Virus record (IMG/VR): IMGVR_UViG_3300031998_000003
Coordinates: 96,001-160,000 of that record
Source: a virus
Taxonomy: Duplodnaviria; Caudoviricetes
Strand: one strand, 5' to 3'
Length of the DNA stretch: 64,000 nt
Shown: one piece after another, positions 1-64,000 of the stretch
Position numbering within the stretch: position 1 is the first letter of the stretch
How the letters are laid out: every line of letters begins with the position of its first letter
Made by a program: the position numbers and the translations under genes
The notes under the pieces: generated by a model
What the model was told of the DNA's origin: nothing
What the model saw: the letters and a program-made list of their open reading frames with translations, nothing else
Databases searched by the model: none

Positions 1-233
1 GTCTTTTGACCCGGACGCCAAGGCTCTGTCACACCATATGCTTTCGGAAGTGTGCCAACTATATCATTTACATCCGATGATTGTTTCTGTCGATTGAACG
101 GACGTGCGGATTCTCCACCGTTCTCTTTCAAATATTCTTCGAGTAATGTATCATACTCTTCATCAGAAATCAATGGATGACCCTGATCATAAGCTTTGAT
201 GTACTCGTCAAGTTGTTCTTTTGAAATCGCCAT
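1..233 (-). CDS. ligA: NAD-dependent DNA ligase, N-terminal part (runs off window)
   Basis: Manual translation MAISKEQLDEYIKAYDQGHPLISDEEYDTLLEE...GTLPKAY matches the domain Ia pattern Y..G.P.ISD.EYD.L; GGAGG RBS upstream. Confidence 0.7.
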   Translation of the reverse strand, partial: MAISKEQLDEYIKAYDQGHPLISDEEYDTLLEEYLKENGGESARPFNRQKQSSDVNDIVGTLPKAYGVTEPWRPGQK

Positions 234-257
234 ATGTTCCTCCAATAAAATAGATTA

Positions 258-279
258 GGGTGGGGCATTCGCCCCACCC
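258..279 (-). terminator. GC hairpin, probable intrinsic terminator
   Basis: GGGTGGGGC-ATTC-GCCCCACCC between two minus-strand genes. Confidence 0.6.
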
Positions 280-285
280 ATATCA

Positions 286-573
286 TTAGATCAATTTAGA
301 ACCGAACAGTTCATTCGGACCAATTGGATGATCGGGTTCATGCATCAGATTCGTATTCTGCATGGCCCACGGAGACATGTTGCCTTCCATTCGCGAAGGA
401 CGTCCTTCGTTGTCGAATTCAACGGGAAACGGTTTTCCAGTGCCAACAGGTAACAGACCTCTCTCCATATCACTAAGGATTGCAGCGAAATCACTTGTTG
501 ACACATACACATGCGCCGGTGTCAATTCGCGAGTGTGGAATTGCGTTTCGTTTTTCGAATAGATTATTTCCAT
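286..573 (-). CDS. hypothetical protein
   Basis: ORF with GGAGG RBS, preceded by a TATATCATT promoter-like motif. Confidence 0.7.
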   Translation of the reverse strand: MEIIYSKNETQFHTRELTPAHVYVSTSDFAAILSDMERGLLPVGTGKPFPVEFDNEGRPSRMEGNMSPWAMQNTNLMHEPDHPIGPNELFGSKLI

Positions 574-629
574 ACGCATTCCCTCCTTTCACCTTAATGA
601 TATATGTCTTTGATTATAGATATTTATTA

Positions 630-2378
630 TCATCTGAAGAAGCTTCGTTTCGCACTACCGGGGTTAACAGATGCATATTTACCGACTCTATCAGTATAAT
701 TCTGAGCACGTGCTGCAAGTTTAGGATCGTTCTTGATATCAGCTTGGTCAGCAGTTTCCGTCTCACTATATACTTTGTTACAAACATGAATGATCTCCTG
801 GATGTCAGATGTGAAGCACTTGCAGAACTTCGAACAAGAATCAACACAAGCTTTCATACCTTTATAAGCAATATCATTCTTTGTAGCAAGTTTGTTGTAT
901 TGGCTTGCTGCTTGATTGCGCTGATCAGTAACGTTATTCAAGTTTGCCTGCATTTCAGCCATCATCTTCTTCCAGCTATCAGCAAGAGCAAACAACGTGT
1001 TGACGTAGTTACTACTTTTTGCAGCACCAGTCTTGTCTTCAGAGTATCCTGTCAAATTCGTAAACAGAATTTGCTTTTGCATTTCGTCTGCCGGTACTGG
1101 AATCTTGGTTCTCATCAAATCAAGTCTATCAAGAATGATAATACCTGATGGGATGTCTCGACTACATGTCTGAACCTGTGGATCATTCTTGTATACTTGA
1201 TATTTTTGTGCTTGTTCACCGGATACATGTGTTACTTGGATCGGTTTCAATCCAGACATAGCCATGTTTCCTGGATCATTTTTGTTTACAAGTGTTCTCT
1301 TCTTGAGATCAGTGACACACTTATTATGCAATGACTCAATCAGAACCTGCCATTTGTATACTTCCGGTGTGACAGTATAACTACCTGTGTTCAGGTATGT
1401 TGGATTGAAGTACAGATGAATACCTTGTTGGAAGATTGCAGCCCATCCATTTTCCTTTACGAAGTTGGATGCTACGTTCATACGGTTTCTGAACTTATTG
1501 AACAACTTACGGAACTTGTTCACCGTGTTGAAAATGAAAGTGATTGCCTTTCCGAGCAGATTGCCGAGAAGTCTGAACGGGTTGATGGATGTTGCAATAT
1601 TCCATGTACGTTCAGCAGTACCGAACTCTTCTTGGAAAATAGTAGACTCAAGAATCATTGAAATGGTTCCGTTCATTTCAGTTCTGTCGGAGGACTCGAG
1701 AATCATGTTGGTTGTAATCTCGATCAACTCGAATGTTTCCTGAAGATTCTTGATATCGGATTCGAGTTCCTTTGTAGCATCCTCAAAGCTCATATCATCG
1801 TCGTCCGTTGTCACACGAATATGACACTTATCAACCGCGGTTTGCATCGCAGTCTCTTCATCCATACCCATCTCAAGAAGTTCCTCATATTCCTTTTTAA
1901 CCTCAGGATCTTTCGGAACATATTTCTCACCGGTCAGTTCAGACTTTGCAAAGAGTAGTTGCTCCATATGGAAACGTTCTTCATTACCGATATCAGCATA
2001 CAGACGACGAAGAACATCTGTATTGGTTTCTTTGGCGGCATCCAGATATTCACCCAGTGCATCTGCTTCAGAAGCCATTAGCTTCATTAAAGTTTCAACA
2101 TCCTTTGGATCATAATCATTTTGGACATCACCGGTATCCGAACCAAATTGACCGAGTTCCACATCATTTGGATCCATGTCTTCGGTTTCTTTAAACTTCT
2201 TCAGATCATCGTCGGACATGCGTCCTTCCAGGTATCCAGGAAGTTCATCGTTTTCGCTTGTAGGCTCCTTATCTTTGTCAAGATCGAGATCACCAACCTT
2301 GATTTCGAGATCCTTCGATGTCAACATGTCTTCTTCTTGATAGAATCCTGGACGACGGAAACGATTAAAATCACTCAT
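630..2378 (-). CDS. putative virion (head) protein with a ferritin-like domain
   Basis: RBS before MSDFNRF; EADALGEY...DIGNEERFH di-iron ferritin-like signature; acidic N-terminus; IFQE motif. Confidence 0.6.
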   Translation of the reverse strand: MSDFNRFRRPGFYQEEDMLTSKDLEIKVGDLDLDKDKEPTSENDELPGYLEGRMSDDDLKKFKETEDMDPNDVELGQFGSDTGDVQNDYDPKDVETLMKLMASEADALGEYLDAAKETNTDVLRRLYADIGNEERFHMEQLLFAKSELTGEKYVPKDPEVKKEYEELLEMGMDEETAMQTAVDKCHIRVTTDDDDMSFEDATKELESDIKNLQETFELIEITTNMILESSDRTEMNGTISMILESTIFQEEFGTAERTWNIATSINPFRLLGNLLGKAITFIFNTVNKFRKLFNKFRNRMNVASNFVKENGWAAIFQQGIHLYFNPTYLNTGSYTVTPEVYKWQVLIESLHNKCVTDLKKRTLVNKNDPGNMAMSGLKPIQVTHVSGEQAQKYQVYKNDPQVQTCSRDIPSGIIILDRLDLMRTKIPVPADEMQKQILFTNLTGYSEDKTGAAKSSNYVNTLFALADSWKKMMAEMQANLNNVTDQRNQAASQYNKLATKNDIAYKGMKACVDSCSKFCKCFTSDIQEIIHVCNKVYSETETADQADIKNDPKLAARAQNYTDRVGKYASVNPGSAKRSFFR

Positions 2379-2391
2379 ACGTATTCCTCCT

Positions 2392-3609
2392 TTATTTACG
2401 TTGGGACTTCTCGAATTGCTCAATTCGTTGAAGTTTCCGTTTGGCTTTTGCAAGCTGATCTTTTGACAACTTGCCAGAATCAATCTGTTGTTTCAGTTGC
2501 TCCTTAGAAAGTTGACGTTGTTTCGTTGCATTTGCATCGAGTTGCTTTTGACGTTTTTCATATTGCTGTTGTGCATATTCACCACGCTTCTGATGCGCGA
2601 ATACCATTTCATCTTCATCTCTAGGAACTAATTCAAGTTGTCCTCTGGCAGTACGAGCTTTATTTATCCGAGCAGCATCGCGTTGATTATTTTTTGCATC
2701 GCGTCTTAAATGACGAAGCTGTGTATCACCTTTTGCATATCTGTTATACAATTCACTATAAGCATCTGCGTCATATTCAGCGGGATCTAAATCATGGTCT
2801 GTCTCAATTTTGTCCCAAAAATCATCTGGCATATTATCAAGATATGATTTTGCTTCGTTACGCCGGCGCAGACCTTCCGAACCAGATTTCCAAAGCTCCT
2901 TACCACTTTCAAAATCATATACTTTATCTGGTGCTTGTGCAGCATGTCCTTCTTCATGCTTATATGTTGCATTTGCGTAAGCTGGCTTCTGTTGAATGCT
3001 TCTTGGTTGCATATTGATACTGTCCGTATCCACTTGTCCATATCGCTTCAGTTTACCATTAACCCTCATTTGATATGCTGCATCAACATGTTGGTTAGCT
3101 GCATGTGGATTGATTGTAAATGGCACACGTTTCTTTTGTCCGGGGTTATTCTTATCATTGATATCCGTGAGAATTGTTTCTGTTTTGGGGTCATATCCGT
3201 TTTCACGAAGGAATTTGTTCATACGGTTCCGTTCTTTGTTTGAGCCGATCTTTCCAGCGGATATGCGCTTGCCAGGACGATTCGGATCTTCGATAGTGTT
3301 AGTTTTAGGATCATACTTGTGTTTTTTCAAATATTCGTCATATGGACCATAAGCTGCTTCCTGAATAATGTCATCGTCATATGAGTCAAGCAGAATACCA
3401 AACTCGTTGATAGCTTCGTCATGTGCGTCAGGGTCATCGAATAACGCATTATGATATTCGGATACGTAGAACAAAGAGTCTCCAAGCTGAACAAACCAGT
3501 CACATTCTTCGAAGACTTCATCTTCTACGATGGTAGACTCTGCCTCAACGACAGAGTCCACCGGATAATCATAATGAGATTTACAAAATCTCTTTGGTAT
3601 ATCAGACAT
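2392..3609 (-). CDS. putative virion protein with a zincin-like metallopeptidase motif
   Basis: YKHEEGH followed by EYDADAY; acidic N-terminus ending IIQE-A; duplicated YDPKT.TI segment. Confidence 0.55.
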   Translation of the reverse strand: MSDIPKRFCKSHYDYPVDSVVEAESTIVEDEVFEECDWFVQLGDSLFYVSEYHNALFDDPDAHDEAINEFGILLDSYDDDIIQEAAYGPYDEYLKKHKYDPKTNTIEDPNRPGKRISAGKIGSNKERNRMNKFLRENGYDPKTETILTDINDKNNPGQKKRVPFTINPHAANQHVDAAYQMRVNGKLKRYGQVDTDSINMQPRSIQQKPAYANATYKHEEGHAAQAPDKVYDFESGKELWKSGSEGLRRRNEAKSYLDNMPDDFWDKIETDHDLDPAEYDADAYSELYNRYAKGDTQLRHLRRDAKNNQRDAARINKARTARGQLELVPRDEDEMVFAHQKRGEYAQQQYEKRQKQLDANATKQRQLSKEQLKQQIDSGKLSKDQLAKAKRKLQRIEQFEKSQRK

Positions 3610-6600
3610 AATGTCCCTCCTTGTGATGGTATCCCGAGAATCTTGCTGGAATCACAAAACTCTCTTGTTTAACATTCTCAGCTTCTCCGTCGTAAATCAT
3701 TTTACCAGACATAATTGTCTGCATGAATTCTTTGATGGGAGTACCGTAATCGATTTTTGTATCGGTGTAATCCCATACACCAAAGTTACCGGATTTCCCT
3801 TCATAATCAGCCATGCATTCTGCAACGTAATCAAAGATGTCATTGAGTTTGTCAAATGTCTTTTGACGTTCATAACCCCATTCATCAGTGACACGTTTGA
3901 ATGCTTGTTCGATGTATATGTACTTTCCATTGAGTGAAACAACACAAATAGTATGGGTTCCGAGCATCTCGTTCTTTTTATCGGTGAATGACATGAAGTA
4001 TTTTTTGTATGCTACACCGAAGGCTTCGAGGTATCCTGCTTCATATTCGACCATGTCGTAGCAGTTACCACCGCCAGCTTCATCGACTTCCTGACCAGTA
4101 TGGAATACCCAGTACTTTTCATAATCTGATTCAGAAACGTCTCCGCTTTGCAATCTACCATTTCTGATCAGACCATACTTGAACTTCTTCAGATCGATAC
4201 AAAGATCAGCAATGACATTTTCGGGAGAGTAATCGAACTTCGTTCCTTTTGCAAGGACCTTCGGTTTGACAACCCAGTGCCATTTGTATGTGAAGTAATT
4301 GCGGTCACCCTTTTCGCCTTTGGATGTTGGGACCACTGGCTTTCGTTTCACATTGGATACCTGATCGACACGAATAACACCGTACAGCTTCATGCGAACT
4401 GGTTCCATGATCCAAACTTCGCGCGTGACATTTGCATCATACACGAGCTTATCCTTAACCAGTTCTTTGTTGGTCTTATGCTTATACTGTTTCCACGGTT
4501 TCTCTGGAATGTATACATAAAGCTTGTCGAACTGATCTGGATTTTGTCTCGGAAGATTGACGGTGATTCCGTTCAGACAACCTTCGATAGATGTTGAGAA
4601 GCAGATGCGTGGAGTCGTGTTATCCTCAAATCCAGTTTCTTCCGGATTGTATGGATCCAGATAGTCAGGAACACGGGGTTTCCATACCTGACCGTCAGCA
4701 TGTTTCTCCGGTGTTACATGAAATACCATCTTATCTGAATATGGATTAACACCATTCTTGAGATCCTGAAAGGCACCTTCTTGGGTGATCAGCGGTTTTT
4801 CTAACATCCTATCAGTTATAAGTAAGCCGCCTAGACCACCGCCCATTTCAGTTATTTCGATATTTTTGTTTATCAAGTATCCGAATCCATGCTCGTCATC
4901 ATATTTGAATTCACACTCAACAAGGAAAAATGGTATTCCGGAATCAGTATAATCGAATATGATTAATGTTGGCTTAATGACATCCATGGCATCAGACATT
5001 TTTAAGCCTTCAATTTCCGAAATATTATCACCATCACATTCTTTGTCGTATGATATCATCAAAAGCTTTGCTTCTTCGAAACAAGCTTTATTGAAAATAT
5101 CCTTGGATTTTGTGATGATATCAGGAATCATCTGACTGAGATCCTCGTATACAGTATCATGGTCAAAACTATCATTCAATGTTTCGACTGGTACAGTGAC
5201 AGAATGTCCAAAATAGTTTAACGAAACCTGACCAATCGTCACAAATTGAGCATTCTCTTGTATTGTACCTTCTTGGAATGGAACGCAACCATATGTTTTA
5301 CCGCATGATTCACATGTATAGATTGGCTCGCCTTTCATTGCGATTGATATATTACCACCACAATCACATTTCTTCATGACAGCCATACCATCGTCATTGA
5401 ATCCAAGGACATCGTCTTTATATTTTGCGAAGTGACCCGATTCAAAAACATTCGTGGATTCTTGTGTCAGTTTAGAACGATCGTACTTCATCCAGTATTC
5501 TTCATGAGGCGGATCATACCATACACCTTTCTTATAGATCTCGAAACCATAATCGAGATACAGATGTACTGCCGGTTCATTATCACAACGAACTGTGAGA
5601 TCTTCACCACCAAATCGGCGTACAGCATCATCAATCAGAATCCATCCATATCCTTGACGACGATAGCTTGGGGTGACTTCAATATTGAAAATGAATCCTT
5701 TATTCTTTTTGGTAGTATGCACAAATGCATGACCGATGGCTTCACCAGTTTCACGGTTAACAAGGAATTCACCATTGGTCGCTTTGTGCATGTCTTCCCA
5801 GTATTGACTCAATTCAGGATCTTCTTTCAGATACTTCAAACCTTCTTCAGATGGCACAAGCACACGTCTGAATCTGGGATCAGAATCATCTCCAGGAGCC
5901 AACATTCCATGGTCACGCATGTACGGAATGTCCAAGGAATTCTTCCATGGTATCACATTCGCAGGATTGTTGACATCGTTGAAAAGTTCCGTGTTAAACG
6001 GTCTTGTGTCCAGACGTACCATATATGAGTTCTTGAAGTTTATATCTCTGAAGTAGTTATGTGATGAATCTGATTCATCGATTTCTTTCAATAGATCAGC
6101 TTGTGCATCCATTATGTATGCATAATCATTGATGTTTACAACCAGAAATTCATGACCGCCTGTTGAATCTTTCCAGTTGACGTGTACATACCATCTTGAA
6201 TCAACATTGCCACGAACCTTTTTGATGACATCTCTCTGAGACACGAAAGATTCCTTAATCGGATTCATAACAATATCTTCACCGTGGTGATGTCCGTTAC
6301 CGGGTAATGCTGGATCACGGGGTGAATAGATCGGGCGTGGTAATGCATTGATTCCACGATACCGTGCTTCAGCACACCATGTACACAGTTCACAGTTCTG
6401 ATTTCCTGTCGGTGGTTTGGAATCCTTTTCAACTTGAGCTGAGATTTCCTTCACGATCTTCTGGGCAAATAGAAATGGTTCCGCTTTCATATCCCGTTTA
6501 CCGATCGCTTCTGCATGTGCAACACCAATTCTTTTGACACGAGATAACAACTCGTCATCTTCCTCAGTTGTCATGGAAACACCTGACGACATTTGACTGG

Positions 6601-6955
6601 AAGTTGCTGCAAGCTTTTGAGCAAGCTCCTCATTTGCTTCATCATAATATGGAGCCATTGTACGAGGTGGTGAATTACCAATACTCGTACCGTCACTCAT
6701 CGGTGGTACTTGTTCGGTTACACCAGCAACTTTGTTAGCTGCGTGTAGTTTTGATGTATCCATACCCTCTTCCTCTGCACGATGACGAATTTTGCGTGCA
6801 AGCGCTTTTTTCTCTTCTGGTGTAATATCACCATTATTGATGAGATTGTTTGCAGATTTGATCTCATGAGGATTACGGAGAGGGTATTTATCTTTACCGG
6901 GAACACCCATTTCACTGTCAGGTATTTCCCGCCGTTCTTTTGCGGATATTGACAT
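3602..6955 (-). CDS. multi-enzyme polyprotein (papain-fold, GNAT, Zn ribbon, ART-like, transglutaminase-like modules)
   Basis: QNC..C...GHEF...DAQ; V.PSYRRQGYG...N.PA..LY...GF; CDC..CESC; FHVT...PRICFSTS...EVW; GNCYD...THT...YIE; RBS before MSISAKERR. Confidence 0.65.
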   Translation of the reverse strand: MSISAKERREIPDSEMGVPGKDKYPLRNPHEIKSANNLINNGDITPEEKKALARKIRHRAEEEGMDTSKLHAANKVAGVTEQVPPMSDGTSIGNSPPRTMAPYYDEANEELAQKLAATSSQMSSGVSMTTEEDDELLSRVKRIGVAHAEAIGKRDMKAEPFLFAQKIVKEISAQVEKDSKPPTGNQNCELCTWCAEARYRGINALPRPIYSPRDPALPGNGHHHGEDIVMNPIKESFVSQRDVIKKVRGNVDSRWYVHVNWKDSTGGHEFLVVNINDYAYIMDAQADLLKEIDESDSSHNYFRDINFKNSYMVRLDTRPFNTELFNDVNNPANVIPWKNSLDIPYMRDHGMLAPGDDSDPRFRRVLVPSEEGLKYLKEDPELSQYWEDMHKATNGEFLVNRETGEAIGHAFVHTTKKNKGFIFNIEVTPSYRRQGYGWILIDDAVRRFGGEDLTVRCDNEPAVHLYLDYGFEIYKKGVWYDPPHEEYWMKYDRSKLTQESTNVFESGHFAKYKDDVLGFNDDGMAVMKKCDCGGNISIAMKGEPIYTCESCGKTYGCVPFQEGTIQENAQFVTIGQVSLNYFGHSVTVPVETLNDSFDHDTVYEDLSQMIPDIITKSKDIFNKACFEEAKLLMISYDKECDGDNISEIEGLKMSDAMDVIKPTLIIFDYTDSGIPFFLVECEFKYDDEHGFGYLINKNIEITEMGGGLGGLLITDRMLEKPLITQEGAFQDLKNGVNPYSDKMVFHVTPEKHADGQVWKPRVPDYLDPYNPEETGFEDNTTPRICFSTSIEGCLNGITVNLPRQNPDQFDKLYVYIPEKPWKQYKHKTNKELVKDKLVYDANVTREVWIMEPVRMKLYGVIRVDQVSNVKRKPVVPTSKGEKGDRNYFTYKWHWVVKPKVLAKGTKFDYSPENVIADLCIDLKKFKYGLIRNGRLQSGDVSESDYEKYWVFHTGQEVDEAGGGNCYDMVEYEAGYLEAFGVAYKKYFMSFTDKKNEMLGTHTICVVSLNGKYIYIEQAFKRVTDEWGYERQKTFDKLNDIFDYVAECMADYEGKSGNFGVWDYTDTKIDYGTPIKEFMQTIMSGKMIYDGEAENVKQESFVIPARFSGYHHKEGHYV

Positions 6956-7015
6956 AACTACGCTCCTTTCCGGAATTAAAGTTACAGAAACGTTTTCGAT
7001 TAACATACAAAGATC

Positions 7016-7039
7016 AGGCGGGGGCAAACGCCCCCGCCT
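7016..7039. terminator. GC hairpin, terminator-like
   Basis: AGGCGGGGGC-AAAC-GCCCCCGCCT. Confidence 0.5.
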
Positions 7040-7073
7040 CATCTTCCGTGTTAATTAGATCATCAAGATAGCA

Positions 7074-7346
7074 TTAGTCGAAGAAACGACCCGGCTTCGG
7101 AGAGGTTGCCGGCTCCGGCTGCTTGTAGCCGAGTGCGAGATCAGATTCCTCGATCTCCATATCGAACTGGCCACTCTGCAGACCGTTGTTTCCACCGGAA
7201 ACGATTGCATCAGGATTGAACTGGGTGAACTTCTCATTGAACAGATCAGAATAGCGAGAAGAAGATGCCATGTAGCTCTCCTGGGTGACTTCGCCTTGAG
7301 TCTCATCGAAGGTGGACTCAGGCACGTAATCAAACAGTTTTGCCAT
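7074..7346 (-). CDS. small acidic virion-type protein
   Basis: AAGGAG RBS; contains VTQE-S motif. Confidence 0.65.
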   Translation of the reverse strand: MAKLFDYVPESTFDETQGEVTQESYMASSSRYSDLFNEKFTQFNPDAIVSGGNNGLQSGQFDMEIEESDLALGYKQPEPATSPKPGRFFD

Positions 7347-7364
7347 GATTATGATTCTCCTTTA

Positions 7365-8738
7365 CTAGAATTTTGAGCTCTTACCGTGAAGATCAGCCAA
7401 CAGCGTTTGGATATACAGTTGGTTCACAGTAATGATGAGCCGATATGTGTGAGCGTAATCAACGTTTTTGAATATCAATGTTCTGGTTTCCCAATCCATA
7501 TAATATCCTTCGTCGATTATCGTTCGGTTTTCACGGAGATGAACATTGATGAACAATTCAGGATTCATCTTGTTCTGCAGGTGGTAATCAAGAACCTCAT
7601 TCAATGTCTGTCCAAGACACGAATCGATATTGACCTCACGTTCGTCCCAATCGAGTTTGACAATTGGTTTTGCCCAGATCTTCCAGCCATACAATAGCGG
7701 AAAATCTTTCTCGTTGAAACAATCGGAGAATATCGGTATGGCGATTCCAGTCGACGGAGTCGTGACGTCCCTGAACGGTCCCGGATTCGGAACCGATAGA
7801 TCGAACATTCCGATGGTGTTGAACTCAACACTGATCGTGAATGTAATTGGGCAATCCGTCTCTGTCTGTCCCACCTTATTTACAGCGTCATAGCGCAGAT
7901 CATGAAACCTGCACAGAAGTGACGTCATGTAGTTTGCATAGAATCCATCACGATGTTTTCCAGATGAGAATCTGTACGAGATCGGATAGACACTATTCAT
8001 ATTGAGATAGTCAACAAACCTGGACACATCACCAGATTCTGTTTTGACAGGAATCTTAGCATACCTTGCAGTCTCATTCAAGAAACCGTCAGGAATGGCT
8101 AACTCCAATGCTGTGTCGATGTCGAATGGACGATTTTCATCCGTGGGAATCTTGTTGATCAGATAGGACGCCCAACGAATCTGTTCCGTAATAGAACGGA
8201 AAGCCAACACGAAATCGAAATACATGATAACGCGATTGATCTTTCCTCTCCATTCGATCCCATTCCGTTTGTCGAAGAATAACTTCTCCATCTCGGAGCG
8301 ATTCTGAAACCGGTTTGAAGTGGTCGACCAAAGCGTTGTCGCATATGATCCCGCGGCCAGGCGATTATCCAGACCGGACAGAGATACTCTAGGATTTACA
8401 ACACAGATTGGATACGGTTGTGTGCGGATTTGTTTTGGTGTATGTCGGAGTTGACGATGCGCAATCCTGGTGGAAGGTAGCGCAGTCTGGAACGTTTCCG
8501 ACGGGAATTGATCCAGGATGAACTGTAACATGACAGCTGTTACATTTCCAACGGTGTGAGCCATATCGGTTCCTGACTGACAAGCTAAGGATAATGTGTA
8601 TCCATGCTCTAAACCTCTACGGGAAAGTCCGTTGAATACGTAATTAATTCCTGGAGTTGTGATATTGCGATCGGTGATTCCCTCATTGAAGTTATTCTCA
8701 CCTACTCTGTTAGGGTGTTCATCATTATAATGTGTCAT
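7365..8738 (-). CDS. putative virion structural protein
   Basis: Long ORF in the structural cluster; start overlaps the upstream gene stop; GAGGTG RBS. Confidence 0.55.
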   Translation of the reverse strand: MTHYNDEHPNRVGENNFNEGITDRNITTPGINYVFNGLSRRGLEHGYTLSLACQSGTDMAHTVGNVTAVMLQFILDQFPSETFQTALPSTRIAHRQLRHTPKQIRTQPYPICVVNPRVSLSGLDNRLAAGSYATTLWSTTSNRFQNRSEMEKLFFDKRNGIEWRGKINRVIMYFDFVLAFRSITEQIRWASYLINKIPTDENRPFDIDTALELAIPDGFLNETARYAKIPVKTESGDVSRFVDYLNMNSVYPISYRFSSGKHRDGFYANYMTSLLCRFHDLRYDAVNKVGQTETDCPITFTISVEFNTIGMFDLSVPNPGPFRDVTTPSTGIAIPIFSDCFNEKDFPLLYGWKIWAKPIVKLDWDEREVNIDSCLGQTLNEVLDYHLQNKMNPELFINVHLRENRTIIDEGYYMDWETRTLIFKNVDYAHTYRLIITVNQLYIQTLLADLHGKSSKF

Positions 8739-9154
8739 CGCTGACACCTCACAATCAGAACTGCAAGAACAGTTGAGAATTTCTCGATATTGTAATATCG
8801 AATGAATGGAAAGTTGAATCGAGTAATCGTGGGACATCTATTCAGAATCATTAATGGGCGCCACATGTTTGTGGTGCCATATCTTTCATATGCACAGAGT
8901 TTTGGGTTCCGTGCATATTTCAGATCAAACTCTTCCAGAGTATACATGTCCGGATACGATTCGATGAGACGAAAATATTCAAGTGGAAGATATGACACAA
9001 CAGCTTCCCACGTGTGGGAATTGAGCACATCATCGACAAGCTTCTCTTCGTCAAGACTCAATTGAACCTTCGTTGAGATGTTCCCAAGTGTGAACAGATC
9101 TGACCTGATATACTTCAGCAGTGAGGGAACCAACGTCTTCTCATCAGAGGTCAT
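8735..9154 (-). CDS. baseplate wedge protein, T4 gp53/LysM-like
   Basis: NPKLCAYERYGTTNMWRPLMILN matches the P...AY..YG...W..L..N pattern. Confidence 0.6.
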   Translation of the reverse strand: MTSDEKTLVPSLLKYIRSDLFTLGNISTKVQLSLDEEKLVDDVLNSHTWEAVVSYLPLEYFRLIESYPDMYTLEEFDLKYARNPKLCAYERYGTTNMWRPLMILNRCPTITRFNFPFIRYYNIEKFSTVLAVLIVRCQR

Positions 9155-9178
9155 TTGTCACACTCCTCTCAGAGAATG

Positions 9179-9460
9179 TCATCGAACAGAAACGTGCATG
9201 TGAAATACATCGTTGTCTTGACATTCAAGAATGCCTTCCAACTGTCCGTCACCAACAATCTTGTGTTCCTCATTGTCAATATGGATCGGAACATCAAATG
9301 CTTCGGTCATGACAATAGAACCAGACTGGAAGTCGGTAGATGCAAACACAGGAGAGATCACGGATACCGTATCACCCTCATGTAGCTCGCCTTCTGTTTT
9401 GATGATACATGTTGACGATTGTGGGATTGTGACACTCATTTTTCTACTAGATAGCATCAT
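9179..9460 (-). CDS. hypothetical protein
   Basis: ORF tiles between structural genes. Confidence 0.55.
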   Translation of the reverse strand: MMLSSRKMSVTIPQSSTCIIKTEGELHEGDTVSVISPVFASTDFQSGSIVMTEAFDVPIHIDNEEHKIVGDGQLEGILECQDNDVFHMHVSVR

Positions 9461-9481
9461 GAATGATCACCCCAGCAAATA

Positions 9482-10615
9482 TCAGTCGTCGAGATCAGCC
9501 GTTTCAGTTTCCTGAGTAGTATCAGTGGTCTGCTGAGTCTCTTCCTCTTCGGTTGCCTGCTCAGCATAAACAAAGACATCATCATGTGGATCCAGCTCAT
9601 AGGACTCAACACAGTACTCGGTAACACCCTTGGTATTTCCGGTAGCGATGTTTCCGAGAGCTGCAGCAGCATCAGAGAACACCTTCACGATTGTGGTAGC
9701 AGAAGCATTAACAGAAGCGCACCAGCCCTTCGCCTTATCGTTGATAGCTGCAAGCTTCTTCATGTCGCCGGCTTCCTTACAGAGTTTGCTGAGGTAAGCC
9801 TCAACATTCTTGCCGTTGGTAGAACCACCAGCAACAGCGCCGGAGATCTGGTTGACAACGTAGAGATATGTGATAATATCAGCAAGTTCGCTGACAGAAG
9901 CAGAAGAGGAAGCACCAGTGTCGCCACCGAAGTCGGTCTTTGCGAACATGGTTCCCTTCATGATCTTCTTGTAGAGACCTGTGATATCAGTTGCCGGTTC
10001 ACCGGTAACACCGTTGATGGAGAGCTGCTTCTTGACTGTCGGATCATTTGCAGCATCAGTCAGCTTGATACCGTAGACGATTGCAAGGCGTGCGATTGAG
10101 TTACCGTATGCCAGCATCAGATCGTGAGCCTTTCTTGCGGACGGGAATACACCCTTGACGAAAGAGATGGACTTGCCGACCTTGCCACCACCATATTGCT
10201 TAACCAAAGCCTGAGCCAGCGGTTTTGCAAAAGTGCCCGCAAAATCAGCACCAGCAGAAGATGCGGAAAGACCATTCTTTTTGCCGAGACCGATGATAAT
10301 AGCCATATCGCGATCAGTCGCGGTCTTGACCTTCTTTGCATTTGAAACAACGACACCGTAGAAGCCAGCGAGCTGCTTCGTCACAGAATCTGTTGCGAGT
10401 TCAGCAGCACCGGATGCAGCCTTCGTCGGAAGACCTTCTTCGGTAGCCGCTTCCTGAACGACGCGATCAGATGCTTCTTCAGCTTCAGCCAGTTTCAGAG
10501 CATACTCAAAGTAGGTACTAGCCACATTGACCTGCTCCGTTGCTTCAGTCGCGAAGACATCATGAATATTGACATCACCATAGTTGACGTCAGTTACGAG
10601 ATCATTGAAAAGCAT
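9482..10615 (-). CDS. putative abundant internal head protein
   Basis: Ala/Lys/Gly-rich core, acidic termini, VVQE-A motif near the N-terminus, RBS. Confidence 0.55.
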   Translation of the reverse strand: MLFNDLVTDVNYGDVNIHDVFATEATEQVNVASTYFEYALKLAEAEEASDRVVQEAATEEGLPTKAASGAAELATDSVTKQLAGFYGVVVSNAKKVKTATDRDMAIIIGLGKKNGLSASSAGADFAGTFAKPLAQALVKQYGGGKVGKSISFVKGVFPSARKAHDLMLAYGNSIARLAIVYGIKLTDAANDPTVKKQLSINGVTGEPATDITGLYKKIMKGTMFAKTDFGGDTGASSSASVSELADIITYLYVVNQISGAVAGGSTNGKNVEAYLSKLCKEAGDMKKLAAINDKAKGWCASVNASATTIVKVFSDAAAALGNIATGNTKGVTEYCVESYELDPHDDVFVYAEQATEEEETQQTTDTTQETETADLDD

Positions 10616-10712
10616 CGTAGTATTTCCTTTCTTGTTGTATTATTCACACGGAGATCATGATAAGAGCCCCCTAATACCACAAGCTCGTGTAAATTACAAT
10701 TTGGTTGGTGAC

Positions 10713-11063
10713 TTAAACAACGGGAGTATCAGCTTCCCGAAGTTTCGTCTTGTACGCGGTGATAAGTTGATTTGCTTGGTTCTTGTATTTGTTGATCAGT
10801 CGAGTCTTAATTCCGCGGTGTGACATACCAGCACGCACAAGCGCCTCGTAGTCTGGATCGCGCTCCTGTTGAGCAAGTGTCAATGCCACGATAGCAACGA
10901 CAATGTTATTGATGGTATCTTCCGTAAACTCAACGGTGTTCTTCACATCAAGTCCATTTGCTTTTGCAAGCTCCTGAAGCTTTTGATTTTGCTTCAGTTT
11001 TGTCATGACATCCCCAACACGAGAAAAAATAAGATCGTTTGTGCTGGAGCTCAGCTCCGACAT
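10713..11063 (-). CDS. hypothetical protein
   Basis: AAGGAGGTG RBS before MSELSS. Confidence 0.7.
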   Translation of the reverse strand: MSELSSSTNDLIFSRVGDVMTKLKQNQKLQELAKANGLDVKNTVEFTEDTINNIVVAIVALTLAQQERDPDYEALVRAGMSHRGIKTRLINKYKNQANQLITAYKTKLREADTPVV

Positions 11064-11134
11064 AACCAACACCTCCTTTATGGGATATTATCATAACGTG
11101 TTTATATGGGTCCCAGAACGGGACCCATATACTA

Positions 11135-11428
11135 TTAGAAAGGATACTCGGAATCTTCCAATTCCGGAAAATGATTTAAATCAGGATCTGGTTTGATAAT
11201 CTCGTGTGCATTCATGATCAGATTCTGATACTGGCGATTTTTGAATTGAGTCGCATAATATTCTAGCTGCTGAAGAATCTTCTCTGTATCAGGATCATTC
11301 ACGAAGATATGCTTCCGATACATCTTTACGAGATTCATCAATCCGTCACCGTATTCTTTCAGATCTTCTTCATATATGGTAACATGTTGACGATACTCAA
11401 TTTCTCTTTTATTCGATAATATTTCCAT
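11135..11428 (-). CDS. hypothetical protein
   Basis: AAGGAG RBS; followed by a hairpin at about 11105-11130. Confidence 0.7.
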   Translation of the reverse strand: MEILSNKREIEYRQHVTIYEEDLKEYGDGLMNLVKMYRKHIFVNDPDTEKILQQLEYYATQFKNRQYQNLIMNAHEIIKPDPDLNHFPELEDSEYPF

Positions 11429-11517
11429 CTTATACTTCTCCTTTCAATGAACCATTTCTAAACAGTCGCTAGCTGTTGTTATTCATAATAATCATATATC
11501 GATTCAGGAGGTATATT

Positions 11518-12036
11518 ATGTTTATCAAAGAAGATCGTGATGATATCATTCAGAAGATCAATGCGAAACTGCCCAATGCATATCTGGTACCGATGTACGT
11601 GCGTAACTACAATGATACCTATCAGCTGGAAGAAATGGATGACATCACGAATTTCAATCCTGTTGGATTCCATGTTGGATTTGGTGTCAAGATCTCTATG
11701 TTCGAGAAAAAGAAGTTCCCCGCAAAACTGTTCGAGACCTTTGAATGTGTAACTGCATTCACCCAGCACTCTGATGAGGTCAATACAGATGTGAAGTATT
11801 ATGTATTTGAGACAGGGGATCCTGGACTCATTACACACAAGGTCAACGATCCAGTGGAAAGTGAGATCTTTTCTCAGATGTCATACTATTTTATTATGCT
11901 GAAAGATCATCTGATGAAACGGTATGAAGAACTCCGCCAAGCTAGACTCAGAGAACTGTTTGAAGGATACAAGATTCGTGATGATTCTGACACAGATGAT
12001 TCACTCTCTGATGATGACGATGAGTATTTTTCTTAA
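11518..12036 (+). CDS. hypothetical protein with acidic tail
   Basis: AGGAGG RBS before MFIKED. Confidence 0.7.
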   Translation: MFIKEDRDDIIQKINAKLPNAYLVPMYVRNYNDTYQLEEMDDITNFNPVGFHVGFGVKISMFEKKKFPAKLFETFECVTAFTQHSDEVNTDVKYYVFETGDPGLITHKVNDPVESEIFSQMSYYFIMLKDHLMKRYEELRQARLRELFEGYKIRDDSDTDDSLSDDDDEYFS

Positions 12037-12110
12037 TCATAATGATATATTATTGGGTTGACGTAGTCAAACCCACGAGTATAGTATTATAGATATACTG
12101 ATTAGGGAAA

Positions 12111-13049
12111 ATGAAAGAGGGTGATGAGTTGGATATTTTGGAATTCAAACGAAGATTACTTGATACAGGATTATTTAAGAAAGCTACAAATGGATGGTAT
12201 CGAACAAAGACATGTCCGTATTGTGGCGATACAAAAGAACACATGTATTTGTGTATCAATCCAGGTAGTCCGAATCCAATTGGATACCATTGTTTCAAAT
12301 GTCATAGCAAAGGACTATTGAAACAGGACTTTCTTGAGTATTACGGAATCAACATGAAAATCCCATATATAAAAGGACGCAATCGATTACAGCATGCTTC
12401 ACCGAATGAACTGATCGGTGAATTGATTGATCCAGATAAACATATGGGTGTCATTTTGATGTGTCAGGAATACTTCGAAAAGAGACTGGGTGTTATCCCG
12501 AGCATCCAAGATTTGAAAGCATTCCAATTAATCGGTGATCCTGAGTCATTCGTTCGATCATATATCGGAGGTGATGCTTGGGGATTAAAAGACCGGTTAT
12601 GGTTTATGATGAGCAATGGTGGAATGGCTGGACGAAGTATTGACGACAATGTATCTCTTCGTTGGAGAAAACGCACGCGTGAAGATATGAAGGGTGGCAT
12701 GTATAGTATCAAAGTTCCCATTGCTACAGACAAACCTATTGTTGTTTGTGTCTGTGAAGGCATATTGGATGCAATTGGTCTATATTATCACTGCGATATT
12801 CCGAACGCAGCATACATTGCATGCATGGGTTCCGACTATGTCAACGGTATCAAATATGCTATCGATATGGGAGTCTTCGGTGATTCTGTATCCGTCCATA
12901 TCTATAAAGATTCGGATGTGAATTTTGTGAAGATTCCAAAGAAGTATTCTCAATTGTTCAAGTCGGTTTCTGTTTATCGGAATTCAATGGCCAAGGATTT
13001 CGGTGTCAAAAAGGAACTGATTGAACTGGAGAAAACTCAAACAATTTAA
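12111..13049 (+). CDS. DNA primase (Zn finger + TOPRIM)
   Basis: CPYCGD...H...YHCFKC zinc finger; VCEGILDA TOPRIM motif; DSD. Confidence 0.85.
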   Translation: MKEGDELDILEFKRRLLDTGLFKKATNGWYRTKTCPYCGDTKEHMYLCINPGSPNPIGYHCFKCHSKGLLKQDFLEYYGINMKIPYIKGRNRLQHASPNELIGELIDPDKHMGVILMCQEYFEKRLGVIPSIQDLKAFQLIGDPESFVRSYIGGDAWGLKDRLWFMMSNGGMAGRSIDDNVSLRWRKRTREDMKGGMYSIKVPIATDKPIVVCVCEGILDAIGLYYHCDIPNAAYIACMGSDYVNGIKYAIDMGVFGDSVSVHIYKDSDVNFVKIPKKYSQLFKSVSVYRNSMAKDFGVKKELIELEKTQTI

Positions 13050-13060
13050 GGAGGATGTAT

Positions 13061-13849
13061 ATGATTAATGATGAATGGGAAGCACTGCTGAGAGATCAGC
13101 GTGGACCGATATGCAATCATATGTTGGGATGCTATATTGGTAAAAAGATTCGTGAGCAGCGCGGAACGCTTGAGAAACATATCAAACAGCGTGACGACGT
13201 CGCATCACAGTTTGGTGATGAATACACTGATCGTCTGAATGATAAGATTAGAAGAACGATTTCCGAGATCGCGATGTTGAAAGCATTGGAATCTAGAGTT
13301 CGTGTGTTGGATGAATTCGTCACACATGAAATCATCGAAGGATTTCAATTGACCTTTATCGGTAATGGTGGAGGTATACTCAATGAGCCATGTCATGGAC
13401 TGCTGGCCAATGAATATTCATCCGCATTCTGGAGACCGTCAACCAAGGTTGAAAAGTATGTCCCGCGGTTTAAAGAGGAAGCGAAAAAGCCGGACGAACG
13501 CGGTGTGTACATTACAATCGCAAGAAACGACTGGAGTTATGCACGTGACTACACCGGGAGACTTGAAGTTGAATTCTGTTTCTCGGATGCGTCACGTTTC
13601 ACTTTGTTTGACGCTACGCTGAGTAAAAAGGGTTTTGAGTTCTCAGAGCGTGAAAATCCCACAGACTCGATTATGCCAATCAAGCGTGATGAGTATGAGA
13701 TCGCGTTGTTCCTCTATATGCGGAAAACTATCCATGAGAAACTCACGAAGTTCTTTGAGAACATCGCGGATGACTGGTGGACGGTTTCTGATGATGAGTT
13801 CTATCACTGCAAAGACGACGTCATGATTGAATACAATATCAAACTTTGA
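13061..13849 (+). CDS. hypothetical protein
   Basis: AAGGAGG RBS, operon context. Confidence 0.7.
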   Translation: MINDEWEALLRDQRGPICNHMLGCYIGKKIREQRGTLEKHIKQRDDVASQFGDEYTDRLNDKIRRTISEIAMLKALESRVRVLDEFVTHEIIEGFQLTFIGNGGGILNEPCHGLLANEYSSAFWRPSTKVEKYVPRFKEEAKKPDERGVYITIARNDWSYARDYTGRLEVEFCFSDASRFTLFDATLSKKGFEFSERENPTDSIMPIKRDEYEIALFLYMRKTIHEKLTKFFENIADDWWTVSDDEFYHCKDDVMIEYNIKL

Positions 13850-13862
13850 GGAGAGATTGTAT

Positions 13863-15116
13863 ATGTTGAGACCTGATAAAGAACACTACTACCTTGATCT
13901 GGCATTGGATGTCGCAAAACGTTCCACATGCCTTCGCCGGAAATATGGTGCGGTTATCGTAAAAGATGACCGCATCGTTTCTACCGGATATAATGGTGCA
14001 CCTCGTGGACGAGAGAACTGCTGCGATCGTGGTGTATGCCTGCGTGAAGAGCTAAAGGTTCCGTCTGGACAGAGATATGAATTGTGCCGTTCGGTTCATG
14101 CGGAAGCCAACGCAATCATCCATGCAAACTATACTGATATGATCGGTGGAACATTGTATCTTGCTGGATGTGACGCAATGTCCAATGTACCACTGCCGAT
14201 TTCAGAACCTTGCTCTATGTGCAAGCGAATGATCATCAACGCTCAAATCGAGCGTGTTGTATCATGGAACAATAACAAAGGTATCATATCTGAGATCATG
14301 GTAAAAGATTGGACCACTCCCGGCAATGATGACTCCATCATTCTCCCAGAACAGTTCAAGGAGATCAAACCTACACTGGATGTATATGCGGAAACATCCA
14401 ATACACAGAAGCTGCCCGATGTGATGAATGTGATGGAATCAAAAGATTTCGATCAGATTCGAAAAGAAGTAAATGATGAACGAGCTCTGGCACGGCTCAT
14501 TATAACAGAATATTCGATTGAAGGGTTTTCAGCAAATCTTGATGGATCGAGAGATCAGGAAACGCGAGCAGACATCTGCAAACTCTTTGACCGTCCCAGT
14601 AAGGATCTGAAGATCCAGGTGCAGCATTTTGAAGAAGCTCGTCATCTTGTCAATGCTATTATCAAAATGCATTTCATGTGCTATAAAGATAACTTCACAG
14701 ATGTTGATTTCGGAAAGTTCAGTCCGACAGTGAAAGAGGATATTCTCAGTATCATCGCAGAGAACCTTGCACGTTGTTCGGTTAAGGATATGAATGAGGT
14801 TCTATTCCATGAATTTGCTGAAAGTGTATCGAATAAAACTGCTCCGAAAAGTGACACCGATTTCCATCATGTCCTCAAATATGAGATGTTTGTCCACGAT
14901 ACCGAACGCTTCGGAGAACAAAAGTTACTGCTGTCAATTTCAGTGAAAAACGGCAATGATCATGTGACACTTATTATCGACGATGAGTTCGAGAAACGGT
15001 TACAACCGATCATTCGATTGTATTATGACCTGATCTTTCATGTCAATAATAAGTATGACAAACTCTTCAAGACAGATCGAACAATGTTCAGTTCAATTGT
15101 ATCATTACTGGGATAA
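13863..15116 (+). CDS. dCMP deaminase with long C-terminal extension of unknown function
   Basis: RSTCLRR.YGAVIV...GYNGAP...VHAEANA...PCSMC (ComEB/dCMP deaminase motifs). Confidence 0.9.
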   Translation: MLRPDKEHYYLDLALDVAKRSTCLRRKYGAVIVKDDRIVSTGYNGAPRGRENCCDRGVCLREELKVPSGQRYELCRSVHAEANAIIHANYTDMIGGTLYLAGCDAMSNVPLPISEPCSMCKRMIINAQIERVVSWNNNKGIISEIMVKDWTTPGNDDSIILPEQFKEIKPTLDVYAETSNTQKLPDVMNVMESKDFDQIRKEVNDERALARLIITEYSIEGFSANLDGSRDQETRADICKLFDRPSKDLKIQVQHFEEARHLVNAIIKMHFMCYKDNFTDVDFGKFSPTVKEDILSIIAENLARCSVKDMNEVLFHEFAESVSNKTAPKSDTDFHHVLKYEMFVHDTERFGEQKLLLSISVKNGNDHVTLIIDDEFEKRLQPIIRLYYDLIFHVNNKYDKLFKTDRTMFSSIVSLLG

Positions 15117-15119
15117 TGC

Positions 15120-15160
15120 GTGTGGGGCTTCGGCCCCACACTCTTACTTTATTTTTTATT
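15120..15160 (+). terminator. intrinsic terminator
   Basis: GTGTGGGGC-TTCG-GCCCCACAC followed by a T-rich tract. Confidence 0.75.
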
Positions 15161-15163
15161 CAA

Positions 15164-15178
15164 ATATATATTATTAAT
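15164..15178 (+). promoter_or_regulatory. phage promoter motif TATATATTATTAAT
   Basis: Recurs after terminators and before non-structural genes across the window. Confidence 0.6.
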
Positions 15179-15219
15179 ATGGCATAGTGGAATATACAAA
15201 CACTATTGTTGAATGCCGA

Positions 15220-15257
15220 ATGGTTCCTGCAGCCGATAAGTGCAGGAGAAACGGAGG
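15220..15257 (+). promoter_or_regulatory. conserved 5-prime leader hairpin abutting the SD (copy 1)
   Basis: TCCTGCA-GCCGATAAG-TGCAGGA; near-identical copy at 40466 with a compensatory base pair. Confidence 0.7.
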
Positions 15258-15264
15258 AATCATT

Positions 15265-17079
15265 ATGACTATCGAAGAAATCAAAGCAAAACAGAGTGAG
15301 CTTATGATCAAACATGCAAAGCTCGGATGCGAAATTCTTGGAAAGGAGGTATGTGCTGAAATTTCTCAATGGAGAGATGCTGGTATTGAACTTTCACAGA
15401 ATATTTCTGACAGATCTCAGCAGCAGCTGATGTCGGTTATCAATGCTGATACGATTCTGAAGAACCTTTCAAGTATGGATGCATCCATTTTGGAAGGCGC
15501 TGTAGATCTTGATAAGGTTAGACAGAATGCAGATCAGCTGAAGAACAATATTGAGTCTGATCTCAACAATTGGGAACTCATTCTTCATGCACTTTTTGCG
15601 CTTTCATGTATCGATGAAAATGAGCCTGTTCAGAAGCCAGATCCTCAGCCAAAGCCGGCCAATGAATCGATCAATACCGATAAAAACGATTCACCGAAGG
15701 GTGATTTCATTGATCCAGAACTTGCCAAAGTTATATTGGATTCAATTGACAATATCGTTGATAATATGTCAAAAGGTAACGAGATGCCTGCTGGTTGGGA
15801 ATGGCTTGATGTTTATCATATTAACCCAAAGCTGCAGCGCAACAGATACATTGTCAACAATGAAACTGAAGAGGTTGTCGACACGGTGACCGGCTATCAA
15901 GTTGAGTCAAAGGTGTTCAAAGATGGCGAGAAGCTTCTCTTCAAAACAATCGACAGAAATGTTGTTTATGTCCGTAAAAGCCTGATATTTACGGCTAAAG
16001 AAACCGAAACAAAACCGAGCAAACCAGCTTGTTCACTTGTATCATCCAAGATGCTCGACTGGAATTCTCGCATAGATAAAACCCGATATCGTATCTATGC
16101 GGATGGACGTATCGAGGATACCAAAACAGATACATTTCTGAAACCGATTGATGGATGTTCCGTAGCACTTGAAACCGTCAACCGAGGTAAAGGCATGTGG
16201 TTAATCCACGAACTGGTATGGGCTGCTTTCCATCCAGAGGATCTTCCCAACATTCGGAAAACCGGGAATGTATACCGTATAAATGGCCGAGTTGATGATA
16301 ACAGACTGTCTAATCTGATCTTCAAAGTGAATGTGGTGTCTTCAACAATGACACACAACAAAATGAATACTCCAGCCGAAACAAAGACTGATGGTGATGA
16401 TACTTTGAAAGAAGTACCGAAAGCCACAAAACAGTCTATCGAAGAAAAGAAACCGAAAATTGAATATAGATGCATTGACTGGATTCCTGGGATCGACGGC
16501 TCGAGATATTCGATCACGAGAGATGGTACAGTCGTTGACAATCGGTATAGAGCCAAGCCAGTTGTGCCGAAAATGCTCAACGGCAAACGTGTTGTCAAGC
16601 TGCTCGGAAAACGAAACAAGACCGCGACTTACACAATTGCTGACTTGTTAAATCGTGCATTCCCGGATCAGCCACAGGCGGTTCGTTCGTCTGGTAAATT
16701 CCGGATCGAGGATGTCACTAGACCCCTTGACCGCAAAACAGTTGCGTCAAAAGAAACATCTGAACGGATGATTCCTGTTGATTGGATTGACGGTATTCCT
16801 TCGACAAAATATTTGGTTTCGGAACAGGGATATGTCTTCAATACCATCAGCGGAAAAAGAATCATCCCGAATGCATCCGGAACAATCAACATGTCGGATT
16901 CAATCAACAGAGGATCACGCAAATTACGGATCCATATGAAAATGGAATCACTGATCTGGAAGGCATTCCATGTGGAAGATCGTCGGCTTGAGAAAGTTTA
17001 CATCGATCATATTGATGGTGATGTAGCAAACTGTGCGATCGAAAATCTGCGCAAGAAAATTGTTGATAGAAAGAGCTGA
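15265..17079 (+). CDS. NUMOD4/HNH-repeat protein, probably degenerate nuclease
   Basis: Four W...RY.I...G.V-like units; HELVWAAF...INGRVDDNRLSNL and IDHIDGDVANCAIENL HNH-like motifs. Confidence 0.65.
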   Translation: MTIEEIKAKQSELMIKHAKLGCEILGKEVCAEISQWRDAGIELSQNISDRSQQQLMSVINADTILKNLSSMDASILEGAVDLDKVRQNADQLKNNIESDLNNWELILHALFALSCIDENEPVQKPDPQPKPANESINTDKNDSPKGDFIDPELAKVILDSIDNIVDNMSKGNEMPAGWEWLDVYHINPKLQRNRYIVNNETEEVVDTVTGYQVESKVFKDGEKLLFKTIDRNVVYVRKSLIFTAKETETKPSKPACSLVSSKMLDWNSRIDKTRYRIYADGRIEDTKTDTFLKPIDGCSVALETVNRGKGMWLIHELVWAAFHPEDLPNIRKTGNVYRINGRVDDNRLSNLIFKVNVVSSTMTHNKMNTPAETKTDGDDTLKEVPKATKQSIEEKKPKIEYRCIDWIPGIDGSRYSITRDGTVVDNRYRAKPVVPKMLNGKRVVKLLGKRNKTATYTIADLLNRAFPDQPQAVRSSGKFRIEDVTRPLDRKTVASKETSERMIPVDWIDGIPSTKYLVSEQGYVFNTISGKRIIPNASGTINMSDSINRGSRKLRIHMKMESLIWKAFHVEDRRLEKVYIDHIDGDVANCAIENLRKKIVDRKS

Positions 17080-17089
17080 CGTTTCATCT

Positions 17090-17123
17090 GAGAACCCCGC
17101 GTAAACGGGGTTCTCTTTCTTTA
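17090..17123 (+). terminator. intrinsic terminator
   Basis: GAGAACCCCG-CGTAAA-CGGGGTTCTC followed by TTTCTTT. Confidence 0.65.
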
Positions 17124-17141
17124 AATTTAAGGAGGATAAAT

Positions 17142-18056
17142 ATGATCGCACTTGAGTTGATTAAAAAGCTGATGACAGAATCTGGTATCAAATATCAGAT
17201 CCAATCACATCATGAATTATCCAAATTCGGGAGAATCCATCATGTGATTGTCACCAATAACCCAGATGCCGATGCAATGAAACTCGATGATTTTGTCGAA
17301 AGATCCGTCGATGAATATCACGAATACATCGCTGATGTCAAAGCTGCTGTAACCGCGGCTGTCCGAAGTGGTGGTTGGGTATCAAACCAGATCATTCTTT
17401 TCTCGGATACTGCATTATTGCAGCTTCGTGAACTGTCTGGCCTGGCGAAAACGCTGGACGACGATTATTTCATCATCTCGTTCGCTGAACAGACATCTGA
17501 AACGACCGGTTTGAGACAGTTCGTGCAGCCTGTGATATCCGTCATTGACATTTCGGAAGAAGAGCCGATCAACTTGATTGCCTTCGAAAATCTGAAATTC
17601 ATTGTCAAAAATGTCGGATACAATTGTTACTATTCTGCATACGATATCCTGGATATGATGTCAATCGGCAACCAGGTAACGCTGACCAAAGAATCAAATT
17701 ATTACTCACTATCCGACATAAAACAGGAATGTATGTCTAGCATTTATGAATATCAATGTCTGGAGTTCTGGTCGAATATCCGGATTGATCCGAAACTGGA
17801 TATGCATGATATCGACCAGATTCTGATTGAGGCTAATCAGAAATTGTCTGAGCAGGAAATATTCACATGCAAGTCCTGTGGAAAACATTATACTATTTCA
17901 GAAGACGAACGGAAATGGTATGCCGATAGGAAGTTCAATCTCCCGAAGAAGTGTTCTTCATGTCGGTATGATGAACGCAGAAAACGTCGGGATGCCGAAC
18001 GTGCTGCGGAGATGAAAGAGATGTATCAGGAACTTGGGTTCGGCGTTCTTGATTGA
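17142..18056 (+). CDS. protein with C-terminal zinc ribbon (zf-trcl-like)
   Basis: FTCKSCGKHYTISEDERKWYADRKFNLPKKCSSCR. Confidence 0.7.
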   Translation: MIALELIKKLMTESGIKYQIQSHHELSKFGRIHHVIVTNNPDADAMKLDDFVERSVDEYHEYIADVKAAVTAAVRSGGWVSNQIILFSDTALLQLRELSGLAKTLDDDYFIISFAEQTSETTGLRQFVQPVISVIDISEEEPINLIAFENLKFIVKNVGYNCYYSAYDILDMMSIGNQVTLTKESNYYSLSDIKQECMSSIYEYQCLEFWSNIRIDPKLDMHDIDQILIEANQKLSEQEIFTCKSCGKHYTISEDERKWYADRKFNLPKKCSSCRYDERRKRRDAERAAEMKEMYQELGFGVLD

Positions 18057-18108
18057 CTCCACTGATTATAATTTGTCCATATGTACAACATGTATGTATG
18101 GGCAATAT

Positions 18109-18190
18109 GCTGGTATGATGGAATTGGCAGACGTGACGGACTCAAAATCTGTTGTCTTCGGACGTGTGGGTTCAAGTCCCACTACCAGCA
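18109..18190 (+). tRNA. tRNA-Leu(CAA)
   Basis: Full type II cloverleaf; anticodon arm ACGGA-CTCAAAA-TCTGT. Confidence 0.93.
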
Positions 18191-18191
18191 C

Positions 18192-18276
18192 TCATCACAG
18201 GAGATGAGAGGTTCCAGCACCTCTTCGCGGTCCCTCAATGAAACTGCGTAGTTTAAGGGTAAAACCCCTGTGTTGA
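18192..18276 (+). ncRNA. circularly permuted tRNA-like RNA (YrlA/Y-RNA-like topology)
   Basis: Order T arm, closed acceptor stem, TA, D arm; the two ends pair as the anticodon stem (CACAGG/CCTGTG). Confidence 0.65.
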
Positions 18277-18297
18277 TTCAAGGCGATGCATCGCCTC

Positions 18298-18382
18298 AGA
18301 TATGTGTAGTTGAGACGGTTACAATACCGACAAGGGCGCCCCTTGAGTCGGAGGTCGCAGGTTCGAATCCTGTCACATATCT
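18298..18382 (+). ncRNA. tRNA-like RNA with anticodon loop replaced by an extended hairpin
   Basis: AGATATGTG/CACATATCT acceptor, D arm, CCGAC/GTCGG stem enclosing AAGGGCGCCCCTTGA, GGTTCGAATCC T arm. Confidence 0.7.
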
Positions 18383-18390
18383 TCAAGATT

Positions 18391-18485
18391 GAGTTTCGTA
18401 TATGCTGGATGGCAGAAGCAGCCGGTTGAACGTTCCCGGTGAGCCACATGAGGGCTTCGTAGGTTCGAATCCTACAACGAAACTC
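18391..18485 (+). ncRNA. type II tRNA-like RNA with a 10-nt non-canonical anticodon loop
   Basis: GAGTTTCGT/ACGAAACTC acceptor, TGCT/AGCA D stem, GCCGG-TTGAACGTTC-CCGGT, variable arm, canonical T arm. Confidence 0.7.
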
Positions 18486-18493
18486 TGATCTTG

Positions 18494-18569
18494 AAATACG
18501 CGTAGCTGGGTTGGTTACAGCGCCCGGGCGCACCTGGGAGTACGTGGGTTCGAATCTCACCGCGTATTT
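18494..18569 (+). ncRNA. tRNA-like RNA with shortened anticodon loop
   Basis: AAATACGCG/CGCGTATTT acceptor, GCTG/CAGC D stem, CCCGGG-CGCA-CCTGGG, GTGGG-TTCGAAT-CTCAC. Confidence 0.7.
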
Positions 18570-18591
18570 TTTATTTGAAAGGAGGATCGAT

Positions 18592-18903
18592 ATGATCCGT
18601 GTACATGCATTGAAACATGGTGATTACAATAATCAGCTTCCCGCAACGGGATGGATCTATTTACATGGAGAACTTCAGGAAGAAGCCGGTTTCGATTTGT
18701 GTCATATCGATCAAGTTCCTGAAGAAGAAGGTATCTACGATTGTGAAGTAATCCTACCGAATCATGATACCAGACAATGTAAGCTATACTACTGGAAATC
18801 AAGGCGTAGGAAGATCGATCGTGGATTGATTGTATTGGCCAATCATCCAGGTGACAATAAGTTTGCTGAGATAAAATTCAGAATTCGTTCTGACGGATTG
18901 TAA
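18592..18903 (+). CDS. hypothetical protein
   Basis: AAGGAGG RBS before MIRVHA. Confidence 0.7.
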   Translation: MIRVHALKHGDYNNQLPATGWIYLHGELQEEAGFDLCHIDQVPEEEGIYDCEVILPNHDTRQCKLYYWKSRRRKIDRGLIVLANHPGDNKFAEIKFRIRSDGL

Positions 18904-18916
18904 AGGAGATGATGAT

Positions 18917-19333
18917 ATGTCAAGTGTATATGGTGGACCTGCAGATGCAAAGCTTGAAAACGAGCTTTCTGAACCGGAAGGCGACCTGGATTGTGGTACG
19001 TCGAAAACATCTGATGACTATCGAAAATTCCGCCAGATTCAGTTCCATATGTATTGGGATGCTAGAAGCAGAACCATTCAAGAACCTGACAATATCGACA
19101 TGAAGATCTTGTATGATCTGAAACCTGAGGATCTTCTGGTTGTATATTTTGACACAAAAGATCATGGCGTCCCTGGGTTAAAACCAGATGTTATCCGCGA
19201 AGTTATGCACCAACTCAGTGAGAAGTACAAATGTAAGGTTGTTGCATTACCGTATGCAACGATGATTGCTCGGGAAGACAAAGAGACATTCACGAAGCGA
19301 CTTCAAGAGCTTATTAAATATCTCGAAGAATAA
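18917..19333 (+). CDS. hypothetical protein
   Basis: AAGGAG RBS. Confidence 0.7.
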   Translation: MSSVYGGPADAKLENELSEPEGDLDCGTSKTSDDYRKFRQIQFHMYWDARSRTIQEPDNIDMKILYDLKPEDLLVVYFDTKDHGVPGLKPDVIREVMHQLSEKYKCKVVALPYATMIAREDKETFTKRLQELIKYLEE

Positions 19334-19489
19334 CAGTAAATTGAGAGCGGTTGGCTTCGGCGTGAACTGTGGATTTATTGTCATAATGGAACTAATTCGA
19401 GCGGGGAGTATCGACTGCCATGCTTTGATCCCTTGGAAATAGATGGATTGTCCGATATTAGATCCTTTGAAGTTATGGTGTAAATTCGT

Positions 19490-19624
19490 ATTATTAATGT
19501 ATGCAAGTGGTCATAAGCAACCCATGTAGGGTATGAGCTTCCACACAATGTTCCGGCCGGGACTTATGTAAAACTCGCAATTGCGAGCGGGGGCTACGCG
19601 GGTTCGAATCCCGCCATTAATAAT
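19490..19624 (+). ncRNA. tRNA-like RNA with a large multi-hairpin insertion in place of the anticodon loop
   Basis: ATTATTAATG/CATTAATAAT acceptor, TGC-AAGTGGTCATAA-GCA D arm, GCGGG-TTCGAAT-CCCGC T arm. Confidence 0.65.
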
Positions 19625-19691
19625 AAGCTCGACAAAGTGAAATCAATCATGAAGGGTCCGACGCCTTCATGCATCGGATATATTGATATAT

Positions 19692-19765
19692 CGGGATGTG
19701 GTGAAGTTTGGTATCACGCCACTTTTGGGAAGTGGAAGCCCAGGGTTCGAATCCCTGCATTCCGA
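19692..19765 (+). tRNA. tRNA-Pro(TGG)
   Basis: Cloverleaf; CCACT-TTTGGGA-AGTGG. Confidence 0.92.
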
Positions 19766-19820
19766 GTAAAAGGCACGTACAGCAATTCTAACGAATGAAT
19801 ATGATCGTTTGTGCCTTGTA

Positions 19821-19898
19821 GGTGAAGTAGCTCAGGTGGTAGAGCGTCGGGAGTGTAACTCCTGCAGGGATGTCAGGTTCGAGACCTAACCTTCACCA
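19821..19898 (+). tRNA. atypical tRNA, GTA (Tyr) anticodon, possibly non-functional
   Basis: GGTGAAG/CTTCACC acceptor, normal D arm, CGGGA-GTGTAAC-TCCTG; extra spacer base, mismatched T stem, no long variable arm. Confidence 0.5.
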
Positions 19899-19904
19899 TC
19901 ATTC

Positions 19905-20315
19905 CACATCAAAAGAGTAATTTCAAAAGCCGCATCCTGGAAGGGTCCAGGATGGGTAAGCTTTACCAAGGAAACCGTTGCAGTGCACAAGGATAAGAGT
20001 AATGTAGATATGCTGCAGTTCCTAGTATCGGACGGGTACGAAACCTTGGTTGCGTCATGGGCGCTAGTAAGACGCGCTCTGCCGAAATGAGCCTAAACGT
20101 AAAGCCATAGTCGAAAGGATTCATGTTTACTGCATATCTTGGACATGAATCGCAAAGTAGCTGGTAGGAAAAGGATGATACGGCATATTCCCCTAGTAGT
20201 GGCGAGCGAAAAGGGATCCACAAAAGAGCATGGGGAGCCATAGCTCCGAACACGTGCTTGCGAGTGGTTAAAAACGCCCTGGAACGGGTATGGACGGTTA
20301 TGAAATTTTGATGTG
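19905..20315 (+). ncRNA. large ornate ncRNA with 23S rRNA domain I-like helices
   Basis: Ends pair (CACATCAAAA..AATTTCA..AGCCG / CGGTT..TGAAATT-TTGATGTG); many internal stems; CCCCTAGTAGTGGCGAGCGAAAAGGG. Confidence 0.7.
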
Positions 20316-20402
20316 AGATATGACAATGACTGTGAATTGTTCCAGACTATTTGGTTAGCGCGGGATCAGAAACGGGTTCACCAGAATAGTTCATGAGTCT
20401 AG

Positions 20403-20506
20403 ATTGTTGTGTGAGCGGGAACGCACTGGCCACCTAGCGAGCCAGGTATACCGGAGGATTCCGGCGAACATAATTGAAGTGAGACGCATAAATTACACAC
20501 AACAAT
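20403..20506 (+). ncRNA. closed multibranch structured element
   Basis: ATTGTTGTGTG/CACACAACAAT closing stem with CTGGC/GCCAG and CCGGA/TCCGG hairpins. Confidence 0.5.
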
Positions 20507-20507
20507 T

Positions 20508-20596
20508 GGAGTCGAGACGTGATGACCGCAAGGTCAGGTGGTGTGGCGAAAGTGCGCATTCTCGTCGCACAGTGGGTTCGATTCCCACACGGCTCT
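20508..20596 (+). ncRNA. tRNA-like RNA with a GNRA tetraloop hairpin and long extra arm
   Basis: GGAGTCG/CGGCTCT acceptor-like stem, TGACC-GCAA-GGTCA, GTGTGGCGA/TCGTCGCAC arm, GTGGG-TTCGATT-CCCAC. Confidence 0.6.
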
Positions 20597-20822
20597 TCAG
20601 TATGCTATACAGCATACAGAACCAGAGTCAGGAAGTTCTTTCCTTAACACTAGATCTGTCGACGTGCGTGAATGATGAGAAATACATCAATATATCGGCG
20701 GGATGGACTGACCACAACGTTGGGCTGGATTGAATGAAATGGCGTAGGTCGGACTCGGACATGGGATCCCTATACTGTGTCCGAGAGATCGGTTATAATC
20801 CGGGAAACCGGTTTACATATAT

Positions 20823-20898
20823 GACTCGGTAGCCAAGCGGGAAGGCAGGGGTGTGCAAAACCCTGATACGTCTTGTTCGAATCAGACCCGAGTCTCCA
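20823..20898 (+). tRNA. tRNA-Cys(GCA)
   Basis: GACTCGG/CCGAGTC, GCA anticodon, U discriminator plus CCA; bulge in the T stem. Confidence 0.8.
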
Positions 20899-20899
20899 T

Positions 20900-21069
20900 T
20901 AATCAGTATGATCATAGAGGATAAGGAATGATTCCGTCCAGGTCATATGAAATCGCTGATGTAGTATGATGTTCGCGGTGCCAATTCGGGTGCACACGGT
21001 TGGTTTCTGCCGGATCTGTCGGTCAGGATCACGAGGTTAACTACGGCAGTCTATGAACTATACTGATTA
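20900..21069 (+). ncRNA. about 170-nt structured element between tRNAs
   Basis: TAATCAGTAT..TCATAGA / TCTATGA..ATACTGATTA long closing stem; internal CTG..GTAGT / ACTAC..CAG stem. Confidence 0.55.
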
Positions 21070-21072
21070 TCC

Positions 21073-21148
21073 GATCCATTAGCTCAGTCGGCAGAGCAAA
21101 TGACTGTTAATCATTGGGTCGTAGGTTCAAGTCCTACAGCGGGAGCCA
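21073..21148 (+). tRNA. tRNA-Asn(GTT) with unpaired acceptor stem (chimeric or pseudo)
   Basis: Normal D, anticodon and T arms plus GCCA, but GATCCAT does not pair with AGCGGGA. Confidence 0.65.
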
Positions 21149-21159
21149 ATAAATATTAT

Positions 21160-21199
21160 GAATAAGGGGCGCTTCGGCGCCCCTTATTCTTTTTTTTTT
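21160..21199 (+). terminator. intrinsic terminator ending RNA island 1
   Basis: GAATAAGGGGCGC-TTCG-GCGCCCCTTATTC followed by T10. Confidence 0.85.
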
Positions 21200-21214
21200 A
21201 TTATTCAAATCCTT

Positions 21215-21232
21215 TATCTATATATTATTAAT
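21215..21232 (+). promoter_or_regulatory. phage promoter motif
   Basis: TATCTATATATTATTAAT. Confidence 0.6.
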
Positions 21233-21301
21233 ACGGACAAGTGAAAAAGATACTTGTCTAGAATATGTGAAAGTCCGTAAGGACATAAAGGAAGGGATAT
21301 T

Positions 21302-22432
21302 ATGATTTTTACTAAGAATTTGGCGCCTGAAATCATTGCGGCAATACAGCCGTATATTAATGCACTACGAAGTCCGGCTACTGATCTTGTGAGTTTCAAA
21401 ACTTCGGATGAGTTACTCGATTTCTGCAAACTCGTGCTACCGAAAGGTTGTTTCGAGAAGGTTACCCTTAACGGTGATGAACTTGCTGATTTCAGAGAAG
21501 ATCTGAAAGAAACCAGTGATATCAAAAACGCTGATGATGCCCTGGTTGAAAAGGAAGTGTTCCAAGTGCCGAATGATATATTTGTGGCAAATACAATTCC
21601 GCTAAAACAGCTGGATCTCGAACTTCAGGATACTGACGACGGGTTCAGTGACTGCTTCAAAATGTGTATAAATAACATGGTAACAGTCCTGCATGTGACT
21701 GACGGTGCTCCTATGGATGAAGCGTTTACTATTGAAGCAATTATCCCGATCGATCAAATTCAGGGATATATAGCACACTATCCTGGGAACGTAACCGATT
21801 TGGACTTTGTAATCGGTGCAATCAGATATGTTGAGAAGTGCAGTATTGTAAAAAATGAAGCAACTGCATTGGTTATTATGAGAAATGACTATATGTACGT
21901 CGGTGACCCGTATTTCTCGGATATAAGCGTGACAGACCTTAGAACAGGTGAGCACGTATCTATTTCAGAGTATCTTGCTGATATTGATGGTAGGATTAAC
22001 AATGGATCTCTTATTGAGTTCATGCTTAGATTACAAGATTCAATATCACGCTCTATTACAGCGTTTTACAGCGTCAATGCGGCATTGCTAAATCCAGTTA
22101 TTGTTGATGTCTATAACAATAAAACGTCACGTATACCGGATAGATCCATTACTGCAAAGAAGTCATCAAAAAGGGGTAAGATCCGGTACATTAAACGGCA
22201 TTTCATGACTGTTGATGATGTTGACAAAGCTTTCGAAAAGCGTGGCTTCGTTCGCAAAGCAATGATCTGGTACGTTACCGGACATTGGCGAGAGTACAGC
22301 AAAACTGGCAAACGAGTATTCATCCAGGGATACTGGAAGGGTGCTTTGCGAAATATGAAAGACACTGTCTTCCAGGATCTTGAGCCTCGCGAACGCGAAC
22401 TTGTTACAAAGGAGGAACCTGAAAATGTTTGA
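21302..22432 (+). CDS. hypothetical phage protein with basic C-terminal GHWR motif
   Basis: WYVTGHWREYSKTGKRVFIQGYWKG. Confidence 0.7.
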   Translation: MIFTKNLAPEIIAAIQPYINALRSPATDLVSFKTSDELLDFCKLVLPKGCFEKVTLNGDELADFREDLKETSDIKNADDALVEKEVFQVPNDIFVANTIPLKQLDLELQDTDDGFSDCFKMCINNMVTVLHVTDGAPMDEAFTIEAIIPIDQIQGYIAHYPGNVTDLDFVIGAIRYVEKCSIVKNEATALVIMRNDYMYVGDPYFSDISVTDLRTGEHVSISEYLADIDGRINNGSLIEFMLRLQDSISRSITAFYSVNAALLNPVIVDVYNNKTSRIPDRSITAKKSSKRGKIRYIKRHFMTVDDVDKAFEKRGFVRKAMIWYVTGHWREYSKTGKRVFIQGYWKGALRNMKDTVFQDLEPRERELVTKEEPENV

Positions 22433-22952
22433 CATAAAAATTCATGTAAGACCGCATCGAGGTGAATACCCTGCTAACATGATCCTTGACATCTATGAGA
22501 ATTCAAAGGTCCATTGGTTTGATAAAGAGGTATTCGATCTCAGTATCATGGCACCTATTGAAGAAATCGAAAAGGTGATAACAAATGTTGGGATTACCAA
22601 TTCAAAATACCTCAGAAATGCCAATCGTGATTCGGCAATCTTCATAGAGCTGTACCATCATAACTCGATACATGACGCTGCTAAAGCGGTGGGATTAACC
22701 GCTGGACGTGTTCGAGAAATTGCTGTGATGATGTTTAAAAGGTTACAACATTATGAAAGAGCTTATCGTCTATTTCCCGGGTACTTCCCGGATGAAGATT
22801 CTGCACGAAAATTCGGTAGAAAATTCGATAGACTCAGCTCGATCGAATACTGGAAAAACTATGAAGCTGAACATGGTTATTTGTCCCACTTAGGACGTCA
22901 AATACTCAGTCAGTATTCTGAAGAGGATGGTGATGATGATGACCGTGATTGA
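22425..22952 (+). CDS. sigma-70 region 4-like HTH protein
   Basis: RDSAIF...SIHDAAKAVGLTAGRVREIAVMMFKRL. Confidence 0.55.
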   Translation: MFDIKIHVRPHRGEYPANMILDIYENSKVHWFDKEVFDLSIMAPIEEIEKVITNVGITNSKYLRNANRDSAIFIELYHHNSIHDAAKAVGLTAGRVREIAVMMFKRLQHYERAYRLFPGYFPDEDSARKFGRKFDRLSSIEYWKNYEAEHGYLSHLGRQILSQYSEEDGDDDDRD

Positions 22953-23316
22953 ATTTAGAAAAGTATTCCTAGACTGGTATCAGTTGCAGTTCGCATTTAC
23001 CGCCAGTGAAGGAATGCTTATTGAGTCCGACGGTAATAGTGATTTCCTGTCAGGACAACTTGACATCTATGACGTACATCTTGCTGGGACTATGAAAGAT
23101 AATTCATACACAATCTGTGATCAGTCCACTAATGAGTCGATTACAGCTATGCTCGATAAGTCTACATATGACTGGCGTTGTAATAAGGATTCGCTCATTG
23201 GTATTCCAATGTTTGATTCTAAGTTACTGCAATCGATTTATGAAGACATATTTCTTGTACATTTTGCCAAAGTATATAGAGGTCATAAGGAGGAAACTAA
23301 CAATGGCATCAACTGA
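22927..23316 (+). CDS. hypothetical protein (start uncertain)
   Basis: Overlapping-operon ORF. Confidence 0.6.
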   Translation: MVMMMTVIEFRKVFLDWYQLQFAFTASEGMLIESDGNSDFLSGQLDIYDVHLAGTMKDNSYTICDQSTNESITAMLDKSTYDWRCNKDSLIGIPMFDSKLLQSIYEDIFLVHFAKVYRGHKEETNNGIN

Positions 23317-23482
23317 CATCTTATTGAATGATGACGTACGGAAAGCACTCGTTGACGGAGTGTGTCCATACGTCCTGACAGGAGGTTTCAGAGCAGAACG
23401 CGAAGCCTCTGAAAGAACATGGGATATGCTCATGGAACGAGTGAAATCCAAAGAAAAACAGGAGGAAACTAAAAATGGTTGA
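23303..23482 (+). CDS. small hypothetical protein
   Basis: AAGGAGG RBS before MASTD. Confidence 0.6.
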   Translation: MASTDILLNDDVRKALVDGVCPYVLTGGFRAEREASERTWDMLMERVKSKEKQEETKNG

Positions 23483-24491
23483 GAAAATCCTGTTCACCGC
23501 AGTCCGTCAGCCCGGTATTATCGAACACAATATTGTTGGATGGTTGTTCAATCCAACAATAATTCCGCTCGAAAAGGCATTCGAGTACGTGCGAAAGTAC
23601 AACGACATCGCTGAAGATGTAAATCTGTTTATCTACCGCACGGATGCGGAGATCATCGAAACGAATTCCGATGAGGACAACTTCGATCGAGAAATCAAAA
23701 TGAGTAACATTTATATCGGTCCTGGCGAAAGCAAATATATCCTGATCACACAGTCATGCTTGACACTGATGTATCCGGTAGATCTGGACGGTGATACAAT
23801 TCACGTTTCTAACGTGGAAGAGATTGTCACCGGTGATCCGGATCATTGGCCGTATTGGCGGTCATATACAGGTCGGGGAGCATACAATATTCGCAGCAAA
23901 TGGCTCCAACCGATGAAACATCATGCGTTTGATCGTGATCAGCTGACAAAGCTGTTCAATGATCATATCGCATCAAACGAAAAAGCGTTCGAAACGCTTG
24001 AGGATGCGATCGCAGGAACTGACGATCACGAAGTGGGGGATTTCAGATGCTGGAAGGATTCTGATGAGGAATTTTATATCCTGCATGTGCCATCCGGAAC
24101 CATCGTCGGTTGGTACAAGTTCTACCATTACGGCAGAGACAATTTTACCAACCGTGACATGACGATTGATGATCTCAAGGACTTCTTTGTACTGCTCCGG
24201 AATCAGCTCCTTGATGAGCCGGATGAACCTGATACACCGGATCCACCGAGAGTAAAAGTGACTGAGATGATTGATCAATTATGGGGTCATGTTGAAGACT
24301 GGGATGAAACCCCCAGTTATCCGGACGCACCGAAAAAGAAACCGTATAACATGGATGTTCCGGCAATCATGGAACGACTGCAGCGGAATAGTGTATACGG
24401 TATGCTTGCCGAAACTATCGGCGGTATTGACCTTGCGTCCATGTACCCGCATCATCCGGAGGAATCTCCGATCGAAGACGACGATGATTAA
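23475..24491 (+). CDS. hypothetical protein with PolB-like peptide motifs at the C-terminus
   Basis: AGGAGG RBS; ends RNSVYGM...IDLASMYP. Confidence 0.7.
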   Translation: MVEKILFTAVRQPGIIEHNIVGWLFNPTIIPLEKAFEYVRKYNDIAEDVNLFIYRTDAEIIETNSDEDNFDREIKMSNIYIGPGESKYILITQSCLTLMYPVDLDGDTIHVSNVEEIVTGDPDHWPYWRSYTGRGAYNIRSKWLQPMKHHAFDRDQLTKLFNDHIASNEKAFETLEDAIAGTDDHEVGDFRCWKDSDEEFYILHVPSGTIVGWYKFYHYGRDNFTNRDMTIDDLKDFFVLLRNQLLDEPDEPDTPDPPRVKVTEMIDQLWGHVEDWDETPSYPDAPKKKPYNMDVPAIMERLQRNSVYGMLAETIGGIDLASMYPHHPEESPIEDDDD

Positions 24492-24504
24492 AGGAGGAAG
24501 AAAA

Positions 24505-25128
24505 ATGAAAGACGAAATGAATGATATCATTCAGAAAAACATGATTTCAATGATCTCGGATATCGATATCAATCACGTTGATTACGATATCCGAATGTCG
24601 ATGATTGACTCCATGGTTAAGCTGATCGTTGACACCGTTGGTGATAATAGTCCGTCGAAAGAAGTTGTCAAATTTCTCGATCCGACCAAAGAATTTGACA
24701 TTATGAATATCGAAGCTGATATCAAAACCAGCAAGAGCAAACCTGAAAATGTAATCCTGAAGGAAGTATTGTGTTTGATGGAGCAGCTCGATCCCGCGCA
24801 ACGAACTGTCGTAATGCACTACCTCAAAACAATGTTTGTATATGATGCTAGTTTGCTGAAGGATCGCAATAGCTTTACTAAGCAATACAAGCCTATTGTA
24901 AGGGGTCTTAAAAAGTTTAAATGGGACTCCCCGTTTGTATGCCGTAAATGTAGACGGCTCTTTGACCTCGAAAAAGAGGTCGACATCATGTTTGACCTTG
25001 ACCGTCCAAGAAGATTCCCGGATTGTGATGAGACGTTGGTATATTCATTTATGTTTTCATTCACACCCATCAATCAATGGACGTGTGTCGAATGCTTTGA
25101 TCCTCATGAAGGTGAAGATGATGAATGA
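24505..25128 (+). CDS. hypothetical protein with CxxC..CxxC
   Basis: AAGGAGG RBS; CRKC and CVEC. Confidence 0.7.
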   Translation: MKDEMNDIIQKNMISMISDIDINHVDYDIRMSMIDSMVKLIVDTVGDNSPSKEVVKFLDPTKEFDIMNIEADIKTSKSKPENVILKEVLCLMEQLDPAQRTVVMHYLKTMFVYDASLLKDRNSFTKQYKPIVRGLKKFKWDSPFVCRKCRRLFDLEKEVDIMFDLDRPRRFPDCDETLVYSFMFSFTPINQWTCVECFDPHEGEDDE

Positions 25129-25735
25129 TAGATCTGTCCTTTACGTAATATCACTACTATCGATATCATTAGTTATCGCAATATTCATATGTGGCTGTGA
25201 ATCAGCCCGGTGGAGACATCATGAGGAAAAGATAGCCACAACTACCACCACTACCGAGGAACCACTTGCAACGACAACTGAGGAAACGACAACAACAACA
25301 ACAACTACAACCACTACCACAAAGAAAACCACGACTACAACCACAACGACGACAACTGAGGAAACGACAACGACCACCACAACCGATATGAAGGACTCGT
25401 TGACATATCTCGGGTCCTTCATTGGAACCTACTTCAAGGGGGAAACGAATCCCTGTAATGGAGGTTCCGGACGAATTCTGATTCCATGTGATATCAAAGA
25501 TGATACTTACAAGGGATCAGTTGCCTCACAGTTCGTATTCAATCAATATGGTTACGAACGAAACGGAAAGACGATGATATACATTGAATTTCCCACCATC
25601 CCGGAAATGAATGGTTGGTACAGTGTTGATGATTATAACGCTGATCCATCCATAATTGATTTCTATTTCCCAGACTATTCTAAATGTCCGTGGGAAAATG
25701 ATGGTGTCATTGCGTGTAACGCATGGATTGGTTAA
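25121..25735 (+). CDS. membrane-anchored protein with Thr-rich stalk and 3D-like (peptidoglycan) domain
   Basis: N-terminal hydrophobic helix, poly-Thr linker, C-terminal G.VA...YG...IYIE...G.Y.VDD...IDFY. Confidence 0.55.
   Translation: MNDRSVLYVISLLSISLVIAIFICGCESARWRHHEEKIATTTTTTEEPLATTTEETTTTTTTTTTTTKKTTTTTTTTTTEETTTTTTTDMKDSLTYLGSFIGTYFKGETNPCNGGSGRILIPCDIKDDTYKGSVASQFVFNQYGYERNGKTMIYIEFPTIPEMNGWYSVDDYNADPSIIDFYFPDYSKCPWENDGVIACNAWIG
25238..25385 (+). repeat. ACN-triplet low-complexity repeat (poly-Thr) with internal duplication
   Basis: ACGACAACTGAGGAAACGACAAC occurs twice. Confidence 0.85.
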
Positions 25736-25746
25736 GGAGGTAAAAC

Positions 25747-25929
25747 ATGAAGACATCAACTGATGATGAAATTCGCGAAGAGGCTAAAGAACTTCGAAAC
25801 TCCAGACCGGAGTGCATGCCAACAAATGCTGAAATCGGCATGAACCTGATCAATCATCTGATTTCGCAAGGCGCACTGTCTACAAAACATCCGTTACCCC
25901 CGAAAAGCAAAAGGAGGCGAAAAAATTGA
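25747..25929 (+). CDS. small hypothetical protein
   Basis: AAGGAGG RBS. Confidence 0.6.
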   Translation: MKTSTDDEIREEAKELRNSRPECMPTNAEIGMNLINHLISQGALSTKHPLPPKSKRRRKN

Positions 25930-26480
25930 TTGATTACGACAGGTATCGCGAGTTCGTTCGTACGAACTGTACAGCTTCCGATGTTGTTAGAAAACGGGCA
26001 CGTGTCGGTGACATCATCGAACAGTTCGTACCGAAACTCGTTGAGAAGACAATCGAGTTCTACAATGCGACAGACGCTTACATGGAAGAAGACTGGAGTG
26101 ATCCGGATTGTCTGATGTTCACCATCGTTGCCGTAGACCACTTCGAACAAAACGGATACAGTATCGATGTTCAGTCGGTTGATGGTGTTCTGTATGATGA
26201 GACCGAAACTGATCAGCTGATCAAACTATCATTCATTGAGATTGAAGATGCTGGGCCGCGAGACAACTGGCATGATCACGACCTGTTGGAATGTGAAGAA
26301 ATCTATCTCGAGATCATGATTGAGGAAGATCGAATTTATGTGAATTCTTCCAACATCGGAGATGTGGATCCAAAAAAGTATCCGGCTATCACGAAAGATC
26401 TTAACCGTATTACACAATATTTTCAGATGATCACATCATTTGTGAATAGTAGTGTAATTATTATTACCGGAAAGGATTGA
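25926..26480 (+). CDS. acidic hypothetical protein
   Basis: AAGGAGG RBS, TTG start. Confidence 0.65.
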   Translation: MIDYDRYREFVRTNCTASDVVRKRARVGDIIEQFVPKLVEKTIEFYNATDAYMEEDWSDPDCLMFTIVAVDHFEQNGYSIDVQSVDGVLYDETETDQLIKLSFIEIEDAGPRDNWHDHDLLECEEIYLEIMIEEDRIYVNSSNIGDVDPKKYPAITKDLNRITQYFQMITSFVNSSVIIITGKD

Positions 26481-26676
26481 TTTCATGAGATTGATATCAT
26501 TTACACATACCCATTGTCTGAAATCGAAAGAAGGGTATGGTCATCAATATGCAATAGTATTTGACGCTGTAGCATATGCATATCGGCATCGGAGATTGCT
26601 GAACGTATAAAGGCGTACATACAGCGAAAGCTATAATTACAGCACCCGGGAACAATACAATATTCCCGGGTGACAC

Positions 26677-26761
26677 GCTACTGTGGCGAAATTGGCATAC
26701 GCGTCAGATTTAGGTTCTGGTGTCGAAAGACATAGGGGTTCGACTCCCCTCAGTAGCACCA
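26677..26761 (+). tRNA. tRNA-Leu(TAG)
   Basis: Type II cloverleaf, CCA encoded. Confidence 0.93.
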
Positions 26762-26909
26762 ATGGTCGAGTGCGGTTTTGACATTGCAAGGTGATGTCAT
26801 GTAATTCCTGCAGGTCGGCCACTCAATTGCGGTGGTGATGTATGGCATTCCATCATTATCGTGATTGATTTCCTGGTGGTTTGGTTACGCTCCTTCCACC
26901 AGGAGTTTC

Positions 26910-26983
26910 GGGCTCTTAGCTCAGTCGGTTAGAGCAGTAGACTCATAATCTATTGGTCCAGGGTTCGAGTCCCTGAGGGCCCA
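26910..26983 (+). tRNA. tRNA-CAT, probably Ile2 (lysidine)
   Basis: GGGCTCT/AGGGCCC Ile-type acceptor, CAT anticodon, A73. Confidence 0.85.
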
Positions 26984-27000
26984 TTTAACATGAATATATT

Positions 27001-27035
27001 GTGAGGGGCTTAACGCCCCTCACAATATAATTTTT
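27001..27035 (+). terminator. intrinsic terminator
   Basis: GTGAGGGGC-TTAAC-GCCCCTCAC followed by an AT/T tract. Confidence 0.7.
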
Positions 27036-27135
27036 ATGTATCTACATATTATTATTACGAAGAAACCGGGTAGCAACGGTAAATATTGCTACACGCTGCC
27101 CACTGCATAAGTGTTGGGAGAATAGGAGTTTAATT

Positions 27136-27912
27136 ATGAAATTCACTGAAATTGTGGAAAAAGTTCTGCATGGCAGATCTGAATCGGTCAAATGGGATTA
27201 TCAACGTAAACACGTCACCTCTTCATGGGAAATCATTCCCAACGTCGATGAGGTGATTGGTGTTCGCCTGGTTATCACCAATGTAGGCGGTATGGATGGC
27301 GCTCGTGTTGGAGCGCTGATAAAACCGTTCTCTGATCTCCTTATGGAGATTCCAGATGATAAAGACACCATGGCTCGTCGTATCACTAATGGAAGAACAA
27401 CAGCGGCATTCTATAGTCCTGATCAAGATTGTATAGGTATGCTTCTTGATCCTATCAAGATTGTCACATCTTATATTAAAGCTCCGGATGGAGTTGACTT
27501 CACACGGTATTTCACCTGTGTGACAGAAAATGACAGCATCGTGATGTTGCCTTGGTATGTTGACAACGTCGACATCGATGAAGTCAAACGCGAAACCAAA
27601 GCGGCACTTAAACGCAACGGATATAAAGACATTCCTGATGATGCCAATATTTATGATGAGAAATTCATAAATGCATTCACCTCAACGATAGATGGATGTC
27701 TTGCATCTGGTATTATCGGTCATGAGGTGGATTCAAATATCACTCACAGCATCGAATTCAAAAATGAAAATACCGCGGTTGCAAAATGCAACGAGCATCC
27801 GTCTTCAGCAATCGATAACGCCGTCAAGCATGCAATGCTGTCTAACAGTTTGCTGCTTATCGATAACAATTGGGTTACATGGGCTGACGTTGATGAAGAG
27901 GTAAAAAGGTAA
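27136..27912 (+). CDS. hypothetical protein
   Basis: AGGAG RBS; promoter motif at about 27039-27056. Confidence 0.7.
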   Translation: MKFTEIVEKVLHGRSESVKWDYQRKHVTSSWEIIPNVDEVIGVRLVITNVGGMDGARVGALIKPFSDLLMEIPDDKDTMARRITNGRTTAAFYSPDQDCIGMLLDPIKIVTSYIKAPDGVDFTRYFTCVTENDSIVMLPWYVDNVDIDEVKRETKAALKRNGYKDIPDDANIYDEKFINAFTSTIDGCLASGIIGHEVDSNITHSIEFKNENTAVAKCNEHPSSAIDNAVKHAMLSNSLLLIDNNWVTWADVDEEVKR

Positions 27913-27924
27913 AGGGGGAAAATT

Positions 27925-28830
27925 ATGGTAGGAAAACAGACTGATCGCGAACATCTGAATGAACGTATAGCAGATCTTGAAAAGGTCATCGACATTTTGA
28001 TCGCGCTACGCGATCATCCCGAAATCGGGGAAAAGCAAATTTGTGATGAGAAAGGGATGTCTTTCACTCGCTATCGCAAATTGGCCTACGATACGGACTG
28101 GTTCGGTCCAACAAGATCGGTACATTCCGAAGAAACAACCGCAGAGAAGATGCGTAAGTTCAAGCCAACTCTGTCATGGTATCACAAGTTGTGGTGTGAA
28201 GTTATGGGTGTCGACTACCGTGATGTCACGGTATGTCCGACTGACATTGCTGAAACAATTGAATGGTTACTCGCTAACAAGCTCAATGAGCGCGAGGCAA
28301 AAGTGATTCGTCTCCGTTATGAAGACGGAATGATACTCATGGACATCGGCCATGAAATGGGAGTAACTGGAGACAGAATTGCACAGATTGAAGCCACAGC
28401 ATTTCGCAAGCTTAGATGTGCTAATGCTTGGATGCGTTTCGGTAGAAACCATTGGATCCCGATCCTGACGATTCAGAAAAATATTGAAGCCGACGCTGAG
28501 ATCTCCATAAAATATCGGGTTATGGCAGCATTGGATGACAGGATGCCTTCTCTGAGAAAGTATATCAGAGATGGTATTAAACTGGAAGAACAACAAAGAA
28601 CACAGATCGATCCGGACCTGTCGATTGACGATATGGATTTGTCGGTCAGAACATACAATTCCCTGAAACGCGGAGGAGTTCAAACTCTCGACGACCTCAG
28701 GCACATGACTGCGAGTGACCTTATGAAGATCCGCTGTCTTGGTGCCGGTGGTGTTTGTGAAATAAAAAACAAACTCGATGAATATGGTTTCAGCTTGCTT
28801 CCTGATAATGAAGATGACGATGACGAATAA
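27925..28830 (+). CDS. sigma-70 region 4 + RNAP alpha C-terminal domain fusion
   Basis: LNEREAKVIRLRY...IGHEMGVTGDRIAQIEATAFRKLR and IDDMDLSVRTYNSLKRGGV.TLDDL...LMKIRCLG. Confidence 0.85.
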   Translation: MVGKQTDREHLNERIADLEKVIDILIALRDHPEIGEKQICDEKGMSFTRYRKLAYDTDWFGPTRSVHSEETTAEKMRKFKPTLSWYHKLWCEVMGVDYRDVTVCPTDIAETIEWLLANKLNEREAKVIRLRYEDGMILMDIGHEMGVTGDRIAQIEATAFRKLRCANAWMRFGRNHWIPILTIQKNIEADAEISIKYRVMAALDDRMPSLRKYIRDGIKLEEQQRTQIDPDLSIDDMDLSVRTYNSLKRGGVQTLDDLRHMTASDLMKIRCLGAGGVCEIKNKLDEYGFSLLPDNEDDDDE

Positions 28831-28870
28831 TTATTATTACAATCACACAATATGATATATTGTGTGATAT

Positions 28871-28963
28871 GGAGGTGTACTCAAGTCTGGCTGAAGAGTC
28901 TGGTCTTGAAAACCAGGAGGGCGTGAAAGCGTCGCAGGGGTTCGAATCCCTTCACCTCCGCCA
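28871..28963 (+). tRNA. tRNA-Ser(TGA)
   Basis: Type II cloverleaf, GCCA end. Confidence 0.93.
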
Positions 28964-28970
28964 ATCTTTG

Positions 28971-29099
28971 TGGTGGTCTGTCTTGACGATATGTCGGTCC
29001 GTTTGCTCGAGCACGGGGTCTGATATATTCGTGACAAATTGAGGTAATAAACGATCGCTCGAGTGATCGCTAACATGGCAGTAGTCCTGACCATCACCA
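28971..29099 (+). ncRNA. structured element with two CTCGAG-tipped hairpins
   Basis: TGGTGGTC/GACCATCA closing stem; CCGTTTGCTCGAGCACGG; CGATCGCTCGAGTGATCG. Confidence 0.5.
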
Positions 29100-29163
29100 A
29101 TCAGCTTATTGACAGCGTCAGTGTTGCCGGCTTTACATCTGGCGCTGATTAGATAAGGTGCTA

Positions 29164-29319
29164 GCATTCAGCATTGATGAGCGGGTTCCTATTGAGAGTT
29201 AAGTGTCTCCCGAATGGGATAAAGGCGCTTGGAGCTGGTTGGACTCAATTGTCCAATAAAAAGAAACTCCCCAAGATTCTAGAGTCGTAAGGATACCAGA
29301 CTGCCCCGCTAAAGAATGT
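29164..29319 (+). ncRNA. multibranch structured element
   Basis: GCATTC/GAATGT and AGCGGG/CCCGCT nested closing stems with several internal hairpins. Confidence 0.45.
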
Positions 29320-29335
29320 AAAAACGGTTCAATTT

Positions 29336-29406
29336 GCACGTGTAGTTCAATGGTAGAATACCAGCCTTCCAAGCTGGGTACGTGGGTTCGATTCCCATCA
29401 CGTGCT
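29336..29406 (+). tRNA. tRNA-Gly(TCC)
   Basis: Cloverleaf; CCAGC-CTTCCAA-GCTGG. Confidence 0.93.
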
Positions 29407-29408
29407 TA

Positions 29409-29486
29409 TGATAAACTTCCTTAATTGACCCAGTTCAGTTTGGACGGGGATTGCAGTTCTAATTACCGTCTGCAAGAAGTTTATCA
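29409..29486 (+). ncRNA. rod-like hairpin with large internal bubble
   Basis: TGATAAACTTC/GAAGTTTATCA outer stem; GGACGG/CCGTCT inner stem. Confidence 0.45.
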
Positions 29487-29495
29487 GTTTCTTCA

Positions 29496-29643
29496 GGATA
29501 GGTGCGGCATAGTGTTGGTAACAGCACAGGCCAGTTTCTCGAGTTCTCTCTGCGTCTAATAAGACGCACGCTGCAGACTGGGTGTATGGGCTTTGAGAGC
29601 GTCGAAAGACGAAATGGACCCACATGCTCGAGAGCACCTATCC
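29496..29643 (+). ncRNA. multibranch structured element
   Basis: GGATAGGTGC/GCACCTATCC, TCTCGAG/CTCGAGA, TGCGTC/GACGCA, CGTC-GAAA-GACG. Confidence 0.55.
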
Positions 29644-29649
29644 AGATAC

Positions 29650-29723
29650 TGGGGTATCGCCAAGGGGCAAGGCATCAGACTTTGACTCTGACATCGTAGG
29701 TTCGAATCCTGCTACCCCAACCA
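29650..29723 (+). tRNA. tRNA-Gln(TTG)
   Basis: TGGGGTA/TACCCCA acceptor, TTG anticodon, CCA. Confidence 0.92.
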
Positions 29724-29765
29724 TCGTGGATATCCACGACTTCACCTTCTTATTGTAGTGGATTT

Positions 29766-29806
29766 GGGGCGCCTTTCGGCGCCCCTCTTCCCTCATTTTT
29801 TTTTTT
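29766..29806. terminator. terminator between convergent units
   Basis: GGGGCGCC-TTTC-GGCGCCCC followed by a T run. Confidence 0.75.
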
Positions 29807-29808
29807 GA

Positions 29809-32800
29809 TTAGATCTCATCCCAGGTGTTCGTATTCGGATTAAATACTTTCAATTTAGAACGTCCATCTGCAGGTTGTTCAACAACAAGCGTTCTGTAAG
29901 AAACATTGTCACCAAGTTCATTTAGGATTGAACTTTGATCAACCGGGATATTTGTTCCTCTGATGACTTGCATTCTGACAGGTTTCATTGTAGAATTTGT
30001 TGATGCGTTTTTGAATGAGAACGAATGGACTTGTGGGAATACGAGTTCCCATGCACCAATAGGTCCTTTATCGACTGATGGAATTGACATCGATGAATCA
30101 TTGTAGAAATACATGAAGTCTGGTTGTTGGTAAATCGGATTCTGATCTTCACCAGCACGCGCATATACTGGAGAATTTGTCAGAATATTCCAATTCAACA
30201 TACCAGCTGATTCATTATACAATGGAGTCATGTCAGTCACACGATGATTGTTTGCATCAAGTATCTCAATATCGTTCCATTTGAATGGTGTCCTGACAAC
30301 CTGTAGCTCACGAGTTTCTTCGTCGAGATAGTATGTCTCATGTACTGTTGCTAACGGATTGAAAGCCCACACCATAGGACCGATCAGTGGGGCATTCCAC
30401 ATGATCATTGTTCCAGAATTTGTGTGAACAAACTTCTTATTCACAAGATCATTATCTGGGAGATATGACAATGTGTCTGTCGTAAATAGATTGTTGAACG
30501 AACGTCTGATGATTCCGTATTTGAATGACTTGTTAGACGCAACATGCTCATTATCCCATTTCCAGAATATCGTCACATCGAAATAGTCTTTACCAGCCGC
30601 TTTCAATGCATCAATGACTCCCTGTTGCGATTTCGTTTCAGCAATCAGTGTGCCGAATTCACGACAATAGAGCTTATTGATATCGACTACTGTTCGTCCA
30701 CCCAGATTATTTGCCGGAAGCATTGCTGGTGTTGCAGTTGTATCAATAATGTTGATACATGATCCTGTCTGAAGAACCTTCAGTTTTGTTTCAGGACGTT
30801 CTGCTGCATACTGTTGGACTTGCAATTCTCTGACGGATGGTATCAGCGTGTTAACGAACGCATCTCTGACTGAAATACCGGATTCCGATGTCACATCAGA
30901 TTCATTTATCTCTGAGATTTGTTGCAGCGGTCGCCAGCCCAGATTATGAATTACATCATATTCATAGAACCAGATACCAGTCTTTTCTTTAACGAATGCA
31001 TACAAACCTTCAATGATTTTACCACGTCTCGGAAGCAATTCCTGATAGTCGTTGATGAATAATTTCACCTTCAAACCAGTTCCAACAGTCGTATCATTTG
31101 GAGATGTTCCATAAGTCTTGGTGTATCCGTTTTGAGCCGGATCCATATCAAAGTTTGCAATTGACATAAGCTGATCAGGTGGTGCGAGACCGACATCCGT
31201 TACGCCGCCATTATCGTTCACAGAAATGACGTGATATTCGAATGCACATCCACCAACTATGATTTGTCCTGATGATCCAACCTCGTAATGTTCTCCCATA
31301 CTCACAATACCATCCGAAGGAATGATCACATTTTCTGGATCAACCATTGCGTTCAGATTCTCGTAAGTTCTGAAATCATTGTACACGCTCATATCGACTG
31401 CCTTCAGATTTTCAACGGAGTCGAAAATGAATCTGTTTGATTGAACATATTTCGGTGTCAAACCTGGTTCCGTATAAATCGGGGTGTCAGTATTGTCACG
31501 ATGGATCGGACGAACCCATCTGTCACGAACACCGTTGTACAGGCGATACAAATCATTTTCTGTGAATGGTGCTTCTGTGCGAACGTATTTCTTATCAACA
31601 ACGGATACCGGTGCAATACCGTGGATGTTGGAAAGCTGAACGACAGATGTCGGGATGTCGCAAATACGTGCAATTGTACGAGCCGGTTTGGGTTGTTTCA
31701 ATTTCGCATTATTACGATATTCCAGATCATCGTTTGAAAGAACATACACACGACCGATTTCTTCGGTCGGAATGTCTGCAGCTGAACGAGGTGGTGTCAC
31801 TTCTTCGATGTAATCGAATTCGATACGAACTTTCAAACCGACACCTTTTGCATCTGTATAATGCGTGTATGGACTTGGATCAGGATTGTAACCACCATGA
31901 TCTTCCATTCCAGCATCAGGATCGGCACTGTTGCGCGCTTCGACAAGAAGCCATTCCGGATATCTGTAGGTTACCCACGCCGTACTGAGTGATTCACCCA
32001 TGAATTCCGTCGGATCCCATGATGGTTCGAACGGGTTTTCGATAAGTGCTGAACTGATATCATCAAACGAAATCACTCGATTCAATGTTTCAGTTTTATC
32101 TTCGTTTTTACCGATGTAAACCTTATCACCATACCAGACACCGTCACGTTCCTCATAAGTTATGTGATCAACGTACCACCGTTGTGCACGTACATTATCA
32201 GGAACAAGTTCTGATGAATAATCAGCATATGTCGCGTTCGACTTAATCGAAATCTCTCCACCATCAGTGGGATATGTTTGATAATATAGCCATACTGCAA
32301 CAGGGTCGCCTTCGTCGCGATATAGTGGGTCTACTTCAAGAACTCCACCATTTTCATCGACACGCTTAATCGAGAGCATCACCGTAGACAAAAATCCGTT
32401 ATTAAAACGAATTCTAACACGGCTGTATTTTCCTCCAGCAATGTCTTCAGCTATATATCCGCTACCTTTTTCAACAATGTCAACGCGTTTAATTCGATAG
32501 CGTCCGATTTTAATAGTTGTCGGATATGTACGTTCTATACCCGGATCGAATATCAAACCGGCGATTTGTCTACTTTCCTGAACCTCAGGATTGTATGACG
32601 GTGTATTATGAATTGCATATACCGACAGGTGTTGCGGTGATGAAGTATCGGTTGTTTCACGAACCCAATCCGGAAGACCTTTCATCTTTTCGATGTCGTG
32701 CGGATATCTTGGGAATTGGTCCATATAGTTCTTTGACGAACCAAACCGCATACCAGCGTAACCGACATCAGTAGTTGTATCAGTGAATGGGATCGACTGA

Positions 32801-33993
32801 TCGAGTTGGGCTCTGAATACAGGAATCAACGGATCTTGTTCCTCAACACCTTCAACCAATGCATTCGAATTGAACGCTGACAGTGGAATGCGATATTGTT
32901 CGAGGGATTGATTATACACCCATGCGTCATTCTGGACCATTTTCAGAATATTGACACCATGTTGCGTATTGTCAACTGTAAGCAACGCTGTAGCCTGATC
33001 ATCAGAAGGAGCATATATCACTTTGATATCAGTAATCGGGATATTGAAATCGGCTTCAGTTCCGGTAAATGCAGCACCATCAGCCGAGCAAGCGATGTAG
33101 TAATCATCATTTGATTCAACACCTTGGTCGATTGATACCGGGACATTGAGATATAAAGGTCCAACACACGGATACACATATTGTTCATATTTCGAACCAT
33201 TGTTGTCATATCCCATTGTGAGAACTTTTCCGTATGATGAAGTCTCATTTGGGGTAATGATACATTTTGCACCACGATTGGTTTGATCACAATTAAACCA
33301 AATCAACGGGAGTCCGATCATTTCTGGATCATTGATCAGATCTGTAACAAATTCAGATGCAGTCGGATCATCGTCCGGAGTAATGTGAAATGGCTGCAGG
33401 ACTTCATCCAGTGGATAGAAATAAACCGGGTTGGTAACATTCATTGCAGTCGGATCATCATCTGATGTCTTGAATCCGATCGATACAGAATTCTCATAAG
33501 TTTGTGTATTTGGATTATATATCTCAAGAACAGGCGGTACAAGCGTACAGAGCCATCTGTATGTAAACAAATCACCCTCATCAGTCGAGATCGGGACTGC
33601 CATAATGAAGCAGTCCCGAATTCTCATACGGTAATTGAGGTGTGGTGTATCGGCTGTGGAGTCCGTGTTAATCGATTTCACACGAATCATTTCAAGCCCA
33701 TTCATCTCGGGGATAAACGGGAATACTGAAGTACCGAGTTCCAAAGCATTTGTCAAAGCATCATCGTTGAACTTTGCTTTATTCACCAACTGATCAATCA
33801 TGGGGAGTTTCTCAGTTTCGATGATAATGTCAGATCCAAGGTTGTCGATACGTCCCTGGAAGATATCACCCGTGACTTTGTCTTGAACTTGCTTTGATTT
33901 ATCGGTTTTCTTCAACCAATGTTTGCGTTCCTGATCCATTGTCATAGCCAATGTGCATGAACCAAGATACCACTTGATTTTATTTGGTTTCAA
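29809..33993 (-). CDS. large virion structural protein (tail/baseplate fibre-like), paralog of the next gene
   Basis: 1394 aa; GSGY-type beta segments; shared ARICDIPTS block. Confidence 0.6.
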   Translation of the reverse strand: MKPNKIKWYLGSCTLAMTMDQERKHWLKKTDKSKQVQDKVTGDIFQGRIDNLGSDIIIETEKLPMIDQLVNKAKFNDDALTNALELGTSVFPFIPEMNGLEMIRVKSINTDSTADTPHLNYRMRIRDCFIMAVPISTDEGDLFTYRWLCTLVPPVLEIYNPNTQTYENSVSIGFKTSDDDPTAMNVTNPVYFYPLDEVLQPFHITPDDDPTASEFVTDLINDPEMIGLPLIWFNCDQTNRGAKCIITPNETSSYGKVLTMGYDNNGSKYEQYVYPCVGPLYLNVPVSIDQGVESNDDYYIACSADGAAFTGTEADFNIPITDIKVIYAPSDDQATALLTVDNTQHGVNILKMVQNDAWVYNQSLEQYRIPLSAFNSNALVEGVEEQDPLIPVFRAQLDQSIPFTDTTTDVGYAGMRFGSSKNYMDQFPRYPHDIEKMKGLPDWVRETTDTSSPQHLSVYAIHNTPSYNPEVQESRQIAGLIFDPGIERTYPTTIKIGRYRIKRVDIVEKGSGYIAEDIAGGKYSRVRIRFNNGFLSTVMLSIKRVDENGGVLEVDPLYRDEGDPVAVWLYYQTYPTDGGEISIKSNATYADYSSELVPDNVRAQRWYVDHITYEERDGVWYGDKVYIGKNEDKTETLNRVISFDDISSALIENPFEPSWDPTEFMGESLSTAWVTYRYPEWLLVEARNSADPDAGMEDHGGYNPDPSPYTHYTDAKGVGLKVRIEFDYIEEVTPPRSAADIPTEEIGRVYVLSNDDLEYRNNAKLKQPKPARTIARICDIPTSVVQLSNIHGIAPVSVVDKKYVRTEAPFTENDLYRLYNGVRDRWVRPIHRDNTDTPIYTEPGLTPKYVQSNRFIFDSVENLKAVDMSVYNDFRTYENLNAMVDPENVIIPSDGIVSMGEHYEVGSSGQIIVGGCAFEYHVISVNDNGGVTDVGLAPPDQLMSIANFDMDPAQNGYTKTYGTSPNDTTVGTGLKVKLFINDYQELLPRRGKIIEGLYAFVKEKTGIWFYEYDVIHNLGWRPLQQISEINESDVTSESGISVRDAFVNTLIPSVRELQVQQYAAERPETKLKVLQTGSCINIIDTTATPAMLPANNLGGRTVVDINKLYCREFGTLIAETKSQQGVIDALKAAGKDYFDVTIFWKWDNEHVASNKSFKYGIIRRSFNNLFTTDTLSYLPDNDLVNKKFVHTNSGTMIMWNAPLIGPMVWAFNPLATVHETYYLDEETRELQVVRTPFKWNDIEILDANNHRVTDMTPLYNESAGMLNWNILTNSPVYARAGEDQNPIYQQPDFMYFYNDSSMSIPSVDKGPIGAWELVFPQVHSFSFKNASTNSTMKPVRMQVIRGTNIPVDQSSILNELGDNVSYRTLVVEQPADGRSKLKVFNPNTNTWDEI

Positions 33994-34010
33994 AATATCT
34001 CACACCTTTC

Positions 34011-37000
34011 TCATGTATGATAGTTCCATTCCCATTTATTGTCACGGAATACATATTGTCGTCCATTAATAATCAACAATGTCATTTCAGAAATGTCCAT
34101 AGTACCATCATACATTCTGAATCCATCGAGTGTATTATAATTGAAAGCAGCATTATCGATTCTAAATACATACAATGGGTTGTTTTCATATGATTCCATA
34201 CCAACGTGTGCAGTATCATCATATGTGTCTTTCAGCGGAATAAAGCCACCATATTCAGTGTTTTTATTCAGCTCGTTATAATTGTGACCGGAAACATTGT
34301 CACGATTGGAATAGTACACGAGTTTACCGCTGGCAACATCAGATTCAAATGTTGTTGAAGTAAATGGTTCCGAAACTCGGTATACTTCAGGATCATCGTC
34401 ATGATATACAAGCTGTCCTGAAGTATATGCGGTATTGATGAAATACTGTAAGATCTGAATGTCGGTTATATCGATTTCCGATATCTGTTCAACATCAGTT
34501 ATGTGGTATGGTGCCGTAGGATCTATTATACGAGGTATCTGTGTTATCCGATACATCGGATAATTCATGAACTGTGCTCCGTACAATAGATTTGCATCTG
34601 ATGGATAATCGTCGATCACGCTAATCATGTCACTGAAATTCAGATCAGATCCATAATCACGTGTAATGAATCCACCAAAGTCAGTATATTGATGATTGGA
34701 CCGAGAATGAATATCATACATAAATGGGAATCTGTACTGTTGAGACATCAACAGTGACGCTGTATAGATATTGAATGATGATACATTGAGATTCGTATAC
34801 GATGGGAATTTGGATGTATCGAGCATATCCAATGCAAACTTATATGACAACAAATACGCCTTTGTTGAATCAATTGATACACCGTCTTGTTTCTCAACAA
34901 GACCAAAGAACGCACCAAATTGATTCAACCCCTGATTTGACACAAGTTTACTGAAATCAACTCCTTGACGCAAACCCTCGTAAGTGAATCCAGCTGATGG
35001 ATCATAATCGATCGTTCGATATGTCATTTTAACGTATTTGGCAGGATGATTTACAACGTCCATCATGTCAACATTTACAAACTTCCCATCACTGAGCATA
35101 TGATACATCATTGACGAGAATGCTTTCCGCTTATAAGCAGTATCGGAATCGTCATATACTGGATTCATTTCACCCATGAAGCCTGTTAGTTGAATTCGAT
35201 GATCAACGTCCCACACATCATTTTCATCTGTAATCTCAGATTTGACTTCATTGATGTGTACAGAGTTTGACCAACTGTCACATGAGATTGCATATTGTCC
35301 TTCACGCAGCACATCAGCATATGGAGGTTGTGATTCAGGATTATATGGCATACGTCCATATTGCCAATCATACTGCGGTGGTTTATAATGACTCATGATC
35401 GTATCAGACAATACAAATGTGAATGTCGCACCAGATCCTGAACCAGAAATTGTGTGGGTTGTAAAGGTCGTAGTCTGTCCATCAAAATTCGATAACGGAA
35501 TATCTGGAATCACATCCGTCAGTGTACCATAATCATCATAATTCATTCCGGGATATTTCGTATCCATATGGAATTGATAATCTGTGATCTTACCGTCATT
35601 CACATCAATGACATCGATTTTCAGATACACACCACCAATGTTGAAACCGATTTTGTCACCGATCGAATATCCTGATCCACCATTATCGAGATAATACTTG
35701 CATGATGCATTGTACGGCATTGGTGCCTGTTTTGCAACACGCATAATTTCAGAACTCGGGACTTTGAATACCTGGAAATCCTTATGCTTCCAAAGGAATC
35801 CACCATTGTTACCACGAACATCCGATAGACTAGAGAATGGCATTTGTTTAAGACGATTTACATCTGGATTTCTATTGACAATCAGGTTCTGAACATACGG
35901 GGTATAACCTTCAAGTCCAGTGAATCGAAGTGATGGATTGACATTCCATAGCCGATGAATATCATTCTCGATGATGATATGTTTCTCACCTTGTACATCT
36001 TCCGCAACGATTGCGCGGTTCAGCATAACAGGTGCACCCATACGGATATATTGTGAATCCATCAACAATGTTGGTGATTTACCCTTGACACTCAGTAGTT
36101 GTGTGAATGATGTCGGGATATCACAAATACGAGCTGCCGTTCTTTCGGCTTTTGGATTTCTGGAAGTCTCGTTATTTATGTATGCTGCTGGGTCGTTTGT
36201 GATTAGATAACCTCGACCGGTTTCCAACACTGGATCAAAATCAATATAACCAAGTGAGAAATAACCATTTCCATGATATATGAATCTTGGACACTCTTCA
36301 CGCTCTTCAGACGTACATATCTGATCATCAAGGAATCTGTCATTTGAAAGAAATCTGATATCACTAGGATAATTGTTTACTGATACAATCGCGTCCTCGT
36401 TTGTCACATACTTTGGCTGAATAATGGAATCATTACTTCCTTCAGCGGCATATGTAATAACAATACCCATTCCAGTCAGTTCTTTGATTTCATTTTGTGG
36501 AACCGCGGAATCAAGAATGATTGCAGCAGTTTGTTTGTCCATCGGCTTTTGATTGCGATTATTCGCATCATCACGAATTGCATACATCTCAACATGCGCT
36601 CGATGAATAGTTCTTTCTAAATAGCGTTTGAAGTACTCTGGTAATCCATCGAACTCACCGAGACTGTGGATGACACCGAACTTCTTCGGGACAGAATTAT
36701 CTGAATAATCTGTCGTGTAATCCAGATGAACACCTGATACAAAATGATTCAGATCAGCCTCACGCTTAAAGAAGAATTCTTCAGCAAACTTGATTCGGAG
36801 AACTGGTAGGATTGCTCCAAGTTGTGATGTACTGAACGACTTATCGAATTTGAAGTATGTGAAATAGCCCTGATTCAGAAGGTTTGGATCATATCCATGA
36901 ACACCGTCTTTGATCTTCTGGAATTTATATGGACCCTGATAATAGATGTTATCAACATCTAGCAGACAGATGTGGATGATCTTATCATCCACATCAAATG

Positions 37001-38015
37001 TGATGGTGTGAGATTCAAGTACATCGATACCATCCCATCCATTTGATGGATCTGCATCTTCTGGGATCAATACATATTCAATCTTTGTAATACGAACGCC
37101 TGTGTTGTAGATATATGCTGATTCTTTGTCCTGACAGTCAATGAAACCGCCGTAGATCAGAATATACCAAGTGCCCGAATATTCTGTGGCAGGAAGATTC
37201 GTTTCGCCATAAGCTCCAGCATAAATGAATGAAGAAGCCTGTCCATTTGTTCCGATTGATACAAGTGGATTTCCGTTACGGTCAACATTATCTGTCATTT
37301 TGACTTCTGGAAGCGTAATCAATTCATTTGATGTGAAATACAACCAGGCTAATTCAGGATACGATACCATGTCTTCCGTCAGGAATACGTCTGTGTCTGT
37401 GAATGTAATCAGCTTCTCAGTGATATCATTCTTCGGAAAATAATACTTTGTTGAACCATCTGATCCAGCAATCAGATCTTCTTCAATGAACGGCTCCTCA
37501 CCACCGTCATAATATTTGAGTTTTGGTGGCGTTGTGGTAACATAGAACGTTGTTGGATATACACCGGTATCATAGTCCCATGGTTCTTCTTCTTCAACAC
37601 CATCACCATATCCGTCATGTATCGCACGTGGTATGACAACTTCAGTTACGTCAGAAAACTCGATCTTGTATTGCCAAGCAGGATTTAACACGTTTGGTTT
37701 CGGTGTACACATCCGCATTCCAGTTTGCAAATATGAATCCATATAGTCAGCTGCTTCAACCCTGAAAAGTGATATCAGTGGTCGACTCATATTTACAAAT
37801 GTGCTTGGTAATTTATACATCTTCAATTTCTTTGATTCAAGGAACAATTCTGAACCGAAGTTTTCAGATGTACCAACATATTGCAGAGCATCTGCATCCG
37901 AATAACCAAATTGTCTGGGTGTATGCAGATTGTAGAATCTCTTTGATAGTTGGAGGAACGCACGAAGTGTATCAGGTGAACCCAAAGGAGAATGTGTAAC
38001 CAAACGATCTGCCAT
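34011..38015 (-). CDS. large virion structural protein (tail/baseplate fibre-like)
   Basis: 1334 aa; GGSGYSIGD; shared ARICDIPTS block. Confidence 0.6.
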   Translation of the reverse strand: MADRLVTHSPLGSPDTLRAFLQLSKRFYNLHTPRQFGYSDADALQYVGTSENFGSELFLESKKLKMYKLPSTFVNMSRPLISLFRVEAADYMDSYLQTGMRMCTPKPNVLNPAWQYKIEFSDVTEVVIPRAIHDGYGDGVEEEEPWDYDTGVYPTTFYVTTTPPKLKYYDGGEEPFIEEDLIAGSDGSTKYYFPKNDITEKLITFTDTDVFLTEDMVSYPELAWLYFTSNELITLPEVKMTDNVDRNGNPLVSIGTNGQASSFIYAGAYGETNLPATEYSGTWYILIYGGFIDCQDKESAYIYNTGVRITKIEYVLIPEDADPSNGWDGIDVLESHTITFDVDDKIIHICLLDVDNIYYQGPYKFQKIKDGVHGYDPNLLNQGYFTYFKFDKSFSTSQLGAILPVLRIKFAEEFFFKREADLNHFVSGVHLDYTTDYSDNSVPKKFGVIHSLGEFDGLPEYFKRYLERTIHRAHVEMYAIRDDANNRNQKPMDKQTAAIILDSAVPQNEIKELTGMGIVITYAAEGSNDSIIQPKYVTNEDAIVSVNNYPSDIRFLSNDRFLDDQICTSEEREECPRFIYHGNGYFSLGYIDFDPVLETGRGYLITNDPAAYINNETSRNPKAERTAARICDIPTSFTQLLSVKGKSPTLLMDSQYIRMGAPVMLNRAIVAEDVQGEKHIIIENDIHRLWNVNPSLRFTGLEGYTPYVQNLIVNRNPDVNRLKQMPFSSLSDVRGNNGGFLWKHKDFQVFKVPSSEIMRVAKQAPMPYNASCKYYLDNGGSGYSIGDKIGFNIGGVYLKIDVIDVNDGKITDYQFHMDTKYPGMNYDDYGTLTDVIPDIPLSNFDGQTTTFTTHTISGSGSGATFTFVLSDTIMSHYKPPQYDWQYGRMPYNPESQPPYADVLREGQYAISCDSWSNSVHINEVKSEITDENDVWDVDHRIQLTGFMGEMNPVYDDSDTAYKRKAFSSMMYHMLSDGKFVNVDMMDVVNHPAKYVKMTYRTIDYDPSAGFTYEGLRQGVDFSKLVSNQGLNQFGAFFGLVEKQDGVSIDSTKAYLLSYKFALDMLDTSKFPSYTNLNVSSFNIYTASLLMSQQYRFPFMYDIHSRSNHQYTDFGGFITRDYGSDLNFSDMISVIDDYPSDANLLYGAQFMNYPMYRITQIPRIIDPTAPYHITDVEQISEIDITDIQILQYFINTAYTSGQLVYHDDDPEVYRVSEPFTSTTFESDVASGKLVYYSNRDNVSGHNYNELNKNTEYGGFIPLKDTYDDTAHVGMESYENNPLYVFRIDNAAFNYNTLDGFRMYDGTMDISEMTLLIINGRQYVFRDNKWEWNYHT

Positions 38016-38128
38016 ATTTCCTCATCTCCTCTTTTTTAATTTTGCATATAGGTATTATTTTTTCGGCGGGGATAGAAACACTTTATTACTATCCATTACA
38101 TCATGCCAAAAGAAAGGAATGATTTAAG

Positions 38129-39769
38129 TTGACTGAGTACGTGATCAAAAACATCAAGAATCCTCTTTCGGGGATAAAGGTAAACCTCGGTACCGATCAG
38201 CCGTTGCATATCTATGCAAAGAAGGGCATTCAGGATATCGAAGTTTTGAACATCTTAGGGTTGTATCGTTGCGACAACACGCCTGCACCATATATTCATG
38301 TCATCAACTGGAAATGGAATCCGCACCCGCGAGCTGAAGAAATTCAGTATCGCCGGCGTGAAACCGGCGACAAATTATCAACAAAAATTATTGGTGATAC
38401 GCGTATCGGTATTCTGGAATTCGATATTCTTTGTGGTAGCCGTGACAAGAATAGGTGTATCATTTCCGAGGTCGTTCACAATAAGTTGTATGTTCCGATT
38501 GCAGATGAGCATGGAAACTACCTGATCGAAAACAAACTGTATTCGGAATATCAAATGGTTGATAAACTCCTTTATCCGTCTGGTAAAGATGCTTTCACTG
38601 TTAAATCACTCCTTCCTGTTGTGATTCAATATGATGATTCCACAGAGACGTCAGTGGATGGTTATGTCATTCAGGCTAAAATCGGTATGGTGAAAATTTT
38701 CACAACGATGGAACCGATTTTGGCATGCTTTATGCACATTCCTTCACCGCTGATATACCTCGGCGTGTACCCAATCTTACAGTTCAGTGACCATATCATC
38801 CAGGCAGAAAAGGACCGTTATGAGTATTTCCAGCCCATCGAAGGGCGTGAAATTTACATCAAAGCATACCGTAAGGGTCTTGAACAATTCCGGTTTGTTC
38901 GGTCAATTGTTGTCATGGCAATGTCACTGATCCGAAAGTATTCTCCGGAAGATATTGATCAGCTTCGTAATCCGGCATGGTGGATTTACCAGTTGTCATA
39001 CTATGATAATATCATTGAGCATCGTGGTGCATGTTATGAAATGCATGTTGCCAGAATGCTTGATACGATTTCGGCGAATATTCTTCCGATTTATGAAATC
39101 GACAAATATACAATGATCGCACTGTTGAGATACGTCCTTCAGACAGACTTTGAAAACGTGAACATCTACTCATATGAGAATAAACGTCTTCGCCTGAATG
39201 AGGTTATCTCAACAATCGTGACAGCTGATGTATCCAGTAAGCTGAAGAGAATGTTCCGTTATGGAAAGCTTCTGAAAATGTCAGATCAGCAACCGTCTGT
39301 GAAGTTCCGTCCCGAAATGATTCTGAAGAATCTGTACAAGACTGGAACGATCCATGTGACTGATTTTACGAATGATCTTGATTATCCACAACAGCTACGC
39401 TGGACTAAGAAAGGGCCGAATTCGCTTGGTCGTGTGGATACACACAAGATCAACTTCATGCATCGTCAACTGCATCCGTCTGTTATCGGAAAGATTGATC
39501 TATTGGATTCATCCAAGGATGTTGGTCAATCCGGCATGATTTCTCCTTGGGCAGATGTATCGACAATCTATAATATCAATGAAGCCGATCTCAGTAAATA
39601 CACGAACATCCGTTATGATCTGTTTGATTTCATTCGTAAAGAGTTCCCAGAGCCTGATTTGATTTTCAATGTACATTCTGCAAAGGAATATAATCAGTTG
39701 CTCGACAGACTTGTTATTAGCACATATATGCGGCTTGACTTTGGTCATCATGATACGTCGGAGGCATAA
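38129..39769 (+). CDS. multisubunit phage RNA polymerase beta subunit, N-terminal half (probably non-virion RNAP)
   Basis: LYVP..DEHGNYLIEN; YENKRLRL.E; KGPNSLG; RQLHPSVIGKIDL...S..DVGQSGMISP; size similar to phiKZ gp123-type subunits. Confidence 0.8.
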   Translation: MTEYVIKNIKNPLSGIKVNLGTDQPLHIYAKKGIQDIEVLNILGLYRCDNTPAPYIHVINWKWNPHPRAEEIQYRRRETGDKLSTKIIGDTRIGILEFDILCGSRDKNRCIISEVVHNKLYVPIADEHGNYLIENKLYSEYQMVDKLLYPSGKDAFTVKSLLPVVIQYDDSTETSVDGYVIQAKIGMVKIFTTMEPILACFMHIPSPLIYLGVYPILQFSDHIIQAEKDRYEYFQPIEGREIYIKAYRKGLEQFRFVRSIVVMAMSLIRKYSPEDIDQLRNPAWWIYQLSYYDNIIEHRGACYEMHVARMLDTISANILPIYEIDKYTMIALLRYVLQTDFENVNIYSYENKRLRLNEVISTIVTADVSSKLKRMFRYGKLLKMSDQQPSVKFRPEMILKNLYKTGTIHVTDFTNDLDYPQQLRWTKKGPNSLGRVDTHKINFMHRQLHPSVIGKIDLLDSSKDVGQSGMISPWADVSTIYNINEADLSKYTNIRYDLFDFIRKEFPEPDLIFNVHSAKEYNQLLDRLVISTYMRLDFGHHDTSEA

Positions 39770-39772
39770 TGA

Positions 39773-40318
39773 ATGAAGATAAATTATTCACTCTTTCGAG
39801 GGAGTGTTAACAAGAATCTGAGTATACTATATGTATATCGATTCGAACCCGCCGGTGATTTTGCCACAATAAAAGAACGTCCAAATGGCAGTGTTTCAAT
39901 CTATCCAGCATTCGGCATATCTGTATCAAATGGATATGAGCGTGACAGTGTCTACATCACGTCAAGTCAGTACTTTGCTTTCACATCATTGCTTGAGAAA
40001 AGCGTTAAGTTGATTTCTGAACATTTGTATGAGTTGTTTCCAAATGTTGATCGTGCTGAATTTGAAATCGACGGAAAAATGCTTGACCGTTTTCAGACAG
40101 AAAAAGCGGTTTCGAGTGATGGAATCACAATGATCCCTGCAGTATGGGTAAACTCTGAAACAAACCAATGTCATCCCGGATTGAAGATAGAGACTTTGAA
40201 ATACGGCAGCATTTGTATCCCGTTACAGGATGCTATTCCGGCAGCAAAGATGTTTGAAACATTTGATCCACATTTGTTTGGCGTTTCAATGCTGCGGGTG
40301 TGTGGAAGAATTCAATAA
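39773..40318 (+). CDS. hypothetical protein downstream of the RNAP subunit
   Basis: GGAGG RBS, same operon. Confidence 0.7.
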   Translation: MKINYSLFRGSVNKNLSILYVYRFEPAGDFATIKERPNGSVSIYPAFGISVSNGYERDSVYITSSQYFAFTSLLEKSVKLISEHLYELFPNVDRAEFEIDGKMLDRFQTEKAVSSDGITMIPAVWVNSETNQCHPGLKIETLKYGSICIPLQDAIPAAKMFETFDPHLFGVSMLRVCGRIQ

Positions 40319-40324
40319 TGGAAA

Positions 40325-40357
40325 TATGGAGGCGCATGTGCGCCTCCATATTTTTTC
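40325..40357 (+). terminator. intrinsic terminator
   Basis: ATATGGAGGCGC-ATGT-GCGCCTCCATAT followed by a T run. Confidence 0.8.
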
Positions 40358-40372
40358 TATTATTTTAAATCT

Positions 40373-40399
40373 CTATCTATATATTATTAATGTGAATAA
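40373..40399 (+). promoter_or_regulatory. phage promoter motif, identical 27-mer to 60793-60819(-)
   Basis: CTATCTATATATTATTAATGTGAATAA. Confidence 0.7.
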
Positions 40400-40465
40400 G
40401 GAATAAGCATCACCCCTGTTGAAACTTATTCCGGGTAGTAAATTTTCTATGCCGCCCTGACATCG

Positions 40466-40504
40466 ATGGTTCCTGTAGCCGATAAGTACAGGAGAAAACG
40501 GAGG
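40466..40504 (+). promoter_or_regulatory. conserved 5-prime leader hairpin abutting the SD (copy 2)
   Basis: TCCTGTA-GCCGATAAG-TACAGGA-GAAAACGGAGG. Confidence 0.7.
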
Positions 40505-40509
40505 CTATT

Positions 40510-40731
40510 ATGAAAAACACAACATCTACAATCACGAGAGCTGAGAAAAAGTTCCAGAGAGCTCTTGCAAGAGCTGAGAGAGCTGAAGCTCGTTATGAGC
40601 GCAGAATCGAGCGCAAAGCTGAAAGAGCTGTGGCGAAAGCTGAGAGAGCATACCAGCGACTCGCCAAGAAAGCTTTCAAGGAATCCGAGACCATTGAGGA
40701 TTATGCAACGATCCTCCTTCAGAATTTCTGA
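40510..40731 (+). CDS. small basic helical (R/A/E/K-rich) protein
   Basis: GGAGG RBS; RAE repeats. Confidence 0.75.
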   Translation: MKNTTSTITRAEKKFQRALARAERAEARYERRIERKAERAVAKAERAYQRLAKKAFKESETIEDYATILLQNF

Positions 40732-40778
40732 AGCCTGAACTATTCTGTACGACTAATCATAATGAGGAGGTTATTACA

Positions 40779-41012
40779 ATGATGAACAATGCTAACGAGC
40801 TGCTGCTTGAGCTCAAAGACACATGCCCTGTCAACACCACTAATACCGCTGATAAAAAAGAGGATCGCGCAGCAAAAAGATATCAGCGTGCAAAAACACG
40901 GGCACTCAACAAAGTTGCTCGCAAAGAGCGGCGTGCTAACAGAAAAATTGCGCGGGTTGAAGCTCGATACGAAAAACAGCTTCAGCGCACGCTGGAGAAA
41001 TTTGCGAGCTGA
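40779..41012 (+). CDS. small basic helical protein, likely paralog of the previous gene
   Basis: GAGGAGG RBS; RAAKRYQRA...EARYEK. Confidence 0.75.
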   Translation: MMNNANELLLELKDTCPVNTTNTADKKEDRAAKRYQRAKTRALNKVARKERRANRKIARVEARYEKQLQRTLEKFAS

Positions 41013-41022
41013 ATGATGCTAA

Positions 41023-41066
41023 AAGAAGGGTGGCCAACACGGCCACCCTTCTTTCTTCTTTTTTTT
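41023..41066. terminator. terminator between convergent genes
   Basis: AAGAAGGGTGGCC-AACAC-GGCCACCCTTCTT followed by a T run. Confidence 0.8.
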
Positions 41067-42754
41067 TACATTAATTCGGTTCCGAGGAATCTGTTGGCAA
41101 CACGATAGAAATCGGATGTAACTGCGTCACCGATATTCTTCAACAGGTTCTTGCCGGATGACGCTGCCAGGATACGTTTTGTCATCAATCTCATAGATGC
41201 ATTTGGTTTATATTTATCAACACCACAGCACTGTGCGATATAATCAAACATCGTATGATTATTCAGCATCAGTGATGGTTTGTCCATAGGTGTTGTAACC
41301 ATAACATGCATTAGATCCTTAACTGATATCTGAACATCAACAGACATAGGATACCCATAAACAGAAATATCATTTCCATCAACGTTCTTTGTGATTGACA
41401 GAGAATCAACGATACCAAGGCGTGTTCCCCATAAACCAGGAACGTTACATTGTACAAGTGGTGGATATGTATATGCTGCACCGGAGTTCTTCGACATCTG
41501 TGGCAATGCCAATCCGAGAGCAAAGAACATCGGTACAAGTATCTCGGTAAAGTATGAATAAGGATCTCCCCCGGATGCACGAAGCTTCACGGTGAATGAT
41601 AATGACGAACTGTTCGATTGGTGATCAGAGAATATCTCTGGATAGATCGTGTGGTCACCAATAAAAGAACGTGACATACTAGATGCAACAGCTGCTGTGA
41701 AGCGACCAATACCACCAGTCAAAGCTGTCATAACTTTTTCGGCAGCATTGATCGCATCTCCAGCAATGTTTACAACCAGGTCGTCAACTTGATTTTGAGA
41801 TGAGGATGTGATGAACGCAATTTCTTTACCAATTGCATCGCCTGCATTAATAACGGATGAATATATCTGTGATTGTGTCGTATTGTTTGTGTAGCTCTCC
41901 GTCACACTCTTAGGATCCGTCATGAATGTAACATAGTTATCTGTCTCACCGTTCTGTTCGACTTTTTCGTTTGACATTGCAGAATCTGTTGTGATCCATT
42001 TGTATTTGTTCCAAATGTCATATTCATTGATCTTCGGATATGTATCACCGATTCGGACAGATGCGTTTGTGAGACCGAGCATAACTGCCGCAGCACTACA
42101 CATCATTGTGACATTATTGATATAAGAATGCCAGTCACTTTCAAATGTGTAGAATGGTTGCTGAACAGATAATGATGTCAAGAGATACGCTGATATATCC
42201 CCAAGCATACTCGTATAATTCTTCAAACTATCGTCTTTCAGAACAAGTGTATCAGGATCGATATCAGCGAAGTCAGTTCCCATTGTAGATGCTTTTGCAG
42301 TTTCATATTTACCATCATCATTTGTCAAAGCTTCTTCATAAGCTTTCATAAGTGCTGCAGTGTTTGCCTGTGTTGCAGCATTTCCTCCAGTACCAACTGA
42401 TGAGTCACCGTATTTACTCATTGCAGTTGTATATTGCATGACAACACGGATTGCATTCCACAATGATGACATACCACCGGTAAACATTGCATGGCCAACA
42501 CAAAAGTTTACGACCTGTGCATCACGAAGAACGTGTCGTAAATAAAAGTCACCAACGGCACCATCACCGCCTTTTATGTCAGATTCACTTTTGTCCGAGA
42601 TCCATCTCATATCATTCAATGTTGTCAATTGAGGTGGTGAACCAAACAACCTTGGTGAGTAGGTTGATAGCAGGGGACTGCGCTGTGAAATATCATTCGT
42701 GCTTCCATCATCAGAAGTTTTTTCTGAAATACCTGGAATCAGATAACTGCTCAT
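41066..42754 (-). CDS. virion structural protein (baseplate hub/tail tube initiator-like)
   Basis: C-terminal YTYPPLV...GIVDSLSITK...GYPMSVDVQISVKDL resembles the tube-fold family; weak. Confidence 0.5.
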   Translation of the reverse strand: MSSYLIPGISEKTSDDGSTNDISQRSPLLSTYSPRLFGSPPQLTTLNDMRWISDKSESDIKGGDGAVGDFYLRHVLRDAQVVNFCVGHAMFTGGMSSLWNAIRVVMQYTTAMSKYGDSSVGTGGNAATQANTAALMKAYEEALTNDDGKYETAKASTMGTDFADIDPDTLVLKDDSLKNYTSMLGDISAYLLTSLSVQQPFYTFESDWHSYINNVTMMCSAAAVMLGLTNASVRIGDTYPKINEYDIWNKYKWITTDSAMSNEKVEQNGETDNYVTFMTDPKSVTESYTNNTTQSQIYSSVINAGDAIGKEIAFITSSSQNQVDDLVVNIAGDAINAAEKVMTALTGGIGRFTAAVASSMSRSFIGDHTIYPEIFSDHQSNSSSLSFTVKLRASGGDPYSYFTEILVPMFFALGLALPQMSKNSGAAYTYPPLVQCNVPGLWGTRLGIVDSLSITKNVDGNDISVYGYPMSVDVQISVKDLMHVMVTTPMDKPSLMLNNHTMFDYIAQCCGVDKYKPNASMRLMTKRILAASSGKNLLKNIGDAVTSDFYRVANRFLGTELM

Positions 42755-42807
42755 TAGTATCCCTCCTTAAGGATTGTATTAATTTTGGGTATGAAAGGAT
42801 GTTACAT

Positions 42808-43575
42808 ATGAAAGTTAAAGACATTATTCCTCCAAGTCGTTCAGAAGAAACCATGCTTGCTACAATGTTGATGCAGCAACATCGATTCAATGATCCGTTG
42901 TTTGAATCAATTGCGTTCAAAATCACTGTCGAGATTGATCATCCATCATATGCATTTCATCGGTTATACTGGGAAACCTGTTGTACAAAAACGGACTTTG
43001 CTGATGCACCACTGAGCGTCGATGGTAAGATTCTCGTAATGCGGTGTTCGTTATCTGAGTGCATCCAGCTGATTCAGAAATGCACACCACCGCGTTTCCA
43101 AACGAGACTGACTCAAGAGATGGTGACGATCGAAGATGTCACTGATCTTCTGAAGATGTATTTGACGGATCCGCAGACAGGATATCTGGAATATTATAAT
43201 AGTATCTTCAGTAAAGTGATGCATCTTGAGTATACCGATACCGGATTCAGACCAAACCTAGAAAAGATATCAGTGATGATGCATTATCACAAACATGACA
43301 ACGAATTCACATTAATTGTTGATGCATCAACTGTGTCTCTTGACGAGATTATGACACATAGCGTTATCGATCATGGTGCAATCCAACTTACATTGCAAGC
43401 ATACCATGAGAAAGAATGTGTCGATATGTATCATTTTATTGCAAAAACACCTCTGTTGATTGATAAGGTTTATACTGACACAAAATACGGTATTTGTGTT
43501 AGCTGTTATGCGACTGAAATCACTGAAGAAATGATCAGAAAGATCAGAGCTTGTTACAAGCCGATCATGAAATAA
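42808..43575 (+). CDS. hypothetical protein
   Basis: AAAGGA RBS before MKVKDII. Confidence 0.65.
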   Translation: MKVKDIIPPSRSEETMLATMLMQQHRFNDPLFESIAFKITVEIDHPSYAFHRLYWETCCTKTDFADAPLSVDGKILVMRCSLSECIQLIQKCTPPRFQTRLTQEMVTIEDVTDLLKMYLTDPQTGYLEYYNSIFSKVMHLEYTDTGFRPNLEKISVMMHYHKHDNEFTLIVDASTVSLDEIMTHSVIDHGAIQLTLQAYHEKECVDMYHFIAKTPLLIDKVYTDTKYGICVSCYATEITEEMIRKIRACYKPIMK

Positions 43576-43706
43576 AATATAAGGTGGGGGATTATCCCCC
43601 ACCGAATTTATTTTTTCTTGAAACACATATATGATTAACTTGAAATGGGGAGATCATAATCCGCAGATCTTACTATTTTAATATCCATGAAAGGAGATAT
43701 GCTGTT

Positions 43707-44237
43707 ATGACATTAACAACGTTAGGTTTCGTCGTTGGTATTGCTGGTTCGCTGTTGGCCGCATTCTTTGCGTTCATCAATCGTTTCGGTATGAATCAGC
43801 CGAGATACATGATCCCGATGCAGGGTCAGTATCAGACCACATATCAGTACGAAGCACCGGCATGGGGTGTCCCGGCTTATAATCAGCCTATGTACAATCA
43901 ACCCATGTACAACCAGCCGGTATACAATCAGCCGATGCCGCAGCAGATGCCTGTTCAGGCTCCTGTTGCAGATCCTGTTATGCAGAACACCATTAGCCCT
44001 TGGGCAAGAATGGCATATGTTACTGCACTTGCTAATGCACCCATCGTCAATAGCCAGACATATTCGAATGCTCCGGTTTATTCGACTAATAACATGGGTT
44101 GCAGCATGGGTGGTCCCAAGTGGGATCCGCCTATGATCAACTATTTCGGAGTGGGGAATGATATCAGACCTAGTCCGACGGGTAGTCCGCCAGGGTGGAA
44201 ACCACCGCAGTTTGTTCCACCCAGTGCATATTGGTGA
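43707..44237 (+). CDS. membrane-anchored P/Q/Y/N-rich low-complexity protein
   Basis: N-terminal TM helix; (YNQP[M/V])x4. Confidence 0.7.
   Translation: MTLTTLGFVVGIAGSLLAAFFAFINRFGMNQPRYMIPMQGQYQTTYQYEAPAWGVPAYNQPMYNQPMYNQPVYNQPMPQQMPVQAPVADPVMQNTISPWARMAYVTALANAPIVNSQTYSNAPVYSTNNMGCSMGGPKWDPPMINYFGVGNDIRPSPTGSPPGWKPPQFVPPSAYW
43878..43937 (+). repeat. 15-bp coding tandem repeat x4 (YNQP[M/V])
   Basis: TATAATCAGCCTATG TACAATCAACCCATG TACAACCAGCCGGTA TACAATCAGCCGATG. Confidence 0.85.
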
Positions 44238-44296
44238 TATAATTACATCACCGAAATACCATTAAATACCATATTAATTAAGGAGGAACACGAACC

Positions 44297-44725
44297 ATGG
44301 CACAGCCCAATGATCTTGTGGAAGCCGTATTTACCGGACAGAAGCTCGGTAACGCCATGACAAATGGTGCAATCGATCTGATCAACAGTGTCTCGAATTC
44401 GATTTCCAATGTGCAGAATCAGCTTGCAAATCCTGGTGCTCCTGTGATGCAACCCCAACCTGAATTCGATCAGTTCAGTAGACGTAACTGGGGTGGTGGT
44501 GGATTTAATCCGCAACCTCAGCCGCAGCCGGGAATGCCGATGATGCAGCCTCAACAGAACACATATACGCCCGCCACGTATGTGTGGGGTACCCCGAATC
44601 AGGGTCACGGCGTTTCATCGTCTGATTATCCTGGAATCTCGAATCCCTCATATGGGAAAACTGGATATGTCGGTGCAACATTCCAGAATTTCGGGAATAG
44701 CAGTTCTCCGTGGGGTACATGGTAA
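44297..44725 (+). CDS. Q/P/G/N-rich low-complexity protein
   Basis: AAGGAGG RBS; composition. Confidence 0.7.
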   Translation: MAQPNDLVEAVFTGQKLGNAMTNGAIDLINSVSNSISNVQNQLANPGAPVMQPQPEFDQFSRRNWGGGGFNPQPQPQPGMPMMQPQQNTYTPATYVWGTPNQGHGVSSSDYPGISNPSYGKTGYVGATFQNFGNSSSPWGTW

Positions 44726-45096
44726 TGACCTTTATTGAGTTCTGCGAAAAGTTAACCATTCAATTGGAGATCACACTTCCGGATGCACCGACCGGAAGTG
44801 ATCTCGCTCCTGAGCTGGAGAGTCGTGTTAATGGCTTGGTTGCGTCGATTCGTAATCAGAAGAATCGTCTCGACAGAGTACCGCTCGCATTTGTTCAGCA
44901 TGCGCTTGAAGATACGGATATTGTCAGCAGTTGTCTTGAACAATTTGATGACGGTAATATCCCGGATGCTTTGTTCGAAACGCTTGCGATGAAGTTGTAC
45001 GAAACCAAGTTCAACGATCTCGATATACAGCATCAGAATATAATTGAAATCCTGTCAGTGTACATTATCGTATCCACCGTACAGGATTCCAATTAA
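44725..45096 (+). CDS. hypothetical protein
   Basis: TAATG stop/start coupling. Confidence 0.65.
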   Translation: MTFIEFCEKLTIQLEITLPDAPTGSDLAPELESRVNGLVASIRNQKNRLDRVPLAFVQHALEDTDIVSSCLEQFDDGNIPDALFETLAMKLYETKFNDLDIQHQNIIEILSVYIIVSTVQDSN

Positions 45097-45117
45097 ATAA
45101 TCAAGGAGGAACACACA

Positions 45118-45789
45118 ATGAATTTCAAAGGTAATGTCAGCGCAAATGAAGTTCCGGTAAAGTTCTATCGGTTCTCCGCATCGGATGTCGTCAGACATCT
45201 CCAGGATCAGCTCGGTTTCCAGATCAAGGCGGATTTTCGCGTATGGGACAATCGTGCTGAATGGGAAAAGCCCGGCACTGTCGGTAAGTGCTACGTGATC
45301 ATGCGTGCAATCTTCCGTCCTGAGGACGTGACGATTCCGCAGAACGCTGCAACTTATGCCGAGCGTCAGATCATGGCAATGGGTGCAGGTGTCCAGATGC
45401 AGAAGGATGTTATGGATACCCTGAAGCCGTTCATGTTCCCGCAGAATATGCCGAATATCCAGTGGCAGCCGGATGAGCTTGCACGTTTTGCAACAATGGG
45501 TATTCATGGCAATCGTCTGCAGGAGCTGATTAATCGCCCGGGCATTTTCTATGATCGCGAGAATAATCACTACGGCGTCTATCTGCGTCCTGAGCGTATC
45601 CTGAATGATATCTTCATCGATACTGCAACTGGTCAACCGGCAGGTCTTGTTGACATCATCAATGTTCGTGATTCTGAACAGGCTGAGGCTATCCAGTGGG
45701 ATATGCTTCTCTGGACGAACAAGGCTTCTGGCACATCCGGTTATGGTGTTACCATCGACGACGTGTTCGGTCAGCAGATTCCGCAGTAA
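45118..45789 (+). CDS. hypothetical protein
   Basis: AAGGAGG RBS; hairpin downstream. Confidence 0.75.
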   Translation: MNFKGNVSANEVPVKFYRFSASDVVRHLQDQLGFQIKADFRVWDNRAEWEKPGTVGKCYVIMRAIFRPEDVTIPQNAATYAERQIMAMGAGVQMQKDVMDTLKPFMFPQNMPNIQWQPDELARFATMGIHGNRLQELINRPGIFYDRENNHYGVYLRPERILNDIFIDTATGQPAGLVDIINVRDSEQAEAIQWDMLLWTNKASGTSGYGVTIDDVFGQQIPQ

Positions 45790-45861
45790 TAAAATCCCAG
45801 TGATAAGTGAGTGGCGGGTTAAACCCGCCACTTGCTTTATCATTATGAAAGGAGGGAGAGT

Positions 45862-46923
45862 ATGGAACTCGATATTTCAGCAATGATCGATAAAGTCGAG
45901 ACCTTTATCGAAGGTGGATGGAGAACTGATACATGTCTGACTGTTGGCGGAATGGCAGGCACATTGACGTTCAAAAATGTTCTGAATGCAATCGTCAAAA
46001 CTGTAGACTTCAACAAGATCATGATTGTTGATGGGTGTAGAGACTATATCGGTCTAGCAAGAAGATCGGTACCAAACTACCTCTTCTACCAAGATCTGTT
46101 TCGTCACATGCCTTCTCCTGATTTGATTGATCTGGTGGATCCTATGCGTGTTCGGGTTGTATTCCCGAAAGAGGGTCATATCCTGTACTTCAATATGAAT
46201 ATGGTGAAAAACTTCGACGTGATGTTGGTCAACAACGCACAGCTGATACCGTATGAGTATATGAAAATGATCAAGACACAATTCTGTGGAAAGCTGGTTC
46301 TGATTGTGGATCCATTTGAGATTCATGCAGAGAATTATGCTAGAGAAGATTATGTGACTGACGTATTGTCAAAACAATCAATGAACATTGCATTTGCCAG
46401 AAGTCTGTTTGATGTTGAAACACGAGCTATTGATCGTAAGGTTCGTTGCAGCTGTGAACAGATCAAAATGGCTAGACGTTCCATAGGTAAAGCTGATACG
46501 AAGCAGTACATCACAAATTCAGATGCGGTGCTGAATGAAGTGCGTGAAAAGCAATATCGTATCGGTGCAGCCAGACGGAATATGAGATTCGTTCTAAAGG
46601 AGGATTACATCACGTTCTTACCGGACCAGGATGAACGTTTGATTACTCTCGGTCCACAGACGATGTTTTCTGTCATGTCTGTTACAAAGACTCTGTTGAA
46701 GTTGCGGATTCATTCAACGCAGTCTCAGATTTGGTCTTCGATTTCATATAAACCGAAGACTGGTGGTTTGTATGTCGAACCAGCAAATATCATATCATTA
46801 GATCAAGCAGTACATCACCGATTTAAAGACGTGGTAATGGTATTGGGCGAAGAGCCCATGACAAAACGACAGTGGTATACACTGTTGAAAATCGCCAACA
46901 ATATTTCTATTGTAAATTTCTGA
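45862..46923 (+). CDS. degenerate RecD/Dda-like SF1B helicase homolog
   Basis: TVGGMAGTLTF, MLVNNAQLI, LIVDPFEI and ANIISLDQA...WYTL..A fall in the order of SF1B motifs I, II, III, V and VI. Confidence 0.5.
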   Translation: MELDISAMIDKVETFIEGGWRTDTCLTVGGMAGTLTFKNVLNAIVKTVDFNKIMIVDGCRDYIGLARRSVPNYLFYQDLFRHMPSPDLIDLVDPMRVRVVFPKEGHILYFNMNMVKNFDVMLVNNAQLIPYEYMKMIKTQFCGKLVLIVDPFEIHAENYAREDYVTDVLSKQSMNIAFARSLFDVETRAIDRKVRCSCEQIKMARRSIGKADTKQYITNSDAVLNEVREKQYRIGAARRNMRFVLKEDYITFLPDQDERLITLGPQTMFSVMSVTKTLLKLRIHSTQSQIWSSISYKPKTGGLYVEPANIISLDQAVHHRFKDVVMVLGEEPMTKRQWYTLLKIANNISIVNF

Positions 46924-46935
46924 GGTGTAGTTGAT

Positions 46936-47565
46936 ATGAGACGGAAAATGCTAAAGAACGAATGCAATGTCTTCCGAAAAACTGTTCCACGGTTGTTTGA
47001 AATGATCTGCTCAATGGACAAAATGATGACAAAAATCATTGGACGTGAAAGTTATTCATTTGATCAAGTCACTGTTATTGAAAAGATGACTTATGACGTA
47101 ATCGCAGTGTCTTGCGTGTATCGTGATAATTTCTTCTTTAATAAGGTCAAACTGGGATCGTTAAATGCATCACTTTCAGGATTATCTGATATCGTTGGTG
47201 ATCTGGAAAAAGTTGCCAGAGAAGCTGATGGACTGGCAGTCACGATTCGTGATTCCATAAAACTCTATCAGCAAAACGAAGATCATATTGAAAAACCTGA
47301 TAATTTTGAGTTTAAACTCCTACAGCTCGATATGCAATTAGGCGAGAAGTTTTTTGAAATTCGAAGAGCTTACTTGATGATTCGCTCATTATTAATGGAT
47401 TTAAGATTCATTGTCATGCGGGATTACACCAGGATCCTAATGGGCGTTGATCTGATTCAGGAATATAAGCGTTCTCAAAAAGGGGCTCGACGAATTGTAA
47501 TAAAAGCTTTACCGCTTGAAGAATTTGCAAAATTGAACCATAAAGGAGGAGATTCTGATGAATGA
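46936..47565 (+). CDS. hypothetical protein
   Basis: GAGGTG RBS. Confidence 0.7.
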   Translation: MRRKMLKNECNVFRKTVPRLFEMICSMDKMMTKIIGRESYSFDQVTVIEKMTYDVIAVSCVYRDNFFFNKVKLGSLNASLSGLSDIVGDLEKVAREADGLAVTIRDSIKLYQQNEDHIEKPDNFEFKLLQLDMQLGEKFFEIRRAYLMIRSLLMDLRFIVMRDYTRILMGVDLIQEYKRSQKGARRIVIKALPLEEFAKLNHKGGDSDE

Positions 47566-49318
47566 TGATCAGTTGGCTTTGGCTGCTGGTTACGAGCGTG
47601 TATATGATTATACGCAGTACAGTCATGAGAATCATGTAAACGTCATCCCGGAAGAAGCATTTGACCGACTCGTCAAAGACACATTCTCAACAATCGCCGA
47701 TACTCTTCGCAAAACGTATGGTCCGTATGCATCAACGGTTCTGATCTCTGAAATGAATGAGATGAGTGCAACCAAAGACGGATACAACGTGTTTAGCGCA
47801 ATATCATTCAGTCAGCCGTACAAGCAGATGGTTTACCGCACCATCAAAAAGATCATCGACGACGTGAATGAAAATGTCGGTGATGGCACAACTTCGTGTA
47901 TCCTGCTGGCTGAAAAGATGTACGGCGAGATCAAGAAGACTCTGACCACGGTTGAACACAAGATGCAGATTCTTTCTGTTCTTACAAACATTGAGAACTA
48001 TCTCAAGGATCGGACGTTCGTGGAAAAAGACACTGAAGCCGGAATTATTAAGCCGCTGACTCGGAAAGCACTGGATCGATTGATCAATGTTGCTGACAAC
48101 TACGACTCGGAACTCGCGCAAATTGTCTATGATGCATTGAATCCAAAGTTCGATAACGACACGGATGAAGATGCAGCGGTTACAGACATCAACAATGTTG
48201 TTGTTAAGAGTTTCATAACACGTGATATTTCATGTGCTTCTACAACATACAAAGTTGATCATTTGCCGGGTGATTACCGCATTAACTGCTATATCGAAAA
48301 TGAGGATATGCGTTGGTGGTATTCTGAGGGTCGTGATGTAAATGTCGCGATTTACGATCACAAGTTCGGTGATTCCGATTGGGATTTCTTCATGAACAAA
48401 TACGATCTCGTCACACCGACGTTGATTATCGCCAGAGACTTCAACAAGGAATTCCTTGAGACGACATTCGTGAGATGGCATCGTCAACGGGCTATCGCAG
48501 ATAAGGATCATGGAGCACCGATGACATTCTGTATCATTAAGAGTGATACGCTAAAGGATGATATCGCTGACTTGGCTGCTGCACTTGGAACATCTCCGAT
48601 CGGAATGAAGTCTGTTGCACTGGATCATAGTCTGCTTCCGAAAGTTCATGCTCAGCTGTATGATCACACGATCATGTGCTTTAACATGAATGCTATTCCA
48701 ACGGAATATATTCGGGCGCTGAAATATGAAATGGATGCGGATACACGAAACAGTATGGTTATCAACAAACTGTATCGTGCACGTATTCGTGCGTTGGAGA
48801 ACACTGCAAATGACACCCTGGTCACAATCACATCAGCATCATCTCTTGAATCCAAGATGATTGGTGATAAGGTTGAAGACTGTTTGGCAATAGCTTCTTC
48901 AGCAATGGAATATGGCATCGTTCCAAATCTGTTTGCGTACGGCTATCATCGTATTGATCAGTATCAGTCCATGCATGAAGATGATCCGATTGTTGAGTCT
49001 GTAACACATGCGATTCTAATTTCTATCCATGGTTTGTTTGAAGAAATTTTCAGGTCAAAACACGGTGATAATTATCAGGAACGCTGCAGGGCGATTCAAG
49101 ATGAGATCTATAAGGATCCGTCATGCTCATTTGATATCAAACGTGAAGCATATACTGAAATCGAGGAATTCCCGACATCTGCACAGTATGACCTTGAGGT
49201 GATCTCGGCAACCATCGAGATTGTGAAGTATCTGCTGACATCTCGTGCATGTGTATTTGACGGAAATCTTCTGAAACCTACAGACGACACAGGGCGATAT
49301 GTACCAATCGGAATGTAA
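47558..49318 (+). CDS. groEL: phage chaperonin, GroEL-like
   Basis: TYGP, TKDGY, VGDGTTS, C-terminal D...SA...GIVP. Confidence 0.9.
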   Translation: MNDDQLALAAGYERVYDYTQYSHENHVNVIPEEAFDRLVKDTFSTIADTLRKTYGPYASTVLISEMNEMSATKDGYNVFSAISFSQPYKQMVYRTIKKIIDDVNENVGDGTTSCILLAEKMYGEIKKTLTTVEHKMQILSVLTNIENYLKDRTFVEKDTEAGIIKPLTRKALDRLINVADNYDSELAQIVYDALNPKFDNDTDEDAAVTDINNVVVKSFITRDISCASTTYKVDHLPGDYRINCYIENEDMRWWYSEGRDVNVAIYDHKFGDSDWDFFMNKYDLVTPTLIIARDFNKEFLETTFVRWHRQRAIADKDHGAPMTFCIIKSDTLKDDIADLAAALGTSPIGMKSVALDHSLLPKVHAQLYDHTIMCFNMNAIPTEYIRALKYEMDADTRNSMVINKLYRARIRALENTANDTLVTITSASSLESKMIGDKVEDCLAIASSAMEYGIVPNLFAYGYHRIDQYQSMHEDDPIVESVTHAILISIHGLFEEIFRSKHGDNYQERCRAIQDEIYKDPSCSFDIKREAYTEIEEFPTSAQYDLEVISATIEIVKYLLTSRACVFDGNLLKPTDDTGRYVPIGM

Positions 49319-49404
49319 AGGAATGGGCGGCTTCGGCCGCCCAATTCTAATTTCAATTTCCGATGAACAGAATAATACAATTTTTAGATTCGGTGGTGAA
49401 AATT

Positions 49405-50647
49405 ATGCCTCGTAAAACATTGAAAGCAAATATTTGGAGAAATATTGCTTCTGTGCTGTCTTCCGATAATACCCAATGGAAATCCGCAAAGAATATCGTG
49501 CTGTTTGCGCGTGTTATATCGGTATATCCATCTAAGAACCCGTTGTATTCTGTATGTGAAAGATTGATTCATTTCACAGAACAGAATATTCGTTCGGTGT
49601 CACTCGTGATTGAAACAATGCGTGAAGAAGGAGAAGACCCTGAAATCATATCGCTGATTGAATCATTGCGAGAGAAGCCGACGATCACAACTTCTGCAGA
49701 AGTATTGCGGTTGTGTACGGTTCTTGCTGATTATGTAAAGTATGCAAAGGTACTGAAAGTCAAGGATTCGTTCTTGGGGTCTCTTGATCTGATTGATGAA
49801 GACGATGCGAACATCAAGGAATCTGTTGATAAAGTCTATAAGCTTGCAGTCGAGATTGTGAATGCTTATGATTCTGCTGCGTATCATGAGGTCGCACATT
49901 CATTCGACACGAATAATCTGGAGCAGATGCGTAATGTTATGGCAGATGCAAAGGATTCTCGTTCAGCAGATAAGACAATCATTACCGGTATTCGAGGATT
50001 GAACAATCTCTTGTCACCCGGGTACTTGTCAGGATGCTTGTATATTTATGCAGCATTACCTGGGTGCTACAAGAGTGGTATCCTACTTGAGTCACATGTT
50101 GACACTTGTAAGTACAATGAGCATATCAAGAATACGACAAACGGAAAGACACCAATATCAATGTATATCTCTATGGAGAATACAATGACACAGACGGTTC
50201 GTCGTCTATGGGCAATCCTATTTCCAAATGCTGACTTGTCAATGTTTACAGTTGATGAGACAATTGAAATGATCGAACGCGAATTGACATCTAAGGGATT
50301 TCGATCTGTGATTCTGTATTACGGATACAGAGAGAAATCGACAGCAGACCTGTATGAGATCATCCGTGGTTATAACGACGATAAGCACGTTGTCGTCGCA
50401 TTGTATCTCGATTATATCAAGCGAATTCGTTCTGCACGTACAGATGCTGCAGCAATGCAGTCTGAGAAGTCTGAGCTGCACGCAATTATGAACGAATTGA
50501 AAACCATTGCATCTCAATTTGATATTCCTGTCGTGTCAGGACACCAGTTGAATAGAGCAGCTGCTCAAGCGATTGATGATATCCGTAGACAAGGTGGATT
50601 CAATAAAGCTTCTGAAGCTCTTGGCAGATCCCATATCGGAACTGCGT
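49405..50647 (+). CDS. dnaB: DnaB-like replicative helicase, exon 1 (alternative start 49363)
   Basis: ALPGCYKS Walker A, YISMEN, YLDYI, PVVSGHQLNR. Confidence 0.88.
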
Positions 50648-51153
50648 AAAATCTTGCGCCTTGATGTAGTAATACATCTCGAAAAACCTTTTTAATTGCT
50701 GGGAACTCGTAACGAAATGTCGGGATGACAATGTCAGAGAATCAGCAGCCAAGTTACCATCAAGACCCCTACAATGAAAGGGGTTGATATGTTATGACTG
50801 ATTGAATTTCATGTTACTGAAAACACTTTGCGCAATATTATATCAAAGCGAACTTATCGATCCATATCTGATAAATACTTTGATAAAAACACAATTCGGT
50901 CTTGATGGTAAAAGGTTCAACGACTATCGAAACTAACGGTGTTAATCACCAAATAAGTCAATACATTCGTATTGACGAAAGGAGTAGAGTAGCGCCAAGT
51001 GGTTCGGGTGTAGAGTAATCATCTAGTAATTCCCGATTAAAGCGAAATGGAAGGGGTCTCACAAGAGATCGTGATATAGTCTGACCATCCATTGTAATGA
51101 TGGAGAAGTTCATAAGAGAACTGCATGGATTAACGACCCATGTGAACATAGTG
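50648..51153 (+). mobile_element. group I self-splicing intron in dnaB
   Basis: P1 GCGT/GCGC with U.G pair; AATTGCTGGGAA; AATCAGCAGCCAAG; GTTCAACGACTA; GATATAGTCT; terminal G; P10 AATCTT/GAGATT; splicing restores the frame (GTA-W-EIMEVAD). Confidence 0.92.
50789..50905 (+). pseudogene. deleted homing endonuclease remnant inside the intron
   Basis: RBS and ATG followed by a broken frame, then FHVTENTLRNIISKRTYRSISDKYF (HTH-like tail). Confidence 0.5.
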
Positions 51154-51410
51154 GGGAGATTATGGAAGTTGCAGACTGGTTGGCAGAAATGAATATTGAG
51201 AATAATGGTGAAACAAAGATGTTGTATATCGATGCGGTGAAGCAAAGAGATGTTGACTCGAATGGTACCGATGTTCGTATCACTACGATTCGTCATCCGT
51301 TCTTGTCACCTGAATCATTTGCGTTGCGCACAGATATCAATGAGAATTGCTCGATATCTATCCCAGTCTATCACGGACAACAACAGATCAATTACATGGC
51401 GAATATTTGA
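51154..51410 (+). CDS. dnaB: DnaB-like helicase, exon 2
   Basis: EVADW...KQR (arginine finger region); in frame after splicing. Confidence 0.88.
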
Positions 51411-51493
51411 TTCACAAACGTGTATATTATTAATTTGACAAAAGGCCACAATGTGGTATCTGGCGTCGAATATTTTAAGAGGAGGAACATCCA

Positions 51494-52153
51494 ATGATTG
51501 AGACCTATCAGAGGAATGTGCTCAGTCCGAATGCAACGGTCGACTATGCATCAGAGATGATGCAGCGTTACAGACCGGAAAACCTGCAGTGCGAACCCAT
51601 GATTGGGTTGCGGGTTTTGCTGAAGGATCTCAATGCACGCGTGACAGATCCGAAGACCAGACTGTCACAGATCGATGCCTACATGGGCGTCAATGCGAAT
51701 TGCGGAGGTGTGCTCCGTGGCACAGGCTGTATTCTCAGAGAGACGATGCCTAATGAGATGCAGGATGGGCTGTGGCTGATCACCTTCCCGGTTCCTACAT
51801 CGGTTCTGATGCAGATTCTCTCGAACATGTCAAATGTACTGACATTCATGCGTGAAAATCTCGGTATCGAATCAACCGAGGTGATTGAGATTAATGCATC
51901 TGGCAGGTGTCCTGTCGCGGAAGAAAGCAATCGTCTCGGTATGGTACAGATTGTGCCGCCGTATAACATGGTGCTTGCTCCGCCGAACAACAGCCCGTAT
52001 AAAATTGGGCATATCACCAGAATCAACGACATGTTTGCTCTGTTGCGAACACGTTGGGATTGGTCTAAATTCCGTGTACCGGGAAAGATCGATTACCACG
52101 TAAACGACATCATGTTGCTTTCTCAGCTGATGGTAAACATGTTCGTCAGATAA
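51494..52153 (+). CDS. hypothetical protein
   Basis: GAGGAGG RBS; promoter motif at about 51421. Confidence 0.7.
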   Translation: MIETYQRNVLSPNATVDYASEMMQRYRPENLQCEPMIGLRVLLKDLNARVTDPKTRLSQIDAYMGVNANCGGVLRGTGCILRETMPNEMQDGLWLITFPVPTSVLMQILSNMSNVLTFMRENLGIESTEVIEINASGRCPVAEESNRLGMVQIVPPYNMVLAPPNNSPYKIGHITRINDMFALLRTRWDWSKFRVPGKIDYHVNDIMLLSQLMVNMFVR

Positions 52154-52172
52154 AAACAAGGAGGAACACACA

Positions 52173-52817
52173 ATGAACATTTACAACACAAATCCAGAGT
52201 GGAATCCGGACTATCCGGTTCCGAACGGGTATGGCTTCGAGCAGTATTGCTATCAGCAGGCCGCTCCGTCAATGGAGTATTATTATACCGGCCAGAGCAT
52301 CTATCCGGTTAATAATGATCCGTATTCCCGCCGTAATCAGCCGACTTCAGCACAGCAGCCGGCACCGTTTGCTCAGTCGAATGGTATTCCGCAGGCTCCG
52401 GCGGCAGGCTGGGGTTTCAATCAGCTTGCTGAAGCACGTCGCATGCAGCAGCCGATGGCACCTGCACCTGGATTCGCTGCACCGCAACCGCAACAGTATC
52501 AGAATCCGTGGGGAGCACCGGCTCAGGTCAACTTCGCTGCAAGTCCTTGGGATGCTGCTCCACAGATCGGTTATTCGTCTCCGGCTCCGTACATTGATCC
52601 GGCTTATGTGAATGCGGCGATGGCTCATCAGAATGCATTCTCTGTTCAGCCGATGTTCAATGCACCTGTGGCTCCGGCGATTGACTGGACTAACAAGAAT
52701 TCTTACGCTGTTGACACGGCTAAGTATGAACCGGTTCAGTTTCAGCAGGTAGCTCAGATTCCTGTTCAGCAGAATCTGCTTGATCAGGTAAAGATGAACT
52801 TTGCTGATCACAAGTAA
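52173..52817 (+). CDS. Q/P/A/Y-rich low-complexity protein
   Basis: AAGGAGG RBS; composition. Confidence 0.7.
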   Translation: MNIYNTNPEWNPDYPVPNGYGFEQYCYQQAAPSMEYYYTGQSIYPVNNDPYSRRNQPTSAQQPAPFAQSNGIPQAPAAGWGFNQLAEARRMQQPMAPAPGFAAPQPQQYQNPWGAPAQVNFAASPWDAAPQIGYSSPAPYIDPAYVNAAMAHQNAFSVQPMFNAPVAPAIDWTNKNSYAVDTAKYEPVQFQQVAQIPVQQNLLDQVKMNFADHK

Positions 52818-52836
52818 TTGAAAAGGAGGGTTCCGT

Positions 52837-53694
52837 ATGCAAGTGAACTTTCGTTCCAGACTTGCGGAACTTCCTACAGAAGTGCGAGAGGGTTTGGCAG
52901 AGGTGTCATATCAGATCGGTATGACACCTACTGCTAGACGTAATCGGTGTATTGACGTACTCAAGAAATGGGACATTCCGTTCAAAGACATTGGGACTGG
53001 AACCAATCGATTTATTATCAGATATTCTGGATTCGCGGTTAAAATCGCACTTGACAGAGAGGGTGTCGCGGATAATAAACAAGAGATGGTAATGTCTCCA
53101 GCACTGTCACCACATGTGGCAACAGCTCATGAGATTACGAAAGGCGGCCACCTATTGGTGGCCGACTATGCACCGGCTTTTACCTCTTATTCGGAATTCA
53201 TTATGTATCGAAGCAAGATCGCAAGAATTCTCGAAAGCTGGGGTGGAAGATTCCTCTTGGGTGATGTAGGAATCACCAGTGTCAACTACGCAAACTGGGG
53301 AATATTTCATGGAGAACCTGTATGCATTGATTATGCGTACATCTTTCCCGCATCCATGGATCTATTCACTTGTGTTTGTGGATGCAAACATATGACATTT
53401 ACAGATACGACATTCACACAATATCAGTGTGGTAACCCGAATTGCAAGATGCAGTATACAGATAGAGAGCTTCGCAATCGTATCTCTCAGGATGAGAGAC
53501 TGAAGCTGTTCGCGAATGTATCTCAGAATGCAATTGAAATGACGAGTCCGAATAAACTTGTTGAGGTCGAGGATTATCTGGTGCATCAAGATGTAGATCC
53601 TGATATGCCTGATCCGTATGAGACAATGGATGCTATGATCCAGATGTTTGGATATCCGAGCGACATTCATAATATCGAAGGAGGCAAATGGTAA
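52837..53694 (+). CDS. protein kinase-like protein with Zn ribbon
   Basis: IGTGTNR, AVKIA..E, GDV....NWG, IDYA; CVC..C...C. Confidence 0.65.
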   Translation: MQVNFRSRLAELPTEVREGLAEVSYQIGMTPTARRNRCIDVLKKWDIPFKDIGTGTNRFIIRYSGFAVKIALDREGVADNKQEMVMSPALSPHVATAHEITKGGHLLVADYAPAFTSYSEFIMYRSKIARILESWGGRFLLGDVGITSVNYANWGIFHGEPVCIDYAYIFPASMDLFTCVCGCKHMTFTDTTFTQYQCGNPNCKMQYTDRELRNRISQDERLKLFANVSQNAIEMTSPNKLVEVEDYLVHQDVDPDMPDPYETMDAMIQMFGYPSDIHNIEGGKW

Positions 53695-54455
53695 TGCATT
53701 ATAAAAAATTTATGAAATGTGCAACAACCGGCGGTAAGCCGGTTGACACGTCAGCTTATGACGAAGCCATTCGTGAACTGAAAAACGAGAATGCAAAGCT
53801 TCAGGCTGAACTCTCTGCAAAGCCAAAGGAAGTTGAAGTTCCAACTCAGACATACCTGCGTGATGAAACTGAAGTCAATGAGATCGTTACGATTCTTGAT
53901 GATTTCGGTGAGAAGTATTTCTCTGATATTCCGATTGGAGATATACCCGGCCCAATGCTGTTCAACATTCCGAACACACTTCTGAAGAGTATCAGATTTG
54001 TTTGGGAACGTAGAGATGTATATCCGGATATCCTTAATCCCGCAATGATGCTTTATCTGCTTTGCACTCCTGATCCTGCAGCCGCTATCGGAAGATATCT
54101 TCAGCTCATCAAAAAGCAGATGGATGACAATGCGCAAGCCATCCAGGAAGACGCTGCGATCTATCTGGAGTCTTTGACTGAGGAACCTGCTTTTCAAAAT
54201 GGCAGTGATGAAGACAATGAGGACGAAGCCGGTAATGTTGCATCTCCCGGTGAATATCTTGAACAAGATCGTGAGTTCGACAGAGCCTTGATCGAGGGTG
54301 TTCCTGTCGATGAGGACGATGATCGTGATGTCCCGGACGAAGCAGACTTCCCAACCGTCAATCCGGACGAGGTTGATGTAATCGTGGAGGGAGACTACGA
54401 AGTTGTTGCGATTAACCCTGCTCAGGAGAATGGAGAGATACCTTATGATGAATAA
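53694..54455 (+). CDS. hypothetical protein, coiled coil plus acidic tail
   Basis: AAGGAGG RBS. Confidence 0.7.
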   Translation: MHYKKFMKCATTGGKPVDTSAYDEAIRELKNENAKLQAELSAKPKEVEVPTQTYLRDETEVNEIVTILDDFGEKYFSDIPIGDIPGPMLFNIPNTLLKSIRFVWERRDVYPDILNPAMMLYLLCTPDPAAAIGRYLQLIKKQMDDNAQAIQEDAAIYLESLTEEPAFQNGSDEDNEDEAGNVASPGEYLEQDREFDRALIEGVPVDEDDDRDVPDEADFPTVNPDEVDVIVEGDYEVVAINPAQENGEIPYDE

Positions 54456-55815
54456 CAATAATGACAATAAGAATATTAAGTTCACTGGAGACCCCGTCGC
54501 ATTTGACGGGGTCGAAGGCAAACGTGATCCGAAGACCGGAAAAGGCCGCTTTGATCTGATTCCGGAAGAAGTATACTATCCGCTGTTCTCGAAAGCGGAT
54601 CATGATTGGTTGCTCGACTGCCATCCCGCATCCATTCTGATGTCAATCGCGGATGAAAAATTCGTTGAAGCAATCATCAAAATGACTATCTATTCATATG
54701 CTGAACATAATGAAGATTATGCTGCTTCGAGTTCGGAGTTCTGGAATGGTGTATGGCCGATGCTTCAGGATCTAGCTATTCACTTCCAGAAGGGGGCCGA
54801 ACACTACGGTGAGAGAAACTGTCAGAAGGGCATCCCGCTCTGGAGCTTCAAAGATTCTGCAATGCGTCATGCCTCACAGGTATTCGAAGGTAAGAAAGAT
54901 GAGCCACATGCGATCTCTGTTATCTGGAACTGCTGGATGGCAGAGTGGACCGTACTTCATGAGAAGACTAAGGAAAAGATCGGTCCTTATACCGTTAAAG
55001 TTCTGAAGGCTCGAACTCCGGAAGAGATCGAAGCAGCCAAATCAGCAGCATCTACACCGGAACTCAAGGCAATGAAACTGCAGTCGGCGCTGAAAGAAGT
55101 CCGAGAAGCTGGTTATCTTGTCATACAACCGACGGCGGACCTTGATACCAATGATCTGATCAATTATGTTTCAGAGCTTCTTACAAAGAAACGCAGGGAA
55201 CTCAAAAAGCGGATGTTCACTTGCGTTCCTACGACGCCGGAATATCGGGCATACAATAATGAGCAGCAGAAACTGAAACGGGTCAACAATGCGATTTATA
55301 CAGCTTTCGTTTCCACATCATCAGATACTGATGACAAACCCGAGATTACAAAAGAGCATGTAGAGAACAATATCGATGAAATGCGACAGATAATGGCTGA
55401 TCTGATGAAAATCGCAGAGGAAAATGAAGTTCCGATCATCACAGCCATTCAGCATTTCTATACTCGTGAGGAAGCCATCGAAGATTCCCTGACGAAAAGG
55501 GAGAATATCAAAACGATCATCCAGACCATCGTCAAGAAATTCGGCGCCCCCGGCGTCTGTGACATCATCGGAGCACTGGATGAATTTGACTGGTGTAAGG
55601 GTGGCGTATTCAGCAATTGGTTTTCTAAATTCATGGACACACAAGAAGGAAAAGAACGTGCGATGGTATGGTATTCTCCGATATATCTGTTCAATGAGTT
55701 AATTGAACGAGTGACGGAACAACAGGGCCAACATGACTACCATGATTTTGTTCCGTTGCTGCTACAGCTTAACTCAGCATACACTGAGTTCCTGGATAAT
55801 AATGACAAGTCATAA
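54445..55815 (+). CDS. dATP/dGTP diphosphohydrolase domain (DUF5664-like) with C-terminal extension
   Basis: GKRD..GKGRFDLIP...GAEHYGERNCQKGIP...DSAMRH...DEPH...WN. Confidence 0.75.
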   Translation: MMNNNNDNKNIKFTGDPVAFDGVEGKRDPKTGKGRFDLIPEEVYYPLFSKADHDWLLDCHPASILMSIADEKFVEAIIKMTIYSYAEHNEDYAASSSEFWNGVWPMLQDLAIHFQKGAEHYGERNCQKGIPLWSFKDSAMRHASQVFEGKKDEPHAISVIWNCWMAEWTVLHEKTKEKIGPYTVKVLKARTPEEIEAAKSAASTPELKAMKLQSALKEVREAGYLVIQPTADLDTNDLINYVSELLTKKRRELKKRMFTCVPTTPEYRAYNNEQQKLKRVNNAIYTAFVSTSSDTDDKPEITKEHVENNIDEMRQIMADLMKIAEENEVPIITAIQHFYTREEAIEDSLTKRENIKTIIQTIVKKFGAPGVCDIIGALDEFDWCKGGVFSNWFSKFMDTQEGKERAMVWYSPIYLFNELIERVTEQQGQHDYHDFVPLLLQLNSAYTEFLDNNDKS

Positions 55816-55845
55816 ATATATCATTATTCAGAAAGGAGTGATCGT

Positions 55846-56760
55846 ATGATATTATGTTCAAAGCGCGTCTTTCTGAATGTGCTCACACAACTTATGGATC
55901 TTGAGACATTGCTGAATGCAAACTATTACATCCTGGATTCTAGACCTGCAGTTGGAACGAACGCTGTCCCATGGGAAGAACAAAACTTTCCTAAATTAAA
56001 TGAACATGGTGAACTCTGTTATGACTCATCACCATCATTGGATTTCTCAAAACCCTCATCGATGACAAAATATTTCATCAAGTATGAGAATGTATTGAAT
56101 CCAGCACCGTTCCTCACAATTCTCCAAGCAGGTGTCCAGAATGATTATACGTCTCCGATGGAGAGATTCACAAGTTATCTTCGTGAAACGGATACCCAGA
56201 TTTCAGTATATCAGTTTCTGTTTATGTCAAAGCTTCAGGGTAATGGTTTACAGATTCTGATAATGACAGACGATCAATCGACAGAAGATTATGGCGCGAC
56301 AATTGCATCGTATCTGTCCGAAGTATTTGGCGCAGATATAACGTTTGTTGATCCACAATATCGTCCGAACACGATAGGTCAGGTTGAGTATAAGGGAAAC
56401 AAGGTGTTTGCACAGAAACATATCTCCGAGCTACGTGATGTCATGCTATTAACGAACTTCCAGAATGCTGTGACGCAATCAGCGTTTGGTGGTGGAGAGA
56501 ATAACATCATGCAATTCCTGAATCCGATGGATTTTGAACAGCTGATGTATCTGTATCAAAAGCTATTCCCGAATGCTCCATTGAAACCCGGTCGATATAC
56601 GACAGATCATATCAAGCGAATCATCATAGGTCGTGTGATGCAGAGCCTCGGAATTCAATCCGGTGAAAGTTTGATGGACAAAATGGATATTCCGTGGACA
56701 GCATTCGACGAGCTTGCTGGACTATATTCACCGGAAGCAGACTTCTCTGACATATCATAA
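55846..56760 (+). CDS. hypothetical protein
   Basis: AAGGAG RBS; promoter-like motif at about 55816. Confidence 0.7.
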   Translation: MILCSKRVFLNVLTQLMDLETLLNANYYILDSRPAVGTNAVPWEEQNFPKLNEHGELCYDSSPSLDFSKPSSMTKYFIKYENVLNPAPFLTILQAGVQNDYTSPMERFTSYLRETDTQISVYQFLFMSKLQGNGLQILIMTDDQSTEDYGATIASYLSEVFGADITFVDPQYRPNTIGQVEYKGNKVFAQKHISELRDVMLLTNFQNAVTQSAFGGGENNIMQFLNPMDFEQLMYLYQKLFPNAPLKPGRYTTDHIKRIIIGRVMQSLGIQSGESLMDKMDIPWTAFDELAGLYSPEADFSDIS

Positions 56761-56764
56761 GTGA

Positions 56765-56800
56765 TGGGGCGCATATGCGCCCCAATCTCTTTTTTTTTTT
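56765..56800 (+). terminator. intrinsic terminator
   Basis: TGGGGCGC-ATAT-GCGCCCCA followed by a T run. Confidence 0.8.
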
Positions 56801-56854
56801 GATTCGATTATGGCAAAACGAAAACGTAACAATTTCTAGGAAAGGAAGGTTTCT

Positions 56855-59827
56855 ATGCTAACTTTTCAATCTCAAAAGTCACGTTCAAAGAATCCAATGT
56901 CGGAATATCTGTTGAAGCTGCAATTGATCGTCAGCAATACAGAATTCAAGAATGCCGAAGAAGCTCGCAAATATGAGACACTTGAATCAAAGCTGGATGG
57001 TGAGAAGTATTGCAGAGCAAAAAATAAAACCGATATATTTGAATCATATGAGTATGATGGAAGAGCGGTTTACTCACTTTTGATCGATCTGGGATATTCT
57101 TCCGATGCAGCATACAAAATGATCCAAAATCAGCAGGTTATCCCGCAGCCAATTAAAGATAAACTGAAAGAGAATCGGCGAGAAGCATACATCACACAAT
57201 ACGTAGAACCAAATCCATATTACGTTGAGCTATCCGGTGTACCGTTTCCAGGATCTCTAAAGTATCCACCCGATAAAATCGTATCAATTCCAGCCGGCTT
57301 TTACAATGATTACAAATCTGAAGGCATCATTACCGAGAGCATGCCGGTTCACGAGATGCCAAAGAAATATCAAGATCTTCTGATAAACAGTCCATATTAT
57401 GATGATCTATTGAAGGATCATCCGGATGCAGTATATCTCAAATACATCGGATCAAAGGCTATTCCGATTGAAACCTCACGTATGGCAAAAGATGGCGATA
57501 TCATGCGAATTGATACAAACCATCTTACAACAAATCACGGTGTATTCGGTACTGTTACAGTTGAACCCGACATCATTCATCTGTTCACGAATGTGTATGG
57601 AGAAACACGTCGATATGTATATGACACTTTACGAGGTGACTTCTCCGATATCTATCCAAACTACAATGACTTTATCCGGTTCTTGACAATCTATATGTCG
57701 ATCGGTGGTTGTTTGAATGAATTGATGCGGAAGTCGGTATCAATGATTCATATGAATACATCTACCGCAAATGATTTCTTTATGCTGTACGGACTTCCAT
57801 CAGTGATCATGGAAGGTCCATCAATGATTTCATTCTTGAAACAATTCAGATTGATCCTGATGGACAAAGGTACAAACATTGTCTATCGTGTGAAAGATCT
57901 GATTGGATATGAATACACCGATATCTACACATTGGTCATGGTCAAACAACAAGTATTTGATGACTATGGTAATCCTGTGTATAAAGATGGTAAGCCTGTA
58001 CAGAATATCGTATTTAGAAGACTCGGAACCACTGATGACAATACGTCGTACTTCAAGTACAAAGATTCAAAAGAAACTTATACGCTTGAAGAGATCACAT
58101 CCGGAGATCCAAGATGGTGGAACACAGAAGAAGTAGAACATATGTTGAATGATATGAACTACACACTTTCGAATTCCAAATACATTCAGCTCTCAACGCA
58201 TATGTCAATGACTGACATCTATTGGCAGTGCATTATTTTGATTCGTGGATTGCTGGACAATCGTTTTGAAACTCAGTACATCAATTTGAATGTTGGTGTG
58301 AATCTGAAAAACGACAATAAGGTTTCTGTGTTTGAAGCGGTTCTCATTCTAGAGATCCTTATGAACTGGCACTTCAATACAGCTGCAGGCAGAACGCTCC
58401 GTGGAGATATGTATCGTCCGAGCACACGTATCGACGGTGTTGGTGTATGTCTGGATATGTTATTTGATGGATTGAATGAAGATGGTTCGCCGAAACCTTT
58501 AGTCGAAGGGCACCCATTCAAGATCAGTTCATTTAACTTCAATCTGAAACGTCTGAATCCTGAATTTTACGAATCCATTCAGAAAATGGATTATCTTGAA
58601 CCGAATGTATTGCTTCCGATGCTTGATGCAGTTATGGATCGTGAAGACCTGAATATCGGTGAAATCATCATGACCCAATGCCGTGAGATTTATGATTATC
58701 TGGTATTGAAGCTTAGAGACACTCGTACAATACAAGAATTCCGTCAAGTAACCGATCTATTCAAAGAGCTGTTCCTTGTGGATCCAATCAGAGACACATG
58801 GTTCGATGATGGAGATCCAACAATGAACATTCAAGATTATCTGATGAACGAGTACAATGTCACCGGATATGATTTAAATGTTCTTCATGATCTCACCAAA
58901 GGTCCTGAAGGTGATATCTCTTTCCCATATATTATTGATTCCGAGATCTATGATCCAGATACAGGTATGGTTACCGTCAATGTCGGTAAAATTCTGAGCT
59001 ATGACGCATATGAGGAATTTTCTGATCCAAACTTCGTATCAGCATTCGAGCAAGCGTTATTTGCCAGAGATGATACTGGGGAAGAAAAATGGAAATATGA
59101 TTTCTCCGGAAAGATTGTATCGCGTAATATCAAAGCAAACTACAAGAACATCATTCGCGATACGGTTGAACTGGAATCCGGTAATGACATTGCTGGGCCT
59201 AAGACATTTGAAGTGCTTCTGTTCCGCGAAGATCCTGAGATGTATCAATACATGCGGTCGTTAAAAGAAAACGGTGATTCGTTGTTGATTGTCATGCGTT
59301 CAATCATCAAAGCTCTAGAACAATACACGCAGTCGACACTGCATGCGCTTGAATTCTCAGCACTTGGAAGAGAGGATTATTTCAAGATCCTGAAGGAAGT
59401 CATTACATACTTCAAATCATACATGGTTGAATTTTCAAAGGATGAATTTGTGTTCATCTTTGACGGTTTCTTTGATCAGGGTGGTAATTCAAATATGCTG
59501 AAACTGTACGATGAAAACACCAAGATCAAACTCAAAATGAGACCAGTGGATTCTTTGACATTACATGATGCATCATATGCAAAGGTTCATGAGCATTATG
59601 CTGACAAAGGATTGATGACAATGTATGATGAGATTCTGGTTCGTCATCGTCTACCATATCGCGGTATCAAACAACTGGGATATCCGATTCTGTTTGATAC
59701 AGGTGGAAGAATCAGTCACGATGAACCAAGACCAATTTCGAATGATGAAAAACTACCATTCTCGATATACGAAAAACAATTCGGTGATTCAACACTTCGA
59801 GAAATCACAGTTTATCTTCCTGATTAA
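56855..59827 (+). CDS. large protein, probably virion structural
   Basis: 990 aa; YVEPNPYY.EL.G and L..KGT segments recall jumbo-phage baseplate proteins; weak. Confidence 0.5.
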   Translation: MLTFQSQKSRSKNPMSEYLLKLQLIVSNTEFKNAEEARKYETLESKLDGEKYCRAKNKTDIFESYEYDGRAVYSLLIDLGYSSDAAYKMIQNQQVIPQPIKDKLKENRREAYITQYVEPNPYYVELSGVPFPGSLKYPPDKIVSIPAGFYNDYKSEGIITESMPVHEMPKKYQDLLINSPYYDDLLKDHPDAVYLKYIGSKAIPIETSRMAKDGDIMRIDTNHLTTNHGVFGTVTVEPDIIHLFTNVYGETRRYVYDTLRGDFSDIYPNYNDFIRFLTIYMSIGGCLNELMRKSVSMIHMNTSTANDFFMLYGLPSVIMEGPSMISFLKQFRLILMDKGTNIVYRVKDLIGYEYTDIYTLVMVKQQVFDDYGNPVYKDGKPVQNIVFRRLGTTDDNTSYFKYKDSKETYTLEEITSGDPRWWNTEEVEHMLNDMNYTLSNSKYIQLSTHMSMTDIYWQCIILIRGLLDNRFETQYINLNVGVNLKNDNKVSVFEAVLILEILMNWHFNTAAGRTLRGDMYRPSTRIDGVGVCLDMLFDGLNEDGSPKPLVEGHPFKISSFNFNLKRLNPEFYESIQKMDYLEPNVLLPMLDAVMDREDLNIGEIIMTQCREIYDYLVLKLRDTRTIQEFRQVTDLFKELFLVDPIRDTWFDDGDPTMNIQDYLMNEYNVTGYDLNVLHDLTKGPEGDISFPYIIDSEIYDPDTGMVTVNVGKILSYDAYEEFSDPNFVSAFEQALFARDDTGEEKWKYDFSGKIVSRNIKANYKNIIRDTVELESGNDIAGPKTFEVLLFREDPEMYQYMRSLKENGDSLLIVMRSIIKALEQYTQSTLHALEFSALGREDYFKILKEVITYFKSYMVEFSKDEFVFIFDGFFDQGGNSNMLKLYDENTKIKLKMRPVDSLTLHDASYAKVHEHYADKGLMTMYDEILVRHRLPYRGIKQLGYPILFDTGGRISHDEPRPISNDEKLPFSIYEKQFGDSTLREITVYLPD

Positions 59828-59846
59828 AAAAAAAAAGAATAATAGA

Positions 59847-59869
59847 GGGGACGCGCAATGCGCGTCCCC
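59847..59869 (-). terminator. terminator between convergent genes
   Basis: GGGGACGCGC-AAT-GCGCGTCCCC with an A run on the + strand to its left. Confidence 0.7.
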
Positions 59870-59875
59870 ATCATA

Positions 59876-60358
59876 TCACGGATTCATGGGCGGATTCTGC
59901 GCCTGCTGCTGAGCGATGACCGCATTGATCGCGGTTTGCATCTGATTCAGTGCAACATAGCCGGGAGCCTGAGGTGTCTGTGAATTGGGTGTCACAGCTG
60001 CACCACAGACTGAGCAGAATTTTGAATTTGCATTTTTAAGCAGTGCCCCGCAGCTGGTGCATGTGCCAGGCATGTTCGCCTTAATCTGACCGGCCATGAG
60101 TTTTACAACTTCATTGAATGCTGCAGTGTAAGTGATCAGATCTTCACCGCAGTTCGGGCAGAACTTCTCAGTGGTGTCAACTGCAGCGTTGCACGACGGG
60201 CAGCTGAAGCGAAGCCCAGCGTTCTGCTGATGATTACCGCAATTGCAGCGGTTGAAGCCACCGTTCTTTTTGATGTTGTGGTCTACAGCCACAAATGCAC
60301 CGGATGTACCAGCGCCAAGGAATGCTGCAATCAGTGCAGACAGTGTGATCGGATCCAT
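59876..60358 (-). CDS. membrane-anchored double zinc ribbon protein
   Basis: N-terminal hydrophobic segment; CPSC..FCPNCG; CTSCG..FCSVCG. Confidence 0.75.
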   Translation of the reverse strand: MDPITLSALIAAFLGAGTSGAFVAVDHNIKKNGGFNRCNCGNHQQNAGLRFSCPSCNAAVDTTEKFCPNCGEDLITYTAAFNEVVKLMAGQIKANMPGTCTSCGALLKNANSKFCSVCGAAVTPNSQTPQAPGYVALNQMQTAINAVIAQQQAQNPPMNP

Positions 60359-60474
60359 AGGGACCCTCCTTTCATAAATAAGCCCTTACGGGCAAAGCAT
60401 TGTGGCTCATCTAAACGCGATGAGCCACTCTTCAAGAAGTGATACAATTTCGATGAAAAGCATGTTATCACTCC

Positions 60475-60669
60475 TCATCTCATTGTGTCCGGCAGCGGGC
60501 TGTAATCCATGCCCAGCCCTGCAAGTGACGTGCTGTTGTCAGCATCACAATCAGCATCACGGTTGCTCGTGATCAGGTAGGTGACACCGACTGCCACGCC
60601 TGCTGCCAGAAGTGCGGATCCCAATACGATACCTGTGATCTTAAGGGCCTCTTTAGTCTGATCGCTCAT
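60475..60669 (-). CDS. small membrane protein
   Basis: AAGGAG RBS; single TM helix. Confidence 0.65.
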   Translation of the reverse strand: MSDQTKEALKITGIVLGSALLAAGVAVGVTYLITSNRDADCDADNSTSLAGLGMDYSPLPDTMR

Positions 60670-60792
60670 GATTTTCTCCTTCCCGCACCACCGCATTGAT
60701 TTGCGGTATCATGATGGTGCATTAAAATATTATAGGAACACACAACGAATTCAGACCCACAGCCAAAGCTTTTGCTAAGGATTCTCGGATCT

Positions 60793-60819
60793 TTATTCAC
60801 ATTAATAATATATAGATAG
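60793..60819 (-). promoter_or_regulatory. phage promoter motif
   Basis: Identical to 40373-40399. Confidence 0.7.
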
Positions 60820-60870
60820 ATATAAAAAATAATAGGAAAATAAGGGGTGGGGCAAAAGCCCCACCACACA

Positions 60871-63426
60871 TTATTGTTGATTTTTAATGATTTCTGATAT
60901 ATCTACCGTGGATACAATATGACTTAATTGGTCTTTATGAAGGTTATGTGAGATAATGAACATCTGCTCCATTCCGAGAGATGCCATCATGTTTGATAAC
61001 ATCAAAATGAAATCATCTCGGAATGATGAATCCAGATATGCGTCAATTTCATCAACCAGTGGCACATTGTACTGTGTCAACGATGATGCAAGTGACAATG
61101 ACAAAGCCAACGATAATAATGTCGATTCTGACTGAGAACCATACTTGATATCAGCAGAGTGATTTCCACCACATCTGAATGGCAACGTGAACTGTGTCTC
61201 ATCTATAACGGGACGTAATAGTTCGATCTCGTCGTCATACATTACATTCAACAGTCTATTTGCTGTACTGATAGCGCGATCAACTGTATCTCTGATCGCA
61301 AGTACCGGAATGCCTTTTGTCGATGAAGTGGCTTCAGCAATCACTTTGTAACGTTCATCATTTGCCGTATGTGTCTCAATCTCTGCAGACGTCTTGACAT
61401 ATTGATCAAACGCCTTTTCCAATCGATCAAGTTCTTCCTGTAAGACATTTGCTGTACGGGTTGTTTGTTGATACTTTTCGTAGAGCTGATTATACTCACC
61501 GATAGCAACATTATGTTTATCAACAAGCTTTGACAGCTGTGAAATCTTTGTCTCAATACTGTTGATATCAATCTTTTGAATAGACGCAATCACCATCCGT
61601 TTCCTGTCACTCTCTGATATCGTATCGGACATCTGGGCTATTTCTCGTTCTAATTGAAGTTTGCTGTCTTCTTTAATACGAATTAATTGTTTAACAGCAT
61701 CAACATCATCGTCAGTATCAATCGTCAATGACACATTTTTCTTCATGACTTCCAGTGTATGTTGAGAATCTGTGTACTGTTTGATGTACTGATTGAGTTG
61801 CTCTTGTTTTGTAGCTTCTTCAATCATATACTTCAAATAGTCAACGTCGATACCAAGCTTTCCATCAAGAAGATTTGTCATAATGGTTTTGATGTTGAAC
61901 ATTCCACACAGATCATCCGGTAAATCCATACCAATCAGACGCTTGATTGTAAGCACGTTCTTATATGCATGATCCATCTGTTCCAGATCATATCTGGTAA
62001 ACTTACCTTTGGATGTCGCATGGAATGCTTTGAAATACGTCTGCAATGAATCAGCCTGTTTCCGATACAGACATTTCGGATAGTGACAATCCGTAGGGAT
62101 ATCACCTTCAACGGATTGTAGCATTGAATGAATGTATGATATGATAGACTTCTCTTTTTCGGAATCCATCAAAGAAGCACCTTCCGTCATCAGTACTGCT
62201 GATACATCTACATTCTCCAGAATCATCTTCACCAGAAGCTCCAGGTGTTCATGCGTCAACGATGACACGATCTCCTGACAAGATGTGTTCACAGACTGCG
62301 CAACTGACATCATTCCAAACATGAACTGAGACGATGCGCTCACATGAAGTTCAATATGAATTGAGTCAATCTTGTTCTTTAGATCTGCAACAAATCGCTC
62401 CATATCTTCATAGTCTGATTTGGATTTCTGAATTTGCTGAATGATAGATTCAATGTTGTGTTGTTTCTCATACAAGCCATCGATTTCATTCATTAATATA
62501 GAACGATCTGCTTTCATTTGAGATAACTGTTGATTGAGCTGAATCTGTTCATCAACCAGCTTATCATACATCGATGGATCATATGTTCCACCCATTTCAG
62601 CGACGGCATTTTTGTATGATGCACGCTGATTATTGAGCTGATACATCTCGCCTTCTGGATTCTGTTGTTCGATGGTTTGAATCGTTCCAAATAATGCATC
62701 CATTCGGGATTTCATCTGCTGTAGTTCATACAGCATTTTGTCGTATTCAGCACGTTTCGTATCCAGTGTTGCAAACAGTGTTTCATATGATCCATATGTC
62801 TGCAAGAGATATTCCTTTGTATGGTTGAGTGACGTGATGAGTTTATTCGTGAACCGATAATCCTCGGTGGCAAGCTTATGGATCTTATCATAGATATCAA
62901 TACCCATAGCTTTGTTCAACAGATTCTTACGTTGGGTCATTCCCATACCGGCGAACGACGTCAAATTCGTTCCATTAATAATGAATTGGAATATATACTT
63001 ATTTATACCCATGATCTTCTCTATTAATGAATTGAAGGACGTTACACCACCACTTGGATTTAACTCTTCACCGTTATACATGATTGATGAAGATACAGTA
63101 TGTGATTTTCCAGTCGGACGATATGTGTGCGTAATCACATACACTTTTCCGTTGATTTCGTAGATGATTTTCTTACATCCGATTTCTCCCGGAAGAATCA
63201 ACGATAGATCACTACGTTCATCACCAGTCAGATTAATGGATGAGAACGGATGATGTTGCTGTATCATGACAGTCTTTCCACATCTGTTCTTACCGTATAT
63301 TTGTATGATAGGTTGCTTCATCTGGTCATATTTGAACTCAATCTCATTCAGACCTGTTGCAGCCTTGACTCCGATGAAGTTCACCAATTTCAGATAAACA
63401 ATTTTCAAGTTCTTCAGTCCTTTCAT
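60871..63426 (-). CDS. sbcC: SbcC/Rad50-like SMC ATPase
   Basis: GKNRCGKT Walker A, coiled coils around a CHYPKC hook, GSQSE signature, VDEID Walker B, ISH. Confidence 0.88.
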   Translation of the reverse strand: MKGLKNLKIVYLKLVNFIGVKAATGLNEIEFKYDQMKQPIIQIYGKNRCGKTVMIQQHHPFSSINLTGDERSDLSLILPGEIGCKKIIYEINGKVYVITHTYRPTGKSHTVSSSIMYNGEELNPSGGVTSFNSLIEKIMGINKYIFQFIINGTNLTSFAGMGMTQRKNLLNKAMGIDIYDKIHKLATEDYRFTNKLITSLNHTKEYLLQTYGSYETLFATLDTKRAEYDKMLYELQQMKSRMDALFGTIQTIEQQNPEGEMYQLNNQRASYKNAVAEMGGTYDPSMYDKLVDEQIQLNQQLSQMKADRSILMNEIDGLYEKQHNIESIIQQIQKSKSDYEDMERFVADLKNKIDSIHIELHVSASSQFMFGMMSVAQSVNTSCQEIVSSLTHEHLELLVKMILENVDVSAVLMTEGASLMDSEKEKSIISYIHSMLQSVEGDIPTDCHYPKCLYRKQADSLQTYFKAFHATSKGKFTRYDLEQMDHAYKNVLTIKRLIGMDLPDDLCGMFNIKTIMTNLLDGKLGIDVDYLKYMIEEATKQEQLNQYIKQYTDSQHTLEVMKKNVSLTIDTDDDVDAVKQLIRIKEDSKLQLEREIAQMSDTISESDRKRMVIASIQKIDINSIETKISQLSKLVDKHNVAIGEYNQLYEKYQQTTRTANVLQEELDRLEKAFDQYVKTSAEIETHTANDERYKVIAEATSSTKGIPVLAIRDTVDRAISTANRLLNVMYDDEIELLRPVIDETQFTLPFRCGGNHSADIKYGSQSESTLLSLALSLSLASSLTQYNVPLVDEIDAYLDSSFRDDFILMLSNMMASLGMEQMFIISHNLHKDQLSHIVSTVDISEIIKNQQ

Positions 63427-63559
63427 TCATTGATCATAAAAACAATATATACCTGAAATATTGTTTTACAGAACACATATATTGTTTTTGTGGATAGGGA
63501 GCGTATGGCTTGTCATATGGTTCTGAAAATCCAATACAATAACAAGGAGGAGCTTTTAA

Positions 63560-64000
63560 ATGAGCGAAGAAAACAAGGTAAATTATTCTGAACGTCGCAA
63601 GCGTTTCATGGAGACGTTCAAGGATGACCCGATCCTCACTGAAACACTGCCAAAGCTTGCTGCTGAACTGTTCTATGATGAGTTTGGTGCAAGTCTTCCG
63701 GACATTACAGGTATTCCGGTTGTATGGACAACGTTCTGGCAGCATCTCATGAGTTTCGTACATTCTCAGGAGACTGAGGAGTTCGCAGTATCTGTCTGCG
63801 GTTTCACCGTTCAGTATGTGACTGAGTATTCGGAATCGGATAAAGCGCGTAATATCGTGCCGGAACTCTATCATGAGTATATCCCGATTTTCCGCAAGAA
63901 AGATCACACAGTTGTTCCCGGTTCAAATTATAATGCTGAGTTGTCAGCAAAGTATAACGACTGGAGAACTGTCAACCTCACAGAAATCATTGACAAGGTT
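63560..64000 (+). CDS. hypothetical protein (runs off window)
   Basis: AAGGAGG RBS; open frame MSEENKVNYSERRKRF... to the window end. Confidence 0.7.
   Translation, partial: MSEENKVNYSERRKRFMETFKDDPILTETLPKLAAELFYDEFGASLPDITGIPVVWTTFWQHLMSFVHSQETEEFAVSVCGFTVQYVTEYSESDKARNIVPELYHEYIPIFRKKDHTVVPGSNYNAELSAKYNDWRTVNLTEIIDKV

Follow-up and report, generated by a model that had tools for sequence, protein, structure and literature searches.

Conserved tRNA-like RNAs without decoding capacity in a tRNA and ncRNA island of a rumen jumbo phage

We analysed a 64,000-nt window from the genome of a jumbo phage (249 kb) of the cow rumen (bovine gut), in which five tRNA-like elements, here called E1 to E5, lie within an island of tRNAs and ncRNAs. 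The island holds ten real tRNAs together with many other small structured RNAs, and each of the five was located on the + strand where the original prediction had placed it (18298, 18391, 18494, 19490, and 20508). The features discussed below are as follows, in window coordinates:

18062..18105, + strand, conserved upstream element (93% identity to a stretch upstream of the island of the related phage L008)
18298..18382, + strand, E1, tRNA-shaped RNA (Rfam tRNA, 47.6 bits)
18391..18485, + strand, E2, class-II-like cloverleaf (ARAGORN call and predicted fold)
18493..18570, + strand, E3, tRNA-shaped RNA (Rfam tRNA, 41.9 bits)
19489..19625, + strand, E4, tRNA scaffold with putative cargo (Rfam tRNA, 19.6 bits)
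20395..20507, + strand, conserved ncRNA, near-invariant in this phage and the relatives L008, L062, and L065
20508..20598, + strand, E5, T-arm RNA without a D arm (predicted fold and four orthologues)
21160..21199, + strand, strong intrinsic terminator closing the island (13-bp stem with 8 G-C pairs, then T10)

Against the Rfam tRNA model (RF00005; cut-off, 29 bits), E1 and E3 score above and E4 (E = 0.02) below the cut-off, E2 has no Rfam match, and the sole Rfam match of E5 is an insignificant one to tRNA-Sec. ARAGORN, from which undetermined calls had been expected, returns 'tRNA-??? (aacg)' for E2 and '???(gc)' for E3. Among motif matches, a paired T stem is found only inside two tRNA islands on the + strand, where a strict scan recovers 13 T arms, five of them in the mimics; because paired T stems are confined to these islands, the set of T arms in E1–E5 is not due to chance.

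Absent from all five elements is the 7-nt anticodon loop, which in RF00005 sits on a 5-bp stem and carries U33 and the anticodon at positions 34–36. As the original prediction proposed, it is replaced in every case: loops at this position measure 3 nt in E1, 10 nt in E2, 4 nt in E3, and 5 nt (on a 4-bp stem) in E4, E5 has none, and the orthologues likewise include none with a 7-nt anticodon loop. E1–E4 have the D arm ascribed to them, which E5 lacks, and their closing helices are indeed extended, with an actual range of 9–11 bp rather than 9–10 bp; this is 2–4 bp past the 7-bp acceptor stem, compared with 0–1 extra bp in the real tRNAs of the phage. The claim that no mimic encodes CCA also holds true of all five, yet it discriminates weakly because encoded CCA is missing from 5 of the 10 real tRNAs too. 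The phage encodes no CCA-adding enzyme, and with half of its real tRNAs lacking an encoded CCA, the host must therefore process them with RNase Z and a CCA-adding enzyme.

Beyond these shared traits, each element has its own architecture. E1 has a 9-bp acceptor (including G-1:C73 and N-2:U74) and both D and T arms, the latter at 18357–18373; its anticodon arm is swapped for a 5 + 5-bp (10-bp) helix that contains a 2-nt bulge and ends in a CGC triloop (18327–18351). E2 combines a 9-bp acceptor, a D arm, a 10-nt loop containing the palindrome GAACGUUC, a long variable arm of 5 bp, and a T arm. In E3, a 10-bp acceptor encloses the D and T arms and, between them, a 6-bp stem ending in a CGCA loop, and is followed by a U run; the ribosome-binding site of the next ORF (AGGAGG, ~18577–18582) begins ~7 nt past its end, and the ATG at 18583 lies 13 nt past it. 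E4 has an 11-bp closing helix, a T arm, and a D arm of the Ser-type class II, identical to that of a real phage tRNA-Ser. Its multi-hairpin insert, put at ~70 nt in the original prediction, amounts to ~77 nt and consists of a small hairpin at the anticodon-arm position and a three-way-junction 'variable arm' containing the hairpin CUCGC-AAUU-GCGAG. E5 is closed by a 7-bp helix (G+1, U-1) and bears, in addition to its T arm, two hairpins, one capped by GCAA and a long one whose GUGCGCA tip is conserved. Here, two earlier statements need correction: the GNRA hairpin of E5 does not replace the anticodon loop but sits at the place of the D arm, and, while T arm and acceptor are both paired as claimed, one unpaired A (20589) separates the T stem from the 3' strand of the closing helix.

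Orthologues were taken from IMG/VR and rumen metagenome contigs, giving alignments of 5–8 sequences from few lineages. E1 has four (L062, L065, L009, and L054) and is missing from L008; its overall identity is ~79%, 98.6% of stem cells are paired, and three compensatory pairs fall in the acceptor, D, and T stems. The helix that stands in for its anticodon arm (10–12 bp) is sequence-invariant across these orthologues, even in L054, where the T loop has degenerated from its consensus and the odd helix is kept exactly. A pattern search for this helix in IMG/VR returned, besides G002, only five unrelated coding sequences, and an ancestry search matched the 3' half of E1 to the T arm of tRNA-Pro in relatives and nothing further. 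For E3, the L065 and L054 orthologues have 81% identity, with no stem lost and a shorter anticodon hairpin (4 bp plus GGAG); in another relative, known from a contig of an RNA run, a 30-nt acceptor/T minihelix occupies the site instead. The seven orthologues of E4 have an invariant D arm and six compensatory pairs, and a closing helix of 9–13 bp is found in all eight copies with unrelated sequences. Across the four orthologues of E5, 95.7% of stem cells are paired, again with six compensatory pairs. The long hairpin persists in these relatives, whereas the GCAA hairpin occurs only in this phage and L065; the latter is thus dispensable, and E5 does not need a D arm.

These comparisons bear on whether the elements could simply be decaying tRNA pseudogenes, dead and functionless copies in a fast-recombining island. 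Several observations lean that way: the island is mosaic among relatives; E2, E3, and a small ORF (ORF106) are gained or lost as a block, and all are absent from some relatives; and there are the degenerate T loop in L054 and the lack of E1 in L008. E2 in particular is missing from L009 and L062, and the homologues found at its position in L065 and L054 retain nothing but the T arm, the cloverleaf not being conserved. By contrast, orthologues of E1, E3, E4, and E5 keep every stem via compensatory changes, 94–99% of stem cells are paired in E1, E4, and E5 vs 40–65% when the partners are slid, and features foreign to tRNAs (the helix of E1, both the closing helix and the hairpin of E4, and the tip of E5) are conserved as well. 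The original prediction had set itself against the prospect that close relatives carry normal tRNAs at these loci alongside randomly decaying copies; orthologues of E1, E3, E4, and E5 in IMG/VR and the rumen contigs are never normal tRNAs, and the prediction therefore withstands its own test for these four. It had also proposed to look for covariation in related phages, and compensatory pairs were indeed found in E1, E4, and E5. We thus consider decay of the whole set quite improbable. The argument for selection carries over to E1, E3, E4, and E5 and does not extend to E2, which alone among the five appears to fit decay and may be an exapted tRNA copy that is now drifting. Judged by sequence comparison, at least four of the five are probably working RNAs maintained by evolution, not dead tRNA genes, because their shape has been kept; their job we infer below. 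What is established is that these RNAs descend from tRNAs, that they have lost the ability to decode, and that they are conserved through compensatory changes.

The surroundings of the elements offered few further leads. The 18062..18105 element is a candidate promoter region. Neither flanking protein (304 aa and 376 aa), used singly as a query, found relatives in IMG/VR or GenBank phages; compared by blastn with 50,697 GenBank phage records, the island as a whole gave matches to its real tRNAs Leu, Pro, and Asn and to nothing else. The two small ORFs that separate E3 from E4 belong to no Pfam or PHROG family, an Atlas look-up giving sub-threshold matches only. In contigs from four rumen metatranscriptome runs, which cannot show RNA ends, E1–E3 are covered in one run only, at a low depth equal to that of the adjacent ORFs, and E4 and E5 are uncovered in all four.

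We propose that E1, E3, E4, and E5 are exapted tRNA copies that provide a polycistronic RNA array with handles and scaffolds of the tRNA type, a reading to which we assign a probability of roughly 0.45. The mimics would be transcribed with the ten real tRNAs and the other structured RNAs in one long array and would adopt a tRNA-like shape, complete or reduced to no less than an acceptor/T-arm minihelix, with decoding impossible. The tRNA-like part would offer a handle to host RNase P on the 5' side, to RNase Z on the 3' side, and possibly to modification enzymes; cleavage by RNase P and RNase Z would then give the element and its neighbours exact ends, along with tRNA-like stability. The handle may be all that matters in E5 and E3, serving as punctuation in the manner of plant-mitochondrial t-elements or mascRNA, and the layout of those systems, a minihelix abutting an RNA end, is found with E5 beside the conserved ncRNA and with E3 before the ribosome-binding site. 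In five phages, G+1 of E5 follows U-1, 2 nt past the closing stem of the 20395..20507 ncRNA; RNase P cleavage at E5 would generate the 3' end of that ncRNA. For E1 and E4, what was once the anticodon or variable arm would instead be conserved cargo, presumably for binding, carried on a tRNA scaffold.

Several side observations touch on this proposal. Speaking for it are the missing D arm and the dispensable GCAA hairpin in E5, the minihelix at the E3 site of a relative, the conserved upstream element and strong terminator that bound the island, and the RNase Z and CCA addition that the host must have. Speaking against it, E1, E2, and E3 abut with nothing in between to release; the sealing of discriminator and trailer by 2–4 extra bp in E1–E4 could impede bacterial RNase P or RNase Z instead of aiding it; much of the island is already punctuated by real tRNAs; in L054, it is the helix of E1 and not the handle that is conserved; E2 is not conserved; and the alignments are shallow (5–8 sequences). 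Two suggestions of the original prediction accordingly stand in part. Punctuation by RNase P and RNase Z fits E5 and possibly E3, leaving the three abutting mimics and the cargo of E1 and E4 unexplained, and use of the tRNA elbow as a module agrees with the mostly conserved T loops but not with E5, which has no D arm, with L054 E1, or with the E3 minihelix.

Our literature search found no paper describing such non-decoding tRNA-like families, but several known systems share parts of the arrangement. The t-elements of plant mitochondria are non-decoding tRNA-like folds at which RNase P and RNase Z cut, thereby defining the termini of adjacent RNAs (Forner et al. 2007, PMC1920247; the tRNA-punctuation model); they too lie in a polycistronic setting, and the layout of E5 and E3 matches theirs, whereas here the setting is a phage and its bacterium, the neighbours are mostly ncRNAs, E1–E4 are sealed by 9–11 bp, E1 and E4 carry putative cargo, and cleavage is a matter of prediction. 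At the 3' end of MALAT1, mascRNA requires an extended acceptor stem, which arises when leader and trailer pair (Torabi et al. 2021, PMC8457004). It resembles the role proposed here in that a tRNA-like element makes the 3' end of an upstream ncRNA with an extended acceptor as part of the signal, but it depends on eukaryotic nuclear RNase P, has an anticodon-arm-like hairpin, receives CCA, and shows no sequence relationship to our elements. The TMERs of MHV68, viral tRNA-like elements fused to pre-miRNA hairpins, with tRNase Z freeing the small RNAs next to them (PMC4838037), also form a virus-encoded cluster of several non-decoding elements, although in an animal herpesvirus, with Pol III promoters inside the tRNA-like part and miRNA hairpins as neighbours. 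YrlA-type Y RNAs of bacteria and phages are tRNA-derived and non-decoding; they possess both a T arm and a D arm, and RNase P cleaves some of them (Chen et al. 2014, PMC4201824); unlike the elements described here, which keep the normal order of tRNA arms, YrlA is circularly permuted, ends at the anticodon-stem position, and is Ro60-adjacent. Identity with Y RNAs was rejected, as no TROVE/Ro60 gene was found in the 249-kb genome and no Rfam Y-RNA model matched at E<=5. Identity with tmRNA was also rejected: ARAGORN calls none, the Rfam model matches only the T arm of E4 (18 nt), and there is no G3:U70. The RNAC and RNAD of T4 are small stable RNAs of unknown function from a phage tRNA region (PMC3014915, PMC9697503), alike in region of origin but without sequence relationship to E1–E5.

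An analogy of another kind is artificial. Engineered tRNA scaffolds for RNA expression, as reported by Ponchon and Dardel in 2007, carry cargo in place of the anticodon arm on a tRNA body that confers processing and stability. E4 and E1 likewise have putative cargo where that arm would be; their arrangement, however, is natural and conserved rather than designed.

Other functions would account for the same shapes. The mimics might act as decoys, inhibitors, or sinks, as the original prediction suggested; as sponges, their tRNA-shaped bodies would titrate a host factor or defence protein that reads this shape (anticodon nucleases, tRNA-modifying toxins, and RNase P are examples) and would stay out of translation because they have no anticodon. 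This would suit the conserved determinants of the L shape (T loop and D-loop GG) in E1, E3, and E4, the sealed ends of 9–13 bp that would prevent charging, and the three tandem mimics, which make sense as products themselves. Known anticodon nucleases (PrrC, RloC, and colicins), however, recognize the anticodon loop, which the mimics are missing; no defence or tRNA-repair partner gene was found next to E1–E5, E5 has no elbow, one E1 orthologue (L054) has lost its T loop, and stoichiometric decoys counter catalytic toxins poorly, such that we regard a decoy role as unlikely. The elements could alternatively be self-associating modules whose self-complementary tips pair loop to loop, building dimers or assemblies with neighbouring ncRNAs. 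A precedent exists in ROOL and GOLLD, tRNA-adjacent phage RNAs that form RNA-only multimers, the former first described from rumen data (PMC5737381; bioRxiv 10.1101/2024.12.08.627333). Palindromic tips do occur in E2 (the palindrome given above), E3 (GCGC), and E4 (AAUU); a further E4 tip reads GGCC in this phage, L008, and L065 and UGCA in L009 and L054, and the UGCGCA tip of E5 is kept in 4/5 copies. Yet four-base loops are poor kissing partners, any perfect DNA palindrome yields a palindromic tip, the loops of E1 and of L065 E3 are not palindromic, and the window matched neither ROOL nor GOLLD, leaving self-association with only slender odds. Least probable by far, and close to negligible, is that the elements are unusual decoders, becoming normal after splicing or reading non-triplets. 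The 4- and 2-base 'anticodons' suggested by ARAGORN and the expanded loop of E2 would be its support; no anticodon-capable loop sequence is conserved among orthologues, the E1 helix in L009 is paired throughout with no bulge-helix-bulge, and the ends are sealed with no encoded CCA. Group I intron-bearing tRNAs were rejected, with inserts of 8–77 nt vs >200 nt with a core and no Rfam intron match. A broader interpretation, doubtful but ahead of these alternatives, is that the elements represent a widespread undescribed class of phage RNAs, non-decoding tRNA bodies that would act in trans through a shape-reading host factor or through tip-joined assemblies with the ncRNAs of the island.

Phage tRNA genes are usually seen as supplies for codon usage or against host defence, and odd calls are dropped as pseudogenes. 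Four of the five odd calls here are instead conserved RNAs that have kept tRNA architecture and lost decoding. Large phages may thus put tRNA genes to a second use, as handles for processing and as stable scaffolds that carry small RNAs. The conserved cargo arms of E1 and E4 lend themselves to direct tests. If this second use is confirmed, the elements would provide a rule for locating the ends of unannotated RNAs in phage tRNA islands, a natural counterpart of engineered tRNA scaffolds, and candidate RNAs that interact with tRNA-recognizing host proteins.

The phage that carries the window has a parent IMG/VR record of 248,669 bp (42% G+C, an estimated ~92% complete), of which the window spans bases 96001-160000, and its DNA is contained in bovine-gut metagenome runs. 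One of its virion proteins has distant relatives only, sharing 22-28% identity with proteins from Bacillus, Staphylococcus and phiKZ-type jumbo phages. There are two non-coding islands in the window (18.06-21.2 kb and 26.6-29.8 kb), over which ARAGORN places ten + strand genes for ordinary tRNAs; five tRNA mimics, E1-E5, lie in the first. Sequence reading and folds bore out the anatomy originally described for these elements:

E1, 18298..18382, + strand: 9-bp acceptor, D arm, T arm, and a 5+5-bp helix with a triloop in the anticodon arm
E2, 18391..18485, + strand: 9-bp acceptor, D arm, 10-nt loop, long variable arm, T arm
E3, 18493..18570, + strand: 10-bp acceptor, D arm, 6-bp stem with CGCA, T arm
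E4, 19489..19625, + strand: 11-bp closing helix, D arm, small hairpin, three-way-junction arm, T arm
E5, 20508..20598, + strand: 7-bp closing helix, two hairpins, T arm, no D arm; a single A left unpaired ahead of the 3' strand

As the original prediction had anticipated, ARAGORN returned undetermined calls, reporting E2 (18393-18485) and E3 (18495-18569) as 'tRNA-???' genes. Scores under the Rfam tRNA model were 47.6 bits for E1, 41.9 bits for E3 and 19.6 bits (below cut-off) for E4; E5 drew only an insignificant tRNA-Sec match. Across the whole genome, T-loop motif matches had a paired T stem only within the two islands. Pairing beyond 7 bp is a trait of the mimics alone, amounting to 2, 2, 3 and 4 extra bases in E1-E4, compared with 0-1 in the phage's real tRNAs. 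The lack of an encoded CCA holds for all five mimics but discriminates weakly, given that five of the ten real tRNAs lack it too.

Flanking proteins used as queries found no relatives, whereas a virion protein identified seven related phages in IMG/VR, most of them with tRNA islands that likewise show additional T arms and '???' calls. Scanning metagenome contigs with the E4 D-arm motif brought in L054, L062 and L065, which are closer relatives, and L033, which has a distant E4-like element; because this motif is also present in a real phage tRNA-Ser, E4 derives from a class II tRNA. Other tRNA-derived oddities occur in related phage sequences: a tRNA body with another T arm and another D arm inside it (L009:3185-3338), a canonical acceptor/D/T body with a ~75-nt insert (L010:3184-3320; Rfam 46.5 bits), and a 119-nt tRNA-Leu-like unit (L008:11438-11558; 28.4 bits).

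Normal tRNAs are absent among the orthologues of all five elements, so for E1, E3, E4 and E5 the relatives do not show the intact tRNAs that random decay of these copies would imply; with stems kept through compensatory changes, this favors the selection originally proposed. The five E1 copies, from two lineages with ~79% identity between them, have 98.6% of stem positions paired and show compensation in the acceptor, D and T stems alike. The 10-12-bp helix in place of the anticodon arm does not vary in sequence—in the related phage L009 it is a perfect 12-bp stem, the bulge elsewhere coming from a 2-nt deletion. The reverse-strand L054 orthologue has a helix identical to that of the window, but its T loop has departed from the consensus, reading AUCAUCC rather than UUCGAAU; the change may be genuine, or it may stem from misassembly of a thinly covered contig. 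Among eight E4 copies, the D arm is invariant, six compensatory pairs occur, and a closing helix of 9-13 bp is always present, its sequence unrelated between lineages; the hairpin CUCGC-AAUY-GCGAG is kept in five copies and missing from L062. The five E5 copies have 95.7% of stem positions paired and six compensatory pairs, and only two carry the GCAA hairpin. E3 copies in L065 and L054 (81% identity to the window) show a compensatory acceptor change, and their anticodon hairpin is 4 bp with GGAG instead of 6 bp with CGCA. These alignments are small and cover few lineages, and shuffle controls therefore overstate significance; slid-partner controls, a fairer comparison, gave 40-65% paired. Selection did not hold up for E2, whose positional homologues retain the T arm alone and which may be drifting; tRNA decay suits this element only.

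The island is a mosaic of units 70-100% identical to differing relatives and differently combined. E2, E3 and a 106-aa ORF (window 18391-18903) form one cassette, present in the window, L054 and L065 and jointly absent from L009 and L062, where the next unit lies directly 3' of E1. Just upstream of the island (15187-18056), two genes have HNH or treble-clef endonuclease signatures and may be linked to this cassette-like evolution. Between tRNA-Leu(CAA) and E1 lies unit 18192-18297; where it aligns to five relatives it is 96-98% identical, well above the 75-89% of the neighbouring tRNA-Leu. An ncRNA directly upstream of E5 (20395-20507), for which an Rfam search found no family, is nearly invariant in the window, L008, L062 and L065.

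A ~411-nt RNA lies 3' of tRNA-Tyr (window 19905-20487), and its stretch at ~20165-20225 appears to resemble domain I of bacterial 23S rRNA, as in E. coli. In four rumen metatranscriptome runs, available as contigs, which cannot show RNA ends, this 23S-like RNA had strong coverage and the nearby mimics were barely covered. Its close relatives were abundant in three independent runs, with contig depth up to ~300 versus 2-6 for flanks, and one contig starts at 19909, immediately after adapter sequence.

How might such elements be used? Across five phages, the first base of E5 is G+1, preceded by U-1 and lying two bases past the closing stem of the near-invariant ncRNA, and E5 does without a D arm and can also lack its first hairpin; E3 ends ~7 nt upstream of an ORF's RBS, and in a relative from an RNA-run contig its site is an acceptor/T minihelix only. 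This layout has the features of tRNA-type punctuation, as in plant-mitochondrial t-elements (PMC1920247), mascRNA (PMC8457004) and MHV68 TMERs (PMC4838037). As mascRNA requires an extended acceptor stem (PMC8457004), the sealed mimic ends are compatible with RNase P. Punctuation leaves unaccounted for the three abutting mimics and the strong conservation of the E1 helix and E4 arms; this helix and these arms resemble cargo borne by a tRNA scaffold.

Service as decoys for readers of tRNA shape is a conceivable but less likely alternative, and decoding or splicing is disfavored. Self-association would draw on an intriguing pattern, self-complementary tips on many non-canonical arms (GAACGUUC, GGCC, AAUU and UGCGCA; window 18427-18436, 19564-19567, 19590-19593 and 20552-20557), and the E4 tip GGCC becomes UGCA in L009 and L054 with its palindromic character retained, but the idea is weak where loops have four bases. 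Membership of the Y RNAs or tmRNAs was rejected, as the elements fail defining tests, and the phage has no Ro60 gene.

Our full-text literature search found no description of conserved anticodon-less tRNA-shaped phage RNAs; one survey mentions 'tRNA-like' candidates in general terms only (PMC10690425), and T4 RNAC and RNAD are still unexplained (PMC3014915). Given both the punctuation features and the cargo-like arms, we read the set as exapted tRNA copies in putative use as handles and scaffolds—handles that RNase P/Z would process, and scaffolds whose E1 and E4 cargo would presumably engage a partner.

Follow-up and report, generated by a model that had tools for sequence, protein, structure and literature searches.

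We describe here a new family of large RNAs from phage tRNA operons, which is absent from Rfam 15 and is marked by an embedded module of ribosomal RNA. The member at the center of this analysis lies in a stretch of 64,000 nucleotides (hereafter the window), corresponding to bases 96001–160000 of a 248,669-bp (~249 kb) IMG/VR virus record (92% complete) derived from a bovine gut metagenome. Positions 19899–20318 of the window are a non-coding structured RNA domain with its own terminal helix, long-range helices, and a loop–loop pseudoknot. Set into this domain is a module that, judged by alignment, is a real copy of the 23S rRNA stretch running from the H11 3′ strand over the junction to H13, carried on an otherwise non-rRNA scaffold; it is not a miniature domain I.

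The element is found in a region of about 3 kb (18100–21150) without credible ORFs, populated by tRNAs and tRNA-like elements that all lie on the plus strand (Table 1). The tRNA-like element at the far side of the second RNA block gives a weak Rfam match to tRNA-Sec (22 bits, E 0.16), and the sole tmRNA-like signal is located upstream of the element (19597–19614). Signals of the rrn-type boxA antitermination kind occur at chance level, with none in the tRNA array. The flanking ORFs encode an HNH protein, a zf_Tbcl protein, a sigma-like protein, and proteins of no known type, and there is no ribosomal protein (r-protein) gene nearby. Among GenBank phages, we found no relative of the element and none of the flanking genes, and a search for related loci with the neighboring 1394-aa protein gave none.

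Table 1. Features of the RNA element and its surroundings (positions in the window)
Feature	Position	Strand	Details
tRNA-Tyr(GTA)	19821..19898	+	encoded CCA; 3′ end abuts the element; ARAGORN, Rfam tRNA
~410-nt structured RNA domain	19899..20318	+	six-member alignment A4, RNAalifold; no coding signature
P1 5′ strand (closing helix)	19905..19914	+	CACAUCAAAA; partner 20306–20315
P2 hairpin	19933..19954	+	CAUCCUGGA 19933–41 / UCCAGGAUG 19946–54; length varies among members
5′ domain (P3–P6)	19965..20050	+	nearly invariant sequence; no rRNA likeness
Pseudoknot strand 1	20006..20013	+	AGAUAUGC; covaries with 20132–20139
P7 5′ strand	20053..20056	+	long-range partner 20293–20296
P8 hairpin	20059..20079	+	9-nt loop UAGUAAGAC
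P9 5′ strand	20080..20084	+	partner 20181–20185, at the position of the tiny H12 in 23S
H11-like arm	20104..20165	+	stem GCCA 20104–07 / UGGU 20162–65; GAA 20113–15 opposite AGUA 20156–59
Pseudoknot strand 2	20132..20139	+	GCAUAUCU; part of the H11-like hairpin's 18-nt loop
23S rRNA-like module	20155..20216	+	H11 3′ strand, GGAAAAG junction, H13 hairpin; E. coli 23S ~nt 203–262
16-nt H13 loop	20195..20210	+	AGUAGUGGCGAGCGAA; S-turn AGUA/GAA frame, 2-bp stem, GGCGA tip; exact match
3′ sub-domain	20218..20267	+	closed by CCAC/GUGG; helix 20226–33/20251–59; hairpin 20234–47
Last hairpin	20276..20289	+	GCCC/GGGU
P1 3′ strand	20306..20315	+	UUUUGAUGUG; partner 19905–19914
Second conserved structured RNA block	20320..20510	+	directly downstream; closing helix 20406–16/20496–506; alignment A5
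tRNA-like element	20514..20595	+	3′ bound of the second block; conserved in homologs
Intrinsic terminator	21160..21199	+	strong; 13-bp stem (21160–21189) and T run; ends the tRNA/ncRNA operon

Five homologs of the element were located by pattern scans. Two are full-length copies in jumbo-phage records (L002, 277.6 kb and 100% complete; L018, 262.7 kb and 98% complete), and three reside on metagenome contigs (L090, L104, and L107); a gapped pattern tolerating variant tips revealed no further members in IMG/VR. A tRNA directly precedes the element in six of six members (Tyr, Met, Pro, Thr, Arg, and Arg), and each of the three near-complete genomes (92–100% complete) holds a single copy. The loci are syntenic, yet the phages are distant from one another. 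The flanking zf_Tbcl protein of the window shares 25–30% amino acid identity with its counterparts in L002, L018, and L090, whereas the element is identical in 92% (L090), 80% (L002), and 61% (L018) of its nucleotides. To judge from these identities, the RNA is either constrained far more strongly than the neighboring proteins or is swapped between phages as a cassette. A distribution among megaphages was also considered, as a metagenome scan had returned 40 loci, many of them on human-gut contigs of 400–655 kb; it was dropped because 33 of these 40 loci are one bacterial coding gene, which has the 21-mer in common with the element by chance. Roughly 20 public runs contain the element; DNA runs with 23–38% of the words were kept out of the evidence on its distribution.

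A protein-coding gene was likewise rejected as an explanation. The minus-strand ORFs at 19963–20253 and 20093–20326 correspond to no conserved open frame across the family: the longest frames measure 70–135 aa and lie in shifting frames among the members, each pair of members differs by 5–11 indels that are not multiples of three (the majority of all indels), and the differences are distributed over the codon positions as 84/74/82, that is, with no third-position bias.

The RNA fold, on the other hand, is kept by all five homologs. From the six sequences, RNAalifold derives a consensus of 103 pairs, and 93% of the predicted pairs form across the members, against 32–43% in slid controls (in which the 3′ partner is shifted by 1–3 columns). 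Double changes are seen in 25 pairs (20 of them without any broken cell), where the slid controls give 3–8 and 0–3, respectively. Folded as a single sequence, the element has a z-score of −2.6, and none of 100 shuffles is equally stable.

An earlier reading of this DNA, made from the sequence alone, had noticed that the two ends of the element pair. This pairing is the closing helix P1, which is present in all six members, L002 and L018 having sequences of their own there (UUUUCAUCA/UGAUGAAAA in L002 and CUUUUCGAUAUA/UAUAUCGGAAAG in L018; alignment A4). The nested stems proposed in the same reading are all found where it placed them, and two of them, P2 and the hairpin stem GAUUCAUG/CAUGAAUC (20118–25/20144–51), covary. 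Its possible 8-bp long-range pairing is likewise real and covaries; it amounts to a loop–loop pseudoknot, with GAUAUGC/GCAUAUC in L002 and AAACAAG/CUUGUUU in L018 taking the place of the pair of strands in the window. Among the members, P7 reads CGUC/GACG, UGUC/GGCA, or UGUG/CACA (two pairs with double changes), and P9 reads UGCCG/CGGCA, UCCCG/CGGGA, or GGUCG/CGACC (three such pairs, none broken). Six further pairs with double changes belong to the 3′ sub-domain, four of them to helix 20226–33/20251–59. By covariation, the best-supported helices are P9, P7, the latter helix, and the terminal P1. The helices of the 5′ domain, in which ACCAAGG (19965–71) pairs with CCUUGGU (20044–50), are untouched by covariation because their sequence is almost invariant (91% column identity in alignment A3), and model R1 recovers this domain once in each family member. 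Devoid of rRNA likeness, it is the best-conserved section of the element.

The initial proposal had been a discrete ncRNA of ~411 nt. Its discrete, structured, and non-coding nature is supported, and the conserved unit is longer still, as a fold of ~190 nt follows directly. All six loci preserve these ~190 nt, and covariation supports the fold: the second block comprises 54 pairs, of which 96.6% are paired across the loci, and 8 of them show double changes, versus 0–1 in slid controls. Contigs from RNA libraries bridge the junction between the two blocks (20318/20320), and the expressed unit may measure ~610 nt and consist of two domains.

Those contigs, which come from four bovine studies (four libraries), were aligned to 19600–20700, and they leave the flanks uncovered. 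By library, coverage extends over 19918–20487; 19913–20421; 19918–20108 and 20156–20375; and 20019–20102 and 20322–20511. Two compensatory pairs are carried by the contigs, namely C20062U with G20076A in P8, which is also the variant of L104 and L107, and G20237A with C20244U in the 3′ sub-domain. The spike in depth at 20187–20216 has another source, namely contigs of genuine 23S, which match these 30 nt without any difference. The coverage fits expression in the rumen, with the restriction that contigs cannot prove transcription, strand, or ends, and its pattern fits a stable RNA bounded on the left by the tRNA and on the right by the tRNA-like element at 20514. In three studies, contigs end at 19913–19918; such ends hint at best weakly at a 5′ boundary close to where the tRNA stops.

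Rfam, searched at the gathering score and at E ≤ 10, contains no family for 19899–20510, and the models for LSU, ROOL, GOLLD, RNase P, tmRNA, group I and II introns, and YrlA all fail to match the element at E ≤ 10. The literature that we searched holds no description of such an RNA either.

The likeness to H11–H13 itself was first suspected in the earlier reading and is amply borne out. Aligned locally to E. coli 23S rRNA (L070:2969–5873), window positions 20166–20216 match nt 213–262 with a score of 48, compared with 22.8 ± 2.3 (maximum 34) for 300 dinucleotide shuffles. With some natural 23S rRNAs, the alignment spans 62 nt, from the AAGUA of the H11 3′ strand at 20155 up to 20216. Within it, the 29-mer 20188–20216 occurs verbatim in the 23S H13 of 57 genomes from many phyla; it is therefore of a consensus type and uninformative on the host. 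When the element was compared by blastn with 28 Gb of E. coli genomes, 23S sequences were the only matches. Conversely, a blastn comparison of the 249-kb phage genome with the E. coli rrn operon produced a sole match above noise, the 30-nt H13 (41.9 bits, E 6e-4); the other matches stay at or below 31 bits, and a reversed-operon control reaches 30 bits. As anticipated, no rRNA operon emerged from this genome-wide comparison or from the Rfam search of the window. A covariance model built on 26 real 23S H11–H13 segments (R2, alignment A6) assigns 41.4 bits to the window (E ~3e-8 over 0.5 Mb), a score that is inflated, as most of the segments were chosen for carrying the window's 29-mer; the tests with E. 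coli only lack this bias. With the same model, four homologs score 25–30 bits, and L107 is barely detected (13 bits).

Set beside the Rfam curated LSU structure (RF02541, model ~184–264; E. coli ~183–262), the module and 23S rRNA agree in the GGAAAAG junction, the S-turn frames (AGUA/GAA), the stem of H13, the 2-bp stem capped by the GGCGA tip, and the one unpaired nucleotide on either side of the 16-nt loop. They differ in that the tiny H12 of 23S is replaced by a strand forming P9, whereas the short tip of H11 has given way to a distal 8-bp hairpin (20118–20151), which covaries in all members and whose loop makes the pseudoknot. The H13 tip, moreover, varies among the members: in L090 and L104 it carries a substitution and two inserted nucleotides, and in L107 an inserted hairpin of ~16 nt. 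The AGUA...GAA frame around this tip and the junction GGAUGAUACG are invariant. The arm bearing the distal hairpin appears to be the equivalent of H11, by inspection of alignment A4 only (R2 did not recover the H11 stem); its stem reads CCAG/CUGG in L002 and L090 and CACGG/CCGUG in L018.

Outside the module, the likeness ends. The 262 nt at the 5′ side and the 102 nt at the 3′ side score at or below the shuffle means against domain I of E. coli and of 48 diverse 23S rRNAs, in agreement with the initial view that the rest of the element is not rRNA, and these alignments show no colinearity with H2–H10 or H14–H25. Likewise, the whole LSU model (RF02541) finds no match, either at the gathering score or, over 19400–20900 with relaxed filters, at E ≤ 10; with the same tool, the real E. 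coli domain I obtains 541 bits. A faint resemblance to H22 that had been pointed out did not survive: the 3′ part aligned to 23S nt 262–600 scores 16, with shuffles at 16.7 ± 2.5. A likeness of ACACGUG (20250–56) to the H21 loop was dismissed as well, because these positions are helical and covarying. The notion of a captured and remodelled LSU fragment is thereby narrowed: it is plausible for the 62-nt module, whereas the remaining ~350 nt are at chance level versus 23S.

The H13 loop is also encountered in other phages. As a 16-mer (AGUAGYGGCGAGCGAA) it has 40 loci in IMG/VR, against 50 for the reversed control word, and the raw count is thus not enriched. The contexts do differ sharply from the control. 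A tRNA lies within 400 nt of 9 of the 30 matches left after removal of eight true rRNA pieces and duplicates, versus 0 of 50 for the control word (Fisher p = 6e-5), and in ten out of ten 16-mer loci that hold tRNAs, all of these are on the motif's strand. The flanking stems are 5–14 bp long; a length of 10 bp or more is reached in three of the real matches but in no control match. Loop-bearing hairpins are found, for instance, at L027:3876–3919 (with a 14-bp stem, between tRNA-Pro and tRNA-Ser), L041:3335–3372, and L005:14823–14852. The stems show no relationship with one another or with 23S, but one unpaired nucleotide is kept on either side of the 16-mer, like in 23S. Rfam has no family for these other loop-bearing loci. 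Given the differences in tRNA proximity, strand, and stems, about one-third of the 16-mer matches form a genuine class, hairpins that bear the H13 loop and are co-transcribed with phage tRNAs; the others are chance occurrences in coding DNA.

Large structured RNAs are not new to phage tRNA clusters, where ROOL, GOLLD, and the T4 stable RNAs are known. ROOL (RF03087) and GOLLD (RF01998) are large and ornate RNAs of phages and prophages that are often situated beside tRNAs, ROOL being of rumen origin. The element resembles both in being large (~600 nt with the downstream block), multi-domain, pseudoknotted, and adjacent to phage tRNA genes, and it shares the rumen origin of ROOL; it differs from both in that it matches neither covariance model. 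To our knowledge, neither ROOL nor GOLLD has been described as bearing an rRNA-derived module. Mimicry of rRNA sites is in turn familiar from the leaders of r-protein operons (such as the L1, L10, L20, S8, and S15 operators), which in bacteria are cis-acting 5′ UTR elements of the mRNA for the very protein. There, a short RNA copy of an rRNA site competes for the free protein, and this is also the mechanism that we propose for the element. In contrast to these leaders, the element is free-standing, probably processed from the transcript, and belongs to a phage tRNA operon instead of the 5′ UTR of an r-protein operon, and its protein binding is putative.

Our favored explanation, to which we give somewhat less than an even chance, is that the element acts in trans as a mimic of the site that a host factor recognizes on H13. 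The phage-specific scaffold would display the rRNA piece as a molecular mimic, and a host factor that reads H13 and the junction on 23S or nascent pre-23S rRNA would bind the free RNA instead. The phage would thereby titrate or recruit that factor, with altered ribosome assembly or r-protein balance during infection as the outcome. In the E. coli 50S subunit, the H13 tip (G248–C249), the H21 tip, and the H88 base jointly form a pocket at the E-site; bL35 touches H13 and H88 at multiple points, and the site is lined by bL28 (PMC13372681). These small basic proteins, bL35 and bL28, would be the best candidate partners. The family phages encode neither of them, which would make the partner a protein of the host. 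In favor of the mimic, we count the identity of the hairpin to natural 23S, the presence of the same loop on stand-alone hairpins in other phage tRNA arrays, and the reported contacts of bL35 and bL28 with H13. Against it, the H13 tip, which is reported to face bL35, bL28, and the E-site, is not conserved in the family, and the main function may well lie in the 5′ domain, seeing that this best-conserved part has no rRNA likeness.

The main rival, which we regard as possible but would not bet on, is architectural reuse. Here, the compact H11–H13 junction and its two S-turns would serve only to build the element's own fold, with no rRNA-related target, in an RNA that is similar to ROOL and GOLLD and perhaps self-assembling. 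The wiring of the module into the scaffold speaks for this idea (the H12 position forms the covarying P9, and the loop of the H11-tip hairpin makes the pseudoknot), as do the freedom of the H13 tip to vary, the strong conservation of the non-rRNA 5′ domain, and a context like that of ROOL and GOLLD (a phage from the rumen, neighboring tRNAs, and a length of ~600 nt if the second block is included). It is hard to reconcile, however, with a stretch of 29 nt identical to natural 23S, since any generic S-turn hairpin could do the job, and with the recurrence of the loop as bare hairpins on long perfect stems, where it cannot serve a larger fold; the ROOL and GOLLD models, furthermore, are unmatched even at E ≤ 10. 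The free hairpin could also be a decoy, soaking up a host defence RNase, a toxin, or another agent that attacks or marks 23S here, or a small molecule that binds the H13 pocket, and so protecting the ribosomes during infection. The element does carry, on the sense strand, an exact copy of an rRNA hairpin that is exposed, stand-alone copies of the H13 loop exist in several phages, ligands are known to bind at the H13 tip (PMC13372681), and the rapid divergence of the tip, in RNAs that are otherwise 90% identical, might be the mark of an arms race. We nevertheless deem a decoy unlikely: the ribosomal pocket also needs H21 and H88, which are absent from the phage RNA, the tip of host H13 is invariant and should accordingly have been retained by a decoy, and the literature searched offers no nuclease or toxin targeting H11–H13. 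We know of none ourselves.

Still less probable, in our estimation, is a relic, i.e., a piece of host 23S that entered an existing ncRNA gene by illegitimate recombination and has no function of its own. The shortness of the rRNA-like stretch (62 nt, with unrelated flanks) and its common consensus type of H13 would be as expected for such an event. Yet the module has been kept in six of six members whose flanking proteins share 25–30% identity, its junction and AGUA...GAA frame show no variation, covariation is seen in the H11-like stem (on inspecting A4) and in P9 beside the H13-like hairpin, and the H13 loop recurs independently elsewhere. A partner of the Ro60 ring protein, comparable to a Y RNA with an rRNA look-alike instead of the tRNA look-alike, is already disfavoured, and we rate its probability as very low. 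YrlA and the bacterial and phage Y RNAs (RF02553) compare with the element, a phage-encoded RNA of a tRNA array, in using a closed stem to present the mimic of an RNA that takes part in translation, and the terminal stem of the element indeed has a bulge (19915–19920). They mimic tRNA and not rRNA, however, the YrlA model is unmatched at E ≤ 10, and no TROVE/Ro60 gene was detected in the three 92–100% complete genomes, although control genomes were positive; Ro60 might still be encoded by the host.

Returning to the trans-acting mimic, its wider form is that phages of several lineages deploy free copies of the H13 hairpin, co-transcribed with tRNAs, to capture a host factor that reads this site on the nascent or mature 50S subunit, the copy being mounted here, together with the H11–H13 junction, on an ornate scaffold of ~410–600 nt. 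We put this forward tentatively, as a speculative generalization. The captured factor would be bL35, bL28, or an assembly or defence factor, and the RNAs would be part of a broader mimicry of ribosome pieces by phage ncRNAs.

Since the ribosomal counterpart of the module has solved structures and named protein neighbors, the module offers a handle on the function of tRNA-cluster RNAs. Mimicry of tRNA is known from Y RNAs and from viral tRNA-like structures. If the mimic explanation is true, rRNA mimicry by free phage RNAs joins this tRNA mimicry and the cis-acting mimics of r-protein operons, and the H13/E-site corner of the 50S subunit would be a point of conflict between phage and host. If the architectural explanation is true instead, a natural rRNA junction would have been transplanted as a folding module, which would be relevant to RNA structure and design.

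The structured RNA of about 410 nt that follows tRNA-Tyr in the window (here, the element) does not stand alone, as a second conserved structured block lies next to it in each of the six loci. For this block 54 pairs are predicted, 8 of which show double changes, and no Rfam family matched it. RNA-library contigs run from the element into the block. Scattered among the real tRNAs of the same array are tRNA-like or tmRNA-3'-end-like elements devoid of normal anticodon loops, to which ARAGORN assigned odd anticodons and among which Rfam gave weak tmRNA and tRNA-Sec matches.

The protein-coding surroundings are partly shared. Two genes precede the tRNA/ncRNA array in the window, in two jumbo-phage genomes (L002 and L018), and in two metagenome contigs (L090 and L107): one encodes an HNH-containing protein of 630 aa, the other a treble-clef zinc-finger protein of 304 aa. 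Their products share only 25-35% identity across loci, L107 excepted. Neither protein had a match in the retrieved locus of the contig L104. The window's 301-aa protein has three paralog-like matches in L104.

Features in the window and in other phage loci
Feature	Locus	Position	Remark
630-aa HNH-containing and 304-aa treble-clef zinc-finger proteins	window	15187-18056	
tRNA-like / tmRNA-3'-end-like elements	window	18393-18569, 19570-19629, 20514-20595	
Second conserved structured RNA block	window	20320-20510	directly 3' of element
301-aa protein, sigma-70 region 4 and RNA polymerase alpha C-terminal domain	window	27925-28830	
Stand-alone H13-loop hairpin	L005	14823-14852	
Stand-alone H13-loop hairpin	L027	3876-3919	
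Stand-alone H13-loop hairpin	L041	3335-3372	
Stand-alone H13-loop hairpins	L008, L015, L016, L021, L035		
Two adjacent tRNAs, anticodon CTA (amber readers)	L005	7865-8019	
Twister-P5 ribozyme match	L016	12687-12763	38 bits, just over threshold
Full tmRNA	L016	13276-13663	
Larger H13-loop RNA	L031	around 380-560	minus strand
Larger H13-loop RNA	L038	950-1110	

Other phages carry the loop of 23S rRNA helix 13 (H13) on stand-alone hairpins, whose 16-nt loops are exact and whose stems (5-14 bp) are mutually unrelated. Their surroundings are strongly unlike those of matches to the reversed-word control. Same-strand tRNA arrays hold or adjoin the hairpins in L005, L015, L016, L021, L027, and L041; ARAGORN found no tRNA at L008 and L035. 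In L016 the hairpin lies a few hundred nucleotides from the twister-P5 match and the tmRNA. The array of L005 also holds the pair of CTA tRNAs, which may point to stop-codon reassignment.

Finally, two jumbo-phage contigs, L031 and L038 (201 and 265 kb), have in common a larger RNA bearing the H13 loop. Upstream of it lies a conserved ACGGACAAGGCUNAGGC stretch, which recalls the 23S CCAAGGCUAAAUAC segment. This larger RNA may represent another family that contains parts of domain I.
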